Origin: Gemmatimonadota bacterium | GTDB taxonomy: Bacteria > Gemmatimonadota > Gemmatimonadetes > Gemmatimonadales > Gemmatimonadaceae | Length of the DNA: 64,000 nt | Reading direction: 5' to 3' | Assembly: GCA_040389905.1 (NCBI GenBank) | Contig: JAZJZK010000007.1 | Coordinates: forward strand, 191,492-255,491 | Shown here: positions 1-64,000 of the stretch, piece by piece | Position numbering within the stretch: the first letter of the stretch is position 1 | Layout: each line of letters begins with the position of its first letter | Program-made: the position numbers and the translations under genes | The notes under the pieces: generated by a model | The model's input: the letters and a program-made list of their open reading frames with translations, nothing else | Told to the model about the DNA's origin: nothing | Database searches by the model: none

Positions 1-2
1 CC

Positions 3-503
3 GCCACTGCGGCGCCCGCTGCGGTGGATACCACGACCGTCGCGACCATCGCCCCGTTCACGGTGCGGGCCGATGGCTTCGGCCCACTCGAGGTGGGAAT
101 GACGCTCAAGCAAGCGAACGAGGTGCTCGGCCAGACGCTGGAGACCATCCCTGGCACAGAGCGTGACTCGTGCTTCTTCGCGCGGTGGCCAGACCACGCA
201 CAGAACGTCCAGTTCATGTTTTCTGGGGGCACCTTCGCGCGAATCGACGTGAACTCCGGCAGATCGCGCACCGACGAGGGCGTGCGCATCGGCGACTCGG
301 AAGCGCGGATTGACAGCCTCTACCCTGGTCACGTGCGCAAGACCAGACAGAAGTACATCGTGACGGGGAACTATGTCATCGTGACGCCCAAGAACCCCGT
401 AGACAGCGGGTACCGAATCGTCTTCGATACGGAGGGGAGCGCCGTCATGAAATACCGGGCAGGGAGACGCCCCGAAGTGCAGAACGTGGAAGGGTGCGGC
501 TGA
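3..503 (+). CDS. Hypothetical exported/lipoprotein-like protein, 5' truncated by window edge
   Basis: Frame open from base 3; 'DGFGPLEVGMTL' and 'GVRIGDSEARI' repeats resemble small envelope proteins. Confidence 0.65.
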   Translation, partial: ATAAPAAVDTTTVATIAPFTVRADGFGPLEVGMTLKQANEVLGQTLETIPGTERDSCFFARWPDHAQNVQFMFSGGTFARIDVNSGRSRTDEGVRIGDSEARIDSLYPGHVRKTRQKYIVTGNYVIVTPKNPVDSGYRIVFDTEGSAVMKYRAGRRPEVQNVEGCG

Positions 504-505
504 GC

Positions 506-787
506 ATGCAATTCCTGGTCATCGAGGACTTCGTTGGCGGCGACCCGGCCCCAGTCTACGCACGCTTCCGCGCTCGTGGACGGTTGGCGCCCGAGGGCCT
601 GACGTACGTGGCCAGCTGGGTCACCTCCGACGGCGCGCGGTGCTATCAGGTCATGGCGTGCGACGACCGGGCGCTGCTCGACCAGTGGATGTCCTCCTGG
701 TCCGACCTCGTGTCCTTTCAGGTCATCCCCGTCATTTCGTCCGCTGAAGCCGCCGCGCGATTCGCGCCGACGGCAGATCCTCCGTGA
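506..787 (+). CDS. DUF3303 family protein
   Basis: MQFLVIEDF...YARFRARGRLAPEGL.YVASWV...CYQVM...W.DLV.F.V.PV pattern. Confidence 0.75.
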   Translation: MQFLVIEDFVGGDPAPVYARFRARGRLAPEGLTYVASWVTSDGARCYQVMACDDRALLDQWMSSWSDLVSFQVIPVISSAEAAARFAPTADPP

Positions 788-1251
788 CGGAACACCGTCG
801 TTCCGTCGGGTCGTACGTCGAGCGCGTACTCGCCATCGTTGGGGCGGTCGCGTTGATACTCGTCATTTCCAGCGCCGTGATCGGCCGACTCACAGACGGT
901 CACGTGAAGGGAATCGTGCTGACCTCGGAAGACGATCGTCCCATTCCAAACGTGCCCGTATTCCTCGACGATGAAACGGGGACAGTCCGTCGCACCGTGA
1001 CGGCCGCGGACGGCACCTTTCGCTTCGCGATCGAGCCGGCGCGCCTGCGTCGCGCGCGAGTGCTCATCTGCCCACCCGAGCGGCTCGCGATCATCAGCGA
1101 CGAACAGCCGACGCATCTCGTCGGGACCAACAGCCTGCATTCGCCACGACGGCCACCCGGTTCGCGCAAACTGCGCGGTTGGGAGTTCGGGTGGCGCGCC
1201 GCCGTGCCCGCGGAATGCGACGCGGTCCTCGCGTCGCCCACGGGGAGCTAA
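784..1251 (+). CDS. Membrane-anchored carboxypeptidase-regulatory-like (beta-sandwich) domain protein
   Basis: N-terminal TM, then G.V.....PIPNV.V.L...TVTAADGTFRF; GTGA overlap with upstream stop. Confidence 0.55.
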   Translation: MTEHRRSVGSYVERVLAIVGAVALILVISSAVIGRLTDGHVKGIVLTSEDDRPIPNVPVFLDDETGTVRRTVTAADGTFRFAIEPARLRRARVLICPPERLAIISDEQPTHLVGTNSLHSPRRPPGSRKLRGWEFGWRAAVPAECDAVLASPTGS

Positions 1252-2457
1252 CTAACGTTTCTTCACGACGAGGAGCGCGTTTCCGACATCGCGTTCGCCT
1301 GTCGGGTCGCTTGGCTTGTTCACCACGGCCCCCCCGATCACCATCGTGGTCGACCCGCCGCCGTCGAGGTTCATCGCGTCCCACGCGCCCAGCGTGCGCA
1401 TGACCGTGGCAAGCTCCGCCAGCGTCATGCCAACACTCTTCTCCGAACGACCATCCACCGTGAGGATGAGCAGCGCCGAACTGTCACGCGAAAATCCGAT
1501 CGCCGTACGCGGATGACGCGCTTCGGCATTCCGCGAGATCGTTCCTTCCACGGTCGGCGCGTCGGCGGCGACGCTCGATCCGTTGCGCAGGATCCGTGGC
1601 CATCCGCCGATGAGCATCGTGGGCACACCACCACGTGCCATTCTGGGCAATGTTGCAAGAAGAATCCGCACGGTGTCGCCGTCGGCCATGGCGAGCACCT
1701 CCTTCGTGCGCAGACCGGCACCATACGCGGAGAGCACGGCGCCTCCCGCAGGAATTGGAGTACCTGACGCATTCGACGCGGCGCCGCGCCTGACGAAGAG
1801 GAGCGTGTCCCCGCGACGGCCGGCGGCTGCGAGCGGTGCCTCCGCTGTCTGGCGCGTGGTATCCCGCGGCGTCGTCGCGCCGAAGCGCGACGTGAAAAGC
1901 GCGGTGCCTTCCGGATTCCCCGAGGGATTGGCGTTGACGTTGATGATTGGTGTGGCAACACCCCGCGCCCAAGCGGTGGCGTCGAGGATATAGCGATCCA
2001 TCTGCGGCCGCCCAGCGGCGTCCATGGCGAACTGAATGTGCGGGTTGTCATAGGTGTCGTACGGCGACTCCGTCACCTTGACCCCTTTCCACCACTCGCC
2101 GGCGACGACCTGGTTGTTCTCGTTCTCGCCGGACTTCAGTTCGAAGAAGTCTGCGTTGACAGCAACGAGAACCTGCGCCCCCGCCGACGTGGCCCGGCGC
2201 ACCATGTCCGTCGGCTTCTCCCTGCTCCTCAACGAGTCGTGCGCACGCGCGTTTCGAACATCGACGCCGGCCGAGCGAAGATCGATCCGGACGACATGCA
2301 TCGTCCACGGCCCGCGTGGGTCGAGGATGTGCCGGTATTGGACGCCCGGGGACAGGAGCCGCGAGGCGAGCGTGTCGCCCGATTGCGCGCGAGCGACGCT
2401 GGGCGCCGCGGCGCAAAGGACGCCCGCCAGCGAGAGAAGGACGCGCGCGTGGTTCAC
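1252..2457 (-). CDS. Phosphodiester glycosidase (NAGPA-like) family protein, secreted
   Basis: AVNADFF, HPRTAIG, TVDGR, GMTL.EL, AMNLDGGGST, ERDVGNAL motifs; GTG start at 2457 overlaps upstream TGA and gives a signal peptide. Confidence 0.85.
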   Translation of the reverse strand: MNHARVLLSLAGVLCAAAPSVARAQSGDTLASRLLSPGVQYRHILDPRGPWTMHVVRIDLRSAGVDVRNARAHDSLRSREKPTDMVRRATSAGAQVLVAVNADFFELKSGENENNQVVAGEWWKGVKVTESPYDTYDNPHIQFAMDAAGRPQMDRYILDATAWARGVATPIINVNANPSGNPEGTALFTSRFGATTPRDTTRQTAEAPLAAAGRRGDTLLFVRRGAASNASGTPIPAGGAVLSAYGAGLRTKEVLAMADGDTVRILLATLPRMARGGVPTMLIGGWPRILRNGSSVAADAPTVEGTISRNAEARHPRTAIGFSRDSSALLILTVDGRSEKSVGMTLAELATVMRTLGAWDAMNLDGGGSTTMVIGGAVVNKPSDPTGERDVGNALLVVKKR

Positions 2458-3656
2458 CGGTAAATGAGAAACGGCCTGACTGACGCCGCGAACTTCACCG
2501 CGTCGGCGTCCCAGTCCTTGATAAGCGCGTCGATCGTGTTGCTTTCGACCGCCGCACGAAGTTTGTCCGTGCCGGCGAGACGATCGATGGATCCCCGCCA
2601 CGTGAAGTCCTTCGTGTGCCGAGCATAGATCGCACGGAGCATGCGGATGCCAAGTTCTACCGGGCGCACCACGTTGCGATCCGTCACGTTGACCTTGATC
2701 ATCGGAATGGACTGCTGGCTGAACTTGTAGCCGGAGTCGATCTTCCGCGTCACGGTGTCGAAGCGCACGCCGGGCAACTTCATTGCGTTCAGCTCGGCGG
2801 CGATCGCCGCGTTGTCGGTCATCCACGACGCACCAATCAACGTGAACGGCGCATCGGTGCCGCGGCCTTCAGTCGCCGTCGTTCCCTCGAAGAACACGGT
2901 GCCAGGGTAGAGGAGCTCCGCGTCGAGCGTGCGGAGATTCGGCGACGGATTCACCCGCGGGATGCCCGTTTCGTCGAACCACATCGAGCGCCGGTAGTTC
3001 TTCATGGGCACGACGCGGATGTCCGCGTCGATCAGCTTGTTCCCGGCTACGAACTTGAGCAGTTCTCCCGGCGTGAGGCCGTATCGCAGTGACACCGGGT
3101 GCTGTCCGACGAGCGACGCGAACTTGGGGTCGAGAATGTTGCCCTCGAAGCGGTCGGCGCGGATGGGATCGGGACGGTCGAGGATGATGATTGGTTTCTT
3201 CGCCACCGCTGCAACGTTCGCGAGCGTCCACTCAAAGGTGTAGACGCGCGCGCCGACGTCCTGGATGTCGTAGAGGAGGACATCGAGGTCCTTGAGCGTC
3301 TCGATCGACTTCGCTTGAGCCGCGCCGTACACCGAATAGATCGGCACGCCCGTCGCCGAGTCGACGCCGGAGTCGATCCGGGCGCCGGCGCGTTCGACGC
3401 CGCGGATACCGTGCTCGGGAGCATAGAGCGCCACGAGCTTGACCCCCGGGGCCTTGAAGAGCAGGTCGATCGTGCTCGTCCCTTTCCGATCGCGTCCGGA
3501 ATGATTGGTGAGCAGGCCGACACGCTTGCCACGGATGAGATGGATGGAATCGGTGAGGAGCACTTCAACGCCGGGGATGACCCCACCTTGCGCGTGAAGG
3601 TCGGGGGCCATGGCGGACAGCAGCGTCGCGGCCACGGCAAGGTAGGAGGTTCTCAT
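2454..3656 (-). CDS. namZ: Exo-beta-N-acetylmuramidase NamZ (DUF1343) family
   Basis: RVGLLTNHSG, APEHGIRG, YDIQDVGARVYT, DRPDP, PSPNLRT, EGRGT motifs; signal peptide from ATG 3656. Confidence 0.88.
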   Translation of the reverse strand: MRTSYLAVAATLLSAMAPDLHAQGGVIPGVEVLLTDSIHLIRGKRVGLLTNHSGRDRKGTSTIDLLFKAPGVKLVALYAPEHGIRGVERAGARIDSGVDSATGVPIYSVYGAAQAKSIETLKDLDVLLYDIQDVGARVYTFEWTLANVAAVAKKPIIILDRPDPIRADRFEGNILDPKFASLVGQHPVSLRYGLTPGELLKFVAGNKLIDADIRVVPMKNYRRSMWFDETGIPRVNPSPNLRTLDAELLYPGTVFFEGTTATEGRGTDAPFTLIGASWMTDNAAIAAELNAMKLPGVRFDTVTRKIDSGYKFSQQSIPMIKVNVTDRNVVRPVELGIRMLRAIYARHTKDFTWRGSIDRLAGTDKLRAAVESNTIDALIKDWDADAVKFAASVRPFLIYR

Positions 3657-3736
3657 GGACGAAGAGTGCGGTACACCCGAACTGATAGCAAGACGGACTT
3701 GCGCCAGACGCGGCGAACGCTCGATTGTAGCACACC

Positions 3737-5290
3737 ATGCCAATCCACTACCGGTTCCATTGCATCGCGATCGTCCTCCTGACGGTCGCGTCCACCGCGG
3801 CCGCTGCCCAGGGCACGACGAAAGCGCCGCCGCCTCCCGCCGCCATCAAGGCAATCAAGGAATCCGACCTCAAGCGCGACCTCTATGTCTTCGCGGGCGA
3901 CGCCATGCGCGGACGCGAAGCGGGAACGATCGACGAGATGCATGCATCGGTGTGGTTGGCCGATGAGCTTCGAAAGATCGGTCTCGCGCCACGCGGTGAC
4001 ATGGGCAGTTGGTTCCAATGGTGGAATATGCGACGCACGCGCATTTCCACGGTGTCGAGCTCCATCAAGGTCGCCGGTCGCACACTCGCGCTGTGGACGG
4101 AGATCACACCGACGACCAACGCCGCGGTGGACGTGACGGCCCAAACGGTGTTCGTGAACAACATCGCCGACACGGCGATCAACGTGCGCGGGAAGATTGC
4201 CGTGGCCGCGCTGGTCGCGCCGGCAGCAACCGCCATTCGCACAACGACCAATACGCGCGAATACAACTACACTCGGCCCGCCATCACCGCGATGGCGGCT
4301 GCGTTGACGAGACGTGGAGCCGCCGGCGTCGTCCTCGTGGCCGATTCGGTCGCGGAGATCGCGTTCGATGGCGTCGCGAAGGTGCAGGCTCGTGGGACAT
4401 ATGACGTCATCGACGGCGTGCCGCGTTTTTCTCGGAATGCAGGTCGCGGTGGCGGGCGCGGCGCCGGGGGCGGCGGCCAGCAGGCCACTCCCGTTCCCGT
4501 GCTCCTCGTTCATCGATCGGCCGCTGCCGCATGGAGAACGGACGGTCAGACGATCGACATCAAGCTTCGCTCGGAGAGCTTCGAGTATCCGTCCGTGAAC
4601 ATCATCGGCGAAGTGCGTGGCACCGACCCGAAGCTTCGCGATGAGTACGTCCTCTTCAGCTCACACCAGGATCACGATGGCGTGCGGTACACGGTGGACG
4701 GCGACTCGATCTGGAATGGCGCCGACGACAATGGCACCACGACGGTGGCGCTCATGGGCATCGCGCGAGCCTGGGTGAAGCAGCCGAGCAAGCGCTCCGC
4801 GCTGTTCGTCATTCAGGGCGCAGAGGAGCGCGGCCTGCTCGGATCGCGCTATCATGTCGCCCACCCGGTGGTGCCACTCGATCGCATCGTCGCAGTGCTC
4901 AACGGAGACATGCTCGGGCGCAACCACCCGGACACAGCCGCACTGCTCGGCTCCCAACCGCCGCACCGCAATTCATCGGCACTCGTACAGATGGCGCTCG
5001 ACGCGAATCGCGCGACCGCGAAGTTCGTGATCGATTCACTATGGGACCGCCCCGATCATCCTGAAGGCTGGTACTTCCGCAGTGATCACGTCCCGTACGC
5101 CGAGCGCAAAGTGCCCTCGCTCTTCTTCTCGAGTAACCTGCATTCGGACTACCACACCCCGCGCGACGAGCCGAAGACGATCGACTACGGCAAGCTCACG
5201 CGGATCACGCAGTGGATGTACATGACGGGCTGGCTCGCCGCCAACGCAGCTGTGCGGCCGGCCGTCGATTCTGGTTTCGTGTTGAGATAG
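3737..5290 (+). CDS. M28 family metallopeptidase, secreted
   Basis: SSHQDHDG, NGADDNG, AEERGLLGS, NGDMLG, RSDH, DYH motifs; signal peptide. Confidence 0.9.
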   Translation: MPIHYRFHCIAIVLLTVASTAAAAQGTTKAPPPPAAIKAIKESDLKRDLYVFAGDAMRGREAGTIDEMHASVWLADELRKIGLAPRGDMGSWFQWWNMRRTRISTVSSSIKVAGRTLALWTEITPTTNAAVDVTAQTVFVNNIADTAINVRGKIAVAALVAPAATAIRTTTNTREYNYTRPAITAMAAALTRRGAAGVVLVADSVAEIAFDGVAKVQARGTYDVIDGVPRFSRNAGRGGGRGAGGGGQQATPVPVLLVHRSAAAAWRTDGQTIDIKLRSESFEYPSVNIIGEVRGTDPKLRDEYVLFSSHQDHDGVRYTVDGDSIWNGADDNGTTTVALMGIARAWVKQPSKRSALFVIQGAEERGLLGSRYHVAHPVVPLDRIVAVLNGDMLGRNHPDTAALLGSQPPHRNSSALVQMALDANRATAKFVIDSLWDRPDHPEGWYFRSDHVPYAERKVPSLFFSSNLHSDYHTPRDEPKTIDYGKLTRITQWMYMTGWLAANAAVRPAVDSGFVLR

Positions 5291-5296
5291 CACGTC

Positions 5297-6778
5297 ATGG
5301 TGTCGACAGAACGGACGGAGATATTGGCCAGGCTCCGCGAATTGGAGCGTGCCGCACGTGCGCTCGATCCCGGCACGCACCGGCGGAAGAAGCTGCGCAA
5401 TGCGGTGGTCGCGAGTTCCGAACGCTTCCTCCGCAAGATCGGATCGATCAAGGCGTATACGGAAACGGAGGACAAGGGGAAGGGGCTGCTCGCCACGCCC
5501 ATCTCGGAGCGCGCGATCTCCGTCGAGGAAGCGATCGGTCTGTTCGAGGAGAACGTCGTGCGCCCGGGCGCGCAGCCGGCGGCTCCCGGATTGCTCGCCT
5601 ACATTCCGGGCAGTGGACTCTATCACTCGGCGCTCGGTGACTTTCTGGCCGCCGTCAGCAACAAGTACGCGACGATCTTCTTCAGTGGTCCCGGCGCCGT
5701 CCGCATGGAGAACATGATCGTGCGGTGGGTCGCCGATCTGATTGGCTATCCTGCGGAGGCCGGCGGCAGCATCGCGTCGGGTGGCAGCATGGCGAATCTC
5801 ACGGCGATCGTTACCGCACGGGATGCGCACGGCCTGAAGGGTGCCGACTTCGCGACGTCCGTCGTGTACCTCACGCGACAGGCGCATCACTGCGTCGACA
5901 AGGCGCTCCGCATCGCGGGTATGGGTGAGGCGCCCCTTCGCCACGTCGACATGGACGATCGTTTTCGAATGCGTCCCGATGCGCTCTCTCGCGCCATCGC
6001 GGAGGACCGCGCGGCTGGACTCCGGCCCTGGATGGTCGTCGCCGCGGCCGGCACGACGGACACCGGGGCCGTTGACCCGATCGACGACATCGCGACGATT
6101 GCGACGCGCGAGCGCTGCTGGTTTCACGTCGATGCGGCGTACGGTGGCTTCTTCATGCTCACGGAGCATGGCCGCGCACTGCTCAAGGGCATCGAACGGT
6201 CGGATTCTGCGGTGCTGGATCCCCACAAGGGTCTGTTTCTCCCGTGGGGCTCCGGCATCGTCGTCGTCCGCGATTCGGCTGCCTTGGCGGCGGCGCATGC
6301 CTATGAAGGGGCATACATGCAGGACGCCGTGCGAGATCCCAGTGAGGTGAACCCAGCCGACGTGTCACCTGAGTTATCTCGGCCGTTCCGTGCGCTTCGC
6401 ATGTGGCTGCCCCTCATGCTCGTTGGCGTGAAACCATTCCGCGCTGCTCTCGCCGAGAAGCTGTTGTTGGCGCGCTATTTCCGGTCGGAGATCGAAGCGC
6501 TCGGGTTCGAGGTGGGGCCGGAGCCGGATCTCACGGTCGTCACGTACCGGTGGGTGCCACCCGGTGCAACGCTGGACGAGGCGAATGTGTTCAACAAGTC
6601 GCTCGTCGAGGGTGTCGTGCGAGATGGGCGAGTGTTCCTATCGTCGACGATGATCGACGGGCGATTCACGTTGCGATTCGTGGCGTTGTCGTTTCGGACG
6701 CATCGGAAGACGGTTGATCTGGCTATTGCGGTTTTGAGAGAGCAAGTGGCTGTCTTGGCGCGACTCACTCCAGTGTGA
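5297..6778 (+). CDS. Group II PLP-dependent amino-acid decarboxylase
   Basis: SGGSMANLTA, AGTTDTGAVD, HVDAAYGG, DPHKGLF (PLP lysine). Confidence 0.9.
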   Translation: MVSTERTEILARLRELERAARALDPGTHRRKKLRNAVVASSERFLRKIGSIKAYTETEDKGKGLLATPISERAISVEEAIGLFEENVVRPGAQPAAPGLLAYIPGSGLYHSALGDFLAAVSNKYATIFFSGPGAVRMENMIVRWVADLIGYPAEAGGSIASGGSMANLTAIVTARDAHGLKGADFATSVVYLTRQAHHCVDKALRIAGMGEAPLRHVDMDDRFRMRPDALSRAIAEDRAAGLRPWMVVAAAGTTDTGAVDPIDDIATIATRERCWFHVDAAYGGFFMLTEHGRALLKGIERSDSAVLDPHKGLFLPWGSGIVVVRDSAALAAAHAYEGAYMQDAVRDPSEVNPADVSPELSRPFRALRMWLPLMLVGVKPFRAALAEKLLLARYFRSEIEALGFEVGPEPDLTVVTYRWVPPGATLDEANVFNKSLVEGVVRDGRVFLSSTMIDGRFTLRFVALSFRTHRKTVDLAIAVLREQVAVLARLTPV

Positions 6779-6781
6779 CGT

Positions 6782-7026
6782 ACAGAGTCTTCTCGTTCTT
6801 ACCGCAGAGGGCGCAGAGGAGCAGAGGAACGCAGAGGACTACGGAACAGCAAGTGCAGACCCCTCGACTCGCTTCGCTCGCTCGGGGTGACAAACGGGGG
6901 TGGTTCACGCTCGTCTTGTCGCCCTGAGCGGAGCGAAGGGCCAGCACCTTTTTTTGGTTTTCCTCCGCGTACCTCTGCTCCCTGCGCCCTCTGCGGTGAA
7001 ATCGACAACGCCAGTCTGATCAACTC
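6782..7026. repeat. Composite palindromic element: CAGAG-rich inverted arms (about 6799-6838 and 6961-7000) enclosing two inverted REP-like units (6854-6893, 6916-6947)
   Basis: ACCGCAGAGGGCGCAGAGGAGCAGAGG...CCTCTGCTCCCTGCGCCCTCTGCGGT; flanks shared with 38358-38537. Confidence 0.85.
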
Positions 7027-7031
7027 AAATG

Positions 7032-8780
7032 CTAGTACCCGACTGCCCCCGCATCCGCATCTCTCGGATCTGCTGCCCCAAACCGCTTACCCGTTTTTGC
7101 ATCGACAAAGATCGAGTGCGCCGTCCCTTGCGTCGATCCGATCTTCACCTTGTATCCCATCGCCTCGAGCGCGGTAATCGTCGTTGCCGGGAGTCCATCA
7201 CGCTCGACGCTGATCACATCCGGCAGCCATTGATGATGGAAGCGAGGCGCGTTGACCGCCTCCTGAATTCCCATCTTGAAGTCGATCTGGTTCAACACCA
7301 CTTGCAATACCGTGTTGATGATTGTCCGGCCGCCAGGACTTCCGACGACGGCGACAAGCTTTCCGTCCTTCGCCAGGATCGTCGGCGTCATGCTCGACAG
7401 CATTCGCTTTCCCGGTTTCGCGATGTTCGGGTTGGTACCGATCAGTCCAGTGGTATCGGTGACGCCGGGCTTGCCGTTGAAATCGCCCATTTCGTTGTTC
7501 AGGAGAAACCCTGCGCCTGAAACGACGGCGCCGAGTCCGTATCCCGCTTCGAGCGTGTAGGTCACGGAGACCGCCATGCCCTTTCCGTCCACGACGGAAA
7601 AGTGCGTCGTCTCGTCGCTCTCGTAACCTTCTGTTGCCTGCGTGGGAACCGACGGCGTTGCGCGATCGGCGACAATCGTCTTCCGCAGTGTCGTTGCGTA
7701 CGCTTTATCGGTCAGCTTCGACACGGGCGGCTTCGTGAAGTCCGGGTCACCGAGGTAGCGCGCACGGTCGATGAAAGCGCGGCGCATGGCTTCGGCGACG
7801 AGATGCACGTACCGCGGCGAGTTGTGCTTGGCCGCGGCAAGGTCGAACCCTTCGAGGATGTTGAGCATCTCCACCATCGCCACGCCACCGGAGCTCGGCG
7901 GAGGCATCGAGATGATGTCGTAACCACGGTACGTTCCGCGAACGGGCGCACGTTCCTTCGCGACGTACGCCTTGAGGTCTGCCTCCGTGATCAGCCCGCC
8001 GCCGCGCTTCATCTCTTCCGCGATCAGCCGAGCGGTTTCGCCGCGATAGAAGCCATCGCGACCCTTGTCGCGAATGCGCGTGAGGCTCTGCGCGAGATCG
8101 GGGAGACGAATGCGTTCTCCGGCTGCGTACGCCGTGCCATTCTTCGAATAGGCGGCGATGCTGGCGGGATACGCCTTGAATCCCGTCGTCAACTCGCGCG
8201 CGAGCGAGCGCGCGAGGCCGGCCGGCGCGTCGAATCCGTCGGTCGCGAGGGTCACTGCAGGATCGACGAGTTTCTTCCATCCGAGCGATCCGTATTTCTC
8301 GTGCGCGAGCGCGAATCCGGCAACCGTGCCCGGTACGCCGACGGACGTGAGGGAGCCATGATGGATCTTCGATGAATAGGCGCCCGTCGAATCGGTGAAC
8401 ATCGCCGGCGTGGCGGCCTTGGGCGCCATCTCGCGAAAATCGATGGTCGTCGCGCGACCGTCGGGCATCCGGATGACCATGAAGCCACCGCCACCGATAT
8501 TGCCGGCCGCGGGATAGGTCACGGCCAGCGCGAAGCCGGTGGCAATCGCTGCGTCGACGGCGTTGCCGCCCGCAGCAAGGACGTCTCGTCCGGCCTGACT
8601 TGCAATTGCACTGGCCGACACGACCATGCCATGATCGGCGACGACGGCCTGACGCGGGGCGGCGGGCGCCTGAGCCGAGACGCCGGTCGACGACAGGACG
8701 AGCCCGGCGGTCAGCGCCGCGATGAGCAGCAAGCCAGTCTGGCGCCTCGCGCCGGCCGATGAAGGAACACTGGCGAACAT
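7032..8780 (-). CDS. ggt: Gamma-glutamyltransferase
   Basis: GGNAVDAAIA, GNIGGGGF, IDFRE, ETTHFS (catalytic Thr), LNNEMGDF, RMLSSMTP, GSPGG; AGAGG RBS before ATG 8780. Confidence 0.95.
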   Translation of the reverse strand: MFASVPSSAGARRQTGLLLIAALTAGLVLSSTGVSAQAPAAPRQAVVADHGMVVSASAIASQAGRDVLAAGGNAVDAAIATGFALAVTYPAAGNIGGGGFMVIRMPDGRATTIDFREMAPKAATPAMFTDSTGAYSSKIHHGSLTSVGVPGTVAGFALAHEKYGSLGWKKLVDPAVTLATDGFDAPAGLARSLARELTTGFKAYPASIAAYSKNGTAYAAGERIRLPDLAQSLTRIRDKGRDGFYRGETARLIAEEMKRGGGLITEADLKAYVAKERAPVRGTYRGYDIISMPPPSSGGVAMVEMLNILEGFDLAAAKHNSPRYVHLVAEAMRRAFIDRARYLGDPDFTKPPVSKLTDKAYATTLRKTIVADRATPSVPTQATEGYESDETTHFSVVDGKGMAVSVTYTLEAGYGLGAVVSGAGFLLNNEMGDFNGKPGVTDTTGLIGTNPNIAKPGKRMLSSMTPTILAKDGKLVAVVGSPGGRTIINTVLQVVLNQIDFKMGIQEAVNAPRFHHQWLPDVISVERDGLPATTITALEAMGYKVKIGSTQGTAHSIFVDAKTGKRFGAADPRDADAGAVGY

Positions 8781-8875
8781 TGCGACCTCTGGGGAAGGGA
8801 GAGACAAGACTTCGACGGCGCAAAAGTACATCAGCGGTCTGGCGTGCGCATCGCGATCCGGGCAGTTTGCCGCCG

Positions 8876-9940
8876 ATGCCTTCGACGCCGTTCATCGCGC
8901 AGCGCTTCCGCAACCAGCACATCACTGGCGAGCCCGCCAGTTGTCCCGGGGAGATCGTTCGACTGCTGGGTGCGGTCCAGTCGCAGGACTACCTCGGCGC
9001 CAAGTGGTCGCTGGGCCAGCGCCTGCAGGGCGCAACCGATCGGGCGATCGACGAGGCCTTCAACAGCGGTGCGTTTCTCCGCACGCATGTGCTTCGGCCC
9101 ACCTGGCACTTCGTCGCGGCCGAAGACATCCGGTGGATGCTCGCGCTTACCGCTCCGCATGTGCATCGGTTGAACGCCTACCAGAATCGGAGGGCCGAAC
9201 TCGATCCACCGCTCTTCAAGCGCCTTCACAGGCTCATCGTGAAAGCGCTGCAAGGCGGCAATCACCTCACGCGAGCTGAGTTGGCTGCCGAGTTTGCCCG
9301 TTCACGCATCGTCGCGGACGGTGTGCGGCTCGCGTACGTCATGATGCATGCGGAGCTCGAGGGATTGGTATGCAGCGGCGCGCTGAAAGGGAAACAGCAG
9401 ACGTACGCCTTGCTCGACGAACGCGTCCCACCAATCGGCGCGCTGAGCCGCGAGGAATCAGTGAGCCGACTTCTCAGACGTTTCTTCATCGGCCACGCCC
9501 CCGCGACACTCAAGCAATTCGCATGGTGGTCCGGGATCGGGCTGACGGAGTCCAGGCGTGCGCTTGACGGCCTGCGAACCGAGTTCGCCGGAGAGACGGT
9601 CGATGGCGTCGAGTGGTTCGGCCTTTCCGATATTCCGAAGTCGCGCGCTGTGGTTGCGCGGTTGATCCCGGAGTACGACGAGTCGCTGACCGGTGGCCGC
9701 GATCTCCGCCTCGAAGACCGTCCGTGCTCGGCGCCAGGCCAGTGGGTGGACGACTACTTCCGTCCGGTCATCATCAACTGGGCCCGCGTGGGAACCTGGC
9801 GTCGGACCATCGGAACAACCGAGGCGTCGCTGGAGCTGAATCTGTCCGCGCCACTGGCAGGACGGGAGTTGGCCGCAGTCAATCGCGAGGCCGCGCGATA
9901 CGGGCAGTTTCTCGGTGTGCCCCTCACCGTCGTATCTTGA
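8876..9940 (+). CDS. AlkZ/YcaQ-like (HTH_42 winged-helix) DNA glycosylase family protein
   Basis: GAVQSQD motif, RTHVLRPTWHFV, GHAPAT..QFAWWSG, LIPEYDE. Confidence 0.8.
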   Translation: MPSTPFIAQRFRNQHITGEPASCPGEIVRLLGAVQSQDYLGAKWSLGQRLQGATDRAIDEAFNSGAFLRTHVLRPTWHFVAAEDIRWMLALTAPHVHRLNAYQNRRAELDPPLFKRLHRLIVKALQGGNHLTRAELAAEFARSRIVADGVRLAYVMMHAELEGLVCSGALKGKQQTYALLDERVPPIGALSREESVSRLLRRFFIGHAPATLKQFAWWSGIGLTESRRALDGLRTEFAGETVDGVEWFGLSDIPKSRAVVARLIPEYDESLTGGRDLRLEDRPCSAPGQWVDDYFRPVIINWARVGTWRRTIGTTEASLELNLSAPLAGRELAAVNREAARYGQFLGVPLTVVS

Positions 9941-9974
9941 TGAAAGCCTATCGCCAGATGAGGTGAGCGCGCAA

Positions 9975-10412
9975 ATGACGGACGCCGAATCAGTTCGCAT
10001 CGATCACGAGGCAACGGAGGAAGACGTCGCAGCCGTCAACACTGGCCTGCGCGAATTCAATGTCGAGGTGATCGGGCCGCCGAATGAAGAGCCGGTACAT
10101 CTTGTGCTTCGCGATGCGAATGATGAGGTCGTGGGCGGACTACTTGGTCACATCCGCTGGCGCTGGCTCTACATCGCGAAGTTGTGGATCTCTGACGCGC
10201 ATCGCGGACAGGGACACGGGGTGGCGCTGATGGCTGCCGCTGAAGCGCATGCGAACGCCAGGGACTGCCTCGGCATCTATCTGGACACGTTCGAGTATCA
10301 GGCGCGGCCCTTCTACGAAAAACTCGGCTTCCAACTCTTCGGGACCCTCGAGAATTTCCCTCCAGGGTACCGGCAGTATCACCTCGCAAAGCCACTTGCA
10401 CCGAAGAGATGA
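9975..10412 (+). CDS. GNAT N-acetyltransferase
   Basis: LWISDAHRGQGHG motif A; LDTFEYQARPFYEKLGF. Confidence 0.88.
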   Translation: MTDAESVRIDHEATEEDVAAVNTGLREFNVEVIGPPNEEPVHLVLRDANDEVVGGLLGHIRWRWLYIAKLWISDAHRGQGHGVALMAAAEAHANARDCLGIYLDTFEYQARPFYEKLGFQLFGTLENFPPGYRQYHLAKPLAPKR

Positions 10413-10422
10413 CGCGCGCCGC

Positions 10423-10812
10423 ATGATGCTGGAGACCGTTCCGCAGCGATTGGCCGTCTGCCGTCTCGACGCGATGGCGCCAATCCCCGCCTGGGCGACG
10501 GGGAATCCGTTCTTCAGCGTGACGCGAACGCTGGATGAATTATCTGTCATCTGCGACGAGGCCGTGGTGCCTGCGGACGTCGTCGCCAATCGAGGGTGGG
10601 TGGCGATCAGGGTCGTCGGGGTGATCGACATGTCGGTGGTCGGGGTGATGCTGTCACTCGCGGGGCCTCTTGCTGAGGCAGGTGTGAGCATCATGCCCGT
10701 CGCGACGTACGACACCGACTATGTCCTCGTGCGGAACGAGCAGCTGCATGACGCGATGGCAGCGCTCGAACGCGCGGGTCATTCGTTCAAGCGAGCTGCA
10801 GACGGAAAATGA
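10423..10812 (+). CDS. ACT domain-containing protein
   Basis: FFSVTRT.DELSVIC; PLAEAGVSI..VATYDTDYVLV. Confidence 0.8.
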   Translation: MMLETVPQRLAVCRLDAMAPIPAWATGNPFFSVTRTLDELSVICDEAVVPADVVANRGWVAIRVVGVIDMSVVGVMLSLAGPLAEAGVSIMPVATYDTDYVLVRNEQLHDAMAALERAGHSFKRAADGK

Positions 10813-10832
10813 GTTAAGAAAGAGTCGTCCGC

Positions 10833-10873
10833 TTGTCACCCTGAGCGAGCGCAGCGAGTCGAAGGGTTTGCAC
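10833..10873 (+). repeat. Solo REP-like palindrome (GTCACCCTGAGCGAGCGCAGCGAGTCGAAGGG)
   Basis: Near-identical to units at 6854, 15042 and 26586. Confidence 0.85.
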
Positions 10874-10916
10874 CTGCTGTTACGCCACTTCCATCTCTTT
10901 TACACGAGCGCGTACA

Positions 10917-11324
10917 ATGATCACAGGCATTCACACGATCGTCTATTCTGCGGCCGCGGAGGAAACGCGTGCATTCTTCCGCGACGCGATGAAGCTCAGC
11001 TCTGTAGACGCAGGTAGAGGATGGTTGATCTTCGCCATGCCGCCAATGGAGCTCGCCGTACATCCGGCGGACGAAACGGCGCACCCGCCCGCGGTCTATC
11101 TCATGTGCGACGATCTCGATGCGACGCTCGTGCACCTCGGTGCCCACGGTGCGGACGTCACGAGCCCCATACAGGAGCAACGTTGGGGAAAGGTGACATC
11201 GATCCGCGTCCCAGGGAACGTCGAGCTCGGCATCTACCAGCCGTATCACCCAACCGCGCTTTCGCTGGCGATCGGCGAAGCGGCATCGTCACGCGCCCGG
11301 CAACAAACGGAGAGTGAAAAATGA
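10917..11324 (+). CDS. VOC/glyoxalase (extradiol dioxygenase-like) protein
   Basis: ITGIHTIVYS, GWLIFAMPP.ELAVHP, YLMCDD, WG..T.I..PG..LGIYQP. Confidence 0.8.
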   Translation: MITGIHTIVYSAAAEETRAFFRDAMKLSSVDAGRGWLIFAMPPMELAVHPADETAHPPAVYLMCDDLDATLVHLGAHGADVTSPIQEQRWGKVTSIRVPGNVELGIYQPYHPTALSLAIGEAASSRARQQTESEK

Positions 11325-11842
11325 TCGAGGACTTTCGCGGCGAATACAAGCGCTATCGCATCATCGGCGAAAAGGCGCTCGCACAGATACCAGACGACGA
11401 GTTGAACCACGTCCACGCATCTGGTGGCAATTCCGCGGCGATGATCGTGTTCCACATCGGTGGCAACTTCGCGTCGCGCTTCACGGATTTTCTCACGACC
11501 GACGGAGAGAAGCCCTGGCGCGCCCGCGAGGAAGAATTCGCCGAGCGCATCTGTTCGCGCGCGGACTTGGAGGAGCGGTGGGTATCGGGGTGGTCCGTCG
11601 TCGAAGCGCAGCTGGCGAGCCTCGGCGATGGTGACTTCGAGCGAAGCGTCACGATTCGTCAACAGCCACTCACGGTGCACGCGGCACTGTGCCGTTCGCT
11701 CGCCCACGTTGCGTACCACGTTGGGCAAATCGTGCTCATCGCGCGCATCTGCGCTGACCGCCCATGGCAATCGATGAGCATTCCGAGGGGCGCGTCGGAC
11801 GCATATAACGCGAACCCGATACTCGAGAAGGTGCCGCAGTGA
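11321..11842 (+). CDS. DUF1572 / DinB-like protein
   Basis: NS.A.IV.HI.GN..SRFTDFLTTDGEKPWR; HVAYHVGQI. Confidence 0.85.
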   Translation: MIEDFRGEYKRYRIIGEKALAQIPDDELNHVHASGGNSAAMIVFHIGGNFASRFTDFLTTDGEKPWRAREEEFAERICSRADLEERWVSGWSVVEAQLASLGDGDFERSVTIRQQPLTVHAALCRSLAHVAYHVGQIVLIARICADRPWQSMSIPRGASDAYNANPILEKVPQ

Positions 11843-11949
11843 AAACCCAACTGGTATGGACCAGCCGCGGAGTTGTGAGAAAAGTGTAAAGCTCCCAACC
11901 GTTGGCGCCGTTCGGGTGTCTCATGGCAGAATCCCACCACACTCGACAC

Positions 11950-14676
11950 ATGCGCCATACTCGCTCCGCCCCACTCGGACTGGTAACCGGCCTCGTGCTG
12001 TCTGCGCACACCCTCGGTGCGCAGACGACGATGCCTACTTCAATGAACGATCCGCGCCCCGTCGCGCGCGCCGTGATGCGCCGAGAGACGATCGCGATCG
12101 ACGGTCGCCTCGACGATGCCGGGTGGAAGGACGCGCTCCCCATCTTGGACTTCCATCAGCAATCCCCCGATGAGGGCAAGTCGCCGGCGGAGCGAACGGA
12201 AGTCCGCATCATGTTCGACGCGAGCGCGGTCTACATCGGCGCGCGCATGTTCGATTCACAGGGCGCGGCCGCCGTGCGCAGTCAGCTCGTCCGCCGAGAC
12301 CAGCTCCTCAATGACAACGCGTCGGACAAGATCGCGTTCGTGCTCGATCCATATCACGATCGGCAATCGCGCGTCTGGTTCGAGCTCAATCCACTGGGGG
12401 TCAAGGGCGATCACCTGAACGGCGATGCGTCGTACGATCCCGTCTGGGAGGGTGCGTCGCATGTGGATTCGCTGGGGTGGACGGCGGAATTCCGCATTCC
12501 GCTCTCCCAGCTGCGGTTTCCTCGCGACTCCGTACAGACGTGGGGCATGCAGATTTGGCGCACGCTCGCGCGCCGGAATGAGTTCGACATGTGGGCGTTC
12601 TGGAGAAACAACGAGCCGGGTGGTCCAGGATATTTTGGAACCATCGAAGGTCTCGAACTCGCCGCACAGCCGAAGCAACTCGAGCTGTTGCCCTATGTGG
12701 TGTCGAAGAGTCGCTTCGCGCTGCCCGCGGTCGGCAATCCGTTCCGCAGCAAGCAGGAGATGACCGGTCGCCTCGGCGGCGATCTCAAGTACAACATCAC
12801 GTCGAGCCTCACGCTCGATGCCACCGTCAATCCGGACTTCGGGCAGGTCGAGGTCGATCCGGCGGTCGTCAACTTGTCGGATTTCGAGACGACGTTCCAG
12901 GAGAAGCGGCCGTTCTTCGTCGCGAACTCCGGCGCGTTTTCCTTTGGCGGCTTCAATTGCTTCTTCTGTAGCAATGTGTCGAGCCTCAACGTCTTCTACT
13001 CACGGCGCATCGGGCGCGCGCCGCAGTTGGGAGGCCTGATCAACTCGCAAGCCAGCTTTGCCGACGTGCCCGACGCGTCGACGATTCTCGGTGCAGCGAA
13101 GATCACCGGACGGACGAAGGATGGGCTTTCCGTCGCCATGCTCGAGGCGGTGACGAATCGTGTGAACGCCAACTATGTGACGAGTACCGCCGCGGGCGCA
13201 CCCCTGTTGTCGCGCGAAGCGGAGCCGATGACCAACTATTTCGTCGGCCGGTTGCGGAAAGATCTCCGTCGCGGCGACACGCGCATCGGCATGATCACGA
13301 CGCAGACGAACCGCTTCATGAACGATTCGACGGAAATCAGTCGCCTGCGCGGAAGCGCCCAGCTGGTCGGCGCGGACATCCAGCACTACTGGAACAATCG
13401 GGGCTTCTCGTTCCAGAGCCAGGTCGCCCTGTCCCAGGTAGGCGGCGATACCGCGGCGATGCGGCGTACGCAGTTGACGAGCTCACACTATTTCCAGCGT
13501 CCCGATCGCCAGGCCACGAGTGACGGCCTGTTCGATATCGCGTACGACCCGAAGCGGACCTCCTTGCGGGGCTACGGCGTGTACGCTCGCCTCGCAAAGG
13601 AGAGTGGCGACTGGCTGATGGAAACCGCGCAGAACTGGCGCAGCCCGGGCTTCGAGGTGAACGACATCGGCACGTTGAGCCGCACGGATTACAAGTGGAT
13701 GCAGGCGAGTGTCCTGCGCCAATGGACCACGCCGGGCAAGTGGTATCGCGATGCCGCGGCGATCGTGGGCGGGCAAACGGCATTCAACTACGACGGGGAC
13801 CAGATCGACCAGCAGGAGGAGATCTGGGGCCGTGTCACGCTGTCCAACTACGTCGGCATCAGCGGGTTTGTGATCAATCATCCGCCGACGTACGATGCGA
13901 CGCGCACACGTGGCGGCGTCGTTCAGAAGACGGCGGGGTACAACTTCTATTCGGTCAGCCTCAACGGCGATCAGCGCAACCGGATTACGTGGGATGGAGG
14001 AGCCGATTACGGCAAGAACATCGAAGACAACGGCTGGAACGGTGACGGATATGCGGACCTCATCATCAAGCCGCTCGTGAATCTGCGGCTGAGCTTCGGT
14101 CCGTCCTATTCGCGGAGCATCACGCCAACCCAGTTTGTCACGAACATCGCGGACGCAAGCGCCACGGCGTTCAGCGGCCAGCGGAGCGTTTTCGCTCGGC
14201 TCGACCAGCATTCGCTGTCGATGAACACGCGCATCAACGCGACGTTCAGCCCGACGCTGACCCTTGAACTCTTTGCGCAGCCCTTCCTCGCGAGTGGTGC
14301 CTACGACGAATTGAAGCAGTACGCCGCGCCGCGGACGCTCGCGACCCAGACCTACGGCAAGGACCTTGGCACACTGACGACGAACCGCAATGCGAACGGC
14401 TCGGTGTCTTCGTACCGCGTCGATCCCGATGGTTCAGGTCCGTCGTCGGCATTCGACGTTGGCAACCCTGATTTCAACGTTCGTTCGCTGCGCGGCACCG
14501 CGGTGCTGCGCTGGGAGTATCGTCCGGGTTCGACGGTGTACTTCGTGTGGACGCAGGAGCGGTCCGGCTCGGAGCCCTACGGCGACTTCGATTTCAACCG
14601 CGACAAGTCGGCGCTCTTCCGCGACCGGCCGATCAATGTCTTCCAGATCAAGGCGAGCTACTGGCTGGGGATGTAG
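11950..14676 (+). CDS. DUF5916 domain protein with N-terminal CBM9-like domain (probable outer-membrane protein)
   Basis: IDGRLDD..W, WTAEFRIPLSQLRF, LDATVNPDFGQVEVD, EKRPFF, YSRRIG, C-terminal LRWEYRPGS...KASYW. Confidence 0.85.
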   Translation: MRHTRSAPLGLVTGLVLSAHTLGAQTTMPTSMNDPRPVARAVMRRETIAIDGRLDDAGWKDALPILDFHQQSPDEGKSPAERTEVRIMFDASAVYIGARMFDSQGAAAVRSQLVRRDQLLNDNASDKIAFVLDPYHDRQSRVWFELNPLGVKGDHLNGDASYDPVWEGASHVDSLGWTAEFRIPLSQLRFPRDSVQTWGMQIWRTLARRNEFDMWAFWRNNEPGGPGYFGTIEGLELAAQPKQLELLPYVVSKSRFALPAVGNPFRSKQEMTGRLGGDLKYNITSSLTLDATVNPDFGQVEVDPAVVNLSDFETTFQEKRPFFVANSGAFSFGGFNCFFCSNVSSLNVFYSRRIGRAPQLGGLINSQASFADVPDASTILGAAKITGRTKDGLSVAMLEAVTNRVNANYVTSTAAGAPLLSREAEPMTNYFVGRLRKDLRRGDTRIGMITTQTNRFMNDSTEISRLRGSAQLVGADIQHYWNNRGFSFQSQVALSQVGGDTAAMRRTQLTSSHYFQRPDRQATSDGLFDIAYDPKRTSLRGYGVYARLAKESGDWLMETAQNWRSPGFEVNDIGTLSRTDYKWMQASVLRQWTTPGKWYRDAAAIVGGQTAFNYDGDQIDQQEEIWGRVTLSNYVGISGFVINHPPTYDATRTRGGVVQKTAGYNFYSVSLNGDQRNRITWDGGADYGKNIEDNGWNGDGYADLIIKPLVNLRLSFGPSYSRSITPTQFVTNIADASATAFSGQRSVFARLDQHSLSMNTRINATFSPTLTLELFAQPFLASGAYDELKQYAAPRTLATQTYGKDLGTLTTNRNANGSVSSYRVDPDGSGPSSAFDVGNPDFNVRSLRGTAVLRWEYRPGSTVYFVWTQERSGSEPYGDFDFNRDKSALFRDRPINVFQIKASYWLGM

Positions 14677-14718
14677 ACACGCCTGGTGCAGTGTTCGCAA
14701 CTACCAATAGCAGCCGCG

Positions 14719-15082
14719 TTGTCACCCCGAGCGTAGTCGAGGGGTCGGTGATCTCAACCGGTCGTCGCAACACACGGCTGCTGGACATCCCACTCGTGAG
14801 GGCAAACCCCAAAGCCGAACGCAGAGGTCGCAGAGGGAACTGCAACAGCCGCAGAGGTCGCAGAGGAAACCAGAAACAGCAGTGAGGTTTGGATCATGTC
14901 GTGCTCTGCGACCTCTGCGGCTGTTTCGTTTCTCTGCGTCCTCTGCGGTGAGCTCTTGCCGAGACAGCGGTTGATGCGACAGGGCACCGGTTGCGTTCAC
15001 CGGTTGACACCGCCGTCTGCACGTTCCGCCTGTGTACGGGGTGCAGACCCGCTCGACTCGCTGCGCTCGCTCGGGGTGACAA
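14719..15082. repeat. Composite palindromic element: inverted REP-like units outside (14719-14746, 15042-15082), CGCAGAG inverted arms inside (about 14818-14949)
   Basis: TTGTCACCCCGAGC...GCTCGGGGTGACAA enclosing GCAGAGGTCGCAGAG...CTCTGCGACCTCTGC. Confidence 0.85.
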
Positions 15083-15167
15083 CCGGACAACACACGCTAT
15101 CAATAGCTGAGCCCACGTCCCACGTCGATAAAGTGACCCGAGTTCGCCGCACCGGGTTGAGCGATGT

Positions 15168-15581
15168 ATGAGGAATATCTTTCGCTCCCCGACCCGCCTG
15201 CTGCCGGTAGCCTGGCCGCGTATTTCGTGCATCCTTCTCGGGCTACTCGCTGGATGCGATGCCTACAAGTTCACCGATGGCAGCCAGGTGTGCACAACCG
15301 AGGCGCGCGCGGGAATCACGATTTCGGTGCGTGACTCGGTGACGGATGCCCTGGCTGGACGGGGATCGCGAATTATCGCAACGAGCGGCAGCTATGCGGA
15401 CACCGCGCGTTTTTCGGGCAACCAGGATGGCCCCTTCGCACTCGTCTACGAGCGGGCAGGAACGTACGTTGTTACGGTCGAGCAGACTGGCTACAAGACG
15501 TGGACCAAGTCTGGCGTGGAAGTCACGAAGGCCGTCTGCCATGTGAACGGCGTTGACCTGGTGGCGCGGCTGCAACACTGA
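15168..15581 (+). CDS. Lipoprotein with carboxypeptidase-regulatory-like domain
   Basis: Lipobox LLAGC; ERAGTY.VTV...GY..W. Confidence 0.65.
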   Translation: MRNIFRSPTRLLPVAWPRISCILLGLLAGCDAYKFTDGSQVCTTEARAGITISVRDSVTDALAGRGSRIIATSGSYADTARFSGNQDGPFALVYERAGTYVVTVEQTGYKTWTKSGVEVTKAVCHVNGVDLVARLQH

Positions 15582-15590
15582 GGAAACTCA

Positions 15591-15989
15591 ATGGTCGCGT
15601 TCAGGAACTGGCGTGCCGGACATCTGCTCGCCGCGTGGGCCACATGGTGGGTCGTGCTCGTCGCCGTCAAACTCGGGCCGGCCATCGGCGCCGTGTTGAA
15701 GGCCACGGGCGGCACGGACTCCAAGAGTAGCGTTGCGGCCGGGTTCGACAATGCGAACCTCCACCTCACTATCGTGGACGCAGGCGTGACGATCTGGGAG
15801 CGCACCGCACCCTTCAGTTCGATTGTTGCGTGGATCGCGCTGCCTCCGCTACTGATTTGGGTCGCGTGGCTCGTGGCTCGGCCCGCACGCGCCGAGCTCG
15901 GCGCCGCGAATGAGTCTGCGCGCCTCCGGAGTGCGAGCCCTGCCGACATGATGCCGTCGAGAGATCGAGACCGCGTCGAGCGTGACTGA
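15591..15989 (+). CDS. Hypothetical membrane protein
   Basis: GAGG RBS; two hydrophobic segments. Confidence 0.65.
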   Translation: MVAFRNWRAGHLLAAWATWWVVLVAVKLGPAIGAVLKATGGTDSKSSVAAGFDNANLHLTIVDAGVTIWERTAPFSSIVAWIALPPLLIWVAWLVARPARAELGAANESARLRSASPADMMPSRDRDRVERD

Positions 15990-16458
15990 ACGAGAGCAGT
16001 GTGTCGAATGCAGCGCGACGTATGACGTCGGAAACAGCTGCCGGTTGTGTTTCGAGTCATTGCTCGCCTATGAGAATGAAACGCCCGTCGCATTCGGTGC
16101 CGTTCACCATCTCACCGTTCCCGCGTTCTTCCTCATGCATCCTGCCGGATATTCGGCAGCTATCCTGCGAGCATGGCGAGACGCCATTGCCGCAAGCATG
16201 GACGACGGTGTTACGCCTCGAGAGTTGCAGCGCCGCCACCGCGCGCAGTTCGAGGGATCGACGCGTGTGCGCCAACCGGGAGCTCGTGCGCCCGAGTGGT
16301 GGCCCCGGGAGTGGCCGTTAACCGTTCACTCCATCCTGATGCCGGGCCAACGACCGGACGCCGATCGCTACGTGCACTGCGCACGAGAATGGGCCATGGC
16401 GGTGCGACAGACCATCGACGCGTGCGTCCCGCCCGCACGCGCCGAATGGGGTCTTTGA
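15982..16458 (+). CDS. DUF5946-like protein
   Basis: N-terminal CxxC...C, HHLTV..F..HP..Y, C-terminal WA. Confidence 0.6.
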   Translation: MTEREQCVECSATYDVGNSCRLCFESLLAYENETPVAFGAVHHLTVPAFFLMHPAGYSAAILRAWRDAIAASMDDGVTPRELQRRHRAQFEGSTRVRQPGARAPEWWPREWPLTVHSILMPGQRPDADRYVHCAREWAMAVRQTIDACVPPARAEWGL

Positions 16459-16462
16459 CGAC

Positions 16463-17071
16463 TCAATAAAAGCTGCGCAGTTCCACGCGCGTGTTGTTCA
16501 GGTAAACGCCCGTAAACCGAACGCTGTCACCGATGCGCAGATTCTGAAAGCGCTGCTGGTCTGTGCGCGTCGCATTGTACGGCAACGACACCGTGAGCCG
16601 AGTGGAACCGGCATCGATCTCGAACCACCCGTTGGTCGCGTCGACTCTCCGTACCACGCCCTGCAACGACTGCACGACCGCATTGCTGGATGACGTGGTG
16701 GTGTTCTGCACCGACTGGTCGACCTGCACCAGGTCAGTGTAGTACGCCCCGTTCTGCGTTTGCTGAATGCGTGCGGTGACCTGGTCTCCGTACTCGAGCG
16801 ACGTCACCGCATAGTTCTGATTCTGGTAGACGACTTTCGTCTGGTTGTCGAACGCGACGGCGACGGCCTGCCCGCTCGACGGTTGAATGGAGATCTGCTG
16901 GTTGCGGGTGTCGACGCTTCGGATGGTGCCGCTGAGCTGGTTGTCCTGTGCGCCGCCGCCGAGCACGCTGCCAAGCACCTGCCCAAGCCCGCCGGTTTGC
17001 GAGCAACTCGCGGTCACTGACAGCGCGAACGCGAGTGCGACAAGCCGAGCTGTTCGTTGAATGTTCGTCAT
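16463..17071 (-). CDS. Hypothetical lipoprotein with two repeated OB-fold-like (DUF5666-like) modules
   Basis: Lipobox TASC; repeated G.(I/V)..VD ... L..GD.V; GGAGG RBS. Confidence 0.7.
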   Translation of the reverse strand: MTNIQRTARLVALAFALSVTASCSQTGGLGQVLGSVLGGGAQDNQLSGTIRSVDTRNQQISIQPSSGQAVAVAFDNQTKVVYQNQNYAVTSLEYGDQVTARIQQTQNGAYYTDLVQVDQSVQNTTTSSSNAVVQSLQGVVRRVDATNGWFEIDAGSTRLTVSLPYNATRTDQQRFQNLRIGDSVRFTGVYLNNTRVELRSFY

Positions 17072-17103
17072 GAGGGGCCTCCGTATGATTTGCCTTTGTA
17101 AAG

Positions 17104-17118
17104 GCAAGCACGGTGCCG
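17104..17118 (-). promoter_or_regulatory. Putative sigma54 (-24/-12) promoter
   Basis: Minus strand CGGCAC-CGTGC-TTGC, GG-N10-GC spacing, about 33 nt before ATG 17071. Confidence 0.6.
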
Positions 17119-17160
17119 ATCATTCGAGCGCGAACGAATGTTGCCGCAGTGATCGCTAGG

Positions 17161-19653
17161 TTAGCGCTCGCGAATCCACACGATCGAGGTTGCTGCCGGC
17201 GCGGCCGGACGCGGCAACGGACGGCCTTCGGACACCGCAATTGCCGCTGCGGTCGCGATCGCGACCGCACCGGCGGCTGCCGTCGCGGAGTCGGGCCGCG
17301 GCGGCGGCGGTGGCACTGCGGGGTTGCGGTTGAAGCGAGCGTAGTTGGGGATCGCCACCATCGGCGCACCGTTCGCGAACGTGCCGGTGATCACGGTCAC
17401 GCCGCCGAGCAAGTCCGGTCGCCACTCGGTGGCAAGGGGCGCAGTTGGCGCGAGAACGCCGTCGATGTCCTGATCGACCTTCTCGATGTTGTACACGAGC
17501 GGGCCGTACCGCAGCGCGACGCGATCCTTGTTCGCCGCGATCCGTTCGTCGGCATGCACGCGTTGGACCTTCATCGGCAACACTAACTCGATCTTGTCGC
17601 CCTTGCTCCACGTGCGCTCGATCGACGCATAGCCATTCACCATGACCGGCTTCACCACTCGGCCATTCACGGAGAGTGAAATGATGCCGTCGGCGTTCGG
17701 CGACGCGGTGTAGAGGTTGCTCACGTCGCGCGTGGGGATGCGAACTCTGACCGCGAAGGACTTGCGCACCTTCGGATTGACCGTAATCGCGACGTTCCCG
17801 CTCCATGGATAGTTGGTTTCCTGTACCATCTCGACGTCTGTTCCGGCGAGGTTGGCGATCGTCACCGAACTTCCGACGAAGAGGTTCACCTGAATGGCAT
17901 TGGTGTCCTTCGAGTACATCCAGGTGGGGAGCATGAGCAGCGTGCGCGGAATATTCCCCGTGCAGCACGGAACGCTGTGCCACGCGGAACGCGGCGCCGT
18001 TTGCGCGAGCGGATTCGTGTAGAAAAACTTTGTCCCTTCGAGATCGAGTGCGCCGAGCAATGCGTTATAGAGCGTCTGCTCGAAGAGGTCGGCGTATTTC
18101 GCTTCGTGGTACGCGAGATGAAGCTTCCACTGGAAGAAGATCTCACCGCAGCTCGAGCACGCCTCGCAATACGAATTGTTCCGGAGCGAATAGTTCGGGC
18201 CAAAGCCTTCGGATGTCTCGCCGCTCCCCACGCCGCCGGTGACGTAATACTTGCGATGGGTGATGTTGTCCCAGAGCGACTTGACGGCACTCTGGTAGTC
18301 GACATCGTGCGTCTCGACCGCGACGTCCGCCATGGCGGAGTAATTGTACACGGCGCGCACGGCGTGACCCACCGCTTCGTACTGCTGCGTCACCGGTACG
18401 TGGCTCTGGTCGTACTCGGAGCCATTGCGGCGACAGTCGAGGAGGAACTTCGCGAGTGCCACATAGCGATCGCCCTTTCCTCCTCCCTCCACTTCGTTCA
18501 CGAAGCGGCCGAAGCGAACGAGCGCCTGCTCCATTTCCTGGTGGCCGTCGAACCACTCCTGCTTCGGCGCCGGGCCGATGTTGTCTGCCCAGCAATCTGA
18601 CAATTTTTTCGCCGCATTGTAGAGCCGGTCGTCCTTGCGGCCCGACATCGAGAAGTGGTTGATCGCGGACTCGATGAAGTATCCGGCAACGTACCCTTCA
18701 TGATTCGCGCGCGCCGAGGGGCTCCACCGTTGCGTCCACGGCTGCGACGATCCTCCCGGAATGCCCGGACCACCGGGCCTCGGCGCATTTCGCAGTGTGA
18801 ACGCGGTCTGCAAGTATCCGTCGGGATGTTGCGCGGCGAGGATGATGGGAATCCACTCGTTCAACGTCGCGCGCATGCGGTCCTGCGCGGCGATGATCTC
18901 CTTGTCGTCTTGCGGATCGACCATGAGCGCGAGGCTCATCGACTCGACGGTCTGATGCACCCACGCATTCGAGAACACGTAGCCACGGTGCGCTGCGTGC
19001 GGCTCGCCGCGCAGGGCCTTGGCCGCCTCGATGAAATTGTCGAGCCCACCATCGCCTCGGCCGGCCGGAATGTCCGTTCGCGTGCATTGTTCGATGCAGT
19101 GCGGAATCCACGACGTGATCAGTGTCTTCGTTCGTGCGGTCCACAGCGGGCTGGTGATCGTGTGACGCGTGGTGACCACCGGAGCGAGCTGCTTGACGGG
19201 CGGCGGCAGCTCGACGCGAACCTTGAGCGTCGACGCCGCGGAGGTCTCGCCATTGTCAGCGGACACGCGCAGCACGTAGTCGCCGGGCGCCGAGAAGGTC
19301 GCGGTGGTGACGGTTGCGTTCGCATCGGCGAAGGTGACCGTGCCCGGACCGGAGACCTTGCTCCACGTCGTCTTCGGTGGAGGACCCTGCGGCGCCACCG
19401 TGGCGTTGCCTCCGCGGCCAGTACGGCCTGGCCTGGGGGGCGTGCCATAACCCGCCCATGCGCTGAGGTACGTTTTGCCGTTGCGCATGACGACGCGGTC
19501 GACGCCAGCCACCGCATTGACCGGTTCCGCGCTCGTCGTCAGCGCGAGGGCCTTACCAATGGGCGTAGCGATCGCCGTCACGATCATGCTCGCCGTGAAT
19601 CGTTGCAGGAGCTCACGTCGCGTGAGGTCCTTGCCGGAGGCGTCGTTGCTCAT
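17161..19653 (-). CDS. GH127 (beta-L-arabinofuranosidase-like) glycoside hydrolase, Tat signal plus PKD-like domain
   Basis: TRRELLQ Tat motif; WSKVSGPG PKD-like domain; GHAVRA, YVTGGVG, YCEACS, PCCTGN. Confidence 0.88.
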   Translation of the reverse strand: MSNDASGKDLTRRELLQRFTASMIVTAIATPIGKALALTTSAEPVNAVAGVDRVVMRNGKTYLSAWAGYGTPPRPGRTGRGGNATVAPQGPPPKTTWSKVSGPGTVTFADANATVTTATFSAPGDYVLRVSADNGETSAASTLKVRVELPPPVKQLAPVVTTRHTITSPLWTARTKTLITSWIPHCIEQCTRTDIPAGRGDGGLDNFIEAAKALRGEPHAAHRGYVFSNAWVHQTVESMSLALMVDPQDDKEIIAAQDRMRATLNEWIPIILAAQHPDGYLQTAFTLRNAPRPGGPGIPGGSSQPWTQRWSPSARANHEGYVAGYFIESAINHFSMSGRKDDRLYNAAKKLSDCWADNIGPAPKQEWFDGHQEMEQALVRFGRFVNEVEGGGKGDRYVALAKFLLDCRRNGSEYDQSHVPVTQQYEAVGHAVRAVYNYSAMADVAVETHDVDYQSAVKSLWDNITHRKYYVTGGVGSGETSEGFGPNYSLRNNSYCEACSSCGEIFFQWKLHLAYHEAKYADLFEQTLYNALLGALDLEGTKFFYTNPLAQTAPRSAWHSVPCCTGNIPRTLLMLPTWMYSKDTNAIQVNLFVGSSVTIANLAGTDVEMVQETNYPWSGNVAITVNPKVRKSFAVRVRIPTRDVSNLYTASPNADGIISLSVNGRVVKPVMVNGYASIERTWSKGDKIELVLPMKVQRVHADERIAANKDRVALRYGPLVYNIEKVDQDIDGVLAPTAPLATEWRPDLLGGVTVITGTFANGAPMVAIPNYARFNRNPAVPPPPPRPDSATAAAGAVAIATAAAIAVSEGRPLPRPAAPAATSIVWIRER

Positions 19654-19704
19654 AAGGTTGAGTTACCGGTTCGGCGAAGCCGCGTCAACCCTCGGAGCCT
19701 TGCG

Positions 19705-20124
19705 ATGAATCGAATCCTGTTGTCGGCTGTCCTTCTGCTTCAATCGGCGAGCCTCGCGCAGGCGCAGGCCGCTCAGCCCAGCAAGCTCGCCGGCGAGTGG
19801 AAGCTGGCATTCAGCGTAGTAAGCAAGACTGAGGAGCCGGAGATGAAGCCGCCGCCGTGGATCACGTTCACCGCTACGGTCGTCCAGGTCGACAGCGCGC
19901 TTGGTGGCGCGATGCGATCGAATGGCCCAACCGGGCAGTTCGGTTGCAAACTTCGAAGTGATGTGTGCGCCGCGGGACGCATGCGGCTCTCGTGGGACGA
20001 ACAGGACTGGCAAGTGTTCGAGTTTCGTTTCGAGCCAGGGTCGGTAACGAAGGGAACAGGACGCGCCGAGATCCGCTTTCCGGACGGGTCCGTCGATAAA
20101 TACACCTTCGTCATGACACGCTAG
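19705..20124 (+). CDS. Hypothetical secreted protein
   Basis: GGAG RBS; signal peptide MNRILLSAVLLL...AQA; LAGEWKL. Confidence 0.7.
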   Translation: MNRILLSAVLLLQSASLAQAQAAQPSKLAGEWKLAFSVVSKTEEPEMKPPPWITFTATVVQVDSALGGAMRSNGPTGQFGCKLRSDVCAAGRMRLSWDEQDWQVFEFRFEPGSVTKGTGRAEIRFPDGSVDKYTFVMTR

Positions 20125-20128
20125 CCTC

Positions 20129-20704
20129 ATGGGAAAAGGTCGACTCGAGGCGTTCAGCGATGGCGTCATCGCCATCCTCATCACGATCATGGTGCTCGAG
20201 CTCAAGGTGCCGCACAGTCCGGACCTTGGTGCGCTCAAGGAGCTGGCTCCGGTGCTTGCGAGCTACGTGCTGAGTTATGTCTACCTGGGCATCTACTGGA
20301 GCAACCACCATCATCTCTTCCACGCGACCAAGACGGTCGACGCGTCGGTACTGTGGGCCAACCTGCACCTGCTGTTCTGGTTGTCGCTGGTTCCGTTCGC
20401 GACCGCGTGGATGGGGGAGAACCACTTTGCCGCGGTGCCCGAAGCGCCGTACGGGTTCGTGCTGCTCATGGCCGCGATCGCGTACTACATCCTCCAGCTG
20501 CGGATCATCCGGCAGCAGGGCCCCGATTCGCTGTTGGCGAAGGCTGTCGGGCGAGATCTCAAAGGGAAGTTGTCGCCGCTCATCTATATCGCGGCGATTC
20601 CCCTGGGATTCGTCAGTCCGTGGTTGGGTGGGGCGCTGTACGTCGTGGTCGCGCTCATGTGGCTGATTCCCGATCGGCGCATCGAGAAGGTGCTCTCGGC
20701 CTAA
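20129..20704 (+). CDS. TMEM175 family (DUF1211) potassium channel
   Basis: RLEAFSDG signature; SYVLS, YWSNHH; about 6 TM segments. Confidence 0.9.
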   Translation: MGKGRLEAFSDGVIAILITIMVLELKVPHSPDLGALKELAPVLASYVLSYVYLGIYWSNHHHLFHATKTVDASVLWANLHLLFWLSLVPFATAWMGENHFAAVPEAPYGFVLLMAAIAYYILQLRIIRQQGPDSLLAKAVGRDLKGKLSPLIYIAAIPLGFVSPWLGGALYVVVALMWLIPDRRIEKVLSA

Positions 20705-20765
20705 ATGGCGTTGACATGGCGGCAATTGCACGGTGTCGGGGCGCCCTCGCTGTGTGTTTGCGCGG

Positions 20766-21038
20766 CACCGTCAAGTGGCGGAATGTTTCTGTGAAATGGC
20801 GGGGTGTTTCTGTGAGGTGGCGGGGCGTTTCTGCGATTTCGCGGAGTGTTTCCGTGACGTCGCCGGGCGCTTCCGAGAGGTGGCGGGGTGCTTCTGTGAG
20901 GCGGCGGGGTGATTCTGTGAGGCGGCGGGGTGATTCTGTGAGTTGGCGGGGTGCTTCTGTGAAATGGCGGGGTGCTTCTGTGAAATGGCGGGGTGCTTCT
21001 GTGAAATGGCGGGCTGCTCCCGGCAGCTGGTTGGGCGT
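20766..21038. repeat. 21-bp tandem repeat array, about 13 units, consensus TTCTGTGARRTGGCGGGGTGY
   Basis: Units start at 20787, 20808, ... 20997 with exact 21-nt period and no indels. Confidence 0.92.
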
Positions 21039-21333
21039 TTCGGCTGGTTGACTGGCGGGAATTTCGATTGACAGAGCGGCAAACCTGTTTGGCCGGCTGA
21101 TACTCGTGGGTGTCCGGCCGTTCTTTCCGCTTTACATGACGTCGCAACTAAGTTCCCGGCCGACCCTTGCGTGTGTCCGGCCGTCATTTCCGGTTGGCAC
21201 GACGGAACGAGTAGCTGGCCGGCGGTCTATCCTGCTTGTCGGCCCGCACAATGCGATTGCCAAGCGGGAACTCTTCAGTGCTCGGAGGGGATTTTCGGGT
21301 TGCCGCGCCGATCTTGGGGTTGCATAGTTCCCA

Positions 21334-21675
21334 ATGCCAACGGTCAGTCAGCACTTCGAGCGTGCGGAACCGCGCGTACGCGCTACGTATGACGCGCTGC
21401 TCGGAATTGCCCGAACACTCGGCGACGTCGTGGAGGACCCGAAGAAAACGTCCATTCACCTGAATCGACGGAGCGCCTTTGCCGGGGTCGCAACGCGCAA
21501 GACCGCGCTGATCCTCACCCTCAAGTCGCCAGTGGAGATCACGAGCCCGCGCATCGGCAAACGAGAGCAAGCGTCGAAAAACCGGTGGCACAACGAGATC
21601 CGGCTCGAATCCGCCGCCGACCTCGATGCTGAGGTCATCGCGTGGTTGAAGCAGTCGTGGGAGATGTCCGCGTAG
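21334..21675 (+). CDS. DUF5655 domain protein
   Basis: PKKTSIHL.RR.AFAG; RWH.EIRL...D.EV..WL..S. Confidence 0.75.
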   Translation: MPTVSQHFERAEPRVRATYDALLGIARTLGDVVEDPKKTSIHLNRRSAFAGVATRKTALILTLKSPVEITSPRIGKREQASKNRWHNEIRLESAADLDAEVIAWLKQSWEMSA

Positions 21676-21717
21676 CTCACCATAGCGAGCGCTCCGACCG
21701 CGCCGCATCATTCCCCG

Positions 21718-22314
21718 ATGACCCCGACGCCGACGTCCGTCATGGGAGCACCGCGCCGCCACAGCCCCCTGCTTCAGGCAGTTGGGCGGATTGCCATGCG
21801 CGTCGGCGGCTGGCGCTTCGAGGGCGCGCTCCCCGAATTGCCCAAATTCATCATCATCGTCGCCCCGCATACGTCGAACTGGGATTTCCCGGTTGGCGTA
21901 GCGGCGATGTTTGCGCTCGACCTCCGGATCCACTGGTTCGGCAAGGACAGTCTCTTCAAACCGCCCCACGGTTTCCTGTTCAAGGTCCTCGGCGGACGCG
22001 GCATCCGGCGCGACACGCGGGAAGGCGTGGTCGCCGAAATGGCTGCCGTCGTGCGCGCTGAGCCGCAATTCCTTCTCGCACTTGCGCCGGAAGGCACGAG
22101 GAAGCGTGTCGCCCAATGGCGCTCCGGTTTTTATCACATCGCCGAGGCCGCCGACGTCCCGATCGTTCCGGTGTGGTTTGACTACCGCACGAAAGTCATC
22201 GGCATTCAACCGCCCATGCGAGCCAGCGGGAATATCGACGCGGATTTCGCGACGTTGCAGGCGCTGTTTCGGCCGGAAATGGCGAAGCGGCCGGACGGAT
22301 TCTGGGGGCCATAG
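21718..22314 (+). CDS. Lysophospholipid/1-acyl-G3P acyltransferase family
   Basis: APHTSNWD (HX4D), APEGTR, GFYHIA. Confidence 0.88.
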   Translation: MTPTPTSVMGAPRRHSPLLQAVGRIAMRVGGWRFEGALPELPKFIIIVAPHTSNWDFPVGVAAMFALDLRIHWFGKDSLFKPPHGFLFKVLGGRGIRRDTREGVVAEMAAVVRAEPQFLLALAPEGTRKRVAQWRSGFYHIAEAADVPIVPVWFDYRTKVIGIQPPMRASGNIDADFATLQALFRPEMAKRPDGFWGP

Positions 22315-22384
22315 CCGGCCGTTGTCGGCGCCGTATCCAGCCTGCTTCTCGTGGGTGCTAAGTTGTTTGATGCTTCAGGATTCC

Positions 22385-23230
22385 GTGTCAGAAACAACCT
22401 CGCCACAAACGGACGATATTCCCGACCTGCCGGGGGTGGTTCACACCATCACCGGCGACGTGCGGACGCATGAGAATTTCCACTCCCGCCACCTCGAGCA
22501 CGATCGCGCGATCATCGTCTACCTGCCTCCCGGCTACGACGTCGATGACGCGACGCGGTATCCGGTGCTCTACCTGCACGACGGCCAGAATATCTTCGAT
22601 CGAGCCACCGCGTTCGGTGAGGAGTGGCACGTTGACGAGTCGGCACAGGAGCTCATTTCGGCGGGTGACATCGAGCCGTTGATCATCGTCGGCATCTACA
22701 ATACCGGCGAGTTCCGCGTTGACGAGTATACGCCGACAGCCGAGCGTGAGAAGGGCAGGGGCGGGCATGCCGACGACTACGGTCGTATGCTCATCGAGGA
22801 GCTCAAGCCGTTCATCGATAGCACGTACAAAACGCTCCCGAGCGCGCACAGCACCGCGCTCGGCGGCTCGTCGCTCGGCGGGTTGGTGACGTTGCACCTC
22901 GGCCTGCGCTATCCCATGGCCTTCAGCCGCCTCGCGGTCCTTTCGCCCTCGGTCTGGTGGGACGATCGCGTGGTCCTCCGCGAGGTCGAGGACCTCTCGG
23001 AAAAGCTGCCCCTTCGGATCTGGCTTGACGCCGGCACTGCGGAGGGTTCCGATACGATTCAGAACGCCCGTGACCTCCGCGACGCGCTGGTTGCGAAGGG
23101 TTGGGCCATCGGCGACGATCTTGCGTACCTCGAGGCCGAAGGCGGAGAACACAACGAAGCAAGCTGGGGCGCGCGCGTCGCACCGCTCTTGAAGTTCCTC
23201 TTTCCACCCACTCCGAGCCCGGCCCACTGA
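22385..23230 (+). CDS. Alpha/beta hydrolase, putative esterase
   Basis: VYLPPGY, YPVLYLHDGQN, GGSSLGG nucleophile, GEHNE..W; GTG start after AGGA. Confidence 0.88.
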   Translation: MSETTSPQTDDIPDLPGVVHTITGDVRTHENFHSRHLEHDRAIIVYLPPGYDVDDATRYPVLYLHDGQNIFDRATAFGEEWHVDESAQELISAGDIEPLIIVGIYNTGEFRVDEYTPTAEREKGRGGHADDYGRMLIEELKPFIDSTYKTLPSAHSTALGGSSLGGLVTLHLGLRYPMAFSRLAVLSPSVWWDDRVVLREVEDLSEKLPLRIWLDAGTAEGSDTIQNARDLRDALVAKGWAIGDDLAYLEAEGGEHNEASWGARVAPLLKFLFPPTPSPAH

Positions 23231-23949
23231 TGCATCGCGAACACATTCGCTGGTACAGCCCCCGCCTCGAGCGGGACATGCAGCTTCTGGTGTTCGGGCA
23301 TGCCGGCGCCCGCGTTCTCGTTTTTCCGAGCTCGATGGGCAAGTTCTTCGAGTGGGAAGACCAAGGCATGATCGGCGCGCTGAGCGAACATCTCGAGCGC
23401 GGCTGGATCCAGCTCTACTGCGTGGATAGCGTCGACTCCGACAGCTGGTACGCCAAGTGGAAGCATCCCGCCGATCGCGCGCGCTACCACGCCCGCTACG
23501 ATGCATACCTGCTCAACGAAGTCCTCCCGTTGACGCAGAACATGAATCCGAACCCGTTCCTGATCACGACCGGCGCGAGCTTCGGCGCCTACCACGCGCT
23601 GTCATTTGCGTTGCGGTACCCGCATCTCGTCGGCCGGGCGATCGGGTTGAGCGGCGTCTACGACATCCGCGAGGTGACGGACGGCTATACGGACGAACAG
23701 GTCTATCCGTACAACCCAGCGGAATTCATCCTCGGCGAAACGGACCGGGATCGCCTCGCCGCCATGGAACGGATGGACATCATTCTCGCGATTGGTCGCG
23801 ACGATTCGTTGCGCGGGAATAGCGAGTACTTTTCGGGGCGACTGTGGTCAAAGGGCGTCTGGCATGCACTCCGCATTTGGGACGGTTGGGCGCACGATTG
23901 GCCGTATTGGCGGCAGATGATTGCGCGGTACATCGGTGGATCTGACTAA
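23230..23949 (+). CDS. Alpha/beta hydrolase, putative esterase (amidoligase-cluster type)
   Basis: FGHAG..VLVFP, TGASFGAY, HDWPYW; TGATG overlap with upstream gene. Confidence 0.85.
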   Translation: MHREHIRWYSPRLERDMQLLVFGHAGARVLVFPSSMGKFFEWEDQGMIGALSEHLERGWIQLYCVDSVDSDSWYAKWKHPADRARYHARYDAYLLNEVLPLTQNMNPNPFLITTGASFGAYHALSFALRYPHLVGRAIGLSGVYDIREVTDGYTDEQVYPYNPAEFILGETDRDRLAAMERMDIILAIGRDDSLRGNSEYFSGRLWSKGVWHALRIWDGWAHDWPYWRQMIARYIGGSD

Positions 23950-23957
23950 ACCAAAAA

Positions 23958-24093
23958 GCCTTACCACAGAGGACACAGAGGACACAGAGGACACAGAGGA
24001 GAGCATCCTGCATTCCAATAAACCGTGGATTTGGCGGGCCTCCAGTGAATGACGCAGTCCTCCGTGACCTCTGTGTCCTCTGTGGTTCAAGGC
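23958..24093. repeat. Palindromic element with tandem 9-mer (ACAGAGGAC) inverted arms
   Basis: ACCACAGAGGACACAGAGGACACAGAGGACACAGAGG ... CCTCCGTGACCTCTGTGTCCTCTGTGGT. Confidence 0.85.
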
Positions 24094-24180
24094 AGTTGTC
24101 CGCACGCTGTAATACTCGGAGTGGCTCTTTCATTGAATCAATGCCCACTCGGCGTTTCCAAACTCAATCGGAACCGTGTT

Positions 24181-25113
24181 ATGCTGAAAGTCGGTCTGCT
24201 CGTCGGGCGCGAATGGTCCTTTCCCCCGGCATTCATTGATGAAGTCGCGCGTCGCAATGAGGGAGTCGAGGTCGAGTTCATCAAGCTCGGCGGCACGTCG
24301 ATGGACGAGCCGGTACCGTACTCGGTGATCGTCGACCGCATCTCGCACGAGATCGGCTACTACCGCACGTACCTCAAGCACGCCGTGCTTCAGGGTGTCA
24401 CGGTGGTGAATAACCCCTTCATGTGGTCGGCCGACGACAAGCTCTTCGACGCGTCGCTGGCCACGAAGCTCGGCGTTGCGAGCCCGAAGACGATCGCGCT
24501 GCCGAACAAGGAGTACATCCCTGGCATCAAGCACGATGAGAGTCTGCGGAACCTCCAGTACCCGCTCGACTGGCAGGCCATCGTGGACCACATCGGCATG
24601 CCGTGCATCCTGAAGGACGCGCATGGCGGCGGGTGGCGCGATGTCTATGTCTGCAAGACAATGGACGAGCTGATCGCGGCGTACAATGATTCGGGGCTGC
24701 TCACGATGATCATTCAGGAATTCATCGAGTGGGACCAGTTCATTCGATGCATGTCGCTCGGCCAGCGCGAAGTGCTGTGCATGAAGTACGATCCGAAGAA
24801 CCGCTGCTATGTGGTCGAGGAAGGACATCTGAGTCCGGAGCTCGATGCACGGATCAAGAAGGACAGCCTCACGCTCATGCGTGCGCTTGGCTACGACATG
24901 TGCTCGCTCGAGTTCGCGGTTCGCGATGGCATTCCCTACGCCATCGACTTCATGAACCCCGCGCCGGACATGGACATCAATTCACTCACGCCGCATTACT
25001 TCGATTGGGTGCTGAAGGGAATGGCGGACCTCGTGATCCGGCTGGCGAAGGAGAACAAGGCGCAGCGCGATGCGAGCAAGGGTGAGTTTCTGCTCGGCCG
25101 GCGAGAGGGCTGA
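24181..25113 (+). CDS. ATP-grasp amidoligase (RimK/glutathione-synthetase-like)
   Basis: VVNNPF, DDK, PCILK..HGGGW, IIQEFI, EFAVRDG.PYAIDFMNP. Confidence 0.85.
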   Translation: MLKVGLLVGREWSFPPAFIDEVARRNEGVEVEFIKLGGTSMDEPVPYSVIVDRISHEIGYYRTYLKHAVLQGVTVVNNPFMWSADDKLFDASLATKLGVASPKTIALPNKEYIPGIKHDESLRNLQYPLDWQAIVDHIGMPCILKDAHGGGWRDVYVCKTMDELIAAYNDSGLLTMIIQEFIEWDQFIRCMSLGQREVLCMKYDPKNRCYVVEEGHLSPELDARIKKDSLTLMRALGYDMCSLEFAVRDGIPYAIDFMNPAPDMDINSLTPHYFDWVLKGMADLVIRLAKENKAQRDASKGEFLLGRREG

Positions 25114-26462
25114 TGCTCCGAGACGGCGTCGACCTGTACCACACACTGCTCACCGACGACATCGGCGGTGAGACGCAGCGGCAGCTCGACCAACAGCTGC
25201 GTGACAGAGGATTGTTCTTCGGCGACCGCGCCCTGTGCACCGTGCTGCGTCCGCGATTCCTCTCGGCTGCGCAATACAAGTTCCTCCAGAAGCGCGGCGC
25301 GGTGGTGTTGCGTGCCTTTCGCAAGGCGCACCGCGCCGCGCTCACCGATGCCGCCGTGCTGGAGCAGTTCGGCATGCTCGATTGGGAGCGCTCGCTCGTG
25401 CACGTGCCAACCGGCTTCCGGGACTCGAGCCCCGTGTCGCGGCTGGACGCGTTCTTCGTCACGGACGCTGGCGGGATGCGCTTTACAGAGTACAACGCCG
25501 AGACGCCGGCGGGTGGTGGGTACAACGATGTTCTGACGGAAGTCTTTTACGGGCTTCCGATCATGCGCGCCTTCCTTCGCACGTGGGACGTTCGCCCACT
25601 GCCCGCTCGGCACAACGTGCTGCATGCGCTGCTCGATGCGTTCGAACAGTGGTCAGGCCGGCGCGAGAAGCCGCGCGTGACGATCGTCGATTGGGCCGAT
25701 GTCCCGACGCAGAGCGAGTTCCTGCTGTTCCAGGACTACTTCATCCGCCAGGGCATTCCCTGCGACATCATCGATCCCGCGGAGGTGACGTACGCCAACG
25801 GTGTACTCTCCGGGCCGCATGGAACGATCGAGTTGATCTACAAGCGTGTGTTGCTGCACGAACTCGTGGAGCGCGGTGGCCTCGATCATCCGATTCTGCG
25901 CGCGTTCCGTGACGGCAAGGTGTGCATGGTGAATCCGCCGGCGTGCAAGATCCTGCACAAGAAGTCGAGTCTCGCGGTGCTGCATGACGAGGCCAACGCA
26001 TATCTCTTCGACGCGGAGGAGCGTGAGGCGATCGATCTCTCCATTCCGTGGACTCGCGTTGTGCGTGAACGGAAGACGACGCATTCCGGCGCGATCGTGG
26101 ATTTGCTGCCGTTCATGGCCGAGCATCGCGAGCAACTCGTGCTCAAGCCGAACGATGATTACGGTGGGAAGGGAATCGTGCTCGGCTGGGAGGTCGACGA
26201 CGCCGGTTGGGCGTCGGCGATCGCGACGGCACTCCGCGAGCCGTACATCGTGCAGCAACGGATCGAGCTGCCCAAGGAAGACTATCCGAGTTTCGTCGAC
26301 GACAAGGTCATGCTGATCGAACGGATGGTGGACACAGCGCCGTATGTCGCGTACGGTGATCATGTGGATGGCGTCCTGTCGCGACTTGGTACAGCGTCGC
26401 TACTCAACGTCACGGCCGGCGGCGGGAGTCAAACGCCGACGTTCATCGCAGAAAAGAGATGA
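25113..26462 (+). CDS. Circularly permuted ATP-grasp ligase
   Basis: RLDAF, EYNAETPAG, LVLKP.DDYGGKGIVLG, YIVQ, NVTAGG; TGATG coupling. Confidence 0.82.
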   Translation: MLRDGVDLYHTLLTDDIGGETQRQLDQQLRDRGLFFGDRALCTVLRPRFLSAAQYKFLQKRGAVVLRAFRKAHRAALTDAAVLEQFGMLDWERSLVHVPTGFRDSSPVSRLDAFFVTDAGGMRFTEYNAETPAGGGYNDVLTEVFYGLPIMRAFLRTWDVRPLPARHNVLHALLDAFEQWSGRREKPRVTIVDWADVPTQSEFLLFQDYFIRQGIPCDIIDPAEVTYANGVLSGPHGTIELIYKRVLLHELVERGGLDHPILRAFRDGKVCMVNPPACKILHKKSSLAVLHDEANAYLFDAEEREAIDLSIPWTRVVRERKTTHSGAIVDLLPFMAEHREQLVLKPNDDYGGKGIVLGWEVDDAGWASAIATALREPYIVQQRIELPKEDYPSFVDDKVMLIERMVDTAPYVAYGDHVDGVLSRLGTASLLNVTAGGGSQTPTFIAEKR

Positions 26463-26507
26463 ACCGGATCGCCTGATCGCGCCGGGCCGCTTTGCAAGAG
26501 ATCGAGG

Positions 26508-26730
26508 AACGGATTTCGCGGATTGTCACGGAAACAGCACGGATTTGAGCAGCGCGCGGGAAGAGTTCTTGCGACCGGCCCAGGATTGTCACCCCGAGGG
26601 AGCGCAGCGAGTCGAGGGATCTGTTCCTCCGTAGTATCCGGTAGTTTCCGTGTAAATCCGTCAAATGTAGAATTTTGTCAGTTGCAGTTCCGCCGTTGCA
26701 GTTCCGCTGTTGCCGCCGCAATCCGTGAAC
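26508..26730. repeat. Palindromic element with ACGGAT/ATCCGT arms enclosing a REP-like unit (26586-26623), plus TTGCAGTTCCGC duplication
   Basis: ACGGATTT, CACGGAAA, CACGGATTT versus TTTCCGTG, AAATCCGT, AATCCGTG. Confidence 0.75.
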
Positions 26731-26753
26731 ATCGTTAAATCCAGGATGCCAAC

Positions 26754-27959
26754 ATGAAGGCCCCATCTCTTACACTCGGCATCGAAGAAGAATATCAAAT
26801 CATCGATCCGGAAACTCGCGAGCTGAAGTCGTACATCACCGAGATCCTTTCCGGTGATTCGATGATTCTCGACGAGGTGAAGCCGGAGCTTCACCAATCG
26901 ATGGTCGAGATCGGGAGCAAGGTCTGCAAGACGCCGCAGGACGTGCGCGAGGAACTCGTGCGTCTGCGCGGCCTCGTCATGGATCTCGCTGGAAAGAACG
27001 GGCTCGTCATTGCGGCCGCGGGGACTCACCCGTTCTCACTGTGGACGAAGCAGGAGATCACGCCGCTCGAGCGATACGCTGGGGTGAAGCAGGATCTCCA
27101 GGATCTCGCACAACAGCTTCTCATCTTCGGCACACACATCCACGTCGGTATCGAAGACCGCGACTTCCTCATCGAAGCGATGAACGTGTCGCGATACTTA
27201 CTTCCGCATGTGCTCGCGCTGTCCACGAGCTCTCCCTTCTGGCAGGGTCGCCGAACCGGGCTGAAGTCCTATCGCAGCATCGTGTTCCGGAATTTTCCGC
27301 GCACCGGCGTGCCCCCGATCCTCCGCTCGTACGCCGAGTATGAGGAGCTGCTCGATACACTCGTGGGCACGGGATGTATTCCGAATGGATCGAAGATCTG
27401 GTGGGACGCTCGTCCGCATCATGCCTACCCGACGCTCGAATTCCGCGTCTGCGATGTCTGCACGCGTGTGGACGAGGCCGTGTGTCTCGCCGCGATCTTG
27501 CAGGCGATCGTGGCAAAGATCTGGAAGCTCCGCCGCGACAACCTGACCTTCCGGTTGTACCCGCAGGCGTTGATCGACGAGAACAAATGGCGCGCCGTGC
27601 GCTTTGGCCTGGACGGAAAGATGATAGATTTCGGACGTGAACAGGAAGCGCCCGCACGCGAGCTGCTCACGGAAATGCTGGAATGGTTCGTGGACGACGT
27701 CGTCGATGAGTTGGGAAGCCGCAAGGAGGTGGAGTATGCCTTCCACATCATGCGCGGCGGTACGAGCGCAGACCGGCAGCTTGCGATCTATGAAAGCACG
27801 CGCGATCTGCGGGCCGTCGTCGATCGGGTCGTGTCGGAGACGGCGGAAGGAGTACGGCCGGAAATTGCGCAGGTATTTGCCGCCCGCGTTGCCGACGGCG
27901 CGCCCCATCGCGCCACGCTCAGTGGCGAGATGGCACCAGATACCTTGGCTGTGTCGTAA
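26754..27959 (+). CDS. Carboxylate-amine ligase, glutamate-cysteine ligase family 2 (YbdK-like)
   Basis: TLGIEEEYQ, GTHP, FGTHIHVG, SSPFW, WWDARP, TLEFRVCD. Confidence 0.92.
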   Translation: MKAPSLTLGIEEEYQIIDPETRELKSYITEILSGDSMILDEVKPELHQSMVEIGSKVCKTPQDVREELVRLRGLVMDLAGKNGLVIAAAGTHPFSLWTKQEITPLERYAGVKQDLQDLAQQLLIFGTHIHVGIEDRDFLIEAMNVSRYLLPHVLALSTSSPFWQGRRTGLKSYRSIVFRNFPRTGVPPILRSYAEYEELLDTLVGTGCIPNGSKIWWDARPHHAYPTLEFRVCDVCTRVDEAVCLAAILQAIVAKIWKLRRDNLTFRLYPQALIDENKWRAVRFGLDGKMIDFGREQEAPARELLTEMLEWFVDDVVDELGSRKEVEYAFHIMRGGTSADRQLAIYESTRDLRAVVDRVVSETAEGVRPEIAQVFAARVADGAPHRATLSGEMAPDTLAVS

Positions 27960-27989
27960 AGAGGTTGGCCCAGCAATCGCTCTCTGCAC

Positions 27990-28161
27990 AGCGGAAACGG
28001 CAACAGCAGTCAACCACAGAGGACACAGAGAACACAGAGGACGGCACGAGTCCTTCTCGACATTGATGCTGTGTTTTGTCCGCGCCACGACCTGCCCGTT
28101 GTCCTCCGTGTCCTCCGTGTCCTCCGTGGTTAATTTGTTTGTTGTTACTGCACCTTCCGCT
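27990..28161. repeat. Palindromic element with tandem 9-mer inverted arms
   Basis: AACCACAGAGGACACAGAGAACACAGAGGAC ... GTCCTCCGTGTCCTCCGTGTCCTCCGTGGTT; outer AGCGGAA/TTCCGCT. Confidence 0.85.
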
Positions 28162-28175
28162 TTCACAGAAATACA

Positions 28176-28955
28176 GTGGCATCACAGCGAACCCGCCGGC
28201 CAGTCGTCGGCATCCCGACTCAAACCCTTCAGAGCCTCGGCGGCGTCTCAAGCGAGATTCCGGCCTCGTGGGTGATGAGCCAGCGGTACATCCTCACGCT
28301 CACCGCGGCGGGGGCCATTCCGTGGATGATCCCGCTCGTCGACGACGATACGCTGCACGGCGTCTACGAAGAACTGGATGCGGTGTTCCTGCCCGGTGGA
28401 GCGGACATCGATCCGTTCACGTACGGCGCGGCACCGCATCCGTTGTGCGACAAGACCGACCGAGAGCGCGACCGTGTGGAAGTCGCGTTGGCCAAATGGG
28501 CGCTCGAGGAAGACAAGCCCGTACTCGGCGTCTGTCGCGGCATGCAGCTCATCAACGTGGCGGCCGGTGGCACGCTGTATCAGGATCTCGCCGAGGAGCT
28601 GCCGGGCGCGATCAAGCACGATTACTTCCCCTTCAGCGGCCAGCACTTTTCGCGCGACTATCTGGCACATGAGGTTGATGTGACGGCGGGATCGCGACTC
28701 GCCGAGCTCGTTGGAGCCGGGCCGCTCCGCGTGAACAGCATGCATCATCAGGGCATTCGCGAGCTGGGTGTCGGCCTCGTGGCAACGGCGGAAGCACCGG
28801 ACGGACTCATCGAGGCAATCGAAGGAATCGACGACAGCTATCTGGTCGCCGTGCAGTGGCATCCGGAGGCGTTGACCGACAACGACGAACGGACGCGCAA
28901 GCTCTTCACCGATTTCATCGACGCCGGCGCTGACTGGAGCCGCGGGCACGCGTGA
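28176..28955 (+). CDS. Gamma-glutamyl-gamma-aminobutyrate hydrolase family (peptidase C26, PuuD-like)
   Basis: LPGGADIDP, GVCRGMQ (catalytic Cys), VNSMHHQ, VQWHPE. Confidence 0.9.
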   Translation: MASQRTRRPVVGIPTQTLQSLGGVSSEIPASWVMSQRYILTLTAAGAIPWMIPLVDDDTLHGVYEELDAVFLPGGADIDPFTYGAAPHPLCDKTDRERDRVEVALAKWALEEDKPVLGVCRGMQLINVAAGGTLYQDLAEELPGAIKHDYFPFSGQHFSRDYLAHEVDVTAGSRLAELVGAGPLRVNSMHHQGIRELGVGLVATAEAPDGLIEAIEGIDDSYLVAVQWHPEALTDNDERTRKLFTDFIDAGADWSRGHA

Positions 28956-30649
28956 GCTCACCCTGGCTGTCGCACTATGACGCCGGCGTCCCGCACACGC
29001 TCTTTCCATACCCGGAAAAAACTCTGCTCGACGTCGTTCGCGAAACCGTTCGCGAGCGACCCGGCCATTCGGCGTTTCTCTTCAAGGGTGCCCGCCTTTC
29101 ATACGGCGAGTTCGATCGCCAGAGTGATGCATTTGCCGCCAGCCTCATTGCCAGCGGCGTGAAGAAGGGCGATCGCGTGGCGATCATGCTGCCGAATTGC
29201 CCGCAGGCGCTCATCGCGCAGTTTGGCGTGTGGAAGGCCGGCGGCATCGCGTCGCCGGTGAATCCGTTGTACACGGAACACGAGCTCGAACACGCACTCA
29301 AGGAGAATGGAGCGGAAGTCGCGGTCGTCCTGACGCCCTTCTACGGCAAGCTCAAGGCATTGCAGTCGCGTTCGAAGCTGCGTCACATCATTGCGACGAG
29401 CATCAAGGAATACCTTCCGCCACTCCTCCGCATTGCGTTCACGCTGCTCAAGGAGAAAAAGGAGGGACATCGCATCACGCTGCTCGAGCGCGACACCTGG
29501 TTTCAGGACGAGTTGTCGCGTCACGCCCGCACGCCAGTCACCGTCGACGTCAGTCCGAGCGATCACGCCCTACTGCTCTTCTCCGGGGGAACGACGGGGC
29601 TGCCGAAGGCCGTACTCATTCGTCACCACGCGCTGGTCATTGCCGCCACGCAGCTTCGCGCCTGGTTCTCGGGGGTACTGACCGATTGGGTCAACCCCAT
29701 CCTGGCGACCTTTCCGATGTTCCACGTCGCCGGCGACGTCGCGATTCTCTCCGTTGGCCTGTTGACGCGCAACCCGATTGCGCTCGTGCCCAATCCGCGC
29801 GATCTCGAAGATCTCATCAAGACGATCAAACGCGAGAAAATCGCGTTCCTGCCTGCCGTCCCAACGCTGCTCAACTCGATCATAGCGCGCGCGGCCGACG
29901 CGAAAGGTGGTGTCGACCTGCGCTCGATTCGCCTTACGCTCGCGGGCAGTGCGCCCCTCCTCGCCGAGACCAAGCGCCGCTTCGAGGCGCTCACCGGCGG
30001 ACGCGTCATCAACGTCTACAGCATGACGGAAGCCGTCATGGCGACGCTGAGCAGTCCCGCGCTCGGCACGTTCAAGGATGGGTCGATCGGACTTCCGCTT
30101 CCGGATGTCGAGTTGCGCATCGTGGATGCGGAAACGGGCCAGCATGAGGTTGCGCAGGGCGAGGTCGGTGAGCTCGCACTGCGTGCGCCGCAGTTGATGG
30201 AGGGCTACTACAACCGGCCCGAGGCGACTGCAGAGATGCTCCGCGACGGATGGCTGTACACCGGCGACCTGGGCTTCATGGACGCCGACGGGTACGTCAC
30301 GCTGGTCGATCGCAAGAAGGATGTGATCAAACCGAGTGGCTTTCAGGTGTGGCCAACGGAAGTCGAAGAGACGATCGCGACGCATCCGTCCGTGGCCGAA
30401 GTGTGCGTGGCGGGCGTGCCGGATCCGCATCAGAGTGAGGCCGTCAAGGCATGGGTGGTGCTACGACCCGGCACCACGCTCACGGCGGAAGAGTTGCGCA
30501 CCCACTGTCGCGCGACGCTTGCGGCGTACAAGATTCCTCGGCATGTCGAGTTCAGGACGTCGCTTCCGAAATCCGCCGTTGGAAAGATTCTGCGTCGGGA
30601 GTTGGTGAAGGAAGAAGCGGCAGCTACCGCCCCAAGGGAGGTCTCGTGA
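28952..30649 (+). CDS. Long-chain fatty-acid-CoA ligase family (AMP-binding)
   Basis: SGGTTGLPKA, YSMTE, GWLYTGD, DRKKD, LPKSAVGK; GTGA overlap. Confidence 0.9.
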   Translation: MSSPWLSHYDAGVPHTLFPYPEKTLLDVVRETVRERPGHSAFLFKGARLSYGEFDRQSDAFAASLIASGVKKGDRVAIMLPNCPQALIAQFGVWKAGGIASPVNPLYTEHELEHALKENGAEVAVVLTPFYGKLKALQSRSKLRHIIATSIKEYLPPLLRIAFTLLKEKKEGHRITLLERDTWFQDELSRHARTPVTVDVSPSDHALLLFSGGTTGLPKAVLIRHHALVIAATQLRAWFSGVLTDWVNPILATFPMFHVAGDVAILSVGLLTRNPIALVPNPRDLEDLIKTIKREKIAFLPAVPTLLNSIIARAADAKGGVDLRSIRLTLAGSAPLLAETKRRFEALTGGRVINVYSMTEAVMATLSSPALGTFKDGSIGLPLPDVELRIVDAETGQHEVAQGEVGELALRAPQLMEGYYNRPEATAEMLRDGWLYTGDLGFMDADGYVTLVDRKKDVIKPSGFQVWPTEVEETIATHPSVAEVCVAGVPDPHQSEAVKAWVVLRPGTTLTAEELRTHCRATLAAYKIPRHVEFRTSLPKSAVGKILRRELVKEEAAATAPREVS

Positions 30650-31200
30650 TATCGCGTCGTTCAATCATTCTCGCGTCGTTCGCCGGCGCCGCCCTGTGCG
30701 GATGTTCGCGACACGCGAGCGGCCAACCGCCAGTACGAAAGAGCCAACTCGGCAGCGTCATGCAACAGGTCGCAACGACGAAGATCGAGCTGACGTATCG
30801 TCGGCCAGTGGCGCGCGGACGTGCCCTGTTCGGCGAACTCGTGAAATGGGGAAAGATCTGGACGCCCAGTGCGGACAGCGCAGCGCGCATCAGCATCTCG
30901 ACGCCGATCACGATCAATGGTTCCATGTTGTCGGCCGGCACCTACAGCATGTGGGCGATCCCCGATTCGGCATCGTGGACCATCATCTTCAACAGGCAGG
31001 CGGTCGCATTCCACCTGTCGTATCCGCAGGGCATGGACATCCTGCGCATTCAAGCGACCCCACAGCCTGCGGGCGATCACGCCGAGTCGCTCATGTTTGC
31101 CTTTCCCATGGTGGATGCCGATTCGGCGACGCTGCAACTCCATTGGGGAAAGACGATCATCCCGATGTCGATCCGCTCCAAGCCCGATTCATCGCTCTGA
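30646..31200 (+). CDS. DUF2911 domain protein
   Basis: YRRP.ARGR.LFG.LV.WG.IW, AGTYS.W.IP....WTIIFN, L.WG; GTGA overlap. Confidence 0.82.
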   Translation: MISRRSIILASFAGAALCGCSRHASGQPPVRKSQLGSVMQQVATTKIELTYRRPVARGRALFGELVKWGKIWTPSADSAARISISTPITINGSMLSAGTYSMWAIPDSASWTIIFNRQAVAFHLSYPQGMDILRIQATPQPAGDHAESLMFAFPMVDADSATLQLHWGKTIIPMSIRSKPDSSL

Positions 31201-31266
31201 CGAACTCGCAAGTGTCGGTGCCGAAACTGATTGCTCGGGATGACATCCAAGGAAATGCGCTCCAAA

Positions 31267-31686
31267 ATGCCAAAGCCCGTCGCGACGTACGGATTGACAC
31301 ACCTCGCGCTCGGCGTTCCCGACGTGAGCCGGTCGTTCGCGTTTTACGAAGCGGTGTTCGGTATGGTCGCCGTGTACCGCGACGAGCGTTTTCTCCAGGC
31401 GCAGACACCCGGCGCGCGTGACGTGCTGGTGTTCGAGCGATCCGATCGCGCCGCGGTGAGCACCGGGAGTATCGCACACTTCGGCTTTCGTCTCGTGAAC
31501 CCAGATGACGTGCATGCCGCCGCTGAATCTGTAACGGCCGCAGGAGGGCGAATCGAAGAGCAGGGAGAGTTCGTGCCGGGCGAGCCGTACATCTTTGCGC
31601 GCGATCTCGATGGGTACCTCGTCGAGATCTGGTACGAAATTCCCACGTCGGTTGACCCACTGACACCGACGGAGATGCGCAAGTGA
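31267..31686 (+). CDS. VOC family protein
   Basis: GLTHLAL.V.DV.RS..FY, HFGF, DLDGY.VEI. Confidence 0.85.
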   Translation: MPKPVATYGLTHLALGVPDVSRSFAFYEAVFGMVAVYRDERFLQAQTPGARDVLVFERSDRAAVSTGSIAHFGFRLVNPDDVHAAAESVTAAGGRIEEQGEFVPGEPYIFARDLDGYLVEIWYEIPTSVDPLTPTEMRK

Positions 31687-32177
31687 ACCCCGTTTGGTTT
31701 GTACTTGCTGGCTTCGTGGCTGCGGTGCCGCATCATCGCCCCGCGCCGCTGTCACCGTCGCTCGTGGGCACATGGAGACTCGCCGCATTCGAAGTTCGTG
31801 ACTCTGCGGGTGTCGTGACGTATCCCATGGGGCGCCACACCGACGGGCAATTGATCCTCGACACGTCGGGGCACGCGTCGCTGCACATCATGAATCCAGA
31901 GCGCCCCCGTTTCGCAGTCGAGGACCGGGCGCGTGGAACGGACGCCGAGGTTCGCGCGGCGTTCGTGGGATATCTCGCGTATTATGGGCGATACACCGTT
32001 GACGAAGCGAAAACGACGCTGACCATTCGGGTCGAAGGGGCAAGCTTCCCGAACTGGATTGGCTCGGACCAGATTCGCCGCTATGCATTCGTCAGGGACT
32101 CGCTCATCATCACGACGCCACCCATGACCGCAAACGGTTCGCGCCTCACAACCCGGCTGGCGTGGGTGCGGTTGTGA
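31683..32177 (+). CDS. Lipocalin-like domain protein
   Basis: LVGTWRL, YLAYYGRY.VDE, FPNWIG.DQ.R. Confidence 0.8.
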   Translation: MNPVWFVLAGFVAAVPHHRPAPLSPSLVGTWRLAAFEVRDSAGVVTYPMGRHTDGQLILDTSGHASLHIMNPERPRFAVEDRARGTDAEVRAAFVGYLAYYGRYTVDEAKTTLTIRVEGASFPNWIGSDQIRRYAFVRDSLIITTPPMTANGSRLTTRLAWVRL

Positions 32178-32563
32178 CGCATCGCTCTCCGTGGTCGAAC
32201 TGGCGCATCACGGTGACGGTGCTCTTCCTTCTCGCCGTCGGCCTGACGGCGCTGAAAGACGTCGCAAACGAGATGCAGCACGACATGTCAGCAGGCCAGC
32301 GTGTCGCGGCGCTGACGGAACTCACGTATGCGATCGCCGGCCTACTCGCAGCTGTCGGCTACCTGCGACGCGCGCCCTGGGCCCGTCCAGCGCTTTACGT
32401 GTGGTGTGTCTTTTCGACGTTCACCGCGGGGCTTGCGACAATCGTTTGGGGCCACGCGGATATCAAGTCCGCCATCGGTGCTTCTGCCGGCGGTGTGATC
32501 ATCTCGCTCCTGATACTCTGGGTGACGAAGGGTCAACTGGAGAACCCCGAGATACCGGTCTGA
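32174..32563 (+). CDS. Hypothetical membrane protein (about 4 TM)
   Basis: Four hydrophobic segments; GTGA overlap. Confidence 0.65.
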   Translation: MTHRSPWSNWRITVTVLFLLAVGLTALKDVANEMQHDMSAGQRVAALTELTYAIAGLLAAVGYLRRAPWARPALYVWCVFSTFTAGLATIVWGHADIKSAIGASAGGVIISLLILWVTKGQLENPEIPV

Positions 32564-32564
32564 A

Positions 32565-33104
32565 ATGCCTCGCAATGTCGCTTTCCTCCGCGCCATCAAC
32601 GTGGGCGGACATACGGTGAAGATGGATCAACTCCGCGAACTCTTCGCGGAGCTGGGCTTCAAGAATGTCGAGACGTTCATCGCGAGCGGGAACGTGCTGT
32701 TCGATTCGCCTGGAAAGGCGACGCCGGCGATGGAAGCCAAGATCGAGAAGCATCTCCAGAAGGCACTCGGCTACAAGGTCGACACGTTCGTGCGGCCGCT
32801 CGCCGATCTCGCAGCCGTCCTGACGCATCACCCGTTTGCGGAACTCGAGGCCGACGCGCATGCGCTCCACGTCGGGTTCATGCGATCCCCTCCGGCGGCG
32901 GACACTGCGGCGAAGCTGTTCGCCCTCCAATCCGATTTCCACCGGTTTCACGTACATGACCGGGAGGTCTACTGGCTGACCTACCAGCCCACGGGGGAAT
33001 CGAAGATCGGGAACAACACGTTCGAGAAGACGCTTGGTTGTTCGGCGACGTTCCGGAATGCCAATACCGTCCGTCGGCTTGCCGCAAAGGTGAAGACGGC
33101 CTGA
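32565..33104 (+). CDS. DUF1697 domain protein
   Basis: AFLRAINVGG, V.TFIASGNV, T.RN.NTV..L. Confidence 0.9.
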   Translation: MPRNVAFLRAINVGGHTVKMDQLRELFAELGFKNVETFIASGNVLFDSPGKATPAMEAKIEKHLQKALGYKVDTFVRPLADLAAVLTHHPFAELEADAHALHVGFMRSPPAADTAAKLFALQSDFHRFHVHDREVYWLTYQPTGESKIGNNTFEKTLGCSATFRNANTVRRLAAKVKTA

Positions 33105-33196
33105 AATAGACGTACAGGGCTTCTCGCGGGCTCAGCCATGGCGCGACCAGCCGCCGAGCACGATACTATGCCCGTGCCCACCCGGAGATCGGCAGC

Positions 33197-34201
33197 GTGA
33201 TATCCAGCATGGAATCAACCACGCGAGTTGTCGTACGCGCCGCGCTCTACTACGCGGTGCTCATCGGCCTCGGTGTCGGGGTATGGCAACTGCTCCCGCA
33301 CGGCGGTGCGATGGCACCGGCGTCGCTCGACGCGCTGTTCGGCGTTGGGCCCGTGAACAGCACAAAGGAACTCCCCGGCGGATCGCTCGACGAAGTCACG
33401 TTGGCCATCTCTGTCGCCGTTGCAATGCTCGCGTCGGTATTGCTCGCGCTGCCGGTCGCGTGGGTCTATCTCCTGACGCGCTCGAAGCGCGGCTATCAAC
33501 AGTCCGTCGTCCAGCTGCTGATCATTCTCCCCCTCGTCGTTTCCGGAATCGTCCTGCTTGTCAAGTACAGCGTGGCACTCGCCTTCAGTCTCGCCGGTAT
33601 TGTCGCGGCGGTGCGATTTCGCAATACGCTCGATGACAGCAAGGACGCCGTGTACGTCTTTCTTGCGACCGCCGTCGGCCTCGCGTCGGCGGTGAATCTT
33701 CCAGTCGCTCTCGTCATTTCGATCGGCTTCAACGCGACCGTGCTCGTCCTCTGGTACACCGACTTCGGCAATGCCCCGGTCGAATTGGATGGCCGCATTG
33801 CGGAAAAGCGCCTCCGTCGAGCCAAGCAGCTGGCGCGCACCGGAACCTTCGTCGCTCGTATCGATGACGAAGTGTTCAAGAACATGACCCGCGACCAGCT
33901 CGAAGGCGTTGCGGAACGTGCGTGGAAACGCGCACACACCAACGATGATGACGCGCCGTCGTCGGAGAACGAGACACGCATTCGTCTGCGCACGGCGGAC
34001 GCGGAGGCGCTGCGCCGCATCATCGAACCCAAGCTGCAGGATTACACGAGACAGTGGCGCGCGGGGCCCACGACCACCGATGGCGGCGTGGAGACAATCG
34101 AGTACTACGTCCAACTGCGGAAGCGAACGCCCGCTGACGAACTGTTGTCGCTCGTTCGGGCCGCCGGCTCGTCGCAGATCATCGACTCGGAGGTGACCTG
34201 A
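33197..34201 (+). CDS. DUF4956 family membrane protein
   Basis: Multiple TMs; AFSLAGIVAAVRFRNTL.D.KDA.YVF...GLA signature. Confidence 0.8.
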   Translation: MISSMESTTRVVVRAALYYAVLIGLGVGVWQLLPHGGAMAPASLDALFGVGPVNSTKELPGGSLDEVTLAISVAVAMLASVLLALPVAWVYLLTRSKRGYQQSVVQLLIILPLVVSGIVLLVKYSVALAFSLAGIVAAVRFRNTLDDSKDAVYVFLATAVGLASAVNLPVALVISIGFNATVLVLWYTDFGNAPVELDGRIAEKRLRRAKQLARTGTFVARIDDEVFKNMTRDQLEGVAERAWKRAHTNDDDAPSSENETRIRLRTADAEALRRIIEPKLQDYTRQWRAGPTTTDGGVETIEYYVQLRKRTPADELLSLVRAAGSSQIIDSEVT

Positions 34202-35247
34202 TGAGGTACCACACCGCCGCACTGCTTCTGCTGTTGTTGTCGGCCCCAGGCGGCGCGCAAACAGCTCCGCCAATCGACACCACCGTGCCGCGGCTGTTCC
34301 GGAGCGAAGCGCCGCTCGCCATCACGCTCACCGCCAACATGAAGCAGTTGCGGGACGACCGCTCCGAGACCTCCCCATACCGGCCTGCGACAATCACGTA
34401 TATCGGCGCGGATGCGAAGCCCGTCACCGTGCCGCTCAAGGTGAAGACGCACGGCATCTGGCGGTTGAAGCACTGCGAGTTCCCGCCCCTCCGCTTCAAT
34501 TTTGCGAACAAGCAGGTGAAAGGCACGCTGTTCCACGACCTCGAGAAGCCAAAGGTCGTCAGCACCTGCAAGAACACCGATCAGCACGAGCAACTGGTGC
34601 TCAGAGAGATGCAGCTCTATCGCATCTACCGCACGCTGACGCCGGCGAGCCATCGCGTTCGCACGCTTCGGATTTCCTACGCCGACAGCGCGACCGGAAA
34701 AGTCGAAGCGACCCGCTACGGCTTCCTCTTCGAGGACCCCGACAAGGTCGCCGAGCGGTTGGGTGGCAAGATGAGCAAGGTGAAGGGCGCGAGCGCCTCG
34801 GACGTCGAGCCGGAACTGTATTCGCTCGTGTTCGCGTTCGAGTACTTCATCTCCAATCTGGATTTCTCGTTCAATGGGCTGCACAACGGGCAACTCGTCG
34901 TGAAACCCGACGCGTCGCCGCTGCTGCCGGTGCCGTACGACTTCGACTTCAGCGGTGCCGTCAACGCGCCATATGCCACGGTCGATGCCAGGCTCGGGAC
35001 CAAGAAGGTGCGAGAGCGATTGTTTCGGGGATACTGCGAACTCAAGGATGACTTTCCGGCGGCATTCCAGAAACTTCGCGACCGCAAGGATGCGATCTAC
35101 GCGCTCTATCGCGACGACGTCGGCAAATTGCTCGATCCGGGCACCGTGCGCGAGACACTCGAGTACTACGACGAGTTCTACGATCGCATCAAGACCGACA
35201 CGGATGCGGAGCGGAACGTGTGGTCTACCTGTGTGGGGCGGCGCTGA
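34201..35247 (+). CDS. Secreted CotH-like atypical kinase-fold protein
   Basis: Signal peptide; KTHG..R, CEFPPL, KVV, LRE..LYRIY, FLFED, ISNLDFS...HN, PVPYDFD; TGATG coupling. Confidence 0.6.
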   Translation: MRYHTAALLLLLLSAPGGAQTAPPIDTTVPRLFRSEAPLAITLTANMKQLRDDRSETSPYRPATITYIGADAKPVTVPLKVKTHGIWRLKHCEFPPLRFNFANKQVKGTLFHDLEKPKVVSTCKNTDQHEQLVLREMQLYRIYRTLTPASHRVRTLRISYADSATGKVEATRYGFLFEDPDKVAERLGGKMSKVKGASASDVEPELYSLVFAFEYFISNLDFSFNGLHNGQLVVKPDASPLLPVPYDFDFSGAVNAPYATVDARLGTKKVRERLFRGYCELKDDFPAAFQKLRDRKDAIYALYRDDVGKLLDPGTVRETLEYYDEFYDRIKTDTDAERNVWSTCVGRR

Positions 35248-37964
35248 CGAGCGCACCGAAGGACGCCGCGACTCCACGCATTGCCGTCCGGTACGAGCTC
35301 CGCTCGGCCGGCCAACTCGACGCCCTCGTGGCGGCGGAGTTGCCGGCCGGTGCGCGCGCCACGGCCGCGCGACGGACGATGCACCGAGACTTCTACATCG
35401 ACACGAAGGACGAAACGCTTCGGCGGCGCGGCGTCACCTGTCGCTTGCGGTTGGGGACGGACGATGCGCATCGCTTGTCACTCCGGATCGACGGCGCCGC
35501 CGGCGAGCGGCCGACGCGAGTGGACGACCGCGTGCGCTCCGCCACGCTCCGCGAGGCACTCGCTGAAAACACATCCGCGGGGCGACGGATCCGCGCGCTG
35601 ATCGATCCGGATGCTCTTATCGTCGTTCATGATCTCGAGGTCGAGCGATGGACGCGATTTGCATTTCCCGGCCTGCTGCGCGGTCCGCGGGTGGAATTGC
35701 ATTTCGATGCGATCACCATCCGGCAGCGAGACAGCGCGCGAACGTTCTACCAGTTGTGCGGACATCAGCGCCGTGGAGCCGGCACCGAGCTGGAGTCCAT
35801 TGCGTCGCTCTTCGAGCGACAATTCGCCGTGCGACCGGTGCCCGGAGACTTTCGCGAGCTCGTCGAGCTGTTGGCGCGATGGAAGCGCGACGGATCGGCG
35901 GCGGTGCAGCTGGAAGATACGGATGATCTCCGGTCGCACGATGGAGCACTCGGCGGATCGATTCTGCTGAACCCGGAACTCAGCCTCGTCGCCTTTCAGT
36001 GGCGCGTGCTGGCGATGGCGCAATATGACGTGACGCCGCTCCGTGAGCGCTTGAGATTCCTGGGCATCGTCACGAACAACATCGACGAACTCTACATGGT
36101 GCGCATGCCGGCACTCACCAGTGAATGGCGCGCGCGTGTTACCGAAGAGGTGGAGCGACTGTTGTCGGCCCAATCCGCGTGCGCTGCCGACTGCCTGCGT
36201 GAGGCAGAACGCCTGGGCGTGCACATCGTGAAGTGGGATGCGCTGACTGCTGCGGAGCGAGACGCGCTCAGCGACCTGTGTCGCGACGACATTCATCCGG
36301 GGCTCACGCCACTTGCCGTCACGCTGAGTCCCGGTCATCCGCTCCCACATCTCGCGCACCTCGGCCTCTCGCTTGCCGTTGTCTTTCGCCGCGACGAAGG
36401 CGGTCGGCCACACCTGGCCGAGTTCGAACTCCCATCGGATGTCGCACGACTCCTGCCGGTTCCCGGTCGCGCGTCCGACGTCATCGCCATTGAGGACGTG
36501 CTGCGCGCCAACGTGCACCTGCTGCACCCGAACGCGTACGTCGAAGGCGCATATCTCTTTCGTGTCACCCGCCGAGGCGACCTCGCGCTCGACGAGGAAG
36601 GGGCGGAGGATCTCCTCGTCGCGGTAGAGACGGCAACGGAGCGCCGTCCATACAATCCCGCCATTCGCGTGGAGGTCGAGCGGACGACGCCGTCTCTCGT
36701 GCGGGAGTTGATCCTCGAGAGTCTCCGGCGCGACGCGGTGTCGCAGGGGATGCTGCCCTGCGTCAACGATGTCCAGGTGGTCGACGGTCTTCTCGATCTC
36801 CGCTGCCTCGCCGAACTGCCGCTCCCCGCGCGCAGCGATCTGGAGTATCCACCGCTCGTGGGACGATCTCCGGTGGATGCACAGCGCTCGATGTTCGATG
36901 TTGTGCGCGGCGGTGACCTGCTCGTCCAACACCCATTCGACGCGTTCGATGCGACCGTTGTTCGTTTCGTTCGCGAGGCAGCCGACGATTCCGCGGTCAC
37001 GGCGATCAAGATCACACTGTATCGCGTCGGTGATCCCTCGCCGATCGTGGGTGCGTTGCTCGACGCGGCCAAGGCGGGGAAGCGCGTCGTTGCCTTTGTC
37101 GAGCTCAAGGCCCGTTTCGACGAAGAGCACAATGTCGCGTGGGCACGCGCCCTCGAACGCGCCGGCGGCAATGTTGTCTACGGCCTCGTTGGACTGAAGA
37201 CGCACGCGAAGGTCGCCCTGGTCGTCCGCAGGGAAGGGGAGAAGCTCCAGCGATACGTGCACGTCGGCACGGGGAACTACAACGCGCGCGCCGGCCGTCA
37301 GTACACCGACCTCAGTCTTTTCTCCGCACGCGATGACATCACGAGTGATATTGCGGACCTGTTCAACGAGTTGACCGGATCGTCTCGCGCGCCGAAAGGA
37401 CTCGCGCATGGCGCACTCGTGGCGCCGCATCAATTGCTGCCGGCGATGCTGGCGCTGATCGAACGGGAAACCGCGCACGCTCGGGCATCACGTTCCGCGT
37501 CGATTGCGATCAAGGTGAACGGCCTCACCGATCCCGAGATCATCGAGGCGCTCTATGAGGCGTCCGCCGCGGGCGTCCGCATCGACATGGTCGTGCGGGG
37601 CATCTGCACGCTGCGGCCGGGCCTCGAGCCGAGGTCCGCCAACATTCGCGTGGTGTCCGTGGTCGGACGCTTCCTCGAACATTCGCGCATCTACCGCTTC
37701 GCGAATGGTGGTGATCCGACGTACCTGATTGGCTCCGCGGATCTCCGTCCTCGGAACTTGCGCCGCCGCGTCGAGCTCCTCGTGCCGATCGCGAACGCGC
37801 GGCACCGGCAGCAATTGGACCGCATCCTGGATCTCTACCTCAACGACGCGACGGCATGGGAGATGGACGGGAACGGCAACTACCGGCAGCGAGTTGCCGG
37901 CGGCCCGGGGGCGCAGGAGATTCTGGCTCGGAGCGCTGACACCATTCTCGAGGGCGCGTCGTAA
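35220..37964 (+). CDS. ppk1: Polyphosphate kinase 1 with N-terminal CYTH-like domain (start uncertain)
   Basis: AIKITLYR, ELKARFDE, KTHAK (phospho-His), GTGNYN, YTD, GRFLEHSR, RNLRRRVE; N-terminal DFYIDT.D..LRRRG..CRLR. Confidence 0.88.
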   Translation: MVYLCGAALTSAPKDAATPRIAVRYELRSAGQLDALVAAELPAGARATAARRTMHRDFYIDTKDETLRRRGVTCRLRLGTDDAHRLSLRIDGAAGERPTRVDDRVRSATLREALAENTSAGRRIRALIDPDALIVVHDLEVERWTRFAFPGLLRGPRVELHFDAITIRQRDSARTFYQLCGHQRRGAGTELESIASLFERQFAVRPVPGDFRELVELLARWKRDGSAAVQLEDTDDLRSHDGALGGSILLNPELSLVAFQWRVLAMAQYDVTPLRERLRFLGIVTNNIDELYMVRMPALTSEWRARVTEEVERLLSAQSACAADCLREAERLGVHIVKWDALTAAERDALSDLCRDDIHPGLTPLAVTLSPGHPLPHLAHLGLSLAVVFRRDEGGRPHLAEFELPSDVARLLPVPGRASDVIAIEDVLRANVHLLHPNAYVEGAYLFRVTRRGDLALDEEGAEDLLVAVETATERRPYNPAIRVEVERTTPSLVRELILESLRRDAVSQGMLPCVNDVQVVDGLLDLRCLAELPLPARSDLEYPPLVGRSPVDAQRSMFDVVRGGDLLVQHPFDAFDATVVRFVREAADDSAVTAIKITLYRVGDPSPIVGALLDAAKAGKRVVAFVELKARFDEEHNVAWARALERAGGNVVYGLVGLKTHAKVALVVRREGEKLQRYVHVGTGNYNARAGRQYTDLSLFSARDDITSDIADLFNELTGSSRAPKGLAHGALVAPHQLLPAMLALIERETAHARASRSASIAIKVNGLTDPEIIEALYEASAAGVRIDMVVRGICTLRPGLEPRSANIRVVSVVGRFLEHSRIYRFANGGDPTYLIGSADLRPRNLRRRVELLVPIANARHRQQLDRILDLYLNDATAWEMDGNGNYRQRVAGGPGAQEILARSADTILEGAS

Positions 37965-37998
37965 GTTTCGACATCACCGCCTACCGAGGACAAGGACA

Positions 37999-38331
37999 AT
38001 GGCTCTTCCACATCTCTTTCTGGGCACGCTTCGCGAGCACTACCTCATGCTGTTCGGGGCTGCCGGTGTGATCGGAGTTGCGACGGGATTCGTCGGCTCG
38101 TGGATCGGTGCGTACTACGGTGCTCGCCGCGCCATTCGGGCGGCCCAACTCGAGCGCTCTCGCGAGACGGAAGTTGCGATGCAGCTGGCGCCCGTGATGC
38201 AGGCACTCGACGCGATTGCGCTCGAGGTCGAACGGGTGTCGGAGGGGCAACGCTTTGCGACGAAGATGCTCACTGAGCGGCAGCCGGTCATGCTGCCGCG
38301 GAGTGAACCGAGGAACATCACGCCGCACTGA
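37999..38331 (+). CDS. Hypothetical single-TM protein
   Basis: AAGGA RBS; TM, then LDAIALEVERVSEGQRFATK. Confidence 0.7.
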   Translation: MALPHLFLGTLREHYLMLFGAAGVIGVATGFVGSWIGAYYGARRAIRAAQLERSRETEVAMQLAPVMQALDAIALEVERVSEGQRFATKMLTERQPVMLPRSEPRNITPH

Positions 38332-38357
38332 GGCGGTCGGCACGTTCGTCCCTGAGG

Positions 38358-38537
38358 ACAGAGTCTTCTCGTTCTTACCGCAGAGCGCGCAGAGGAGCAA
38401 AGGGTCGCAGAGGAAACCAGAACGGGCAGGCCATTCGTTTCACTCAGGACCTGCACCTGTTGTCTCGCTTTTCCTCTGCGTGCCTCTGCTCCTCTGCGCC
38501 CTCTGCGGTAAAATGACAACGCCCGTAGAATCAACTC
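38358..38537. repeat. Second copy of the CAGAG palindromic element, without REP inserts
   Basis: ACAGAGTCTTCTCGTTCTTACCGCAGAG identical to 6782-6809; right flank GACAACGCC..ATCAACTC shared. Confidence 0.85.
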
Positions 38538-38552
38538 GTGTGCTCGGATTCG

Positions 38553-38582
38553 TTGACAGTACTGTGTGTTGTAACACATTAT
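38553..38582 (+). promoter_or_regulatory. Sigma70-type promoter (TTGACA-N18-CATTAT) with overlapping palindromic operator TGTGTT-GT-AACACA (38565-38578)
   Basis: Perfect -35; palindrome overlaps -10; marR ATG begins 7 nt after -10 with no RBS. Confidence 0.65.
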
Positions 38583-38588
38583 ACGCCG

Positions 38589-39068
38589 ATGCCCGACCTC
38601 CGCCACGAGATCAAACAAAGCAAACCGTTCTCGAGCCTCGAGCAGGAAGCGCTGCTCAGCCTCGAGCGTACGGCGGCGGTGCTCTTGCACGCGATGGCTG
38701 AGACCTTCAAGGGCCACGGAATTACGCCGACGCAGTACAACGTCCTCCGCATACTCCGCGGCGCCGGTCCTGACGGATTGTGCCGCAATGACATCCGCGA
38801 TCGCCTTGTGACGCAGGTGCCCGACGTCACTCGACTCCTCGATCGTCTCGAGGAGGCTCGCCTCGCGGAGCGGGAGCGCGCGTCCGACGACCGCCGAGTG
38901 GTGACAACGCGAATCACGGCCCAAGGGCTCGACCTCTTGCGAGGACTCGATGAACCCGTCACCCAGGCCCATCATCAGCAGTTCGGACATATGTCGCCCG
39001 ACCAACTGCGCTCACTGATCGACCTGCTCGCAGTCGCCCGATCAGCATCACGAGGAGAATCACAATGA
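38589..39068 (+). CDS. MarR family transcriptional regulator
   Basis: GITPTQYNVLRILRGA, PDVTRLLDRLE, DRRVV..RIT..G. Confidence 0.92.
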   Translation: MPDLRHEIKQSKPFSSLEQEALLSLERTAAVLLHAMAETFKGHGITPTQYNVLRILRGAGPDGLCRNDIRDRLVTQVPDVTRLLDRLEEARLAERERASDDRRVVTTRITAQGLDLLRGLDEPVTQAHHQQFGHMSPDQLRSLIDLLAVARSASRGESQ

Positions 39069-40006
39069 CCGACAGCCCGAGTTCTGACACCGCTGACGCG
39101 CTCGAGGACCGCGATCCCGTCATGGACGTCGGCGTTGCGCCGGCGGGTTGGCGCCTGCCGCCAGCGACGCGTTTGGGGCACGTCACGCTGCAGGTGGCCG
39201 ATCTATCCCGATCCATCGCGTACTACGGCACGGTGCTCGGCCTCACCGTCCTGTCGAAGACGGACGTAAGCGCAATTCTCGGCAGTGAGTACGACCGGAC
39301 GCCCCTCGTGGAGCTTCGCGAGCGCAAAGGCGCCTCGCCGATGCCGCATCATGGTCGTCTGGGGCTCTATCATTTTGCCATCCTGCTTCCTGACCGGGCG
39401 GCGCTCGGTCGCTTTATCACCCATCTCTCGGAACTCGGTCTGCGCGTTGGCGCATCCGATCATCTCGTGAGCGAGGCGCTGTACCTTCACGATCCGGACG
39501 GTCTGGGCATCGAAGTCTATCGCGACCGCCCACGCATTGAATGGCGCGCGGTCGACCGGGAGCTCGTGATGGCCAGCGAGCCGCTCGACCTCGCCGATGT
39601 CGCGCGCTCCGCCAATGGCCTTGCGTGGACGGGCATGCCCGCCGGCACAACGATGGGTCATGTTCACTTGCACGTCGCGGACCTCACACGCGCTGCGAGC
39701 TTCTATCACGATGGGCTCGGCCTCGACAAGATGGTGTGGACCTACCAAGGCGCGTTGTTCCTCGCGGCGGGTGGATACCATCATCACCTCGGCCTCAATA
39801 CCTGGGCGGGTCCGCGAGCTCCTCAGCCGACCGACGATGACGCGCGATTACTCGAGTGGCGCGTGTTGCTGCCGTCGAGCGAGGACTTGAGCGCCGCCGC
39901 CTCGAATCTGGTGGCTGGCCGTCATGACGTCATCGCTGACGGCGGCGACTTCCTTGCAACGGACCCATGGGGAACGTCCGTACGTCTCACGCGCACTCCG
40001 TGCTGA
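39065..40006 (+). CDS. Two-domain VOC protein, catechol 2,3-dioxygenase CatE-like
   Basis: GLYHFAIL, DHLVSEALY..DPDG.GIEVY.DRP, GHVHLHV, GGYHHHLG.NTW. Confidence 0.85.
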   Translation: MTDSPSSDTADALEDRDPVMDVGVAPAGWRLPPATRLGHVTLQVADLSRSIAYYGTVLGLTVLSKTDVSAILGSEYDRTPLVELRERKGASPMPHHGRLGLYHFAILLPDRAALGRFITHLSELGLRVGASDHLVSEALYLHDPDGLGIEVYRDRPRIEWRAVDRELVMASEPLDLADVARSANGLAWTGMPAGTTMGHVHLHVADLTRAASFYHDGLGLDKMVWTYQGALFLAAGGYHHHLGLNTWAGPRAPQPTDDDARLLEWRVLLPSSEDLSAAASNLVAGRHDVIADGGDFLATDPWGTSVRLTRTPC

Positions 40007-40524
40007 GTCTCAGATCCATCGCAGGGTGGGAGGAGGCGATCCTCGCGAGCATTTCCGGGGCGCAGGGCACGCTCGAGGAGCGCGATCGTCAGATTGAGCG
40101 TTCGGGTGTCTATGCCGAGTATCCCGCGATCGTCCACGCCTATCAGGAATTGATGGACGATCCGGATTCGAGTCTGGAGGCGGTCAAACGCGCGCTGTTC
40201 CTGATGTGGCGTGGCGCGACGGGGCTACCGGCCATCACCGCGATTGCGCCCTTGCCCGACCAGACCATGCACGCGGTCGTGGACGCCGTGGCGACGCGGG
40301 TGCGTCGAGAAGCATTCGATGACGAGCTCGAGTGGATGCTGGTGTGGTATCACTCGCAGAGCCCGGATCTTCTCGATCTCTATGGTGCGACGAGCGGTAC
40401 GCTCCAGCTCGCGACTGCACGGCCCGCCGACTCATGGCGGCGGGCTGGTATCACGAGCGAGCAGATGGCCTTGCGGGGACAGATGGGAAGGTACTGGAGC
40501 GCCATGGTAGCCGGCGCTCCATAA
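40000..40524 (+). CDS. Hypothetical protein
   Basis: GTG overlapping upstream gene end; protein-like composition. Confidence 0.6.
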   Translation: MLSLRSIAGWEEAILASISGAQGTLEERDRQIERSGVYAEYPAIVHAYQELMDDPDSSLEAVKRALFLMWRGATGLPAITAIAPLPDQTMHAVVDAVATRVRREAFDDELEWMLVWYHSQSPDLLDLYGATSGTLQLATARPADSWRRAGITSEQMALRGQMGRYWSAMVAGAP

Positions 40525-40532
40525 AAATCGTC

Positions 40533-40850
40533 CTACTCCGCGACGGCTTCGGCGACCTCGCCTGCTTCGCCGGCATCGGCGGGAGCGGTAGCCACCTTCG
40601 GGCGGCGACCCCAGTGGCTCCGCGGCTCGACTGGACGCGCCCGCGCCTCGAGCACGTTTGTGTAGAAGGCGACAATCCTCGTCTTGACTGCCTTTTGAGT
40701 GTCGGCGGTTGCCGCCTGAAACGGGGCATACCGCTGACGATCGCCGGAAACGTCGAACCACCACCAGGCGTCATCGGGAGTGGAACGTCGCGCTTCGACC
40801 TTGCACGAAAACTTCCGCCCATCCTCTTCGAACTCGAACCCTCGGATCAT
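40533..40850 (-). CDS. Hypothetical protein
   Basis: GAGGAG RBS; WWWF.V motif. Confidence 0.7.
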   Translation of the reverse strand: MIRGFEFEEDGRKFSCKVEARRSTPDDAWWWFDVSGDRQRYAPFQAATADTQKAVKTRIVAFYTNVLEARARPVEPRSHWGRRPKVATAPADAGEAGEVAEAVAE

Positions 40851-40993
40851 CGCTGCTCCTCACGAGTGAACCGAAATATACCCGGATTCGCACGGCCCCG
40901 CTCGACCCTGGCGGCGCGACCAGTGGCGAAGAACGAGTCAACCTGCGATTTTACATACAGTTAGCCACAGTGTCACGAGTCGAGGATTTGGAG

Positions 40994-41173
40994 ATGAAGG
41001 AAAAGCGTGCGCAGGAATTGCGCGATGCGTGGGGCGACGCCCCCTGTGAGCATCCGCAACTCGCGAAGGTCTACGATCTTGGCGCGCACACGGGCAGCTT
41101 CGCCTGCGTAAAATGCGGCAAGCCATTTTCCTTTCGCGAGAAGGCGGAGCTGGCAGCCGCGCGTCGCGCGTAA
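40994..41173 (+). CDS. Small putative zinc-binding protein (59 aa)
   Basis: GAGG upstream; CEH...CVKCG. Confidence 0.65.
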   Translation: MKEKRAQELRDAWGDAPCEHPQLAKVYDLGAHTGSFACVKCGKPFSFREKAELAAARRA

Positions 41174-41179
41174 CGAGCG

Positions 41180-41341
41180 ATGAGCAAACTTCTCGGATTT
41201 GTCGGCGCGGTACTGGTGAGCTCGGTGGGCTGGTGGCTGGGAAGCTTCGTCGGCATCATGACGGCGGTGATCCTGTCGGCCGTTGGTACCGGTGTCGGCA
41301 TCTACGCCGGCAAGCGGATCGCCAGTCACTACGACTTCTGA
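41180..41341 (+). CDS. Small glycine-rich membrane protein (53 aa, absent from ORF track)
   Basis: MSKLLGFVGAVLVSSVGWWLGSFVGIMTAVILSAVGTGVGIYAGKRIASHYDF*; fills the gap between neighbouring genes. Confidence 0.7.
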   Translation: MSKLLGFVGAVLVSSVGWWLGSFVGIMTAVILSAVGTGVGIYAGKRIASHYDF

Positions 41342-41352
41342 CGGAGTCTTCG

Positions 41353-41748
41353 ATGCAACAGCACTTGCTCGCCGCTCTCGTGCTCACGCTTCCGCTTTCA
41401 GTCCAGGCCCAATCGCGCTGGAAGGACATCGGGAAGACGAGTAGTGGCAACGTCGTCTCCGTCGATCCGAAGACGATCAAGAAGAGCGCCGGCCGCGTCT
41501 CTGCCACCGTGCGTGTGGTCTTTACCCCGCCGGTGAAAGCCGCGAACGGCACCTGGGCGAGTTCGGTCACCACAGCAACGTTCGAGTGCGCGACCAAGAA
41601 GCTCGCCGCGAAGGAGAACGTCTACTACTCGGACGTGAAGAGCACAAAGGTCGTCGAGCGGAAGGTCAACAAGATTCCCGGCTACGGACCCGCGCTCGGC
41701 GGCTCACTCGGCATGGTGGCGCTGGACTACCTCTGCTCCCTCAAGTAG
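41353..41748 (+). CDS. Secreted surface-adhesin-E-like small protein
   Basis: GGAG RBS; signal peptide; W..IG.....V.VD..TI, FECA, terminal C. Confidence 0.6.
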   Translation: MQQHLLAALVLTLPLSVQAQSRWKDIGKTSSGNVVSVDPKTIKKSAGRVSATVRVVFTPPVKAANGTWASSVTTATFECATKKLAAKENVYYSDVKSTKVVERKVNKIPGYGPALGGSLGMVALDYLCSLK

Positions 41749-41749
41749 T

Positions 41750-42193
41750 TCATCGCTTTTTCGCCAGGATCGTCCCGCGACAGGTGGCCGCACCGCACGA
41801 GCACGGAAAGCGGCGCTTCGCGGCCGGCGTGTGCCGCTCGTCGAGCACGTACGCGTAGTCGTAGGCGAGCTCTTCGCCGGGCACGATGTCGCGAATCGTC
41901 TCGATCCAGATGCGCGCATCTTCGATGACGGCATCGCAATTCGGATCGCATGAGTGATTGATGAACCGCGCATCGTTGCCATCGACGGCGGCATCGATCA
42001 CGACATCATCGTCGATGGCGAAGAGAAAGGTGTGGTGCCGCTCACCCTCGACATCCGGATAGCGAGCGTCGGCCTGGGCAGGCGTCAATCGTTCGCCGGC
42101 GTACTCGATGAGGCGCACGCCAGCAGGAATGTGATGTATCGCGAAGGCGCCAAGCCCCTGCATCGGCGACTCTCGAATTTCGAACTGTGTCAT
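41750..42193 (-). CDS. SET domain protein-lysine methyltransferase with post-SET motif
   Basis: GLGAFA, RFINHSCDPN, GEELAYDY, CSCGAATCRG. Confidence 0.92.
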   Translation of the reverse strand: MTQFEIRESPMQGLGAFAIHHIPAGVRLIEYAGERLTPAQADARYPDVEGERHHTFLFAIDDDVVIDAAVDGNDARFINHSCDPNCDAVIEDARIWIETIRDIVPGEELAYDYAYVLDERHTPAAKRRFPCSCGAATCRGTILAKKR

Positions 42194-42277
42194 GCTGTTT
42201 TGCCTCGCTTGAACAGCAACGGCCTACGCCTCACCCCAAATCCCGCCTCCGGACCCCCGGATGGTTAACTTGCATGA

Positions 42278-44014
42278 ATGACATCGCCAACTGAAACCGG
42301 TTTTTCGGGCCTCGGCCTCGACCCGCGCCTCGAAAATGCGCTCGCCCTCCTTGGCTACGAGGAGCCGACGCCCGTCCAGCGCGAGGCCATTCCGCCCCTC
42401 CTCGCGGGGCGTGACCTGCTCGGACAAGCTGCCACGGGAACAGGCAAGACCGCGGCCTTCGCCCTGCCGCTCATCCATCTGCTTGACCCGAAGCTCGAGC
42501 CACGCGAGCGCACAGCCGCGCTCATCCTCGTTCCCACGCGCGAGCTGGCCATGCAGGTGGCCGAAGCGGTCCACAAGTATGGCAAGGCCCTGGGAATCGT
42601 TGCGCTGCCCATCTACGGCGGTGCTCCGATGGAAGCACAGCTCCGCTCCCTCAAGCGCGGTGTGGACGTCGTTGTTGCGACGCCTGGCCGCGCACTCGAT
42701 CACATCCGCCGCAAGACGCTCCGCCTCGATAGCGTGAAGATCGTCATCCTCGATGAGGCCGACGAAATGCTCGACATGGGCTTCGCCGAAGACCTCGAAG
42801 CCATCCTCTCCGCGACGCCGGAGACCCGTCAGACGGCGCTCTTCTCCGCAACGTTGCCGCCGCGCATCGCGGACATCGCCAACAAGCACCTCAAGAACCC
42901 GGTTCGCGTGCGGATCGACCGCGAGGTCGTGCCGGCTGGTTCCGCGCCGCGCGTGCGTCAGGTCGCATACATCGTCGGCCGAGCGCACAAGATCGCCACG
43001 CTGGGGCGCGTGCTCGATGTGGAGAATCCCACGTCGGCCATCGTGTTCTGCCGCACGCGGACGGAAGTGGACGAGCTCACCGAGTCGCTGAATGGTCGCG
43101 GCTATCGCGCCGAGGCGTTGCATGGCGGGCTGTCGCAGGAACAGCGTGATCGCGTCATGAAGAAGTTTCGCGCGAACACCGCCGATCTGCTCGTCGCCAC
43201 CGACGTCGCCGCGCGCGGCCTCGATGTCGAGCACGTGTCGCACGTCGTCAACTATGACGTGCCAACGTCGGCGGAGGCATACGTCCACCGCATTGGGCGC
43301 ACCGGTCGCGCCGGCCGCGAGGGCGTCGCCATCACGCTGGCCGAGCCGCGCGAGCATCGCTTGTTGCGCAACATTGAATACCTCACGAAGCAGAAGATCG
43401 AGATTGCAACCGTCCCAACCGTGGCTGATCTCCGTGCGCGCCGCATCGAGATGACCAAGGCATCACTTCGCGAGGTCATCCTCGGCGGAGAGCTGGACAG
43501 CTTTCGGGCTGTCGTGGATTCCTTGTCCCAGGAGTTCGACATCATGGACGTCGCCGCTGCGGCCGTGAAAATGGCCGACTCGAAAGACGGAGCGGACGCC
43601 GAGGAGATTCCGTCGGTTTCGTTGCGTCCCGAGCGGCAGGTCTCGCGCCATGACCGCGAACGCGTACCGACGCCCAAGTCGGCTGCGCGGCGTCACGAGG
43701 CGGTGAAGTTCACGAGCAAGACCGCTGCAAAGGGCGACAAGAAGCGCATTACCCCCGAATGGGATGTTGCCCGGCTCTACATTGGCGCCGGGCGCAATTC
43801 GAAGATCCGCCCGGCTGACCTCGTCGGCGCGATCGTGAACGAAGCCGGCATCGACGCGCGGGCGATCGGGGCTATCCAGATCACGGATCGTTTTTCTCTC
43901 GTGGAAGTACCAGACGAAATAGCGGACGGCATCATCGAGACCCTCCGCGCCACCACGATCAAGGGCAAACGCGTGCCCGTTCGGCGCGATCGTGAGCAGG
44001 GGGGCGCTGGTTAA
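42278..44014 (+). CDS. DEAD-box RNA helicase (DeaD/CsdA-like, C-terminal DbpA RNA-binding domain)
   Basis: PTPVQ, GTGKT, PTREL, TPGR, DEAD, SAT, ARGLD, HRIGRTGR; C-terminal GR..KIRP.DLVGAI.NE. Confidence 0.95.
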   Translation: MTSPTETGFSGLGLDPRLENALALLGYEEPTPVQREAIPPLLAGRDLLGQAATGTGKTAAFALPLIHLLDPKLEPRERTAALILVPTRELAMQVAEAVHKYGKALGIVALPIYGGAPMEAQLRSLKRGVDVVVATPGRALDHIRRKTLRLDSVKIVILDEADEMLDMGFAEDLEAILSATPETRQTALFSATLPPRIADIANKHLKNPVRVRIDREVVPAGSAPRVRQVAYIVGRAHKIATLGRVLDVENPTSAIVFCRTRTEVDELTESLNGRGYRAEALHGGLSQEQRDRVMKKFRANTADLLVATDVAARGLDVEHVSHVVNYDVPTSAEAYVHRIGRTGRAGREGVAITLAEPREHRLLRNIEYLTKQKIEIATVPTVADLRARRIEMTKASLREVILGGELDSFRAVVDSLSQEFDIMDVAAAAVKMADSKDGADAEEIPSVSLRPERQVSRHDRERVPTPKSAARRHEAVKFTSKTAAKGDKKRITPEWDVARLYIGAGRNSKIRPADLVGAIVNEAGIDARAIGAIQITDRFSLVEVPDEIADGIIETLRATTIKGKRVPVRRDREQGGAG

Positions 44015-44080
44015 CCGTGTCCCTTACCTGACGCCGTCGCCAGATTCCTTATTCCTATGCCACCGTTTCAGATTTCAACA

Positions 44081-44572
44081 ATGCGCCTTCGCCTCGCCGC
44101 CGCTGTTCTCGCCATTGGAATCGTCGTCGCCTGTAATCTCGATACCGGAACGGGGACATCCGTCATCAGCACCAATCCGGTGATTCCCATCGATTCACAG
44201 ACCTTTGCCACGTCGCTCGGCATCAATCTTTCTCAGTTCACCAAGACAGCGAGCGGGCTGTACTATCGCGACGTCGTGGTCGGTACCGGCACGGTCTACA
44301 CCGTGAACCACACCGTCGGGGTGTACTACATTGGCCAACTCGCCGACGGAACGCAGTTCGATGCGAGGTCAGCGCCATCGGCGGTGTTTTCTTTCATTCT
44401 CGGGGCAGGGAATGTCATCATGGGATGGGATGAGGGTTTGGTCGGCATGCGCATTGGTGGAAAGCGCGTGCTGATCGTGCCGCCCTCACTTGGTTATGGG
44501 GCCGTCAACAACGGGTCCATTCCCGGGAATTCGAATATGGTTTTCACTGTCGACGCCGTCAGCTTTCAGTAA
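44081..44572 (+). CDS. FKBP-type peptidyl-prolyl isomerase, lipoprotein
   Basis: Lipobox VVAC; SGLYY, DGTQFD, VIMGWDEG, PPSLGYG, IPGNS. Confidence 0.9.
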   Translation: MRLRLAAAVLAIGIVVACNLDTGTGTSVISTNPVIPIDSQTFATSLGINLSQFTKTASGLYYRDVVVGTGTVYTVNHTVGVYYIGQLADGTQFDARSAPSAVFSFILGAGNVIMGWDEGLVGMRIGGKRVLIVPPSLGYGAVNNGSIPGNSNMVFTVDAVSFQ

Positions 44573-44589
44573 CGTCCTGCAGGGAAGCG

Positions 44590-44862
44590 ATGAACACCTA
44601 CGTCTACTACATCGCAGAGAAGATCGAGGGCGCAATGGAGATGCAGCGCTTCGCGCATCCTATTCATGTGGGCATCGTCTCGGCCAGCGATCATGAGACG
44701 GCCTACGGCGCCGTGCTGGAGGATCTTCGTCCGACCTTCGCCGATGAGCCGCAGCAGCTCGAGGTTCGCTTCGAGGCGCTGACCCCGCCACGCGCCGGTT
44801 CCGGCGTGTGGCGGCACGGCAAGCCCATCGATACCGACATCACGTTCACGGCCGCAGACTAG
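44590..44862 (+). CDS. Hypothetical protein
   Basis: AGGGA RBS; good codon usage. Confidence 0.6.
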   Translation: MNTYVYYIAEKIEGAMEMQRFAHPIHVGIVSASDHETAYGAVLEDLRPTFADEPQQLEVRFEALTPPRAGSGVWRHGKPIDTDITFTAAD

Positions 44863-45103
44863 CCGGGGGTCGATCTTCCCCTCGATGCGGCACTACCATT
44901 CGTGGCGCTTGTCCTTTGGGGCTACGACGGCGTCCGCTACTCCATCACCGAGGCGTGCATCACGCAAGTGCGCCAATCGTTCGGCGCATTGCTCGACGCG
45001 CGCGTCGATGCTCCACCGGCCCAGGTCGGCGAAGGCTACGCGTCTCCGCTCGATGCGCACGCGAGGGAGCGGGTGTCACGGGACTGAGCGGTGCGGAGTG
45101 CGG

Positions 45104-45697
45104 TCAGCGAACGATCGTGAGTGGCGACGTCTGCTGGAGCGCGACGACCTTCTGGTCGGACGAGTTGAGGACGCCCTTTACCCACTCCCAGTCGCGCGCG
45201 ACGCCTGCGTTTTCCATCAACATGAGCGCGACCTCAGCAGCGTCGCCCGGATCCATTCGCAGGCAGCCATGCGACGCGGCCGAACCGAGCGATTCGGTCG
45301 CGTCCGTGCCGTGGATGTAGTAATCCGGCTCCTGGAAGAAGATCTTGACCCCCTTCATCGGATTGGCCGGATGTCCCGGTGCTTTCGGTGTCTTCCCGCG
45401 CGCCCACTTTTCGTCGGGCGGAACCCACCGCGGGTTCCATATCAGCTTCTTGATGGTGAAGCTTCCCGTCGGAGTGGGGTGCGAAGGCGCGCCGATCGCC
45501 ACGTCGTACGTCTTCACCACCGAGTCGTCGCGCATGACGGTCAGCTTGCGCTCGCTGAGACTCGCTTCGAGCCTCACGCCGCCTCCGGCCATGGCGGGTG
45601 TGCGCATCGCGCCGATGCCAAACACAAGCGCGCCCGCCAAGGGAACGGCGAAGATCGCGATGACGGTTTTTGTGCGGCGTTGGATTCGTCGGATCAT
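45104..45697 (-). CDS. L,D-transpeptidase (YkuD) family
   Basis: VAIG...PTPTG.F, NP.W.PP, PG...NPM, IHGT...SLG.AASHGC.RM. Confidence 0.9.
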   Translation of the reverse strand: MIRRIQRRTKTVIAIFAVPLAGALVFGIGAMRTPAMAGGGVRLEASLSERKLTVMRDDSVVKTYDVAIGAPSHPTPTGSFTIKKLIWNPRWVPPDEKWARGKTPKAPGHPANPMKGVKIFFQEPDYYIHGTDATESLGSAASHGCLRMDPGDAAEVALMLMENAGVARDWEWVKGVLNSSDQKVVALQQTSPLTIVR

Positions 45698-45728
45698 TGA
45701 CGCTGGGAGAGGGTTCGATAAACAGATG

Positions 45729-45743
45729 GCAAAGCATGTTCCA
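45729..45743 (-). promoter_or_regulatory. Putative sigma54 promoter
   Basis: Minus strand TGGAAC-ATGCT-TTGC, GG-N10-GC, about 32 nt before ATG 45697. Confidence 0.55.
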
Positions 45744-45804
45744 CTTCACCGTGTCGCAACGCACCTTTCAGCGAGCACAAACATCTTCAGCGATTCATCA
45801 TTCA

Positions 45805-48471
45805 ATGCGCACTACTTCACGACTATTGCCCCTTGCGGCAGCGGCCTGTTTCGCTGCACAGGCCGCCTGCGGAACCCCGGTTCAGATCGCTCCGGTCACC
45901 GCCGTCGCGCCGCCGCCCGTCGAATCCCCGATTAGTGAAGCGAACGTCCGCCGGCTGCTGACAGCGCTTGCGGACGACTCGCTCGAGGGCCGCGGAACCG
46001 GAACGCGCGGCTCGGAAAAGGCGGCGCGGCTCATCGCCAACGAGATGCGCGCGATCGGGCTCGAGCCCGCCGGCGACAGTGGCTACTTCCAGCGGGTGCC
46101 CGTCGCGATGGTCACACGCGGCACGAGAGAGGGCCCTGCACTCTTCTCGAGCTTTGCCACGCGCGACACGATGCCGAGGGACAAGCGGCGCAACGCGGTC
46201 AACGTCGTGGGAATTCTTCGCGGCACCGATCCGGTGCTCAAGGATTCCGTGATTCTCGTCGACGCGCACTATGACCACAACGGAATCGGGCGTCCCGTGG
46301 CGGGTGACTCGATCAACAACGGCGCGGACGATGACGCCTCTGGCACCGTCGCGGTGCTCGAGATCGCCCGTGCGATGACACGCGGGCCCAAGCCGAAGCG
46401 CACCGTCATCTTCGCCGCAACCACGGGCGAGGAAGTCGGGCTACTGGGCACGCGGTGGTATCTCCAACATCCTGTTGCACCGATCACGAGCATGACGGCG
46501 AATCTGGAGATCGAGATGATTGGTCGGCCGGATACCGCGGCTGGCGGCTTTGGACGTGCGTGGCTCACTGGGTTCGAGCGAACAACGATGGGCTCGATGT
46601 TCGCCACCGCCGGCTTGCCGATTGTCGCCGACAGGCGTCTCGCGCAGAGTTTCTACACGCGCAGTGACAACATTGCCTTCGCGCGCGCAGGCATTCCGGC
46701 GCACACACTCTCCTCGTACAACATGCACGAGGACTATCACACGGTGCGCGACGACGCGAGCCGAGTGGATTTTGCGCACATGACGCTGGTCATTCGCGCT
46801 GGCGCGGAAGCCACGCAACTACTGGCAAACGGCCCAGCACCCACCTGGAACCCCGGCGGACGTCCACCGGAGCAGCAGCCGCCTGCGGCGCGCCCAGCGC
46901 TCCCCACCACGCCAACCGCCGTCACAGACGCCGAGCGACTCGCGCGCTACGTGACCGTGAAGTTGGAAGCGGACACCACGGCACTCACGAAGAACGAGCG
47001 ACGCATGTTGCCGTTGCTCGTCGACGCCGCCCGCGAGATGCACGAGATCTTCTGGCAGCAGGTGATTGGGCCGAGTGACTCGGTACTGTCGCGGCTTACG
47101 AGCCCCGACGCGCGCAAGCTCGCCGAGGTGAATGTCGGCCCGTGGGACCGGCTCGATAACAACTTCGCATTCGTCCAGGGTGCTGGCGTCAAGCCGCACG
47201 GAGCGAACTTCTATCCACGGAACATGACGAAGGAGGAGTTCGAGAAGGCCGTCGCCGGCGGCGGAGCGCGTGCAGACAGTCTCAAGTCGTTGTACACCAT
47301 GGTGCGTCGCGACGCCTCCGGTGCGCTCAAGGCCATTCCGTATTCCACCTATTTCGCCGCCGCGAACAAGCGGGCAGCAGACAAGGTTCGAGAAGCGGCC
47401 AGGTTCGCCGACGATGCGGGTCTGCGCCGCTACCTTCGACTGCTCGCCACCGCGCTGACGACCGACAATTATCGGCCCAGCGACATGGCATGGATGGACA
47501 TGAAGAAGAACACGCTCGATATCGTGCTCGGCCCCATCGAGACGTACGAGGACGAACTGTTCGGCTACAAGGCGGCCAACGAAGCGTTCGTACTGGTCAA
47601 AGACCAGGCGTGGAGCAAGCGGCTGTCGAAGTTCGCCGCGCAGTTGCCGGCGCTTCAGCGTGGCATTCCCGTCGAGGCGAAGTACAAGGCGGAGAAGCCG
47701 GGCACGGACGCCGACCTCAATGCCTACGACGTCGTCTATGTCGCGGGACAGGCGAACGTCGCGTCCAAGACGATCGCGATCAACCTGCCGAATGACGAAG
47801 AAGTCACGCTCAAGAAGGGCTCTCGACGCCTGCAACTCAAGAATGCCGTGCGCGCAAAATTCGATCGCATTCTTGTGCCCCTCGCGAAAGAGCTGATCGA
47901 CGACGACCAACTCGCTCGCGTCACGTTCGATGCCTTCTTCGAGAACGTCATGTTCCACGAAGTAGCGCACGGCCTCGGCATCAAGAATACGCTCGACGGA
48001 AAGGGAACGGTGCGCGCCGCGCTCAAGGAAAAGGCGGGCGCGCTCGAAGAAGGCAAGGCGGACATTCTCGGCCTCTACATGATCCGGCAGCTGAACGCGC
48101 AGGGACAGATGGGGAAGGAAGCGGTCGAGGACAACTATGTCACCTTCCTCTCGAGCCTCTTCCGGTCCGTGCGCTTTGGCGCGGCTGACGCGCATGGTCG
48201 AGCAAATGTCGTCGCCTTCAACTTCCTGCAGCGCGCCGGCGCGTTCACGCGGAATGCCAATGGCAAGTATCGCGTGGACTTCGCGAAGATGCATGCGGGT
48301 GCAGACGAACTGTCTCGCCAGATTCTCGTGCTCCAGGGCAACGGCGACTACGCCGGGGTCGCGAAGCTGTACGCTGATTTCGGGACGATCAGTCCCGAGC
48401 TGCAAAAGGATCTCGACCGTGTGAAGGCGAAGGGGATTCCGATCGATATCGTGTACGATCAGCGTCGATAA
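45805..48471 (+). CDS. Fusion of M28 peptidase and M49 (DPP III-like, HExxH) peptidase
   Basis: N half: AHYDH, NGADDDASG, GEEVGL, RSDN, DYH; Pro-rich linker; C half: GPIETYED, AINLPND, FHEVAHGLG, EEGKAD. Confidence 0.82.
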   Translation: MRTTSRLLPLAAAACFAAQAACGTPVQIAPVTAVAPPPVESPISEANVRRLLTALADDSLEGRGTGTRGSEKAARLIANEMRAIGLEPAGDSGYFQRVPVAMVTRGTREGPALFSSFATRDTMPRDKRRNAVNVVGILRGTDPVLKDSVILVDAHYDHNGIGRPVAGDSINNGADDDASGTVAVLEIARAMTRGPKPKRTVIFAATTGEEVGLLGTRWYLQHPVAPITSMTANLEIEMIGRPDTAAGGFGRAWLTGFERTTMGSMFATAGLPIVADRRLAQSFYTRSDNIAFARAGIPAHTLSSYNMHEDYHTVRDDASRVDFAHMTLVIRAGAEATQLLANGPAPTWNPGGRPPEQQPPAARPALPTTPTAVTDAERLARYVTVKLEADTTALTKNERRMLPLLVDAAREMHEIFWQQVIGPSDSVLSRLTSPDARKLAEVNVGPWDRLDNNFAFVQGAGVKPHGANFYPRNMTKEEFEKAVAGGGARADSLKSLYTMVRRDASGALKAIPYSTYFAAANKRAADKVREAARFADDAGLRRYLRLLATALTTDNYRPSDMAWMDMKKNTLDIVLGPIETYEDELFGYKAANEAFVLVKDQAWSKRLSKFAAQLPALQRGIPVEAKYKAEKPGTDADLNAYDVVYVAGQANVASKTIAINLPNDEEVTLKKGSRRLQLKNAVRAKFDRILVPLAKELIDDDQLARVTFDAFFENVMFHEVAHGLGIKNTLDGKGTVRAALKEKAGALEEGKADILGLYMIRQLNAQGQMGKEAVEDNYVTFLSSLFRSVRFGAADAHGRANVVAFNFLQRAGAFTRNANGKYRVDFAKMHAGADELSRQILVLQGNGDYAGVAKLYADFGTISPELQKDLDRVKAKGIPIDIVYDQRR

Positions 48472-48484
48472 CCGCGACGAAGGG

Positions 48485-48620
48485 AACGGCGTCGTTTTCA
48501 ACTGCCAAGGAGCGGATTTTACAGATGCGACGGGTCTGACGGATCTGCAGCGTTTGAAAAGTTGTTTTATCCGGCTCTATCCGTTGCATCCGTCCAATCC
48601 GCTCCTCGTCAGTTGCCGTT
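48485..48620. repeat. Palindromic element with CGGAT/ATCCG arms
   Basis: CAACTGCCAAGGAGCGGATT ... AATCCGCTCCTCGTCAGTTG; inner ACAGAT/ACGGAT versus ATCCGT. Confidence 0.75.
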
Positions 48621-48666
48621 TCGCATTCGCCTACTGTAAGGGTGTCGACATTTTCAAAATCCGCGC

Positions 48667-51237
48667 ATGACACTGTTTCCGTTGCTGTTTCTCCTGTTGG
48701 CGTCCCCCGCTCCCGCGGCGGATACACTGACCGGACCCGGCGTCTCCCACTCGCTGGCGTCGCAACGCGCGAAGCAGATTTCCCGCGTTCGGTATGCGTT
48801 GCGCCTCGACGTCACGCGTCGCGATACGCTCTACGGACACGCGCGCGTGCAGTTCGACAGGAGCGGCGCATCCGACCTGGTGCTCGACTTTCGTGGACTT
48901 GGATTCTCGAACGTCTCGGTGAACGGTGTCGCGGTTACTCCGCGCACGCTCAACGGCCACCTCGTGTTTCCCGCGGCGTCGCTGCGGGCGGCCGCCAATG
49001 ACATCGAGATGGACTTCACGTCCTCCATCGCGCCCGCTGGCGCGAGCGTCATTCGCGTTCACGATGCCGTCGATGGCGCCGACTATCTCTACACCCTGCT
49101 CGTTCCCGCCGACGCCAATCAACTCTTCCCCTGCTTCGATCAGCCGGACCTGAAGGGCCGCGTCACGCTGGAGCTCACAACGCCTCGCAACTGGACCGCC
49201 GTCGCCAACGGCAAGCTGACACGCGTGGATTCTGCGGCGGCCCTCACATTCCGCTTCGCCGAGTCCGAGCCAATCAGTACGTATCTCGTTGCGTTCGCGG
49301 CCGGACCGTGGAGTGTAAAGTCCTCCGTGGTCGACGGGCATCCGATCTCGATCTACGTGCGTGCCTCGCGGGCGCGTGAGGCCGAAGCGGATACGCTGAT
49401 GGCGCTGAACGGACACGCAATCTCCTGGCTGGAGCGGTACACCGATCGAGCGTTTCCTTTTCAGAAGTTCGATCTGGTACTGTGCCCCGCGTTCCCCTTT
49501 GGAGGCATGGAACATCCAGGCGCCGTGTTCTACAACGAAGAGAGCTTCATCTATCGGGAACGACCGACACTTTCGCAAACGCTTGGAAGGGAGGCGACGA
49601 TCTTCCACGAGGTCGCGCACCAATGGTTTGGCGACTATGCCACAATGCGCTGGTTCGACGATCTCTGGCTCAAGGAGGGGTTTGCCACCTACCTCGCGGC
49701 GGTAATGCAGTCCGCGCTGACACCGTCGGCGAATGCGTGGAAGACATTCTACCTGCGCAACAAGCCCGCGGCCTACGGTGTGGACGCGTCGGAGGGCACG
49801 ACCCCCGTCTGGCAGCGGCTTGGAAACCTCGATCAGGCGAAGAGCAACTACGGCGCAATCGTGTACAACAAGGCGCCGGGAATCCTCAAACAGCTCAACT
49901 TTCTTGTGGGTGACTCGGCGTTTCGCGACGGGCTTCGATCGTATCTGCGCGAACATCCGTACGGAAATGCCACGTGGGAGGACCTGCTGGCCGCTGTGGG
50001 AGGGGCAGGGCACCGGTCACTCGAGGACTGGGGCAAGAACTACATCCTGCGCCCGGGAATGCCCGTGCTGACGCAGCGGTTCACTGCGAAGAACGGCCGA
50101 CTCACCGCACTCACGCTCGAGCAGTCACCCGCGCGCGCCCTTTCCGGACCGTCGTCGTGGCCGGCGCGGGTGGAAGTGCTGCTCGGGTACGCCGATGCTC
50201 CGCCAGTCCGTCTGCCCGTGGAACTCGCGGGGCGCACGACGCACGTGCCGACCAAGGGACTCCGAGCACCTGACTACGTCTTTGCGAACGTGGGTGACTA
50301 TGGGTATGTACTCGTCCATCTCGACGATGTAAGCACGCGCTGGATCGAATCGCACATCGGCGAAGTCAAAGACGAATTCCTTCGTGCGATGCTGTGGGGA
50401 GCGCTCTGGGATCAGGTGAGGGACGCGCGCCTCGATCCGGTGCGCTTCATTCGCTCGGCACTTCGCGAACTGCCTCGCGAGCAGGACGAGCAGATCGTGC
50501 CCGTCATCCTCGGCCGTGTTTCGCGCGCCCTCTCGGCATATGTGTCGGCGTCGTCCCGCGAGGCGCTGCTTCCGGAGCTCGAGGGCACGTTGTTGTCGAT
50601 CGCGGGCGACACCGCAAAGAGCTACGGCATTCGGAAGAACAACCTCGACACGTATATCGGTCTGGCGCGCTCGCCGGCGGCGCTCCGCACCATCGATGCA
50701 CTGCTCGACAGCGCCATGGCCGCTGGCGCGCCCCTTCGCCCACCGACTCGCTGGGCGATCGTGACGACGCTCGTCGGGCGCGGCGCGCCGACCGCCGACG
50801 TGCGGCTCGCCGCCGAGAGCCGGCGTGATTCGACAACGGAGGGGCGTCGGAGGGCGTTCGTCGCCGGCGCTTCGCGTCCCGACTCCGCGACCAAGGCGTC
50901 GTACTGGAATCGCTACTTCTCCGACAAGGAACTGAACGAAGACTGGGTTACCGCGAGCCTACGGAGCTTTCACGACCCGGAACGTGATGACCTGACGCGC
51001 CAGTACATGATTCCGGCGCTCGACAGCCTTCCCTGGGTGCAGCGCAATCGCCGGATCTTCTTTCTCGGCAATTGGGTCGGTGCCACGTTGGACGGCCAGC
51101 GTTCGGCGTCGGCCCTTGCCACCCTCGACGATATGCTGCGGCGTCGGAAGGACATGCCGCGCGATTTACGGGAGAAGATTCTCCAATCGCGCGATGAACT
51201 CGAGCGCACCGTAGCGATCCGGCGCGCATTTCGCTGA
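48667..51237 (+). CDS. pepN: M1 family aminopeptidase N
   Basis: FPCFDQPDLK, GGMEHPG, HEVAHQWFG...LWLKEGFA, IVYNK. Confidence 0.92.
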   Translation: MTLFPLLFLLLASPAPAADTLTGPGVSHSLASQRAKQISRVRYALRLDVTRRDTLYGHARVQFDRSGASDLVLDFRGLGFSNVSVNGVAVTPRTLNGHLVFPAASLRAAANDIEMDFTSSIAPAGASVIRVHDAVDGADYLYTLLVPADANQLFPCFDQPDLKGRVTLELTTPRNWTAVANGKLTRVDSAAALTFRFAESEPISTYLVAFAAGPWSVKSSVVDGHPISIYVRASRAREAEADTLMALNGHAISWLERYTDRAFPFQKFDLVLCPAFPFGGMEHPGAVFYNEESFIYRERPTLSQTLGREATIFHEVAHQWFGDYATMRWFDDLWLKEGFATYLAAVMQSALTPSANAWKTFYLRNKPAAYGVDASEGTTPVWQRLGNLDQAKSNYGAIVYNKAPGILKQLNFLVGDSAFRDGLRSYLREHPYGNATWEDLLAAVGGAGHRSLEDWGKNYILRPGMPVLTQRFTAKNGRLTALTLEQSPARALSGPSSWPARVEVLLGYADAPPVRLPVELAGRTTHVPTKGLRAPDYVFANVGDYGYVLVHLDDVSTRWIESHIGEVKDEFLRAMLWGALWDQVRDARLDPVRFIRSALRELPREQDEQIVPVILGRVSRALSAYVSASSREALLPELEGTLLSIAGDTAKSYGIRKNNLDTYIGLARSPAALRTIDALLDSAMAAGAPLRPPTRWAIVTTLVGRGAPTADVRLAAESRRDSTTEGRRRAFVAGASRPDSATKASYWNRYFSDKELNEDWVTASLRSFHDPERDDLTRQYMIPALDSLPWVQRNRRIFFLGNWVGATLDGQRSASALATLDDMLRRRKDMPRDLREKILQSRDELERTVAIRRAFR

Positions 51238-51349
51238 TGTGACCGGCATGCATGCAACCAAATCGTCGTTCGCTCGTCCTAATGGAGAGCGCACTGGAAT
51301 TCGTACCGCACTCAGGCGTACATTCTGGCGCACCCGCCGATTTCCCGCC

Positions 51350-51886
51350 ATGCTGCATCCCCTCCTCGTCAGTCTCCTCTCAGCGAACCTCGTCGCTGCT
51401 GCGCCCTTGCCACGGGTGGCCGCGTCTTCATTGTTCGCGCCTCGCGCCAACCCCCCGATGGGCCTGGTCGACAGCATCGTCGTGGAGAAGAAGGCGCACA
51501 AGCTCACGCTCTTTCGCGACGGCAAGCCCACCCGCACATACCTGATCGCGCTCGGTGGCAATCCAGTCGGTGACAAGCTGAAGGCTGGTGACCGCCGCAC
51601 GCCCGAAGGAATCTTCTTCATCGACGAGCGTCAGCCGAACAGTCGCTACCACCTGGCGTTGCACATTTCGTATCCCGACGCGGCACACCGCGCGCGGTCG
51701 CAGGCGATCGGAGCGGAGCCCGGTGGCGACATCATGATTCACGGCCTCCCCAACGGCATGGGCGCCGCTGGCGCCACGCATCGCCAAGCGGATTGGACGA
51801 ATGGCTGCGTCGCGCTCACCGATCAGGAAATCGAGGAGATCTGGAGCGTGGTGCCGATCGGGACGCCGGTGGAGATCAAGCCGTAA
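51350..51886 (+). CDS. L,D-transpeptidase family protein (YafK-like)
   Basis: GD.RTPEG, SRYHLAL.ISYP, GGDIMIHG, DWTNGC.AL. Confidence 0.88.
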   Translation: MLHPLLVSLLSANLVAAAPLPRVAASSLFAPRANPPMGLVDSIVVEKKAHKLTLFRDGKPTRTYLIALGGNPVGDKLKAGDRRTPEGIFFIDERQPNSRYHLALHISYPDAAHRARSQAIGAEPGGDIMIHGLPNGMGAAGATHRQADWTNGCVALTDQEIEEIWSVVPIGTPVEIKP

Positions 51887-51953
51887 GGGCGATGCTCGCG
51901 AGCTGCGCTCGCAGGACGGCACACCGCGAGCGGAACCCTGCGCCAATCCGACA

Positions 51954-52463
51954 ATGACTCTCGCCGAACAATTCATCTCGCAGTCGCGGCACTATCTCGC
52001 GCACGAGTACCCGACCAAGATCCAGCGCTGTCTCGACGTGCTGCCCGCCGATGCACTGTGGGCGCGCGCGGACGCGAGCTCGAATAGCATCGGGAACCTG
52101 CTCCTGCATTTGTCCGGCAACATCCGCCAGTGGATCGTGAGCAGCATTGGCGGCGCGCCCGATCAGCGCCTGAGGTCAACGGAATTCGCGGCGACCGAGG
52201 GTGGTGACGCCGCGACGTTGTTCTCCGGATTGCGCGCCACGCTGGATGAAGCGGATGCGGTGCTGGCACGACTCACCGAAACCGATCTCGCAGCGCGGCG
52301 CGTCATCCAGGGCCGCGACGTGAGCGTCTTTGACGCGATCTACCATGTCGTCGAGCACTTCTCGACCCACACGGGTCAGATCGTGCTATTGACGAAGACC
52401 TACGCGCCCGGCGCGGTCAAGTTCTACGAAGACGCCGGCGGACTGGCGACGCCGCTCTACTAA
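51954..52463 (+). CDS. DinB / DUF1572-like protein
   Basis: NSIGNLLLHLSGN.RQW, YHVVEHFS.HTGQI. Confidence 0.85.
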   Translation: MTLAEQFISQSRHYLAHEYPTKIQRCLDVLPADALWARADASSNSIGNLLLHLSGNIRQWIVSSIGGAPDQRLRSTEFAATEGGDAATLFSGLRATLDEADAVLARLTETDLAARRVIQGRDVSVFDAIYHVVEHFSTHTGQIVLLTKTYAPGAVKFYEDAGGLATPLY

Positions 52464-52478
52464 TCGGATAGGGTCACG

Positions 52479-52509
52479 AAAAACGCCGTCCGCACTGCGG
52501 ACGGCGTTT
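52479..52509. terminator. Intrinsic terminator-like hairpin between convergent genes
   Basis: AAAAACGCCGTCCGCA-C-TGCGGACGGCGTTT; U-tract on minus strand. Confidence 0.75.
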
Positions 52510-52604
52510 GGCGCTAAGTCGACGCCTTCGGATTTGTCGATGGCTCTTTTTGGGCTGGATGCCAGTCCGGGTACACAGTTCCGGGTACCTCGTACGTCAG
52601 TGCC

Positions 52605-53558
52605 CTAGTAGATGTACACTTTGGTGCCTACCGGGACGTTCTCGTACAGCCACTCGATGTCCTCATCGCGTAACCGCACGCAACCGTGCGTCACCGCGGA
52701 GCCAATTGACTTCGCGTACGGGGTGCCGTGGAGCAAATACCCATCGCCGAGGTCGAGGCGAAAGTGTCCCAGCTCGCCCTGGATGACGCGGTGCTTGGTG
52801 CCCTGAGGCGGAATAAACAGCGTGTTGTCGAACACCACATGTTCGTCCAGGATCATCGGTTCGAACTCTGTACTTCCAGGGCGAATGATGCCCACCTCGT
52901 CGCCTTTCGTCAGCAGCTTGGTGCCGTCCTTCAGCTTGATGACGGTGTTACGGTGAAGTGCAGTCAGCTTCAGGCCATGCTCGAGCGCGACTTCCGCAAA
53001 GTGCCAGTCCGGTGGGATCCACACCGGGTCCTTGTCCTTGCGCCGAACGGTGCGCACACCGCGCGGCGTCTCGAAGCGCCACACCTGCTTGCCGAAGGTC
53101 AGCGTCGCGTTCATCGCGGTGGCGGCCGGTGCGACGAGCAACGTATCGTCGCCGTCGACCACCCGCAACGTCTTCTCGAACAAGTCGACCGTGATGCGAT
53201 AGCCATCGGATTTGAGCGCTGCGGACCGCGCAGATTCCCACGAAAGACTATCCTTGCGTGACTTGAAGGAGCGCGCCGTCGTCGGAGCGGCGGTTGCCAC
53301 GACATCCGCGTCGACTGGTGAGTCGGCCGCAGCTGCCGAGTCCGCCGCGATTTCGTCACTGCGCCGTCCGATCTTTCTCAGCAGCGAAACGAACCAGTTG
53401 TGGTCGGCCTTCACGTTTGCCGTGGAGTCCGGCACGTTTCGCGTTCGGGCGCCCGCGCCTTCAAGAACGCGCCCGCTGTCCTGCGCCGCCGCCGCCGTGG
53501 CCGTGGTCGCCAGGAGAATGGCGGTGGAGATGTATCGATTGCTCTTGAGTCGCTTCAT
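52605..53558 (-). CDS. L,D-transpeptidase (YkuD) family, secreted
   Basis: Signal peptide; TPRG, DPVWIPP, LLHGT...SIG.AVTHGCVRL. Confidence 0.88.
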   Translation of the reverse strand: MKRLKSNRYISTAILLATTATAAAAQDSGRVLEGAGARTRNVPDSTANVKADHNWFVSLLRKIGRRSDEIAADSAAAADSPVDADVVATAAPTTARSFKSRKDSLSWESARSAALKSDGYRITVDLFEKTLRVVDGDDTLLVAPAATAMNATLTFGKQVWRFETPRGVRTVRRKDKDPVWIPPDWHFAEVALEHGLKLTALHRNTVIKLKDGTKLLTKGDEVGIIRPGSTEFEPMILDEHVVFDNTLFIPPQGTKHRVIQGELGHFRLDLGDGYLLHGTPYAKSIGSAVTHGCVRLRDEDIEWLYENVPVGTKVYIY

Positions 53559-53574
53559 ATGCCCTTCACTACAC

Positions 53575-53604
53575 TACGGGGGACGTGACGTTCACGTCCC
53601 CCGT
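53575..53604. terminator. Strong hairpin between the OMP and L,D-transpeptidase genes (terminator or 5' UTR stem)
   Basis: TACGGGGGACGTGA-CGT-TCACGTCCCCCGTA, 14-bp perfect stem. Confidence 0.55.
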
Positions 53605-53640
53605 AATATGCACAACTCGCGCCGAATGTTTAGCTCGAGA

Positions 53641-54495
53641 CTACTTGTAGAACTGGAGGCCAGCGATGATCGGCCAGTAGTGCGATGCGCCGCCACCGTT
53701 CGTGTTGATCGTCGTGTACTTGCTCTCCACGAAGAGATGGGTGTCCATCAGGGTGAAGGCGAGGCCAAGACCGGCGTTGTAGTTGTAGAAGGTGCTCGTT
53801 TCACCGCGCGTCGCGACAGAGACGTTATACGGATTCTGCGATCCCGTGCCGATGAACGTGTTCGTGCCGGCCGTGATGACGTTGTTCTGGCCGTTCTTGT
53901 ACGGAATGAAATTCTGGAACTTGTCGAGACCGCCGCCACCGAGCAGGTAGAACACGGGGTTCAGCTTGCTCGTACGTTCGATCGGGAAGCGCAAGACGAG
54001 ATCCGCATTGCCTTCATACAACCGAGGGCTGGGGCAGCCGGCGCAATCCGTCGTGCGATGGCCGAAGAAATTGCCGAGGGCTTCTGCGCGAATACCGAGT
54101 GCGCCGTCCTTCGGGAACCAACCAACCTGGCCAGAGATCGCCGGGCCGTCCTTCGTCGAGTTGCGCCAGTTGTTCATCGGAACTGCCACACCGCCGCCAA
54201 GCGCGAAGTACAATCCCGGCAAGGGCTGAATTGGAAGTGCGAGCTTCACGGTGTCATACCGCATCCGTTCCACCGTCCGAACGATCGTATCGGGCCGAGT
54301 GCGAATGGTCACGGTGTCAACGCGTACACGGAATACGGTGTCTACGCGGGGTGGAGCGGTTTCTACCGGTGGCGCATCCTTACGCACCGGAATCTTCTTC
54401 TGGGACGATGCCTGCGCCGAGGCTGAGTCCGCACTACCGAGTGAGATGGCGGCAGCGAGGCCGAGTGCACACAACGCAAAGTTCCTGGTCTTCAT
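53641..54495 (-). CDS. Outer-membrane beta-barrel protein
   Basis: GGAGG upstream; signal peptide; alternating beta strands, YLLGGGG, YNAGLG, C-terminal AGLQFYK. Confidence 0.75.
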   Translation of the reverse strand: MKTRNFALCALGLAAAISLGSADSASAQASSQKKIPVRKDAPPVETAPPRVDTVFRVRVDTVTIRTRPDTIVRTVERMRYDTVKLALPIQPLPGLYFALGGGVAVPMNNWRNSTKDGPAISGQVGWFPKDGALGIRAEALGNFFGHRTTDCAGCPSPRLYEGNADLVLRFPIERTSKLNPVFYLLGGGGLDKFQNFIPYKNGQNNVITAGTNTFIGTGSQNPYNVSVATRGETSTFYNYNAGLGLAFTLMDTHLFVESKYTTINTNGGGASHYWPIIAGLQFYK

Positions 54496-54594
54496 CCTAA
54501 TCCTCCGTCGCCTTCGCCCTATGTTCTCGTTCCCCGCGGGCGAGGTTGCGGGTGCGACGACGGTCGTCGCATGTTCTGCCGGGCTCGGTGAATG

Positions 54595-54609
54595 GCAGAC
54601 CTCGTGCCG
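54595..54609 (-). promoter_or_regulatory. Putative sigma54 promoter
   Basis: Minus strand CGGCAC-GAGGT-CTGC, GG-N10-GC. Confidence 0.45.
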
Positions 54610-54848
54610 CGGCGGCTTAAATCGGCAGGAAAGTTCAAAAAAAACTTTTCCGGACCCCATTCAACCGCCTCAAGTATAACCGATGAGACCGGTTAAGGCA
54701 CCGTGAAGCGGGTGCCCCACGCCGTTCCAGCCACCGTGGTGGTCTGGAATTGTGTCCTCTCCGGGTGCCCTTCGCCACCTGCTGATCAGCGGGAGCATGG
54801 AGTATCTTGCGTCGGCATCGCCATCAACCTCTCCCGCCCGAACCTCGC

Positions 54849-55976
54849 ATGTCCGAGAACCGCCTGAAGACGCTTCACGACGCGGGTCAGTCCATCTGGC
54901 TCGACTTCATCGACCGTGCGATCCTCCGAAACGGTGATCTCGCGCGCCGCATTCGCGACGACGCGCTCACCGGGATGACGTCCAACCCCACGATCTTCGA
55001 AAAAGCGCTCGCGGAAGGCACCGCCTACGACGACCAGCTCAAGGGCGCGCCCGCCACACACTCGGCATTGCAGCTCTTCGAGCTGGTCGAAACGTCGGAC
55101 GTGCGCGATGCCTGCGACCTGTTCATGCCCGTGTACGCGGCGACGAACGGCGCCGACGGATACGTCTCGATTGAAGTGTCGCCGGGCGCGGCGAACAATG
55201 CGAAGGAGACGATCGACGAGGCACAGCGCCTCTGGGCGATGGTCGGCCGGCCGAACGTCATGATCAAGGTACCTGGCACCGCCGAAGGCGCGATCGCGGT
55301 TCGCACACTCATCGGCGCAGGGCTCAATGTCAATATCACGCTTCTCTTCGCCATCGAAGCGCATCACCGCGTTATCGATGCCTACATTAGTGGGCTCGAG
55401 GACCGCCTCACGGCGGGTAAGCCCATCGACCGGATTGCGTCGGTTGCCTCGTTCTTCGTCAGTCGCGTCGATACCGAAATCGATAAACGCCTGAACACCA
55501 TGGCGGAAGCCGCCGATGGCGATACGCGCGAAACGCTGCTGGCTCTGCGCGGCAAAGGCGCCGTCGCGAACGCGCAACTCGCGTATAAGCTCTTCCTCGA
55601 CGAATTCTCCTCCGAGCGCTGGGCGCCGCTTGCCGCCGCCGGTGCCCGGTTGCAGCGCCCGCTGTGGGCTAGCACCAGCTCGAAGAATCCCGCCTATCGC
55701 GATGTCATCTACGTCGAGCAACTGATCGGGCCGCATACCGTGAATACGATGCCACCAGCCACGATCGAGGCGTTCCGCGATCACGGTGAAACGGCACGAA
55801 CGGTGGACGCCGACTTCGGCGCCGCGGAGAAGGCAATCCGAGACCTCGGTTCCGTTGGCATCGACATGACCGAGGTGACGAACAAACTACTCTCCGAGGG
55901 GCTTGCGAGCTTCCAGAAGAGCTTTGATTCGCTCACCGCCGGTCTCGAGAAAAAGAGAAGCGAATTAGCCAGGTGA
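54849..55976 (+). CDS. tal: Transaldolase
   Basis: GQSIWLD, GMTSNPTIF, DGYVSIEV, NVMIKVP (Schiff-base Lys), NITLLF, SFFVSRVD, RPLWAST. Confidence 0.95.
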   Translation: MSENRLKTLHDAGQSIWLDFIDRAILRNGDLARRIRDDALTGMTSNPTIFEKALAEGTAYDDQLKGAPATHSALQLFELVETSDVRDACDLFMPVYAATNGADGYVSIEVSPGAANNAKETIDEAQRLWAMVGRPNVMIKVPGTAEGAIAVRTLIGAGLNVNITLLFAIEAHHRVIDAYISGLEDRLTAGKPIDRIASVASFFVSRVDTEIDKRLNTMAEAADGDTRETLLALRGKGAVANAQLAYKLFLDEFSSERWAPLAAAGARLQRPLWASTSSKNPAYRDVIYVEQLIGPHTVNTMPPATIEAFRDHGETARTVDADFGAAEKAIRDLGSVGIDMTEVTNKLLSEGLASFQKSFDSLTAGLEKKRSELAR

Positions 55977-56082
55977 CAGGAGACAGGGGACAGGGGACAG
56001 GAACAGCGTCGTGCAGTGCCTAGCCCCTCATCCCCAGCTCCTTGTCCCTGTCCCCTGACACCTGACCCCTGTCCCCTGTCTC
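55975..56082. repeat. Inverted arrays of 7-mer tandem repeats (GACAGGG / CCCTGTC)
   Basis: GACAGGA GACAGGG GACAGGG GACAGGA ... CCTGTCC CCTGACA CCTGACC CCTGTCC CCTGTCT. Confidence 0.85.
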
Positions 56083-56085
56083 AAA

Positions 56086-57489
56086 GTGCCCTACCCTCGC
56101 ACCAAGATCGTCTGCACGCTCGGACCCGCATCGGCAAATCGCGACACGCTCCGTGCACTCATGGAGGCCGGACTCAGCGTCGCTCGGCTGAATTTTTCAC
56201 ACGGGACGCACGAACAGCACGCCGCCACGGTGGCACTCGTGCGGGCTGTGGCAAAGGAACTGGATCGCCCCGTCGCCATCCTCGGCGACCTCCAGGGGCC
56301 CCGCATCCGCATCGGTGATCTGGCCACCCCGCGGGACGTCATCGATGGCGAAGACATCGTGCTCGTCGCCGGAGAGGACGCGGACGAAGGACAGTTTCCC
56401 ACGACGTACGACAACCTCTGTAAAGACCTGAAAGTGGGTGATCGGGTCCTTGTCGACGACGGCCTCATCGAGCTCATGACGCTCGAAGTCACGGAGCGAA
56501 CGGTCACGACGCGCGTATTGCACGGAGGGCAGATCAAGAGCCACAAGGGCATGAATCTGCCTGGCGTGGCCGTGAGCGCCCCCTCGATCACCGAGAAGGA
56601 TTGGGCCGACGTGGACTTCGCGATCGAGCATGGGCTCGAGTATCTCGCGCTCAGCTTCGTACGCCAGGCGCAGGACATTGCCGAGCTGCGCGAGAAGCTC
56701 CCGAAAGGCATGCTGATCGTCGCGAAGATCGAGAAGGATTCGGCGCTCGAGAACATCGAGAGCATCATTCGGAGCTCCGATGCGGTCATGGTCGCGCGCG
56801 GCGACCTCGGCGTCGAACTTCCCTTCGAGGAAGTACCAATCGCGCAGAAGCGCATCATTTCCCTGTGCAACAAGCTCGGCCGCCCGGTGATCACCGCGAC
56901 GCAGATGCTCGAGTCGATGATCAAGAACCCGCGTCCGACGCGCGCCGAGGCCAGCGACGTGGCCAACGCGATTCTCGACGGCACCGACGCCGTGATGCTC
57001 TCGGCGGAGACCGCCTCGGGGCAGTATCCCCGGCTCGCCGTTGAGGCGATGTCGCGCATCATCATGGAAATCGAGAAGCACCCGCGCGGCAAGTCGGCGG
57101 ATGCGCGCATCGTGAGCGAGGAAGCTGTTTCGACGGAGCAGGCGATTGCCGCCGCGGCGACGTCGGCGGTGCGGAGCCTTGGCGCACCGGCCCTGATTGT
57201 CTTTACGAAGAGCGGGTTTTCTGCGCGGATCGTCGCATCGCACCGGCCAGGCGTGCCCATTCTCGTGCTCACCGACCAGGAGCGCACCTATCGCCAGTTG
57301 GCGCTCGTGTGGGGCGTCATTCCGTGTCTGGTCCAGCATTGCGACACCTATTGGGACATGGTGAAGCTCGCCCTCGCGGCTGTGCGCGAGCGTGGCTTGG
57401 CACGCGAGGGCGATCGCGTCGTCGTTACGGCCGGCGTGCCCTTCGACGTCCCCGGCACGACGAACCTGATGAAGGTCGAGACAGTATGA
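56086..57489 (+). CDS. pyk: Pyruvate kinase
   Basis: RTKIVCTLGP, RLNFSHG, DLQGP, AKIE, MVARGDLG, ATQMLESM, PTRAE. Confidence 0.97.
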   Translation: MPYPRTKIVCTLGPASANRDTLRALMEAGLSVARLNFSHGTHEQHAATVALVRAVAKELDRPVAILGDLQGPRIRIGDLATPRDVIDGEDIVLVAGEDADEGQFPTTYDNLCKDLKVGDRVLVDDGLIELMTLEVTERTVTTRVLHGGQIKSHKGMNLPGVAVSAPSITEKDWADVDFAIEHGLEYLALSFVRQAQDIAELREKLPKGMLIVAKIEKDSALENIESIIRSSDAVMVARGDLGVELPFEEVPIAQKRIISLCNKLGRPVITATQMLESMIKNPRPTRAEASDVANAILDGTDAVMLSAETASGQYPRLAVEAMSRIIMEIEKHPRGKSADARIVSEEAVSTEQAIAAAATSAVRSLGAPALIVFTKSGFSARIVASHRPGVPILVLTDQERTYRQLALVWGVIPCLVQHCDTYWDMVKLALAAVRERGLAREGDRVVVTAGVPFDVPGTTNLMKVETV

Positions 57490-57505
57490 GTCTTTCCACC
57501 ATCCG

Positions 57506-58282
57506 GTGAAGCTGACTTTTCTCGGAACCGGCACGAGCTTCGGCGTCCCACAAATCGGATGCCGTTGCGATGTGTGTCATTCTCGCGACCCGCGCGACCG
57601 ACGCACGCGGGTCGGGGCGGCTGTCGAAACGGATTCCGGCGCCATCATCCTCATCGACACGCCACCAGAGCTCCGGCTTCAACTGATCCAGGCGGGCATC
57701 GATCACGTGGATGCCGTGCTGTTCACGCATGATCACGCCGATCATACGCACGGCATCGACGATCTCCGGGCGATTACTGCCCGCGCCGACACACATTTGC
57801 CGATGTACGGGTCGGCCGAAACATTGGCCGGCCTCGCACGCAAGTTCATCTACATCTTCGACGATAACATCAAGCCGGTGGCCGGCTCGTCGAAGCCGCA
57901 GGGTCATGCCATCCCGTTACACGCCGGCGAGTGCCGCCAGATTGCAGGTGTCGATGTCACCGCGATACCAGTCCCGCATGGCCCGGTCGAAGTCTTCGCG
58001 TACCGCATTGGTCCGCTCGCGTACGTGACGGACGCGAAGTCGGTGCCGGAGGCCGCCATCGCCCAGCTCCGCGGCGCACGCGTGCTGGTGGTCAACGCGC
58101 TCTTTCGACGACCGCACACGTCACACCTCAGCCTGCAGGAGGCGCTCGAGGTGAGTCGGCAAGTTGGTGCGGAGCGCACGTACCTCACTCACTTGACGCA
58201 TGACAATTACCATGCCGATCTCGAAGCGGAGCTGCCCGCGGGCGTGTCTCCTGCGTTCGATGGCCTGACAGTTCTGGTCTGA
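57506..58282 (+). CDS. MBL-fold metallo-hydrolase (PhnP-like)
   Basis: LGTGTS.GVP, C.C.VC, THDHADH.HG, YVTD, THLTH. Confidence 0.9.
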   Translation: MKLTFLGTGTSFGVPQIGCRCDVCHSRDPRDRRTRVGAAVETDSGAIILIDTPPELRLQLIQAGIDHVDAVLFTHDHADHTHGIDDLRAITARADTHLPMYGSAETLAGLARKFIYIFDDNIKPVAGSSKPQGHAIPLHAGECRQIAGVDVTAIPVPHGPVEVFAYRIGPLAYVTDAKSVPEAAIAQLRGARVLVVNALFRRPHTSHLSLQEALEVSRQVGAERTYLTHLTHDNYHADLEAELPAGVSPAFDGLTVLV

Positions 58283-58297
58283 GCCGTTCCGCGCGTT

Positions 58298-58360
58298 TTG
58301 TCGCTCTGAGCCCTTCGTCGCTTCCGCTCCTCGAGGGCAGGCTTCGCGAAGGGCCCGCAC
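58298..58360 (+). repeat. Variant REP-like unit with an internal inserted hairpin
   Basis: TTGTCGCTCTGAGC ... GCGAAGGGCCCGCAC, resembles 6916-6948. Confidence 0.55.
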
Positions 58361-58381
58361 CTCAAGCCCCGAATATTCGCC

Positions 58382-59785
58382 ATGACAATCCTAAGCCTCG
58401 ACTACACCAACATGATGGCGCCGACGATCGACGGCGGCATTACCCCGGCCGAGTGGAGCGAGGTAGGCGCGGCATTCACTGCGGCGCACCAAGCGGTTGC
58501 CGACCAGCATGCCGCCGGGACGCTCGGGTTTCTCGATTTACCCGACGATCGCGCCCTGCACGCGCAGACGACTGAATTCGTCGCACGCGTGCGCAGCGGC
58601 GACAACGCGCCGACCGACGTCGTCGTGTTGGGGATCGGAGGCTCGGCGCTCGGTCCCATCGCGCTACGCACCGCGCTGTGCGCTCCCCAATGGAATCTGC
58701 TCGACGATGCCGCGCGCAAGGGCAGCCCGCGCCTGCACGTGCTCGACAACGTCGATCCCGCGAACATCTCCGCGCTGCTGGCTCGGCTCGATCTGTCGCG
58801 CAGCCTGTTCATCGTGACGTCGAAGTCGGGCGGCACCGCCGAGACGATGGCGCAGTACCTCGTGATTCGCGCGCGACTGGCGAGCGTCCTCGGCGACGAC
58901 GCCGCGAAACAGCACATCGTTTTCGTGACGGACCCCGAGAAGGGCGCCCTCCGGGCGATCGCGCGCGCCGATGGCATCGCGGCCCTCGATATCCCGTCGA
59001 ACGTGGGGGGCCGGTTCAGCGTGCTGTCGCCGGTCGGCATGCTGCCCGCCGCCCTCGTGGGGATCGACACCTCGCTGTTGCTCGCCGGCGCGGCCGACAT
59101 GCGCACGCGCTGCGCATCCGGTGTGCTCGCGAAGAACCGCGCAGGCACATACGCGGCGCTCCAATTCCTCGCCGATCAGCGGCATGGCCGCCACGTGCAC
59201 GTCTTCATGCCCTACAGCGATGCCCTTCGCGACATGGCCGATTGGTTCGTGCAACTCTGGGCCGAGAGTCTCGGCAAACATCGCACGCCGGGCGACGCTG
59301 GGGTTGGTCCGACCCCCCTCGCCGCACTGGGCGCGACCGACCAGCACAGCCAGGTCCAGCTCTTCATGGAAGGCCCGGGTGACAAGACGGTAACGTTTCT
59401 TTCCGTCGACGATGTGGCCAACGATGTCGAGATTCCGCGCCTGCACTCCGATATTCCGGAACTCGCATATCTGGGTGGTCATCGTCTGGGCGAGTTGCTC
59501 GATATCGAGCGGCGCGCCACCGCAGGGGCACTCGCGCGGCGCGGACGTCCCAACATGACCCTGATGCTCGAGACCTGCGACGCGTGGGAAATCGGCGGCC
59601 TGATCATGCTGCTCGAACTGGCGACGGCGTACGCCGGTCAACTGTACGGGGTCAGTGCCTTCGACCAGCCGGGCGTGGAGCTCGGCAAGCAGTTCACGTA
59701 CGGCCTGCTCGGTCGGGCGGACGCCGAAGCGGCGCGTCAGGAATGGAACCTGCTTCCGAAGACCGACCCGTCGCGAGTCATCTAG
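58382..59785 (+). CDS. pgi: Glucose-6-phosphate isomerase
   Basis: GIGGSALG, SKSGGTAET, GGRFSVLS, QLWAESLGK, DQHSQ.QL, FDQPGVE.GK. Confidence 0.95.
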   Translation: MTILSLDYTNMMAPTIDGGITPAEWSEVGAAFTAAHQAVADQHAAGTLGFLDLPDDRALHAQTTEFVARVRSGDNAPTDVVVLGIGGSALGPIALRTALCAPQWNLLDDAARKGSPRLHVLDNVDPANISALLARLDLSRSLFIVTSKSGGTAETMAQYLVIRARLASVLGDDAAKQHIVFVTDPEKGALRAIARADGIAALDIPSNVGGRFSVLSPVGMLPAALVGIDTSLLLAGAADMRTRCASGVLAKNRAGTYAALQFLADQRHGRHVHVFMPYSDALRDMADWFVQLWAESLGKHRTPGDAGVGPTPLAALGATDQHSQVQLFMEGPGDKTVTFLSVDDVANDVEIPRLHSDIPELAYLGGHRLGELLDIERRATAGALARRGRPNMTLMLETCDAWEIGGLIMLLELATAYAGQLYGVSAFDQPGVELGKQFTYGLLGRADAEAARQEWNLLPKTDPSRVI

Positions 59786-59851
59786 CGGCAACGTCAATTA
59801 ACTTTCAAGACTATCACGTATCGGCCCGGACGCGTCACTCTCGAGGAATAC

Positions 59852-61261
59852 ATGCACGACATAGATGCCCTGAATGCGCTCTTTGGCGACGCAGTCGCCG
59901 TCCACGATGGCCGCGTCACGGTCTCGCGCCCTGAGGCGATCGCGTCTCCGGCCATGGACGATCTCGTTCGGTCGGCCGTCTTCGGCGGTGGCGTCGAGAA
60001 GGAGTATGCGCGCTGGTTGATCTGGGAAATCGGTCAGGCCGTTGGCGTACGACCGGCATCGATCCACGACCTGTACATGGCGCGCGGGCGGAACGAGGTG
60101 CACGGGTTCACGGTGCCCGCCATCAACGTGCGAGTTGCGTCGTACGACACCGGCCGCGCGATTTTCCGGACGGCGATCGCCATGCATGCCGGCGCATTCA
60201 TCCTCGAGATCGCGCGCTCGGAAATCGCGTACACGGATCAACGGCCGGCAGAGTATGTGTCCGTCATGCTCGCCGCGGCGCTACGCGAGGGCTTCCGGGG
60301 TCCGCTCTTCATTCAGGGTGATCACTTCCAGGTGAATCACAAGAAGTACGCGACGAACCCAGGGCCCGAAGTCGACGCGGTGAAGGCGCTCGTACGCGAA
60401 GCCGTGGGCGCGGGCTTCTACAACATCGACATCGATACGTCGACGCTCGTCGACCTGAGCAAGGACACGCTGCCGGAACAACAGCGGCTCAACTATGAAG
60501 TGGGCATCGATATCCTTCGCGAAGTACGCGCGGTCGAACCGCCGGGCGTCACCATCTCGGTCGGCGGAGAAATCGGTGAAGTCGGCACGGAGAACTCCAC
60601 GGTCGAGGAGTTGCGAGCCTACATGGACGGCTTCGTCGCCGCGCTGCCCGCTGGCATGATGGGTCTATCCAAGATCAGCGTGCAGAGCGGAACGTCGCAC
60701 GGCGGCACCGTGTTGGCCGACGGCTCCATTGCGGAAGTCAAGCTCGACCTGGACACCCTCGAGACCCTCGGCAAGGTCGCACGAGACGATTACGGGCTCT
60801 CCGGTGCCGTGCAACACGGCGCGTCCACGCTCCCGGATACCGCCTTCAATAATTTTCCGCAACGCGAAACGGCAGAGATTCATCTCGCGACGAACTTCCA
60901 GACGATGGCATTCGACGCCGCCCCTGAGGGGCTGCGGAAGGACATGTACGATTGGCTGCTGGTGAATGCGAAGGACGAGCGCAAGGCGACGGACACGGAT
61001 GAGCAGTTCTTCTACAAGTCGCGCAAGAAGGCCATCGGGCCGTTCAAGCGACAACTATGGAATTTGCCCGGCGACGTCAAAGCTCAGCTGGCGAGTGCGT
61101 ACGACGCGAAGTTTCGCTTTCTCTTCGAACAGTTGGCGATCGGAAATACCGCGGCGATCGTCGCGAAATACGTTTCGCCTCCCGAGCAGCACCGTCCGAT
61201 GCCGGCAGACGCCACGCCCACGCACGCAGCCGCACCCGACGACGCCGACCTCTCGGACTGA
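59852..61261 (+). CDS. Class II fructose-bisphosphate aldolase-like protein (atypical long form)
   Basis: VPAIN, QGDH, GEIGEVG, GTSHGG, VQHGAS; GAGG RBS. Confidence 0.75.
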   Translation: MHDIDALNALFGDAVAVHDGRVTVSRPEAIASPAMDDLVRSAVFGGGVEKEYARWLIWEIGQAVGVRPASIHDLYMARGRNEVHGFTVPAINVRVASYDTGRAIFRTAIAMHAGAFILEIARSEIAYTDQRPAEYVSVMLAAALREGFRGPLFIQGDHFQVNHKKYATNPGPEVDAVKALVREAVGAGFYNIDIDTSTLVDLSKDTLPEQQRLNYEVGIDILREVRAVEPPGVTISVGGEIGEVGTENSTVEELRAYMDGFVAALPAGMMGLSKISVQSGTSHGGTVLADGSIAEVKLDLDTLETLGKVARDDYGLSGAVQHGASTLPDTAFNNFPQRETAEIHLATNFQTMAFDAAPEGLRKDMYDWLLVNAKDERKATDTDEQFFYKSRKKAIGPFKRQLWNLPGDVKAQLASAYDAKFRFLFEQLAIGNTAAIVAKYVSPPEQHRPMPADATPTHAAAPDDADLSD

Positions 61262-61891
61262 ATGACACCTGCAGTGGCCGACGACACCGCCGCGCTCTGG
61301 CTTCACGCGTTTCAGCGGGCAGTCGCACGGGCGTCGCACGATGTCAAGGATGCCCTGAATGGTGTCTCGGTCAACGTGGAAGTCGTGCGCTCCCGCGCGG
61401 CGCGACCCGACACCCCCGCCGCCGCGGTGCTACAGTTCTCCAACGCGGCGGGGCAGCAGTTGGATCGCCTGAGTACCTTGATCGATGCGATTCTCTCGCT
61501 GGCTCGGGCAGAACGCGAGCCAGTCGACGTTGCGGCAGTACTTCGCAGAATGACGATCCTGTGCGGCGCGTCGTCGTCACCCGCCGATGCGCACGTGAGG
61601 TTGATTAAAGGCGACTACACCGGCGCTGTGGTGACGAGCGCCCGTGGCGACGTTGTCCGTTTGGCACTGGTGGCGCCGTTGCTCGATCTCGTGCGGGGAG
61701 AGAATCGGGCGCACCCTGCATCGGAGGTGCAGTGCGCGCTCAGTGGTACGGCTGACGGAATTCTCGTTGAGATATCGGCTGCTGGACGCAGGGCGGTGAT
61801 GCCGGAGAGTATCGCCGACATCGTCCGAGCCGCCGGGATTCGGTGTACGGAAGGAGACCAGGGACTTTCACTCGCCTTTCCGCACGCGTGA
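61262..61891 (+). CDS. Histidine-kinase-like protein with H-box but degenerate ATPase domain
   Basis: ASHDVKDALNG H-box; no recognisable N, G1 or G2 boxes. Confidence 0.6.
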   Translation: MTPAVADDTAALWLHAFQRAVARASHDVKDALNGVSVNVEVVRSRAARPDTPAAAVLQFSNAAGQQLDRLSTLIDAILSLARAEREPVDVAAVLRRMTILCGASSSPADAHVRLIKGDYTGAVVTSARGDVVRLALVAPLLDLVRGENRAHPASEVQCALSGTADGILVEISAAGRRAVMPESIADIVRAAGIRCTEGDQGLSLAFPHA

Positions 61892-61926
61892 GTCACGCGA
61901 GCGGTTCGGCTTCAGGACGAGGTGGG

Positions 61927-63414
61927 ATGAAGCACGCAAAGATTCTCATTGCCGATGACGAAGCGGCCATTACGACTGGATTGGGCGCCATTCTCGAGGA
62001 CGCCGGCTACAACGTCGAGGTCGTCGCCGATGGGCAGAAGGCACTCGAGATGCTGTCCGCGGAGCGCTATGGCGTCGTGCTCGCGGACCTCAAGATGCCG
62101 CGGTTGGACGGTCTCGCGCTGCTCGGTGAGCTCCAGCAACGGAAGATTCCGACAGAGTGCATCATCATCACGGGGCAGGCCACCGTGGATTCCGCCGTTC
62201 AGGCGATGCAACAGGGTGCCTACGACTACATCGAGAAGCCGCTCAATGCGGAGAAGCTCAACCGCCTCAAGGCACTCATTCCGAAAGCCCTCGACAAATA
62301 CCAGGTCCAGCAAACCAACCGCGAGTTGGCATCAAAGCTGGAGGGGCTCACGCATTACGGTGAGCTCACCGGCCAGAGCGACTCCATGCGCTCCGTCTAT
62401 CAGGTCATCGAAGCGGTGGCGCCGAGTACCGCGAGCGTCCTGATCCTTGGAGAGAGTGGCACGGGGAAGGAACTCGTCGCGCGCGCCCTCCACACGAAGA
62501 GCGATCGAGCGAAGGGGCCATTCTTCGCGCTGAACTGCGCGGCGCTCCCGAAGGAGATCCTGGAAAACGAACTGTTCGGCCACGAAAAAGGCGCGTTTAC
62601 CGGCTCGATTTCGGAAAAGCAGGGCGCCTTCGAGATGTCGAGTGGAGGCACGATCTTCCTCGATGAGATGGCGGAGATGCCCACCGATATTCAGGTCAAG
62701 CTCCTGCGTGCGATCGAGACGAAGCAGATCCGCAGGCTCGGCGGGAAGAAGGAGATTACCGTCGATATTCGCATCCTTGCGGCCACCAACAAGAACCTCC
62801 AGAAGGCGATCGCCGACGGCGAGTTGCGCGAGGATCTGTACTACCGGTTGGCCGTCGTCGAAATCGATTTGCCGCCCCTCCGCGAGCGTGCGGATGACAT
62901 CCAGTTGCTTGCGAACGAATTCCTCGGTCGCTTTGCGCAGCAGAACGGAAAACCACTCAACAAGTTCGATGACGCGGCCTGGGAGTGGATGCTGAGCTAT
63001 CACTGGCCCGGCAACGTGCGTGAACTCAAGAACGCCGTGGAACGGGCGGTCATCATGGCCCGCGGTAGCACGATTTCCGCGTCCGATATCATTCCGCGCC
63101 ACCTCCGTGGCGGTGAGATGCCGACCGCGCTCACTATTCCCGTTGGCGCGACGGCAGCGGAAGCGCGGCAGCAACTCGTGCTTAGAACCTTCGCCTCGAC
63201 GGCGGGTGATGCCGCCCGAACCGGGAAGGTCCTCGGCATCTCGGAACGCGAAGTGCGTAGTGAGCTCAGCGCGCTGATCAACGGCCCGGCCGATGCACTG
63301 GTCGAGGCGGAGTCCGAAACGGACGCGAGCAGCGAGAAAGCCACGAAGAAGAAAGAGCCGGCAACGCCATCGCGTCCGCCGGCGAAGAAACCACCGATCA
63401 AGAAGGGGCGTTGA
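61927..63414 (+). CDS. Sigma54-dependent response regulator (NtrC/AtoC family)
   Basis: ADDE, DLKMP receiver; GESGTGKE, ELFGHEKGAFTGS, FLDE, REDLYYRL, WPGNVREL. Confidence 0.95.
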   Translation: MKHAKILIADDEAAITTGLGAILEDAGYNVEVVADGQKALEMLSAERYGVVLADLKMPRLDGLALLGELQQRKIPTECIIITGQATVDSAVQAMQQGAYDYIEKPLNAEKLNRLKALIPKALDKYQVQQTNRELASKLEGLTHYGELTGQSDSMRSVYQVIEAVAPSTASVLILGESGTGKELVARALHTKSDRAKGPFFALNCAALPKEILENELFGHEKGAFTGSISEKQGAFEMSSGGTIFLDEMAEMPTDIQVKLLRAIETKQIRRLGGKKEITVDIRILAATNKNLQKAIADGELREDLYYRLAVVEIDLPPLRERADDIQLLANEFLGRFAQQNGKPLNKFDDAAWEWMLSYHWPGNVRELKNAVERAVIMARGSTISASDIIPRHLRGGEMPTALTIPVGATAAEARQQLVLRTFASTAGDAARTGKVLGISEREVRSELSALINGPADALVEAESETDASSEKATKKKEPATPSRPPAKKPPIKKGR

Positions 63415-63437
63415 GCCCCGGAGCAGAGGAACTTGGC

Positions 63438-63911
63438 ATGCGACGGCACCACGAGTACGACGGCGAGCGGTACGTTGTCATCGAGAAGCACGGAAGCGAT
63501 GTGGGAAGCCTTCTCCTCGGCGTCCTGATCGGGGCAGGTGTGGCGCTGCTGTTCGCGCCGCAGTCCGGCCCTGAAACCAGGCGCGCCATTCGCCGCAAGG
63601 CGCAGGAGGCGACGGACGCGGTGAAAGGCGTCGCTGACGACGTGACCACCCAGGTGTCCGATACGTTCGAGGCCGCTCGCTCCCGCGTCGAAGAGCAGAT
63701 CGACTCGGCGCGCAATGCCATCGTGCGCAAGAAGCGTCAGGTAACGCGGGCCATGGAGGCCGGGCGCGAGGCGGCCGCCGAAGCGCGCGGAGAACTCGAA
63801 CAGCAAATCGCCGAAACAAAGGCGGCGTACAATGCCGGTGCCGATGTCGCGCGCACGGCGCGCGCCGTGGACGGGCGGCCGCCCGTATCGCGCGCTGACA
63901 CGAACCTGTAA
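63438..63911 (+). CDS. YtxH domain protein
   Basis: LLGVLIGAGVALLFAPQSG.ETR; GAGG RBS. Confidence 0.88.
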   Translation: MRRHHEYDGERYVVIEKHGSDVGSLLLGVLIGAGVALLFAPQSGPETRRAIRRKAQEATDAVKGVADDVTTQVSDTFEAARSRVEEQIDSARNAIVRKKRQVTRAMEAGREAAAEARGELEQQIAETKAAYNAGADVARTARAVDGRPPVSRADTNL

Positions 63912-64000
63912 ACGCGAGACGACGCTCTGCCAGACCTCCCCACGGTCGCGGATCTCCGCGCTATTCCGCGCTCGTGGGCGTCGCGCGCGGGATGGATGAT

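Follow-up and report, generated by a model that had tools for sequence, protein, structure and literature searches.

The closest described relatives of the locus reported here are accessory genes of Gram-positive pel operons: cotH, a polyphosphate (polyP) polymerase gene of the VTC type (PF09359) and a DUF4956 gene, as described in 10.1101/768473. For Bacillus CotH (5jd9, 5jda; PF08757), PMC7821199 reports that the characterised enzyme uses ATP and that D228 and D251 in B. subtilis are the catalytic/metal-binding aspartates. In the yeast VTC complex a polyP polymerase of TTM fold is fixed to a membrane domain whose cytoplasmic face is basic, and the pore bears basic rings at its cytoplasmic mouth (10.1101/2023.01.27.525886). 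Active CYTH/TTM enzymes use an N-terminal ExExK and a C-terminal ExE as metal ligands (PMC8233210), and MgtC works by binding a partner protein (PMC6658541). Our literature searches, with most subscription papers outside their reach, found no paper joining CotH, the VTC domain and polyphosphate, none on bacterial VTC with polyphosphate, none on Gemmatimonadota polyphosphate kinase ppk1, and none on polyphosphate as phosphoryl donor of a periplasmic protein kinase with PPK1; DUF4956 is mentioned in five papers, and four bring CYTH together with CHAD and a polyphosphate kinase fusion.

The window (the whole stretch of DNA analysed, 64,000 nucleotides) contains three overlapping genes on the plus strand: gene 1 (33197-34201, 334 aa), for a DUF4956 membrane protein; gene 2 (34201-35247, 348 aa), for a CotH-fold kinase-like protein; and gene 3 (35220-37964, 914 aa), for a CYTH-like domain joined to PPK1. 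The overlaps and the gene identities given in a preliminary description of this DNA (multi-TM DUF4956 protein, CotH-like kinase fold, PPK1 with an N-terminal CYTH-like domain) both hold. At the junction of genes 1 and 2 (34189-34203, plus strand) the sequence has a Shine-Dalgarno-like GGAGGTG at 34189-34195 followed by a TGATG stop/start overlap at 34199-34203. Genes 2 and 3 overlap by 28 nt, assuming that gene 3 starts at GTG 35220; because homologues start near residue 9-17, CTG 35244, lying in a CTGA that would leave a 4-nt overlap, is an alternative start. Promoter and terminator scans returned one and two sites, no more than the shuffle level, and the sequencing runs listed include none on RNA. 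As in the pel-operon set, DUF4956, polyP polymerase and CotH-fold kinase are contiguous; unlike that set, the polymerase is PPK1 rather than VTC (PF09359 has no match in genome G000, which is 84.6% complete), DUF4956 is longer and of a separate subtype, the kinase falls outside Pfam CotH, and no glycan operon lies nearby. The operon is a PPK1-bearing variant of a known, uncharacterised DUF4956 module.

In gene 3, residues encoded by 35955-37964 (plus strand) form a full-length PPK1 with N, middle, C1 and C2 domains, supported by TIGR03705, alignment to 1xdo and trees; TIGR03705 scores 634.4 bits against a cut-off of 465.85, and four Pfam domains exceed theirs. The segments LKTHAK, HVGTGNYN and RFLEHSR align with the 1xdo motifs of both PLD-like domains, and on this alignment the motifs KxHAK, HxGTGN and RxLEH, which we take to be catalytic in gene 3 as well, are intact. 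Four domains and these motifs are thus shared with E. coli PPK1 (1xdo/1xdp; TIGR03705), from which the gene 3 protein differs in its N-terminal CYTH-like domain, its shorter N domain and its status as a second paralogue linked with a membrane protein. The window's genome has a separate housekeeping ppk1 besides, and module PPK1s fall outside the housekeeping clade (tree; 8 sequences, SH-aLRT 95.8); the trees place the gene 3 enzyme with other module PPK1s, in a group of their own that is separate from housekeeping ppk1.

Gene 1 matches PF16316 with E 3.8e-9 (36.9 bits, gathering cut-off 30.6), a family matched by 100 of 100 aligned DUF4956 members. It is of the long type, with six TM helices predicted from hydropathy (about 7-32, 66-95, 102-124, 126-141, 148-165 and 168-187) and an ACT/ferredoxin-like domain at 256-334; the C-terminus is predicted to be cytoplasmic, and the overall layout is MgtC-like. 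In the monomer model (pLDDT 78.5, pTM 0.49) the C-terminal domain resembles ACT-like folds at Z 8-9.7, many of them tied, with MgtC C-domains among the tied rows (MgtC-type 7qa5, Z 9.1; 2lqj, Z 8.8); at the level of sequence the link to the MgtC/SapB family is negligible (PF02308, a match in 1 of 100 DUF4956 members, E 0.066). The ACT-like domain fills the results of the fold search, which barely probed the TM part and had no Vtc chain among the matches listed, and the ESM Atlas offered no useful look-alike for that part. Positions R95, K97, R98, R140, R142 and K149, which would lie on the cytoplasmic face, each carry a basic residue in 53-64 of the 64 DUF4956 rows; by analogy this face may recall the basic rings of the VTC pore, though the positive-inside rule gives the same pattern. 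The yeast complex is thus a possible functional analogue, from which the present system differs in having a polymerase of unrelated fold (PPK1 here, TTM in yeast), six helices per chain where Vtc has three, no detected SPX domain, and a pore that is putative.

That PPK1 works with DUF4956, as the preliminary description supposed, finds a direct link in natural fusions: at seven loci of relatives a single open reading frame comprises the DUF4956 TM part, a linker of 49-58 aa and a full PPK1, and Pfam confirms both parts in the two fusions scanned. The fusions form one clade in the tree and therefore count as one event. CHAD, SixA-like and Ppx genes are their neighbours; the extra domain of the longer ones, perhaps Nudix-like, has no Pfam match. 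A census of 201 genomes, in which a partner was counted when PPK1 was fused or CYTH-PPK1 lay within 7 kb of DUF4956, and in which contig ends make the co-occurrence counts lower bounds, separates two DUF4956 types: at close-type loci fused PPK1 or CYTH-PPK1 accompanies at least 39 of 96 and VTC 0 of 96; at distant-type loci VTC is present in 13 of 15, CYTH-PPK1 in 0 of 15 and the gene 2-type kinase in 0 of 15. With PPK1 at the one type and VTC at the other, two unrelated polyP polymerases therefore occupy the same slot, and, on gene content, PPK1 stands where the published cotH/polymerase/DUF4956 set has its VTC polymerase; the classic arrangement of that set is seen at L154, where CotH adjoins VTC and DUF4956.

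The CYTH/TTM-like domain (35220-35954, plus strand) is of YgiF type: its Pfam CYTH match is weak (E 2.5e-4, under cut-off), and the profile match to YgiF (5a60) has E 1.3e-5 over profile positions 40-202. CYTH is matched at E<=0.1 by 38 of 44 homologous domains (best 1.4e-10), and PF09359 by neither gene 3 nor any of the 44; YgiF-like and without a PF09359 match, the domain is ruled out as a VTC polymerase. E. coli YgiF, a CYTH-CHAD inorganic triphosphatase, is its nearest solved relative, from which it differs in being fused to PPK1 rather than CHAD and in lacking the ExExK and C-terminal ExE ligands: the corresponding sites read R-I-A-V-R (20-24) and Q178-L-C180, and the homologous domains have a full ExEx[KR] in 0 of 44 and the C-terminal ExE in 1. 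With these metal-binding glutamates lost, the domain is likely non-catalytic, and we reject an active triphosphatase. Basic tunnel residues are kept (R56 and R143 in 44 of 44, R77 in 42, R75 in 38). The domain is missing at L071 and L079, where the DUF4956-kinase-PPK1 operon is still there, and from all seven fusions, a distribution that indicates repeated loss while the operon stays intact. The fusions lack the ACT-like domain of DUF4956 as well, so that the CYTH-like and ACT-like domains may be what docks the two separate proteins on each other. In all probability the CYTH-like domain is an accessory that binds phosphate, has no catalytic role and can be dispensed with; the step in which it was to hand polyP to DUF4956 is not supported on these grounds and is very unlikely.

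Gene 2 is predicted to resemble CotH in fold. The preliminary description proposed an exported kinase and a structural comparison with CotH; the gene 2 model (pLDDT 94.9) has CotH as its best match (5jd9, Foldseek E 4.4e-9, TM 0.53), and in the VIA comparison CotH again leads, at Z 20.2 with 270 residues aligned at rmsd 3.2 (runner-up Z 12.7). Identity to Bacillus CotH is 13-15%, and neither Pfam nor NCBIfam gives a match for gene 2, with no PF08757 hit at E<=1; among its homologues PF08757 matches 7 of 132 weakly (16.1-23.4 bits, all under the cut-off of 23.8), PDB sequence searches gave nothing significant, and hhalign, run with the kinase alignment on a CotH set of little depth, gave no significant score. 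Across 144 sequences R88, E136, E178, D221, N229, D249, C92 and C123 are invariant and D247 is present in 143. Compared by eye with a Pfam-confirmed CotH of the same genome, the protein shares its motifs N-x-D, H-N and P-[WY]-D in the same order; D221, D247 and D249 fall in motifs matched in this way and are candidates for the CotH catalytic and metal-binding aspartates. The model thus predicts a CotH-fold family distinct from Pfam CotH. A further difference from Bacillus CotH is a likely signal peptide, called from hydropathy alone, together with four conserved Cys: a hydrophobic N-terminal extension is found in 132 of 144 homologues and the four Cys are near-invariant, so that Sec export is likely.

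These parts do not always travel together. All three occur at 11 of the 96 close-type loci, the kinase only at 23, PPK1 only at 28 and neither at 34, which rules out an obligate trio; of the conserved operon foreseen at the outset, what stands is a gene set kept across relatives in several gene orders, with partners that are not obligate. Close-type DUF4956 is found in 54 of 60 kinase-bearing genomes against 77 of 201 overall, kin among them not being independent. Neither partner lies within 7 kb at 34 of 76 kinase loci; for the 14 kinase loci outside Gemmatimonadota PPK1 is nearby at none and DUF4956 at three, a single query not finding DUF4956 in 6 of the 14 genomes, and Bacteroidota kinases have neither nearby. 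The same-genus genome G077 has DUF4956 and the kinase, its sole PPK1 match lying elsewhere with a score typical of a housekeeping gene; module-clade PPK1s occur without module partners at L151-L153. In other lineages phosphatase genes (metallophosphoesterase, phytase-like, alkaline-phosphatase family) lie beside the kinase or in its place, and metallophosphoesterase, phytase-like and Omp85 genes stand in for it at many loci. Of the 66 kinase loci from Gemmatimonadota, 22 also hold an alkaline-phosphatase-family gene, a neighbour that one query did not find in G000 (84.6% complete).

We propose that a dedicated second PPK1 would dock on inner-membrane DUF4956 and make polyP there, that DUF4956 may move this polyP, perhaps as a short chain, to the outside, and that the likely exported CotH-fold protein would use it to phosphorylate an envelope target. 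What the sequences show is the gene content, the intact PPK1 motifs, the DUF4956-PPK1 fusions of relatives and the VTC/PPK1 split by subtype; the CotH fold of gene 2 and the six helices and cytoplasmic C-terminus of gene 1 are predictions. We infer with considerable confidence that PPK1 is coupled to DUF4956 at the membrane; translocation of polyP by DUF4956 is possible, at not quite an even chance, and polyP as donor for the exported kinase is unlikely. The whole chain we hold tentatively, and a little more doubtfully than translocation. In its favour we count the seven fusions, the polymerase swap, a different CotH-fold family in the classic CotH place, the co-occurrence of kinase and close-type DUF4956, a module PPK1 outside the housekeeping clade and the basic DUF4956 residues; against it, the scarcity of complete loci (11/96), G077 without a dedicated PPK1, the non-Gemmatimonadota kinases without PPK1, the phosphatases beside the kinase or in its place, the single origin of the fusions, the use of ATP by CotH, and an MgtC-like DUF4956 layout when MgtC acts through partner binding.

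The last of these points suggests another reading, itself doubtful if somewhat less so than the use of polyP as donor: DUF4956 may anchor or regulate the second PPK1 without export, polyP remaining cytoplasmic; the phosphatases, like the kinase-like protein that is exported, would then be co-regulated partners in phosphate scavenging or signalling. The TM bundle with an ACT-like domain, the alkaline-phosphatase-family genes, the replacements of the kinase and the CHAD, SixA-like and Ppx neighbours of the fusions agree with it, and the phosphatases fit phosphate scavenging as well as they fit polyP export; it leaves unexplained the presence of an exported enzyme of CotH fold next to DUF4956 in the VTC version and the PPK1 version alike, and the MgtC link is negligible in sequence. 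It is rather improbable that the kinase uses ATP as CotH does (PMC7821199), the periplasm receiving this or some other nucleotide through DUF4956 while PPK1 serves, possibly in reverse, as a local membrane ATP/polyP buffer: the CotH fold kept over 270 residues and the 23 loci with DUF4956 and kinase but no dedicated PPK1 speak for this, the 28 with DUF4956 and PPK1 but no kinase against it, as does the classic VTC-domain partner, since its relative in yeast is an enzyme that turns ATP into polyP. Equally improbable is a loose operon of three phosphate-related genes, often co-transcribed and forming no single pathway, the kinase family being a free-standing exported enzyme; the 34 of 76 kinase loci with neither partner, the genomes in which DUF4956 was not found and the solitary module-clade PPK1s favour it, and the fusions, the overlapping stops and starts and the retention of partners through several gene orders oppose it.

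To our knowledge, the source of phosphoryl donor for kinases outside the bacterial cytoplasm and the deliberate export of polyP by bacteria are open questions. The exchange of VTC for PPK1 next to DUF4956 and the single-chain fusions tie an uncharacterised membrane family to polyP synthesis, and the fusion offers one polypeptide suited to direct study, in liposomes, of synthesis-coupled translocation. The most far-reaching reading, with DUF4956 a bacterial polyP translocase into whose service two polymerases of separate descent, VTC-type and PPK1, have come, and the exported CotH-fold enzyme a polyP-dependent kinase acting without ATP on periplasmic or surface targets, is decidedly unlikely. 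If export fails, the module would still define a class of membrane-anchored PPK1; if the proposal is true, polyP would power phosphorylation outside the cytoplasm, in a compartment presumed to lack ATP.

Three overlapping ORFs on the + strand encode a DUF4956 membrane protein (gene 1, 33197-34201), a CotH-fold kinase-like protein (gene 2, 34201-35247) and a CYTH-like domain joined to PPK1 (gene 3, 35220-37964), with TGATG at the gene 1/gene 2 junction (34199-34203), an arrangement confirmed as the preliminary description gave it. Gene 3 has two candidate starts (35220-35247), GTG at 35220 or CTG at 35244, the latter in a CTGA overlap; homologues start near residue 9-17. Tblastn of the source genome (84.6% complete) returned single matches for genes 1 and 2, two for PPK1, and none for VTC or a second DUF4956. 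The second ppk1 is on contig C6, preceded by what we take to be a DUF47/PiT phosphate-transport pair; C50:35656-37425 encodes a canonical CotH whose N-terminus is lipoprotein-like. Elsewhere in the window, 25113-28955 carries consecutive genes for a circularly permuted ATP-grasp protein (weak, below cut-off), a GCS2 glutamate-cysteine-ligase-family protein and a peptidase C26, an arrangement like that of peptide-ligase clusters, and intergenic 38375-38511 holds an inverted repeat (42-nt arms, 90% complementary, CTCTGCG-like units), possibly a REP-like element.

Gene 1 scores above the DUF4956 cut-off. Its model (pLDDT 78.5, pTM 0.49) shows six helices of membrane-spanning length plus an ACT-like domain at the C-terminus, whose many tied fold matches include MgtC C-domains; both termini are probably cytoplasmic. 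Across 64 DUF4956 rows, R95, K97, R98, R140, R142 and K149 are basic in 53-64, and D147 and D150 acidic in 63 and 64 respectively.

Pfam and NCBIfam searches with gene 2 gave no match, but it belongs to a large family, with 3029 representatives at E<=0.001. The kinase fold expected of 34201-35247 was borne out by Foldseek of a model built from 144 sequences (pLDDT 94.9), which ranked B. cereus CotH first (E 4.4e-9, TM 0.53), and by an independent search of 48,161 chains (CotH Z 20.2, rmsd 3.2 over 270 residues; next rows 12.7). Because PF08757 matches just 7 of 132 homologues, every one below cut-off, the modelled protein represents a CotH-fold family of its own and is not a Pfam CotH member. 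G85, R88, C92, C123, E136, E178, R186, D221, N229 and D249 are invariant, and, on visual inspection, the N-x-D, H-N and P-Y-D-F-D motifs resemble those in the canonical CotH of this genome; B. subtilis CotH is inactivated by change of D228 or D251 (PMC7821199). By hydropathy, 132 of 144 members carry a hydrophobic N-terminal extension, against 17 in which any stretch of the mature part is comparably hydrophobic, and 137-144 rows keep four Cys, so that the proposed secretion of the protein is likely. Residue 84 (34450-34452), in a T-R-G motif, is His here; Arg occupies it in 128 of 144 homologues and His in 15.

The PPK1 part of gene 3 (residues 250-893) scores above the TIGR03705 cut-off, its catalytic motifs aligning to 1xdo, and 38 of 44 copies of the N-terminal domain match PF01928, which upholds the described CYTH-PPK1 fusion; the closest solved relative of that domain is the YgiF triphosphatase 5a60 (E 1.3e-5). 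Assignment of the domain to VTC was rejected, as it is not PF09359. Active CYTH enzymes are defined by ExExK and ExE metal ligands (PMC8233210); complete ExExK is found in 0/44 copies and complete ExE in 1/44, while R56 (44/44), R143 (44/44), R77 (42/44) and R75 (38/44) are kept, a pattern suggestive of a non-catalytic phosphate-binding tunnel. In longer fusions, L058:6173-9304 and 29 similar proteins, a further domain of ~130-150 aa, lacking a Pfam match, separates CYTH from PPK1; the window's clade is without it. In appearance it resembles a degenerate Nudix fold.

Gemmatimonadota account for most record titles among homologues and related loci. Among 201 genomes of the phylum, 60 were matched by the kinase, 87 by DUF4956, 41 by the CYTH-like domain, 14 by VTC and 165 by PPK1 (G157 contributing to this last tally only). 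Neighbours were counted from listed coordinates at a 7-kb distance, once second pieces (2 DUF4956 rows, 2 CYTH rows) and a third CYTH row, at E 5.5e-4, had been removed. The 96 loci (77 genomes) of the long DUF4956 subtype seen in the window had the kinase in 34, CYTH-PPK1 in 33, fused PPK1 in 6 and VTC in 0, these being lower bounds (contig ends; fusions from fetched loci only; plain PPK1 neighbours uncounted) that include related, non-independent genomes. They divide into kinase plus PPK1 (11), kinase alone (23), PPK1 alone (28) and neither (34); removal of the unpublished genome G182, source of one three-part locus, leaves 95 loci, 33 with kinase, 32 with CYTH-PPK1 and 10 with both. The distant DUF4956 subtype had VTC in 13/15 loci, and kinase or CYTH-PPK1 in 0/15. 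In a second sample, the best 80 of 601 kinase loci from 11 of the 64 parts of a genome collection, the 66 classed by title as Gemmatimonadota (one titled merely "bacterium") had DUF4956 in 31, PPK1 or CYTH in 26 (including three flank-edge PPK1 pieces and two convergent genes) and both in 19, and the 14 from other phyla had DUF4956 in 3 and PPK1 in 0; of the 35 closest, 27 had flanks of 1.2 kb on either side, 14 of them being three-part. The proposal that the three genes form one set thus holds for the coupling of DUF4956 to PPK1, but the trio is loose, with all three in 11/96.

In seven loci (L051-L054, L056, L057, L103) a single frame runs from the DUF4956 TM part through a linker of 49-58 aa into a complete PPK1, without ACT-like or CYTH domains; their PPK1s and a contig-truncated eighth form one clade (support 100), and so count as one event. 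Several adjoin CHAD, SixA-like, housekeeping ppk1 and Ppx genes. Trees built from 66 PPK1 domains place the 8 housekeeping PPK1s in a single clade (SH-aLRT 95.8), and 14 CYTH-PPK1 proteins with 5 CYTH-less ones in another (99.1), inside which the CYTH-less members fall in two positions, so that two or more losses of the CYTH domain are likely. The DUF4956-kinase-PPK1 operon persists without it at L071 and L079. At L151-L153 a PPK1 of this clade that has lost the CYTH domain stands alone, the DUF4956-kinase pair being elsewhere in these genomes.

Partners also change. Metallophosphoesterase, phytase-like, Omp85 or Ser/Thr kinase genes adjoin DUF4956 and CYTH-PPK1 in other lineages, and 22 of the 66 Gemmatimonadota kinase loci among the best 80 of 601 have an alkaline-phosphatase-family gene. 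One genome, G103, holds a classic CotH-VTC-DUF4956-DUF2490 set (L154) and, apart from it, a DUF4956-kinase pair; a PPK1 of the same clade as gene 3 stands alone there. Three loci titled Gammaproteobacteria/Proteobacteria (L135, L136, L143) combine the kinase with an exported metallophosphoesterase and a short DUF4956 that consists of the TM part, two of them also with a phytase-like propeller, and no PPK1 was found in their fetched flanks; at L140:5114-10049 (titled Bacteroidetes) the gene run that includes the kinase also codes for a 5'-nucleotidase, a phytase-like protein and an alkaline phosphatase.

The most secure of these results is that a dedicated PPK1 is coupled to DUF4956. Two unrelated polyphosphate (polyP) polymerases take one position, each next to a different DUF4956 subtype and each with a CotH-fold partner. 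It had been proposed that PPK1 makes polyP, that the CYTH domain hands it to a DUF4956 channel and that the exported kinase uses it. As the tunnel domain is dispensable, it is unlikely to perform the hand-over. The simplest common reading, one we would give somewhat less than an even chance, is that polyP would be synthesised at the membrane by PPK1 coupled to DUF4956 and would serve an enzyme outside it. Against this stand the loose association of the three genes, the abundance of phosphatase partners and the fact that characterised CotH uses ATP (PMC7821199); nearly as likely, if still tentative, is an anchoring or regulatory role for DUF4956, with polyP kept inside.

A cotH/polymerase/DUF4956 gene set has been reported, without a function in the part of 10.1101/768473 available, from which the operon of the window differs in that its polymerase is PPK1; our literature searches did not find a PPK1 version. 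The gene set with PPK1 is a variant of this known, functionally uncharacterised module, in which membrane-made polyP may serve an enzyme outside.
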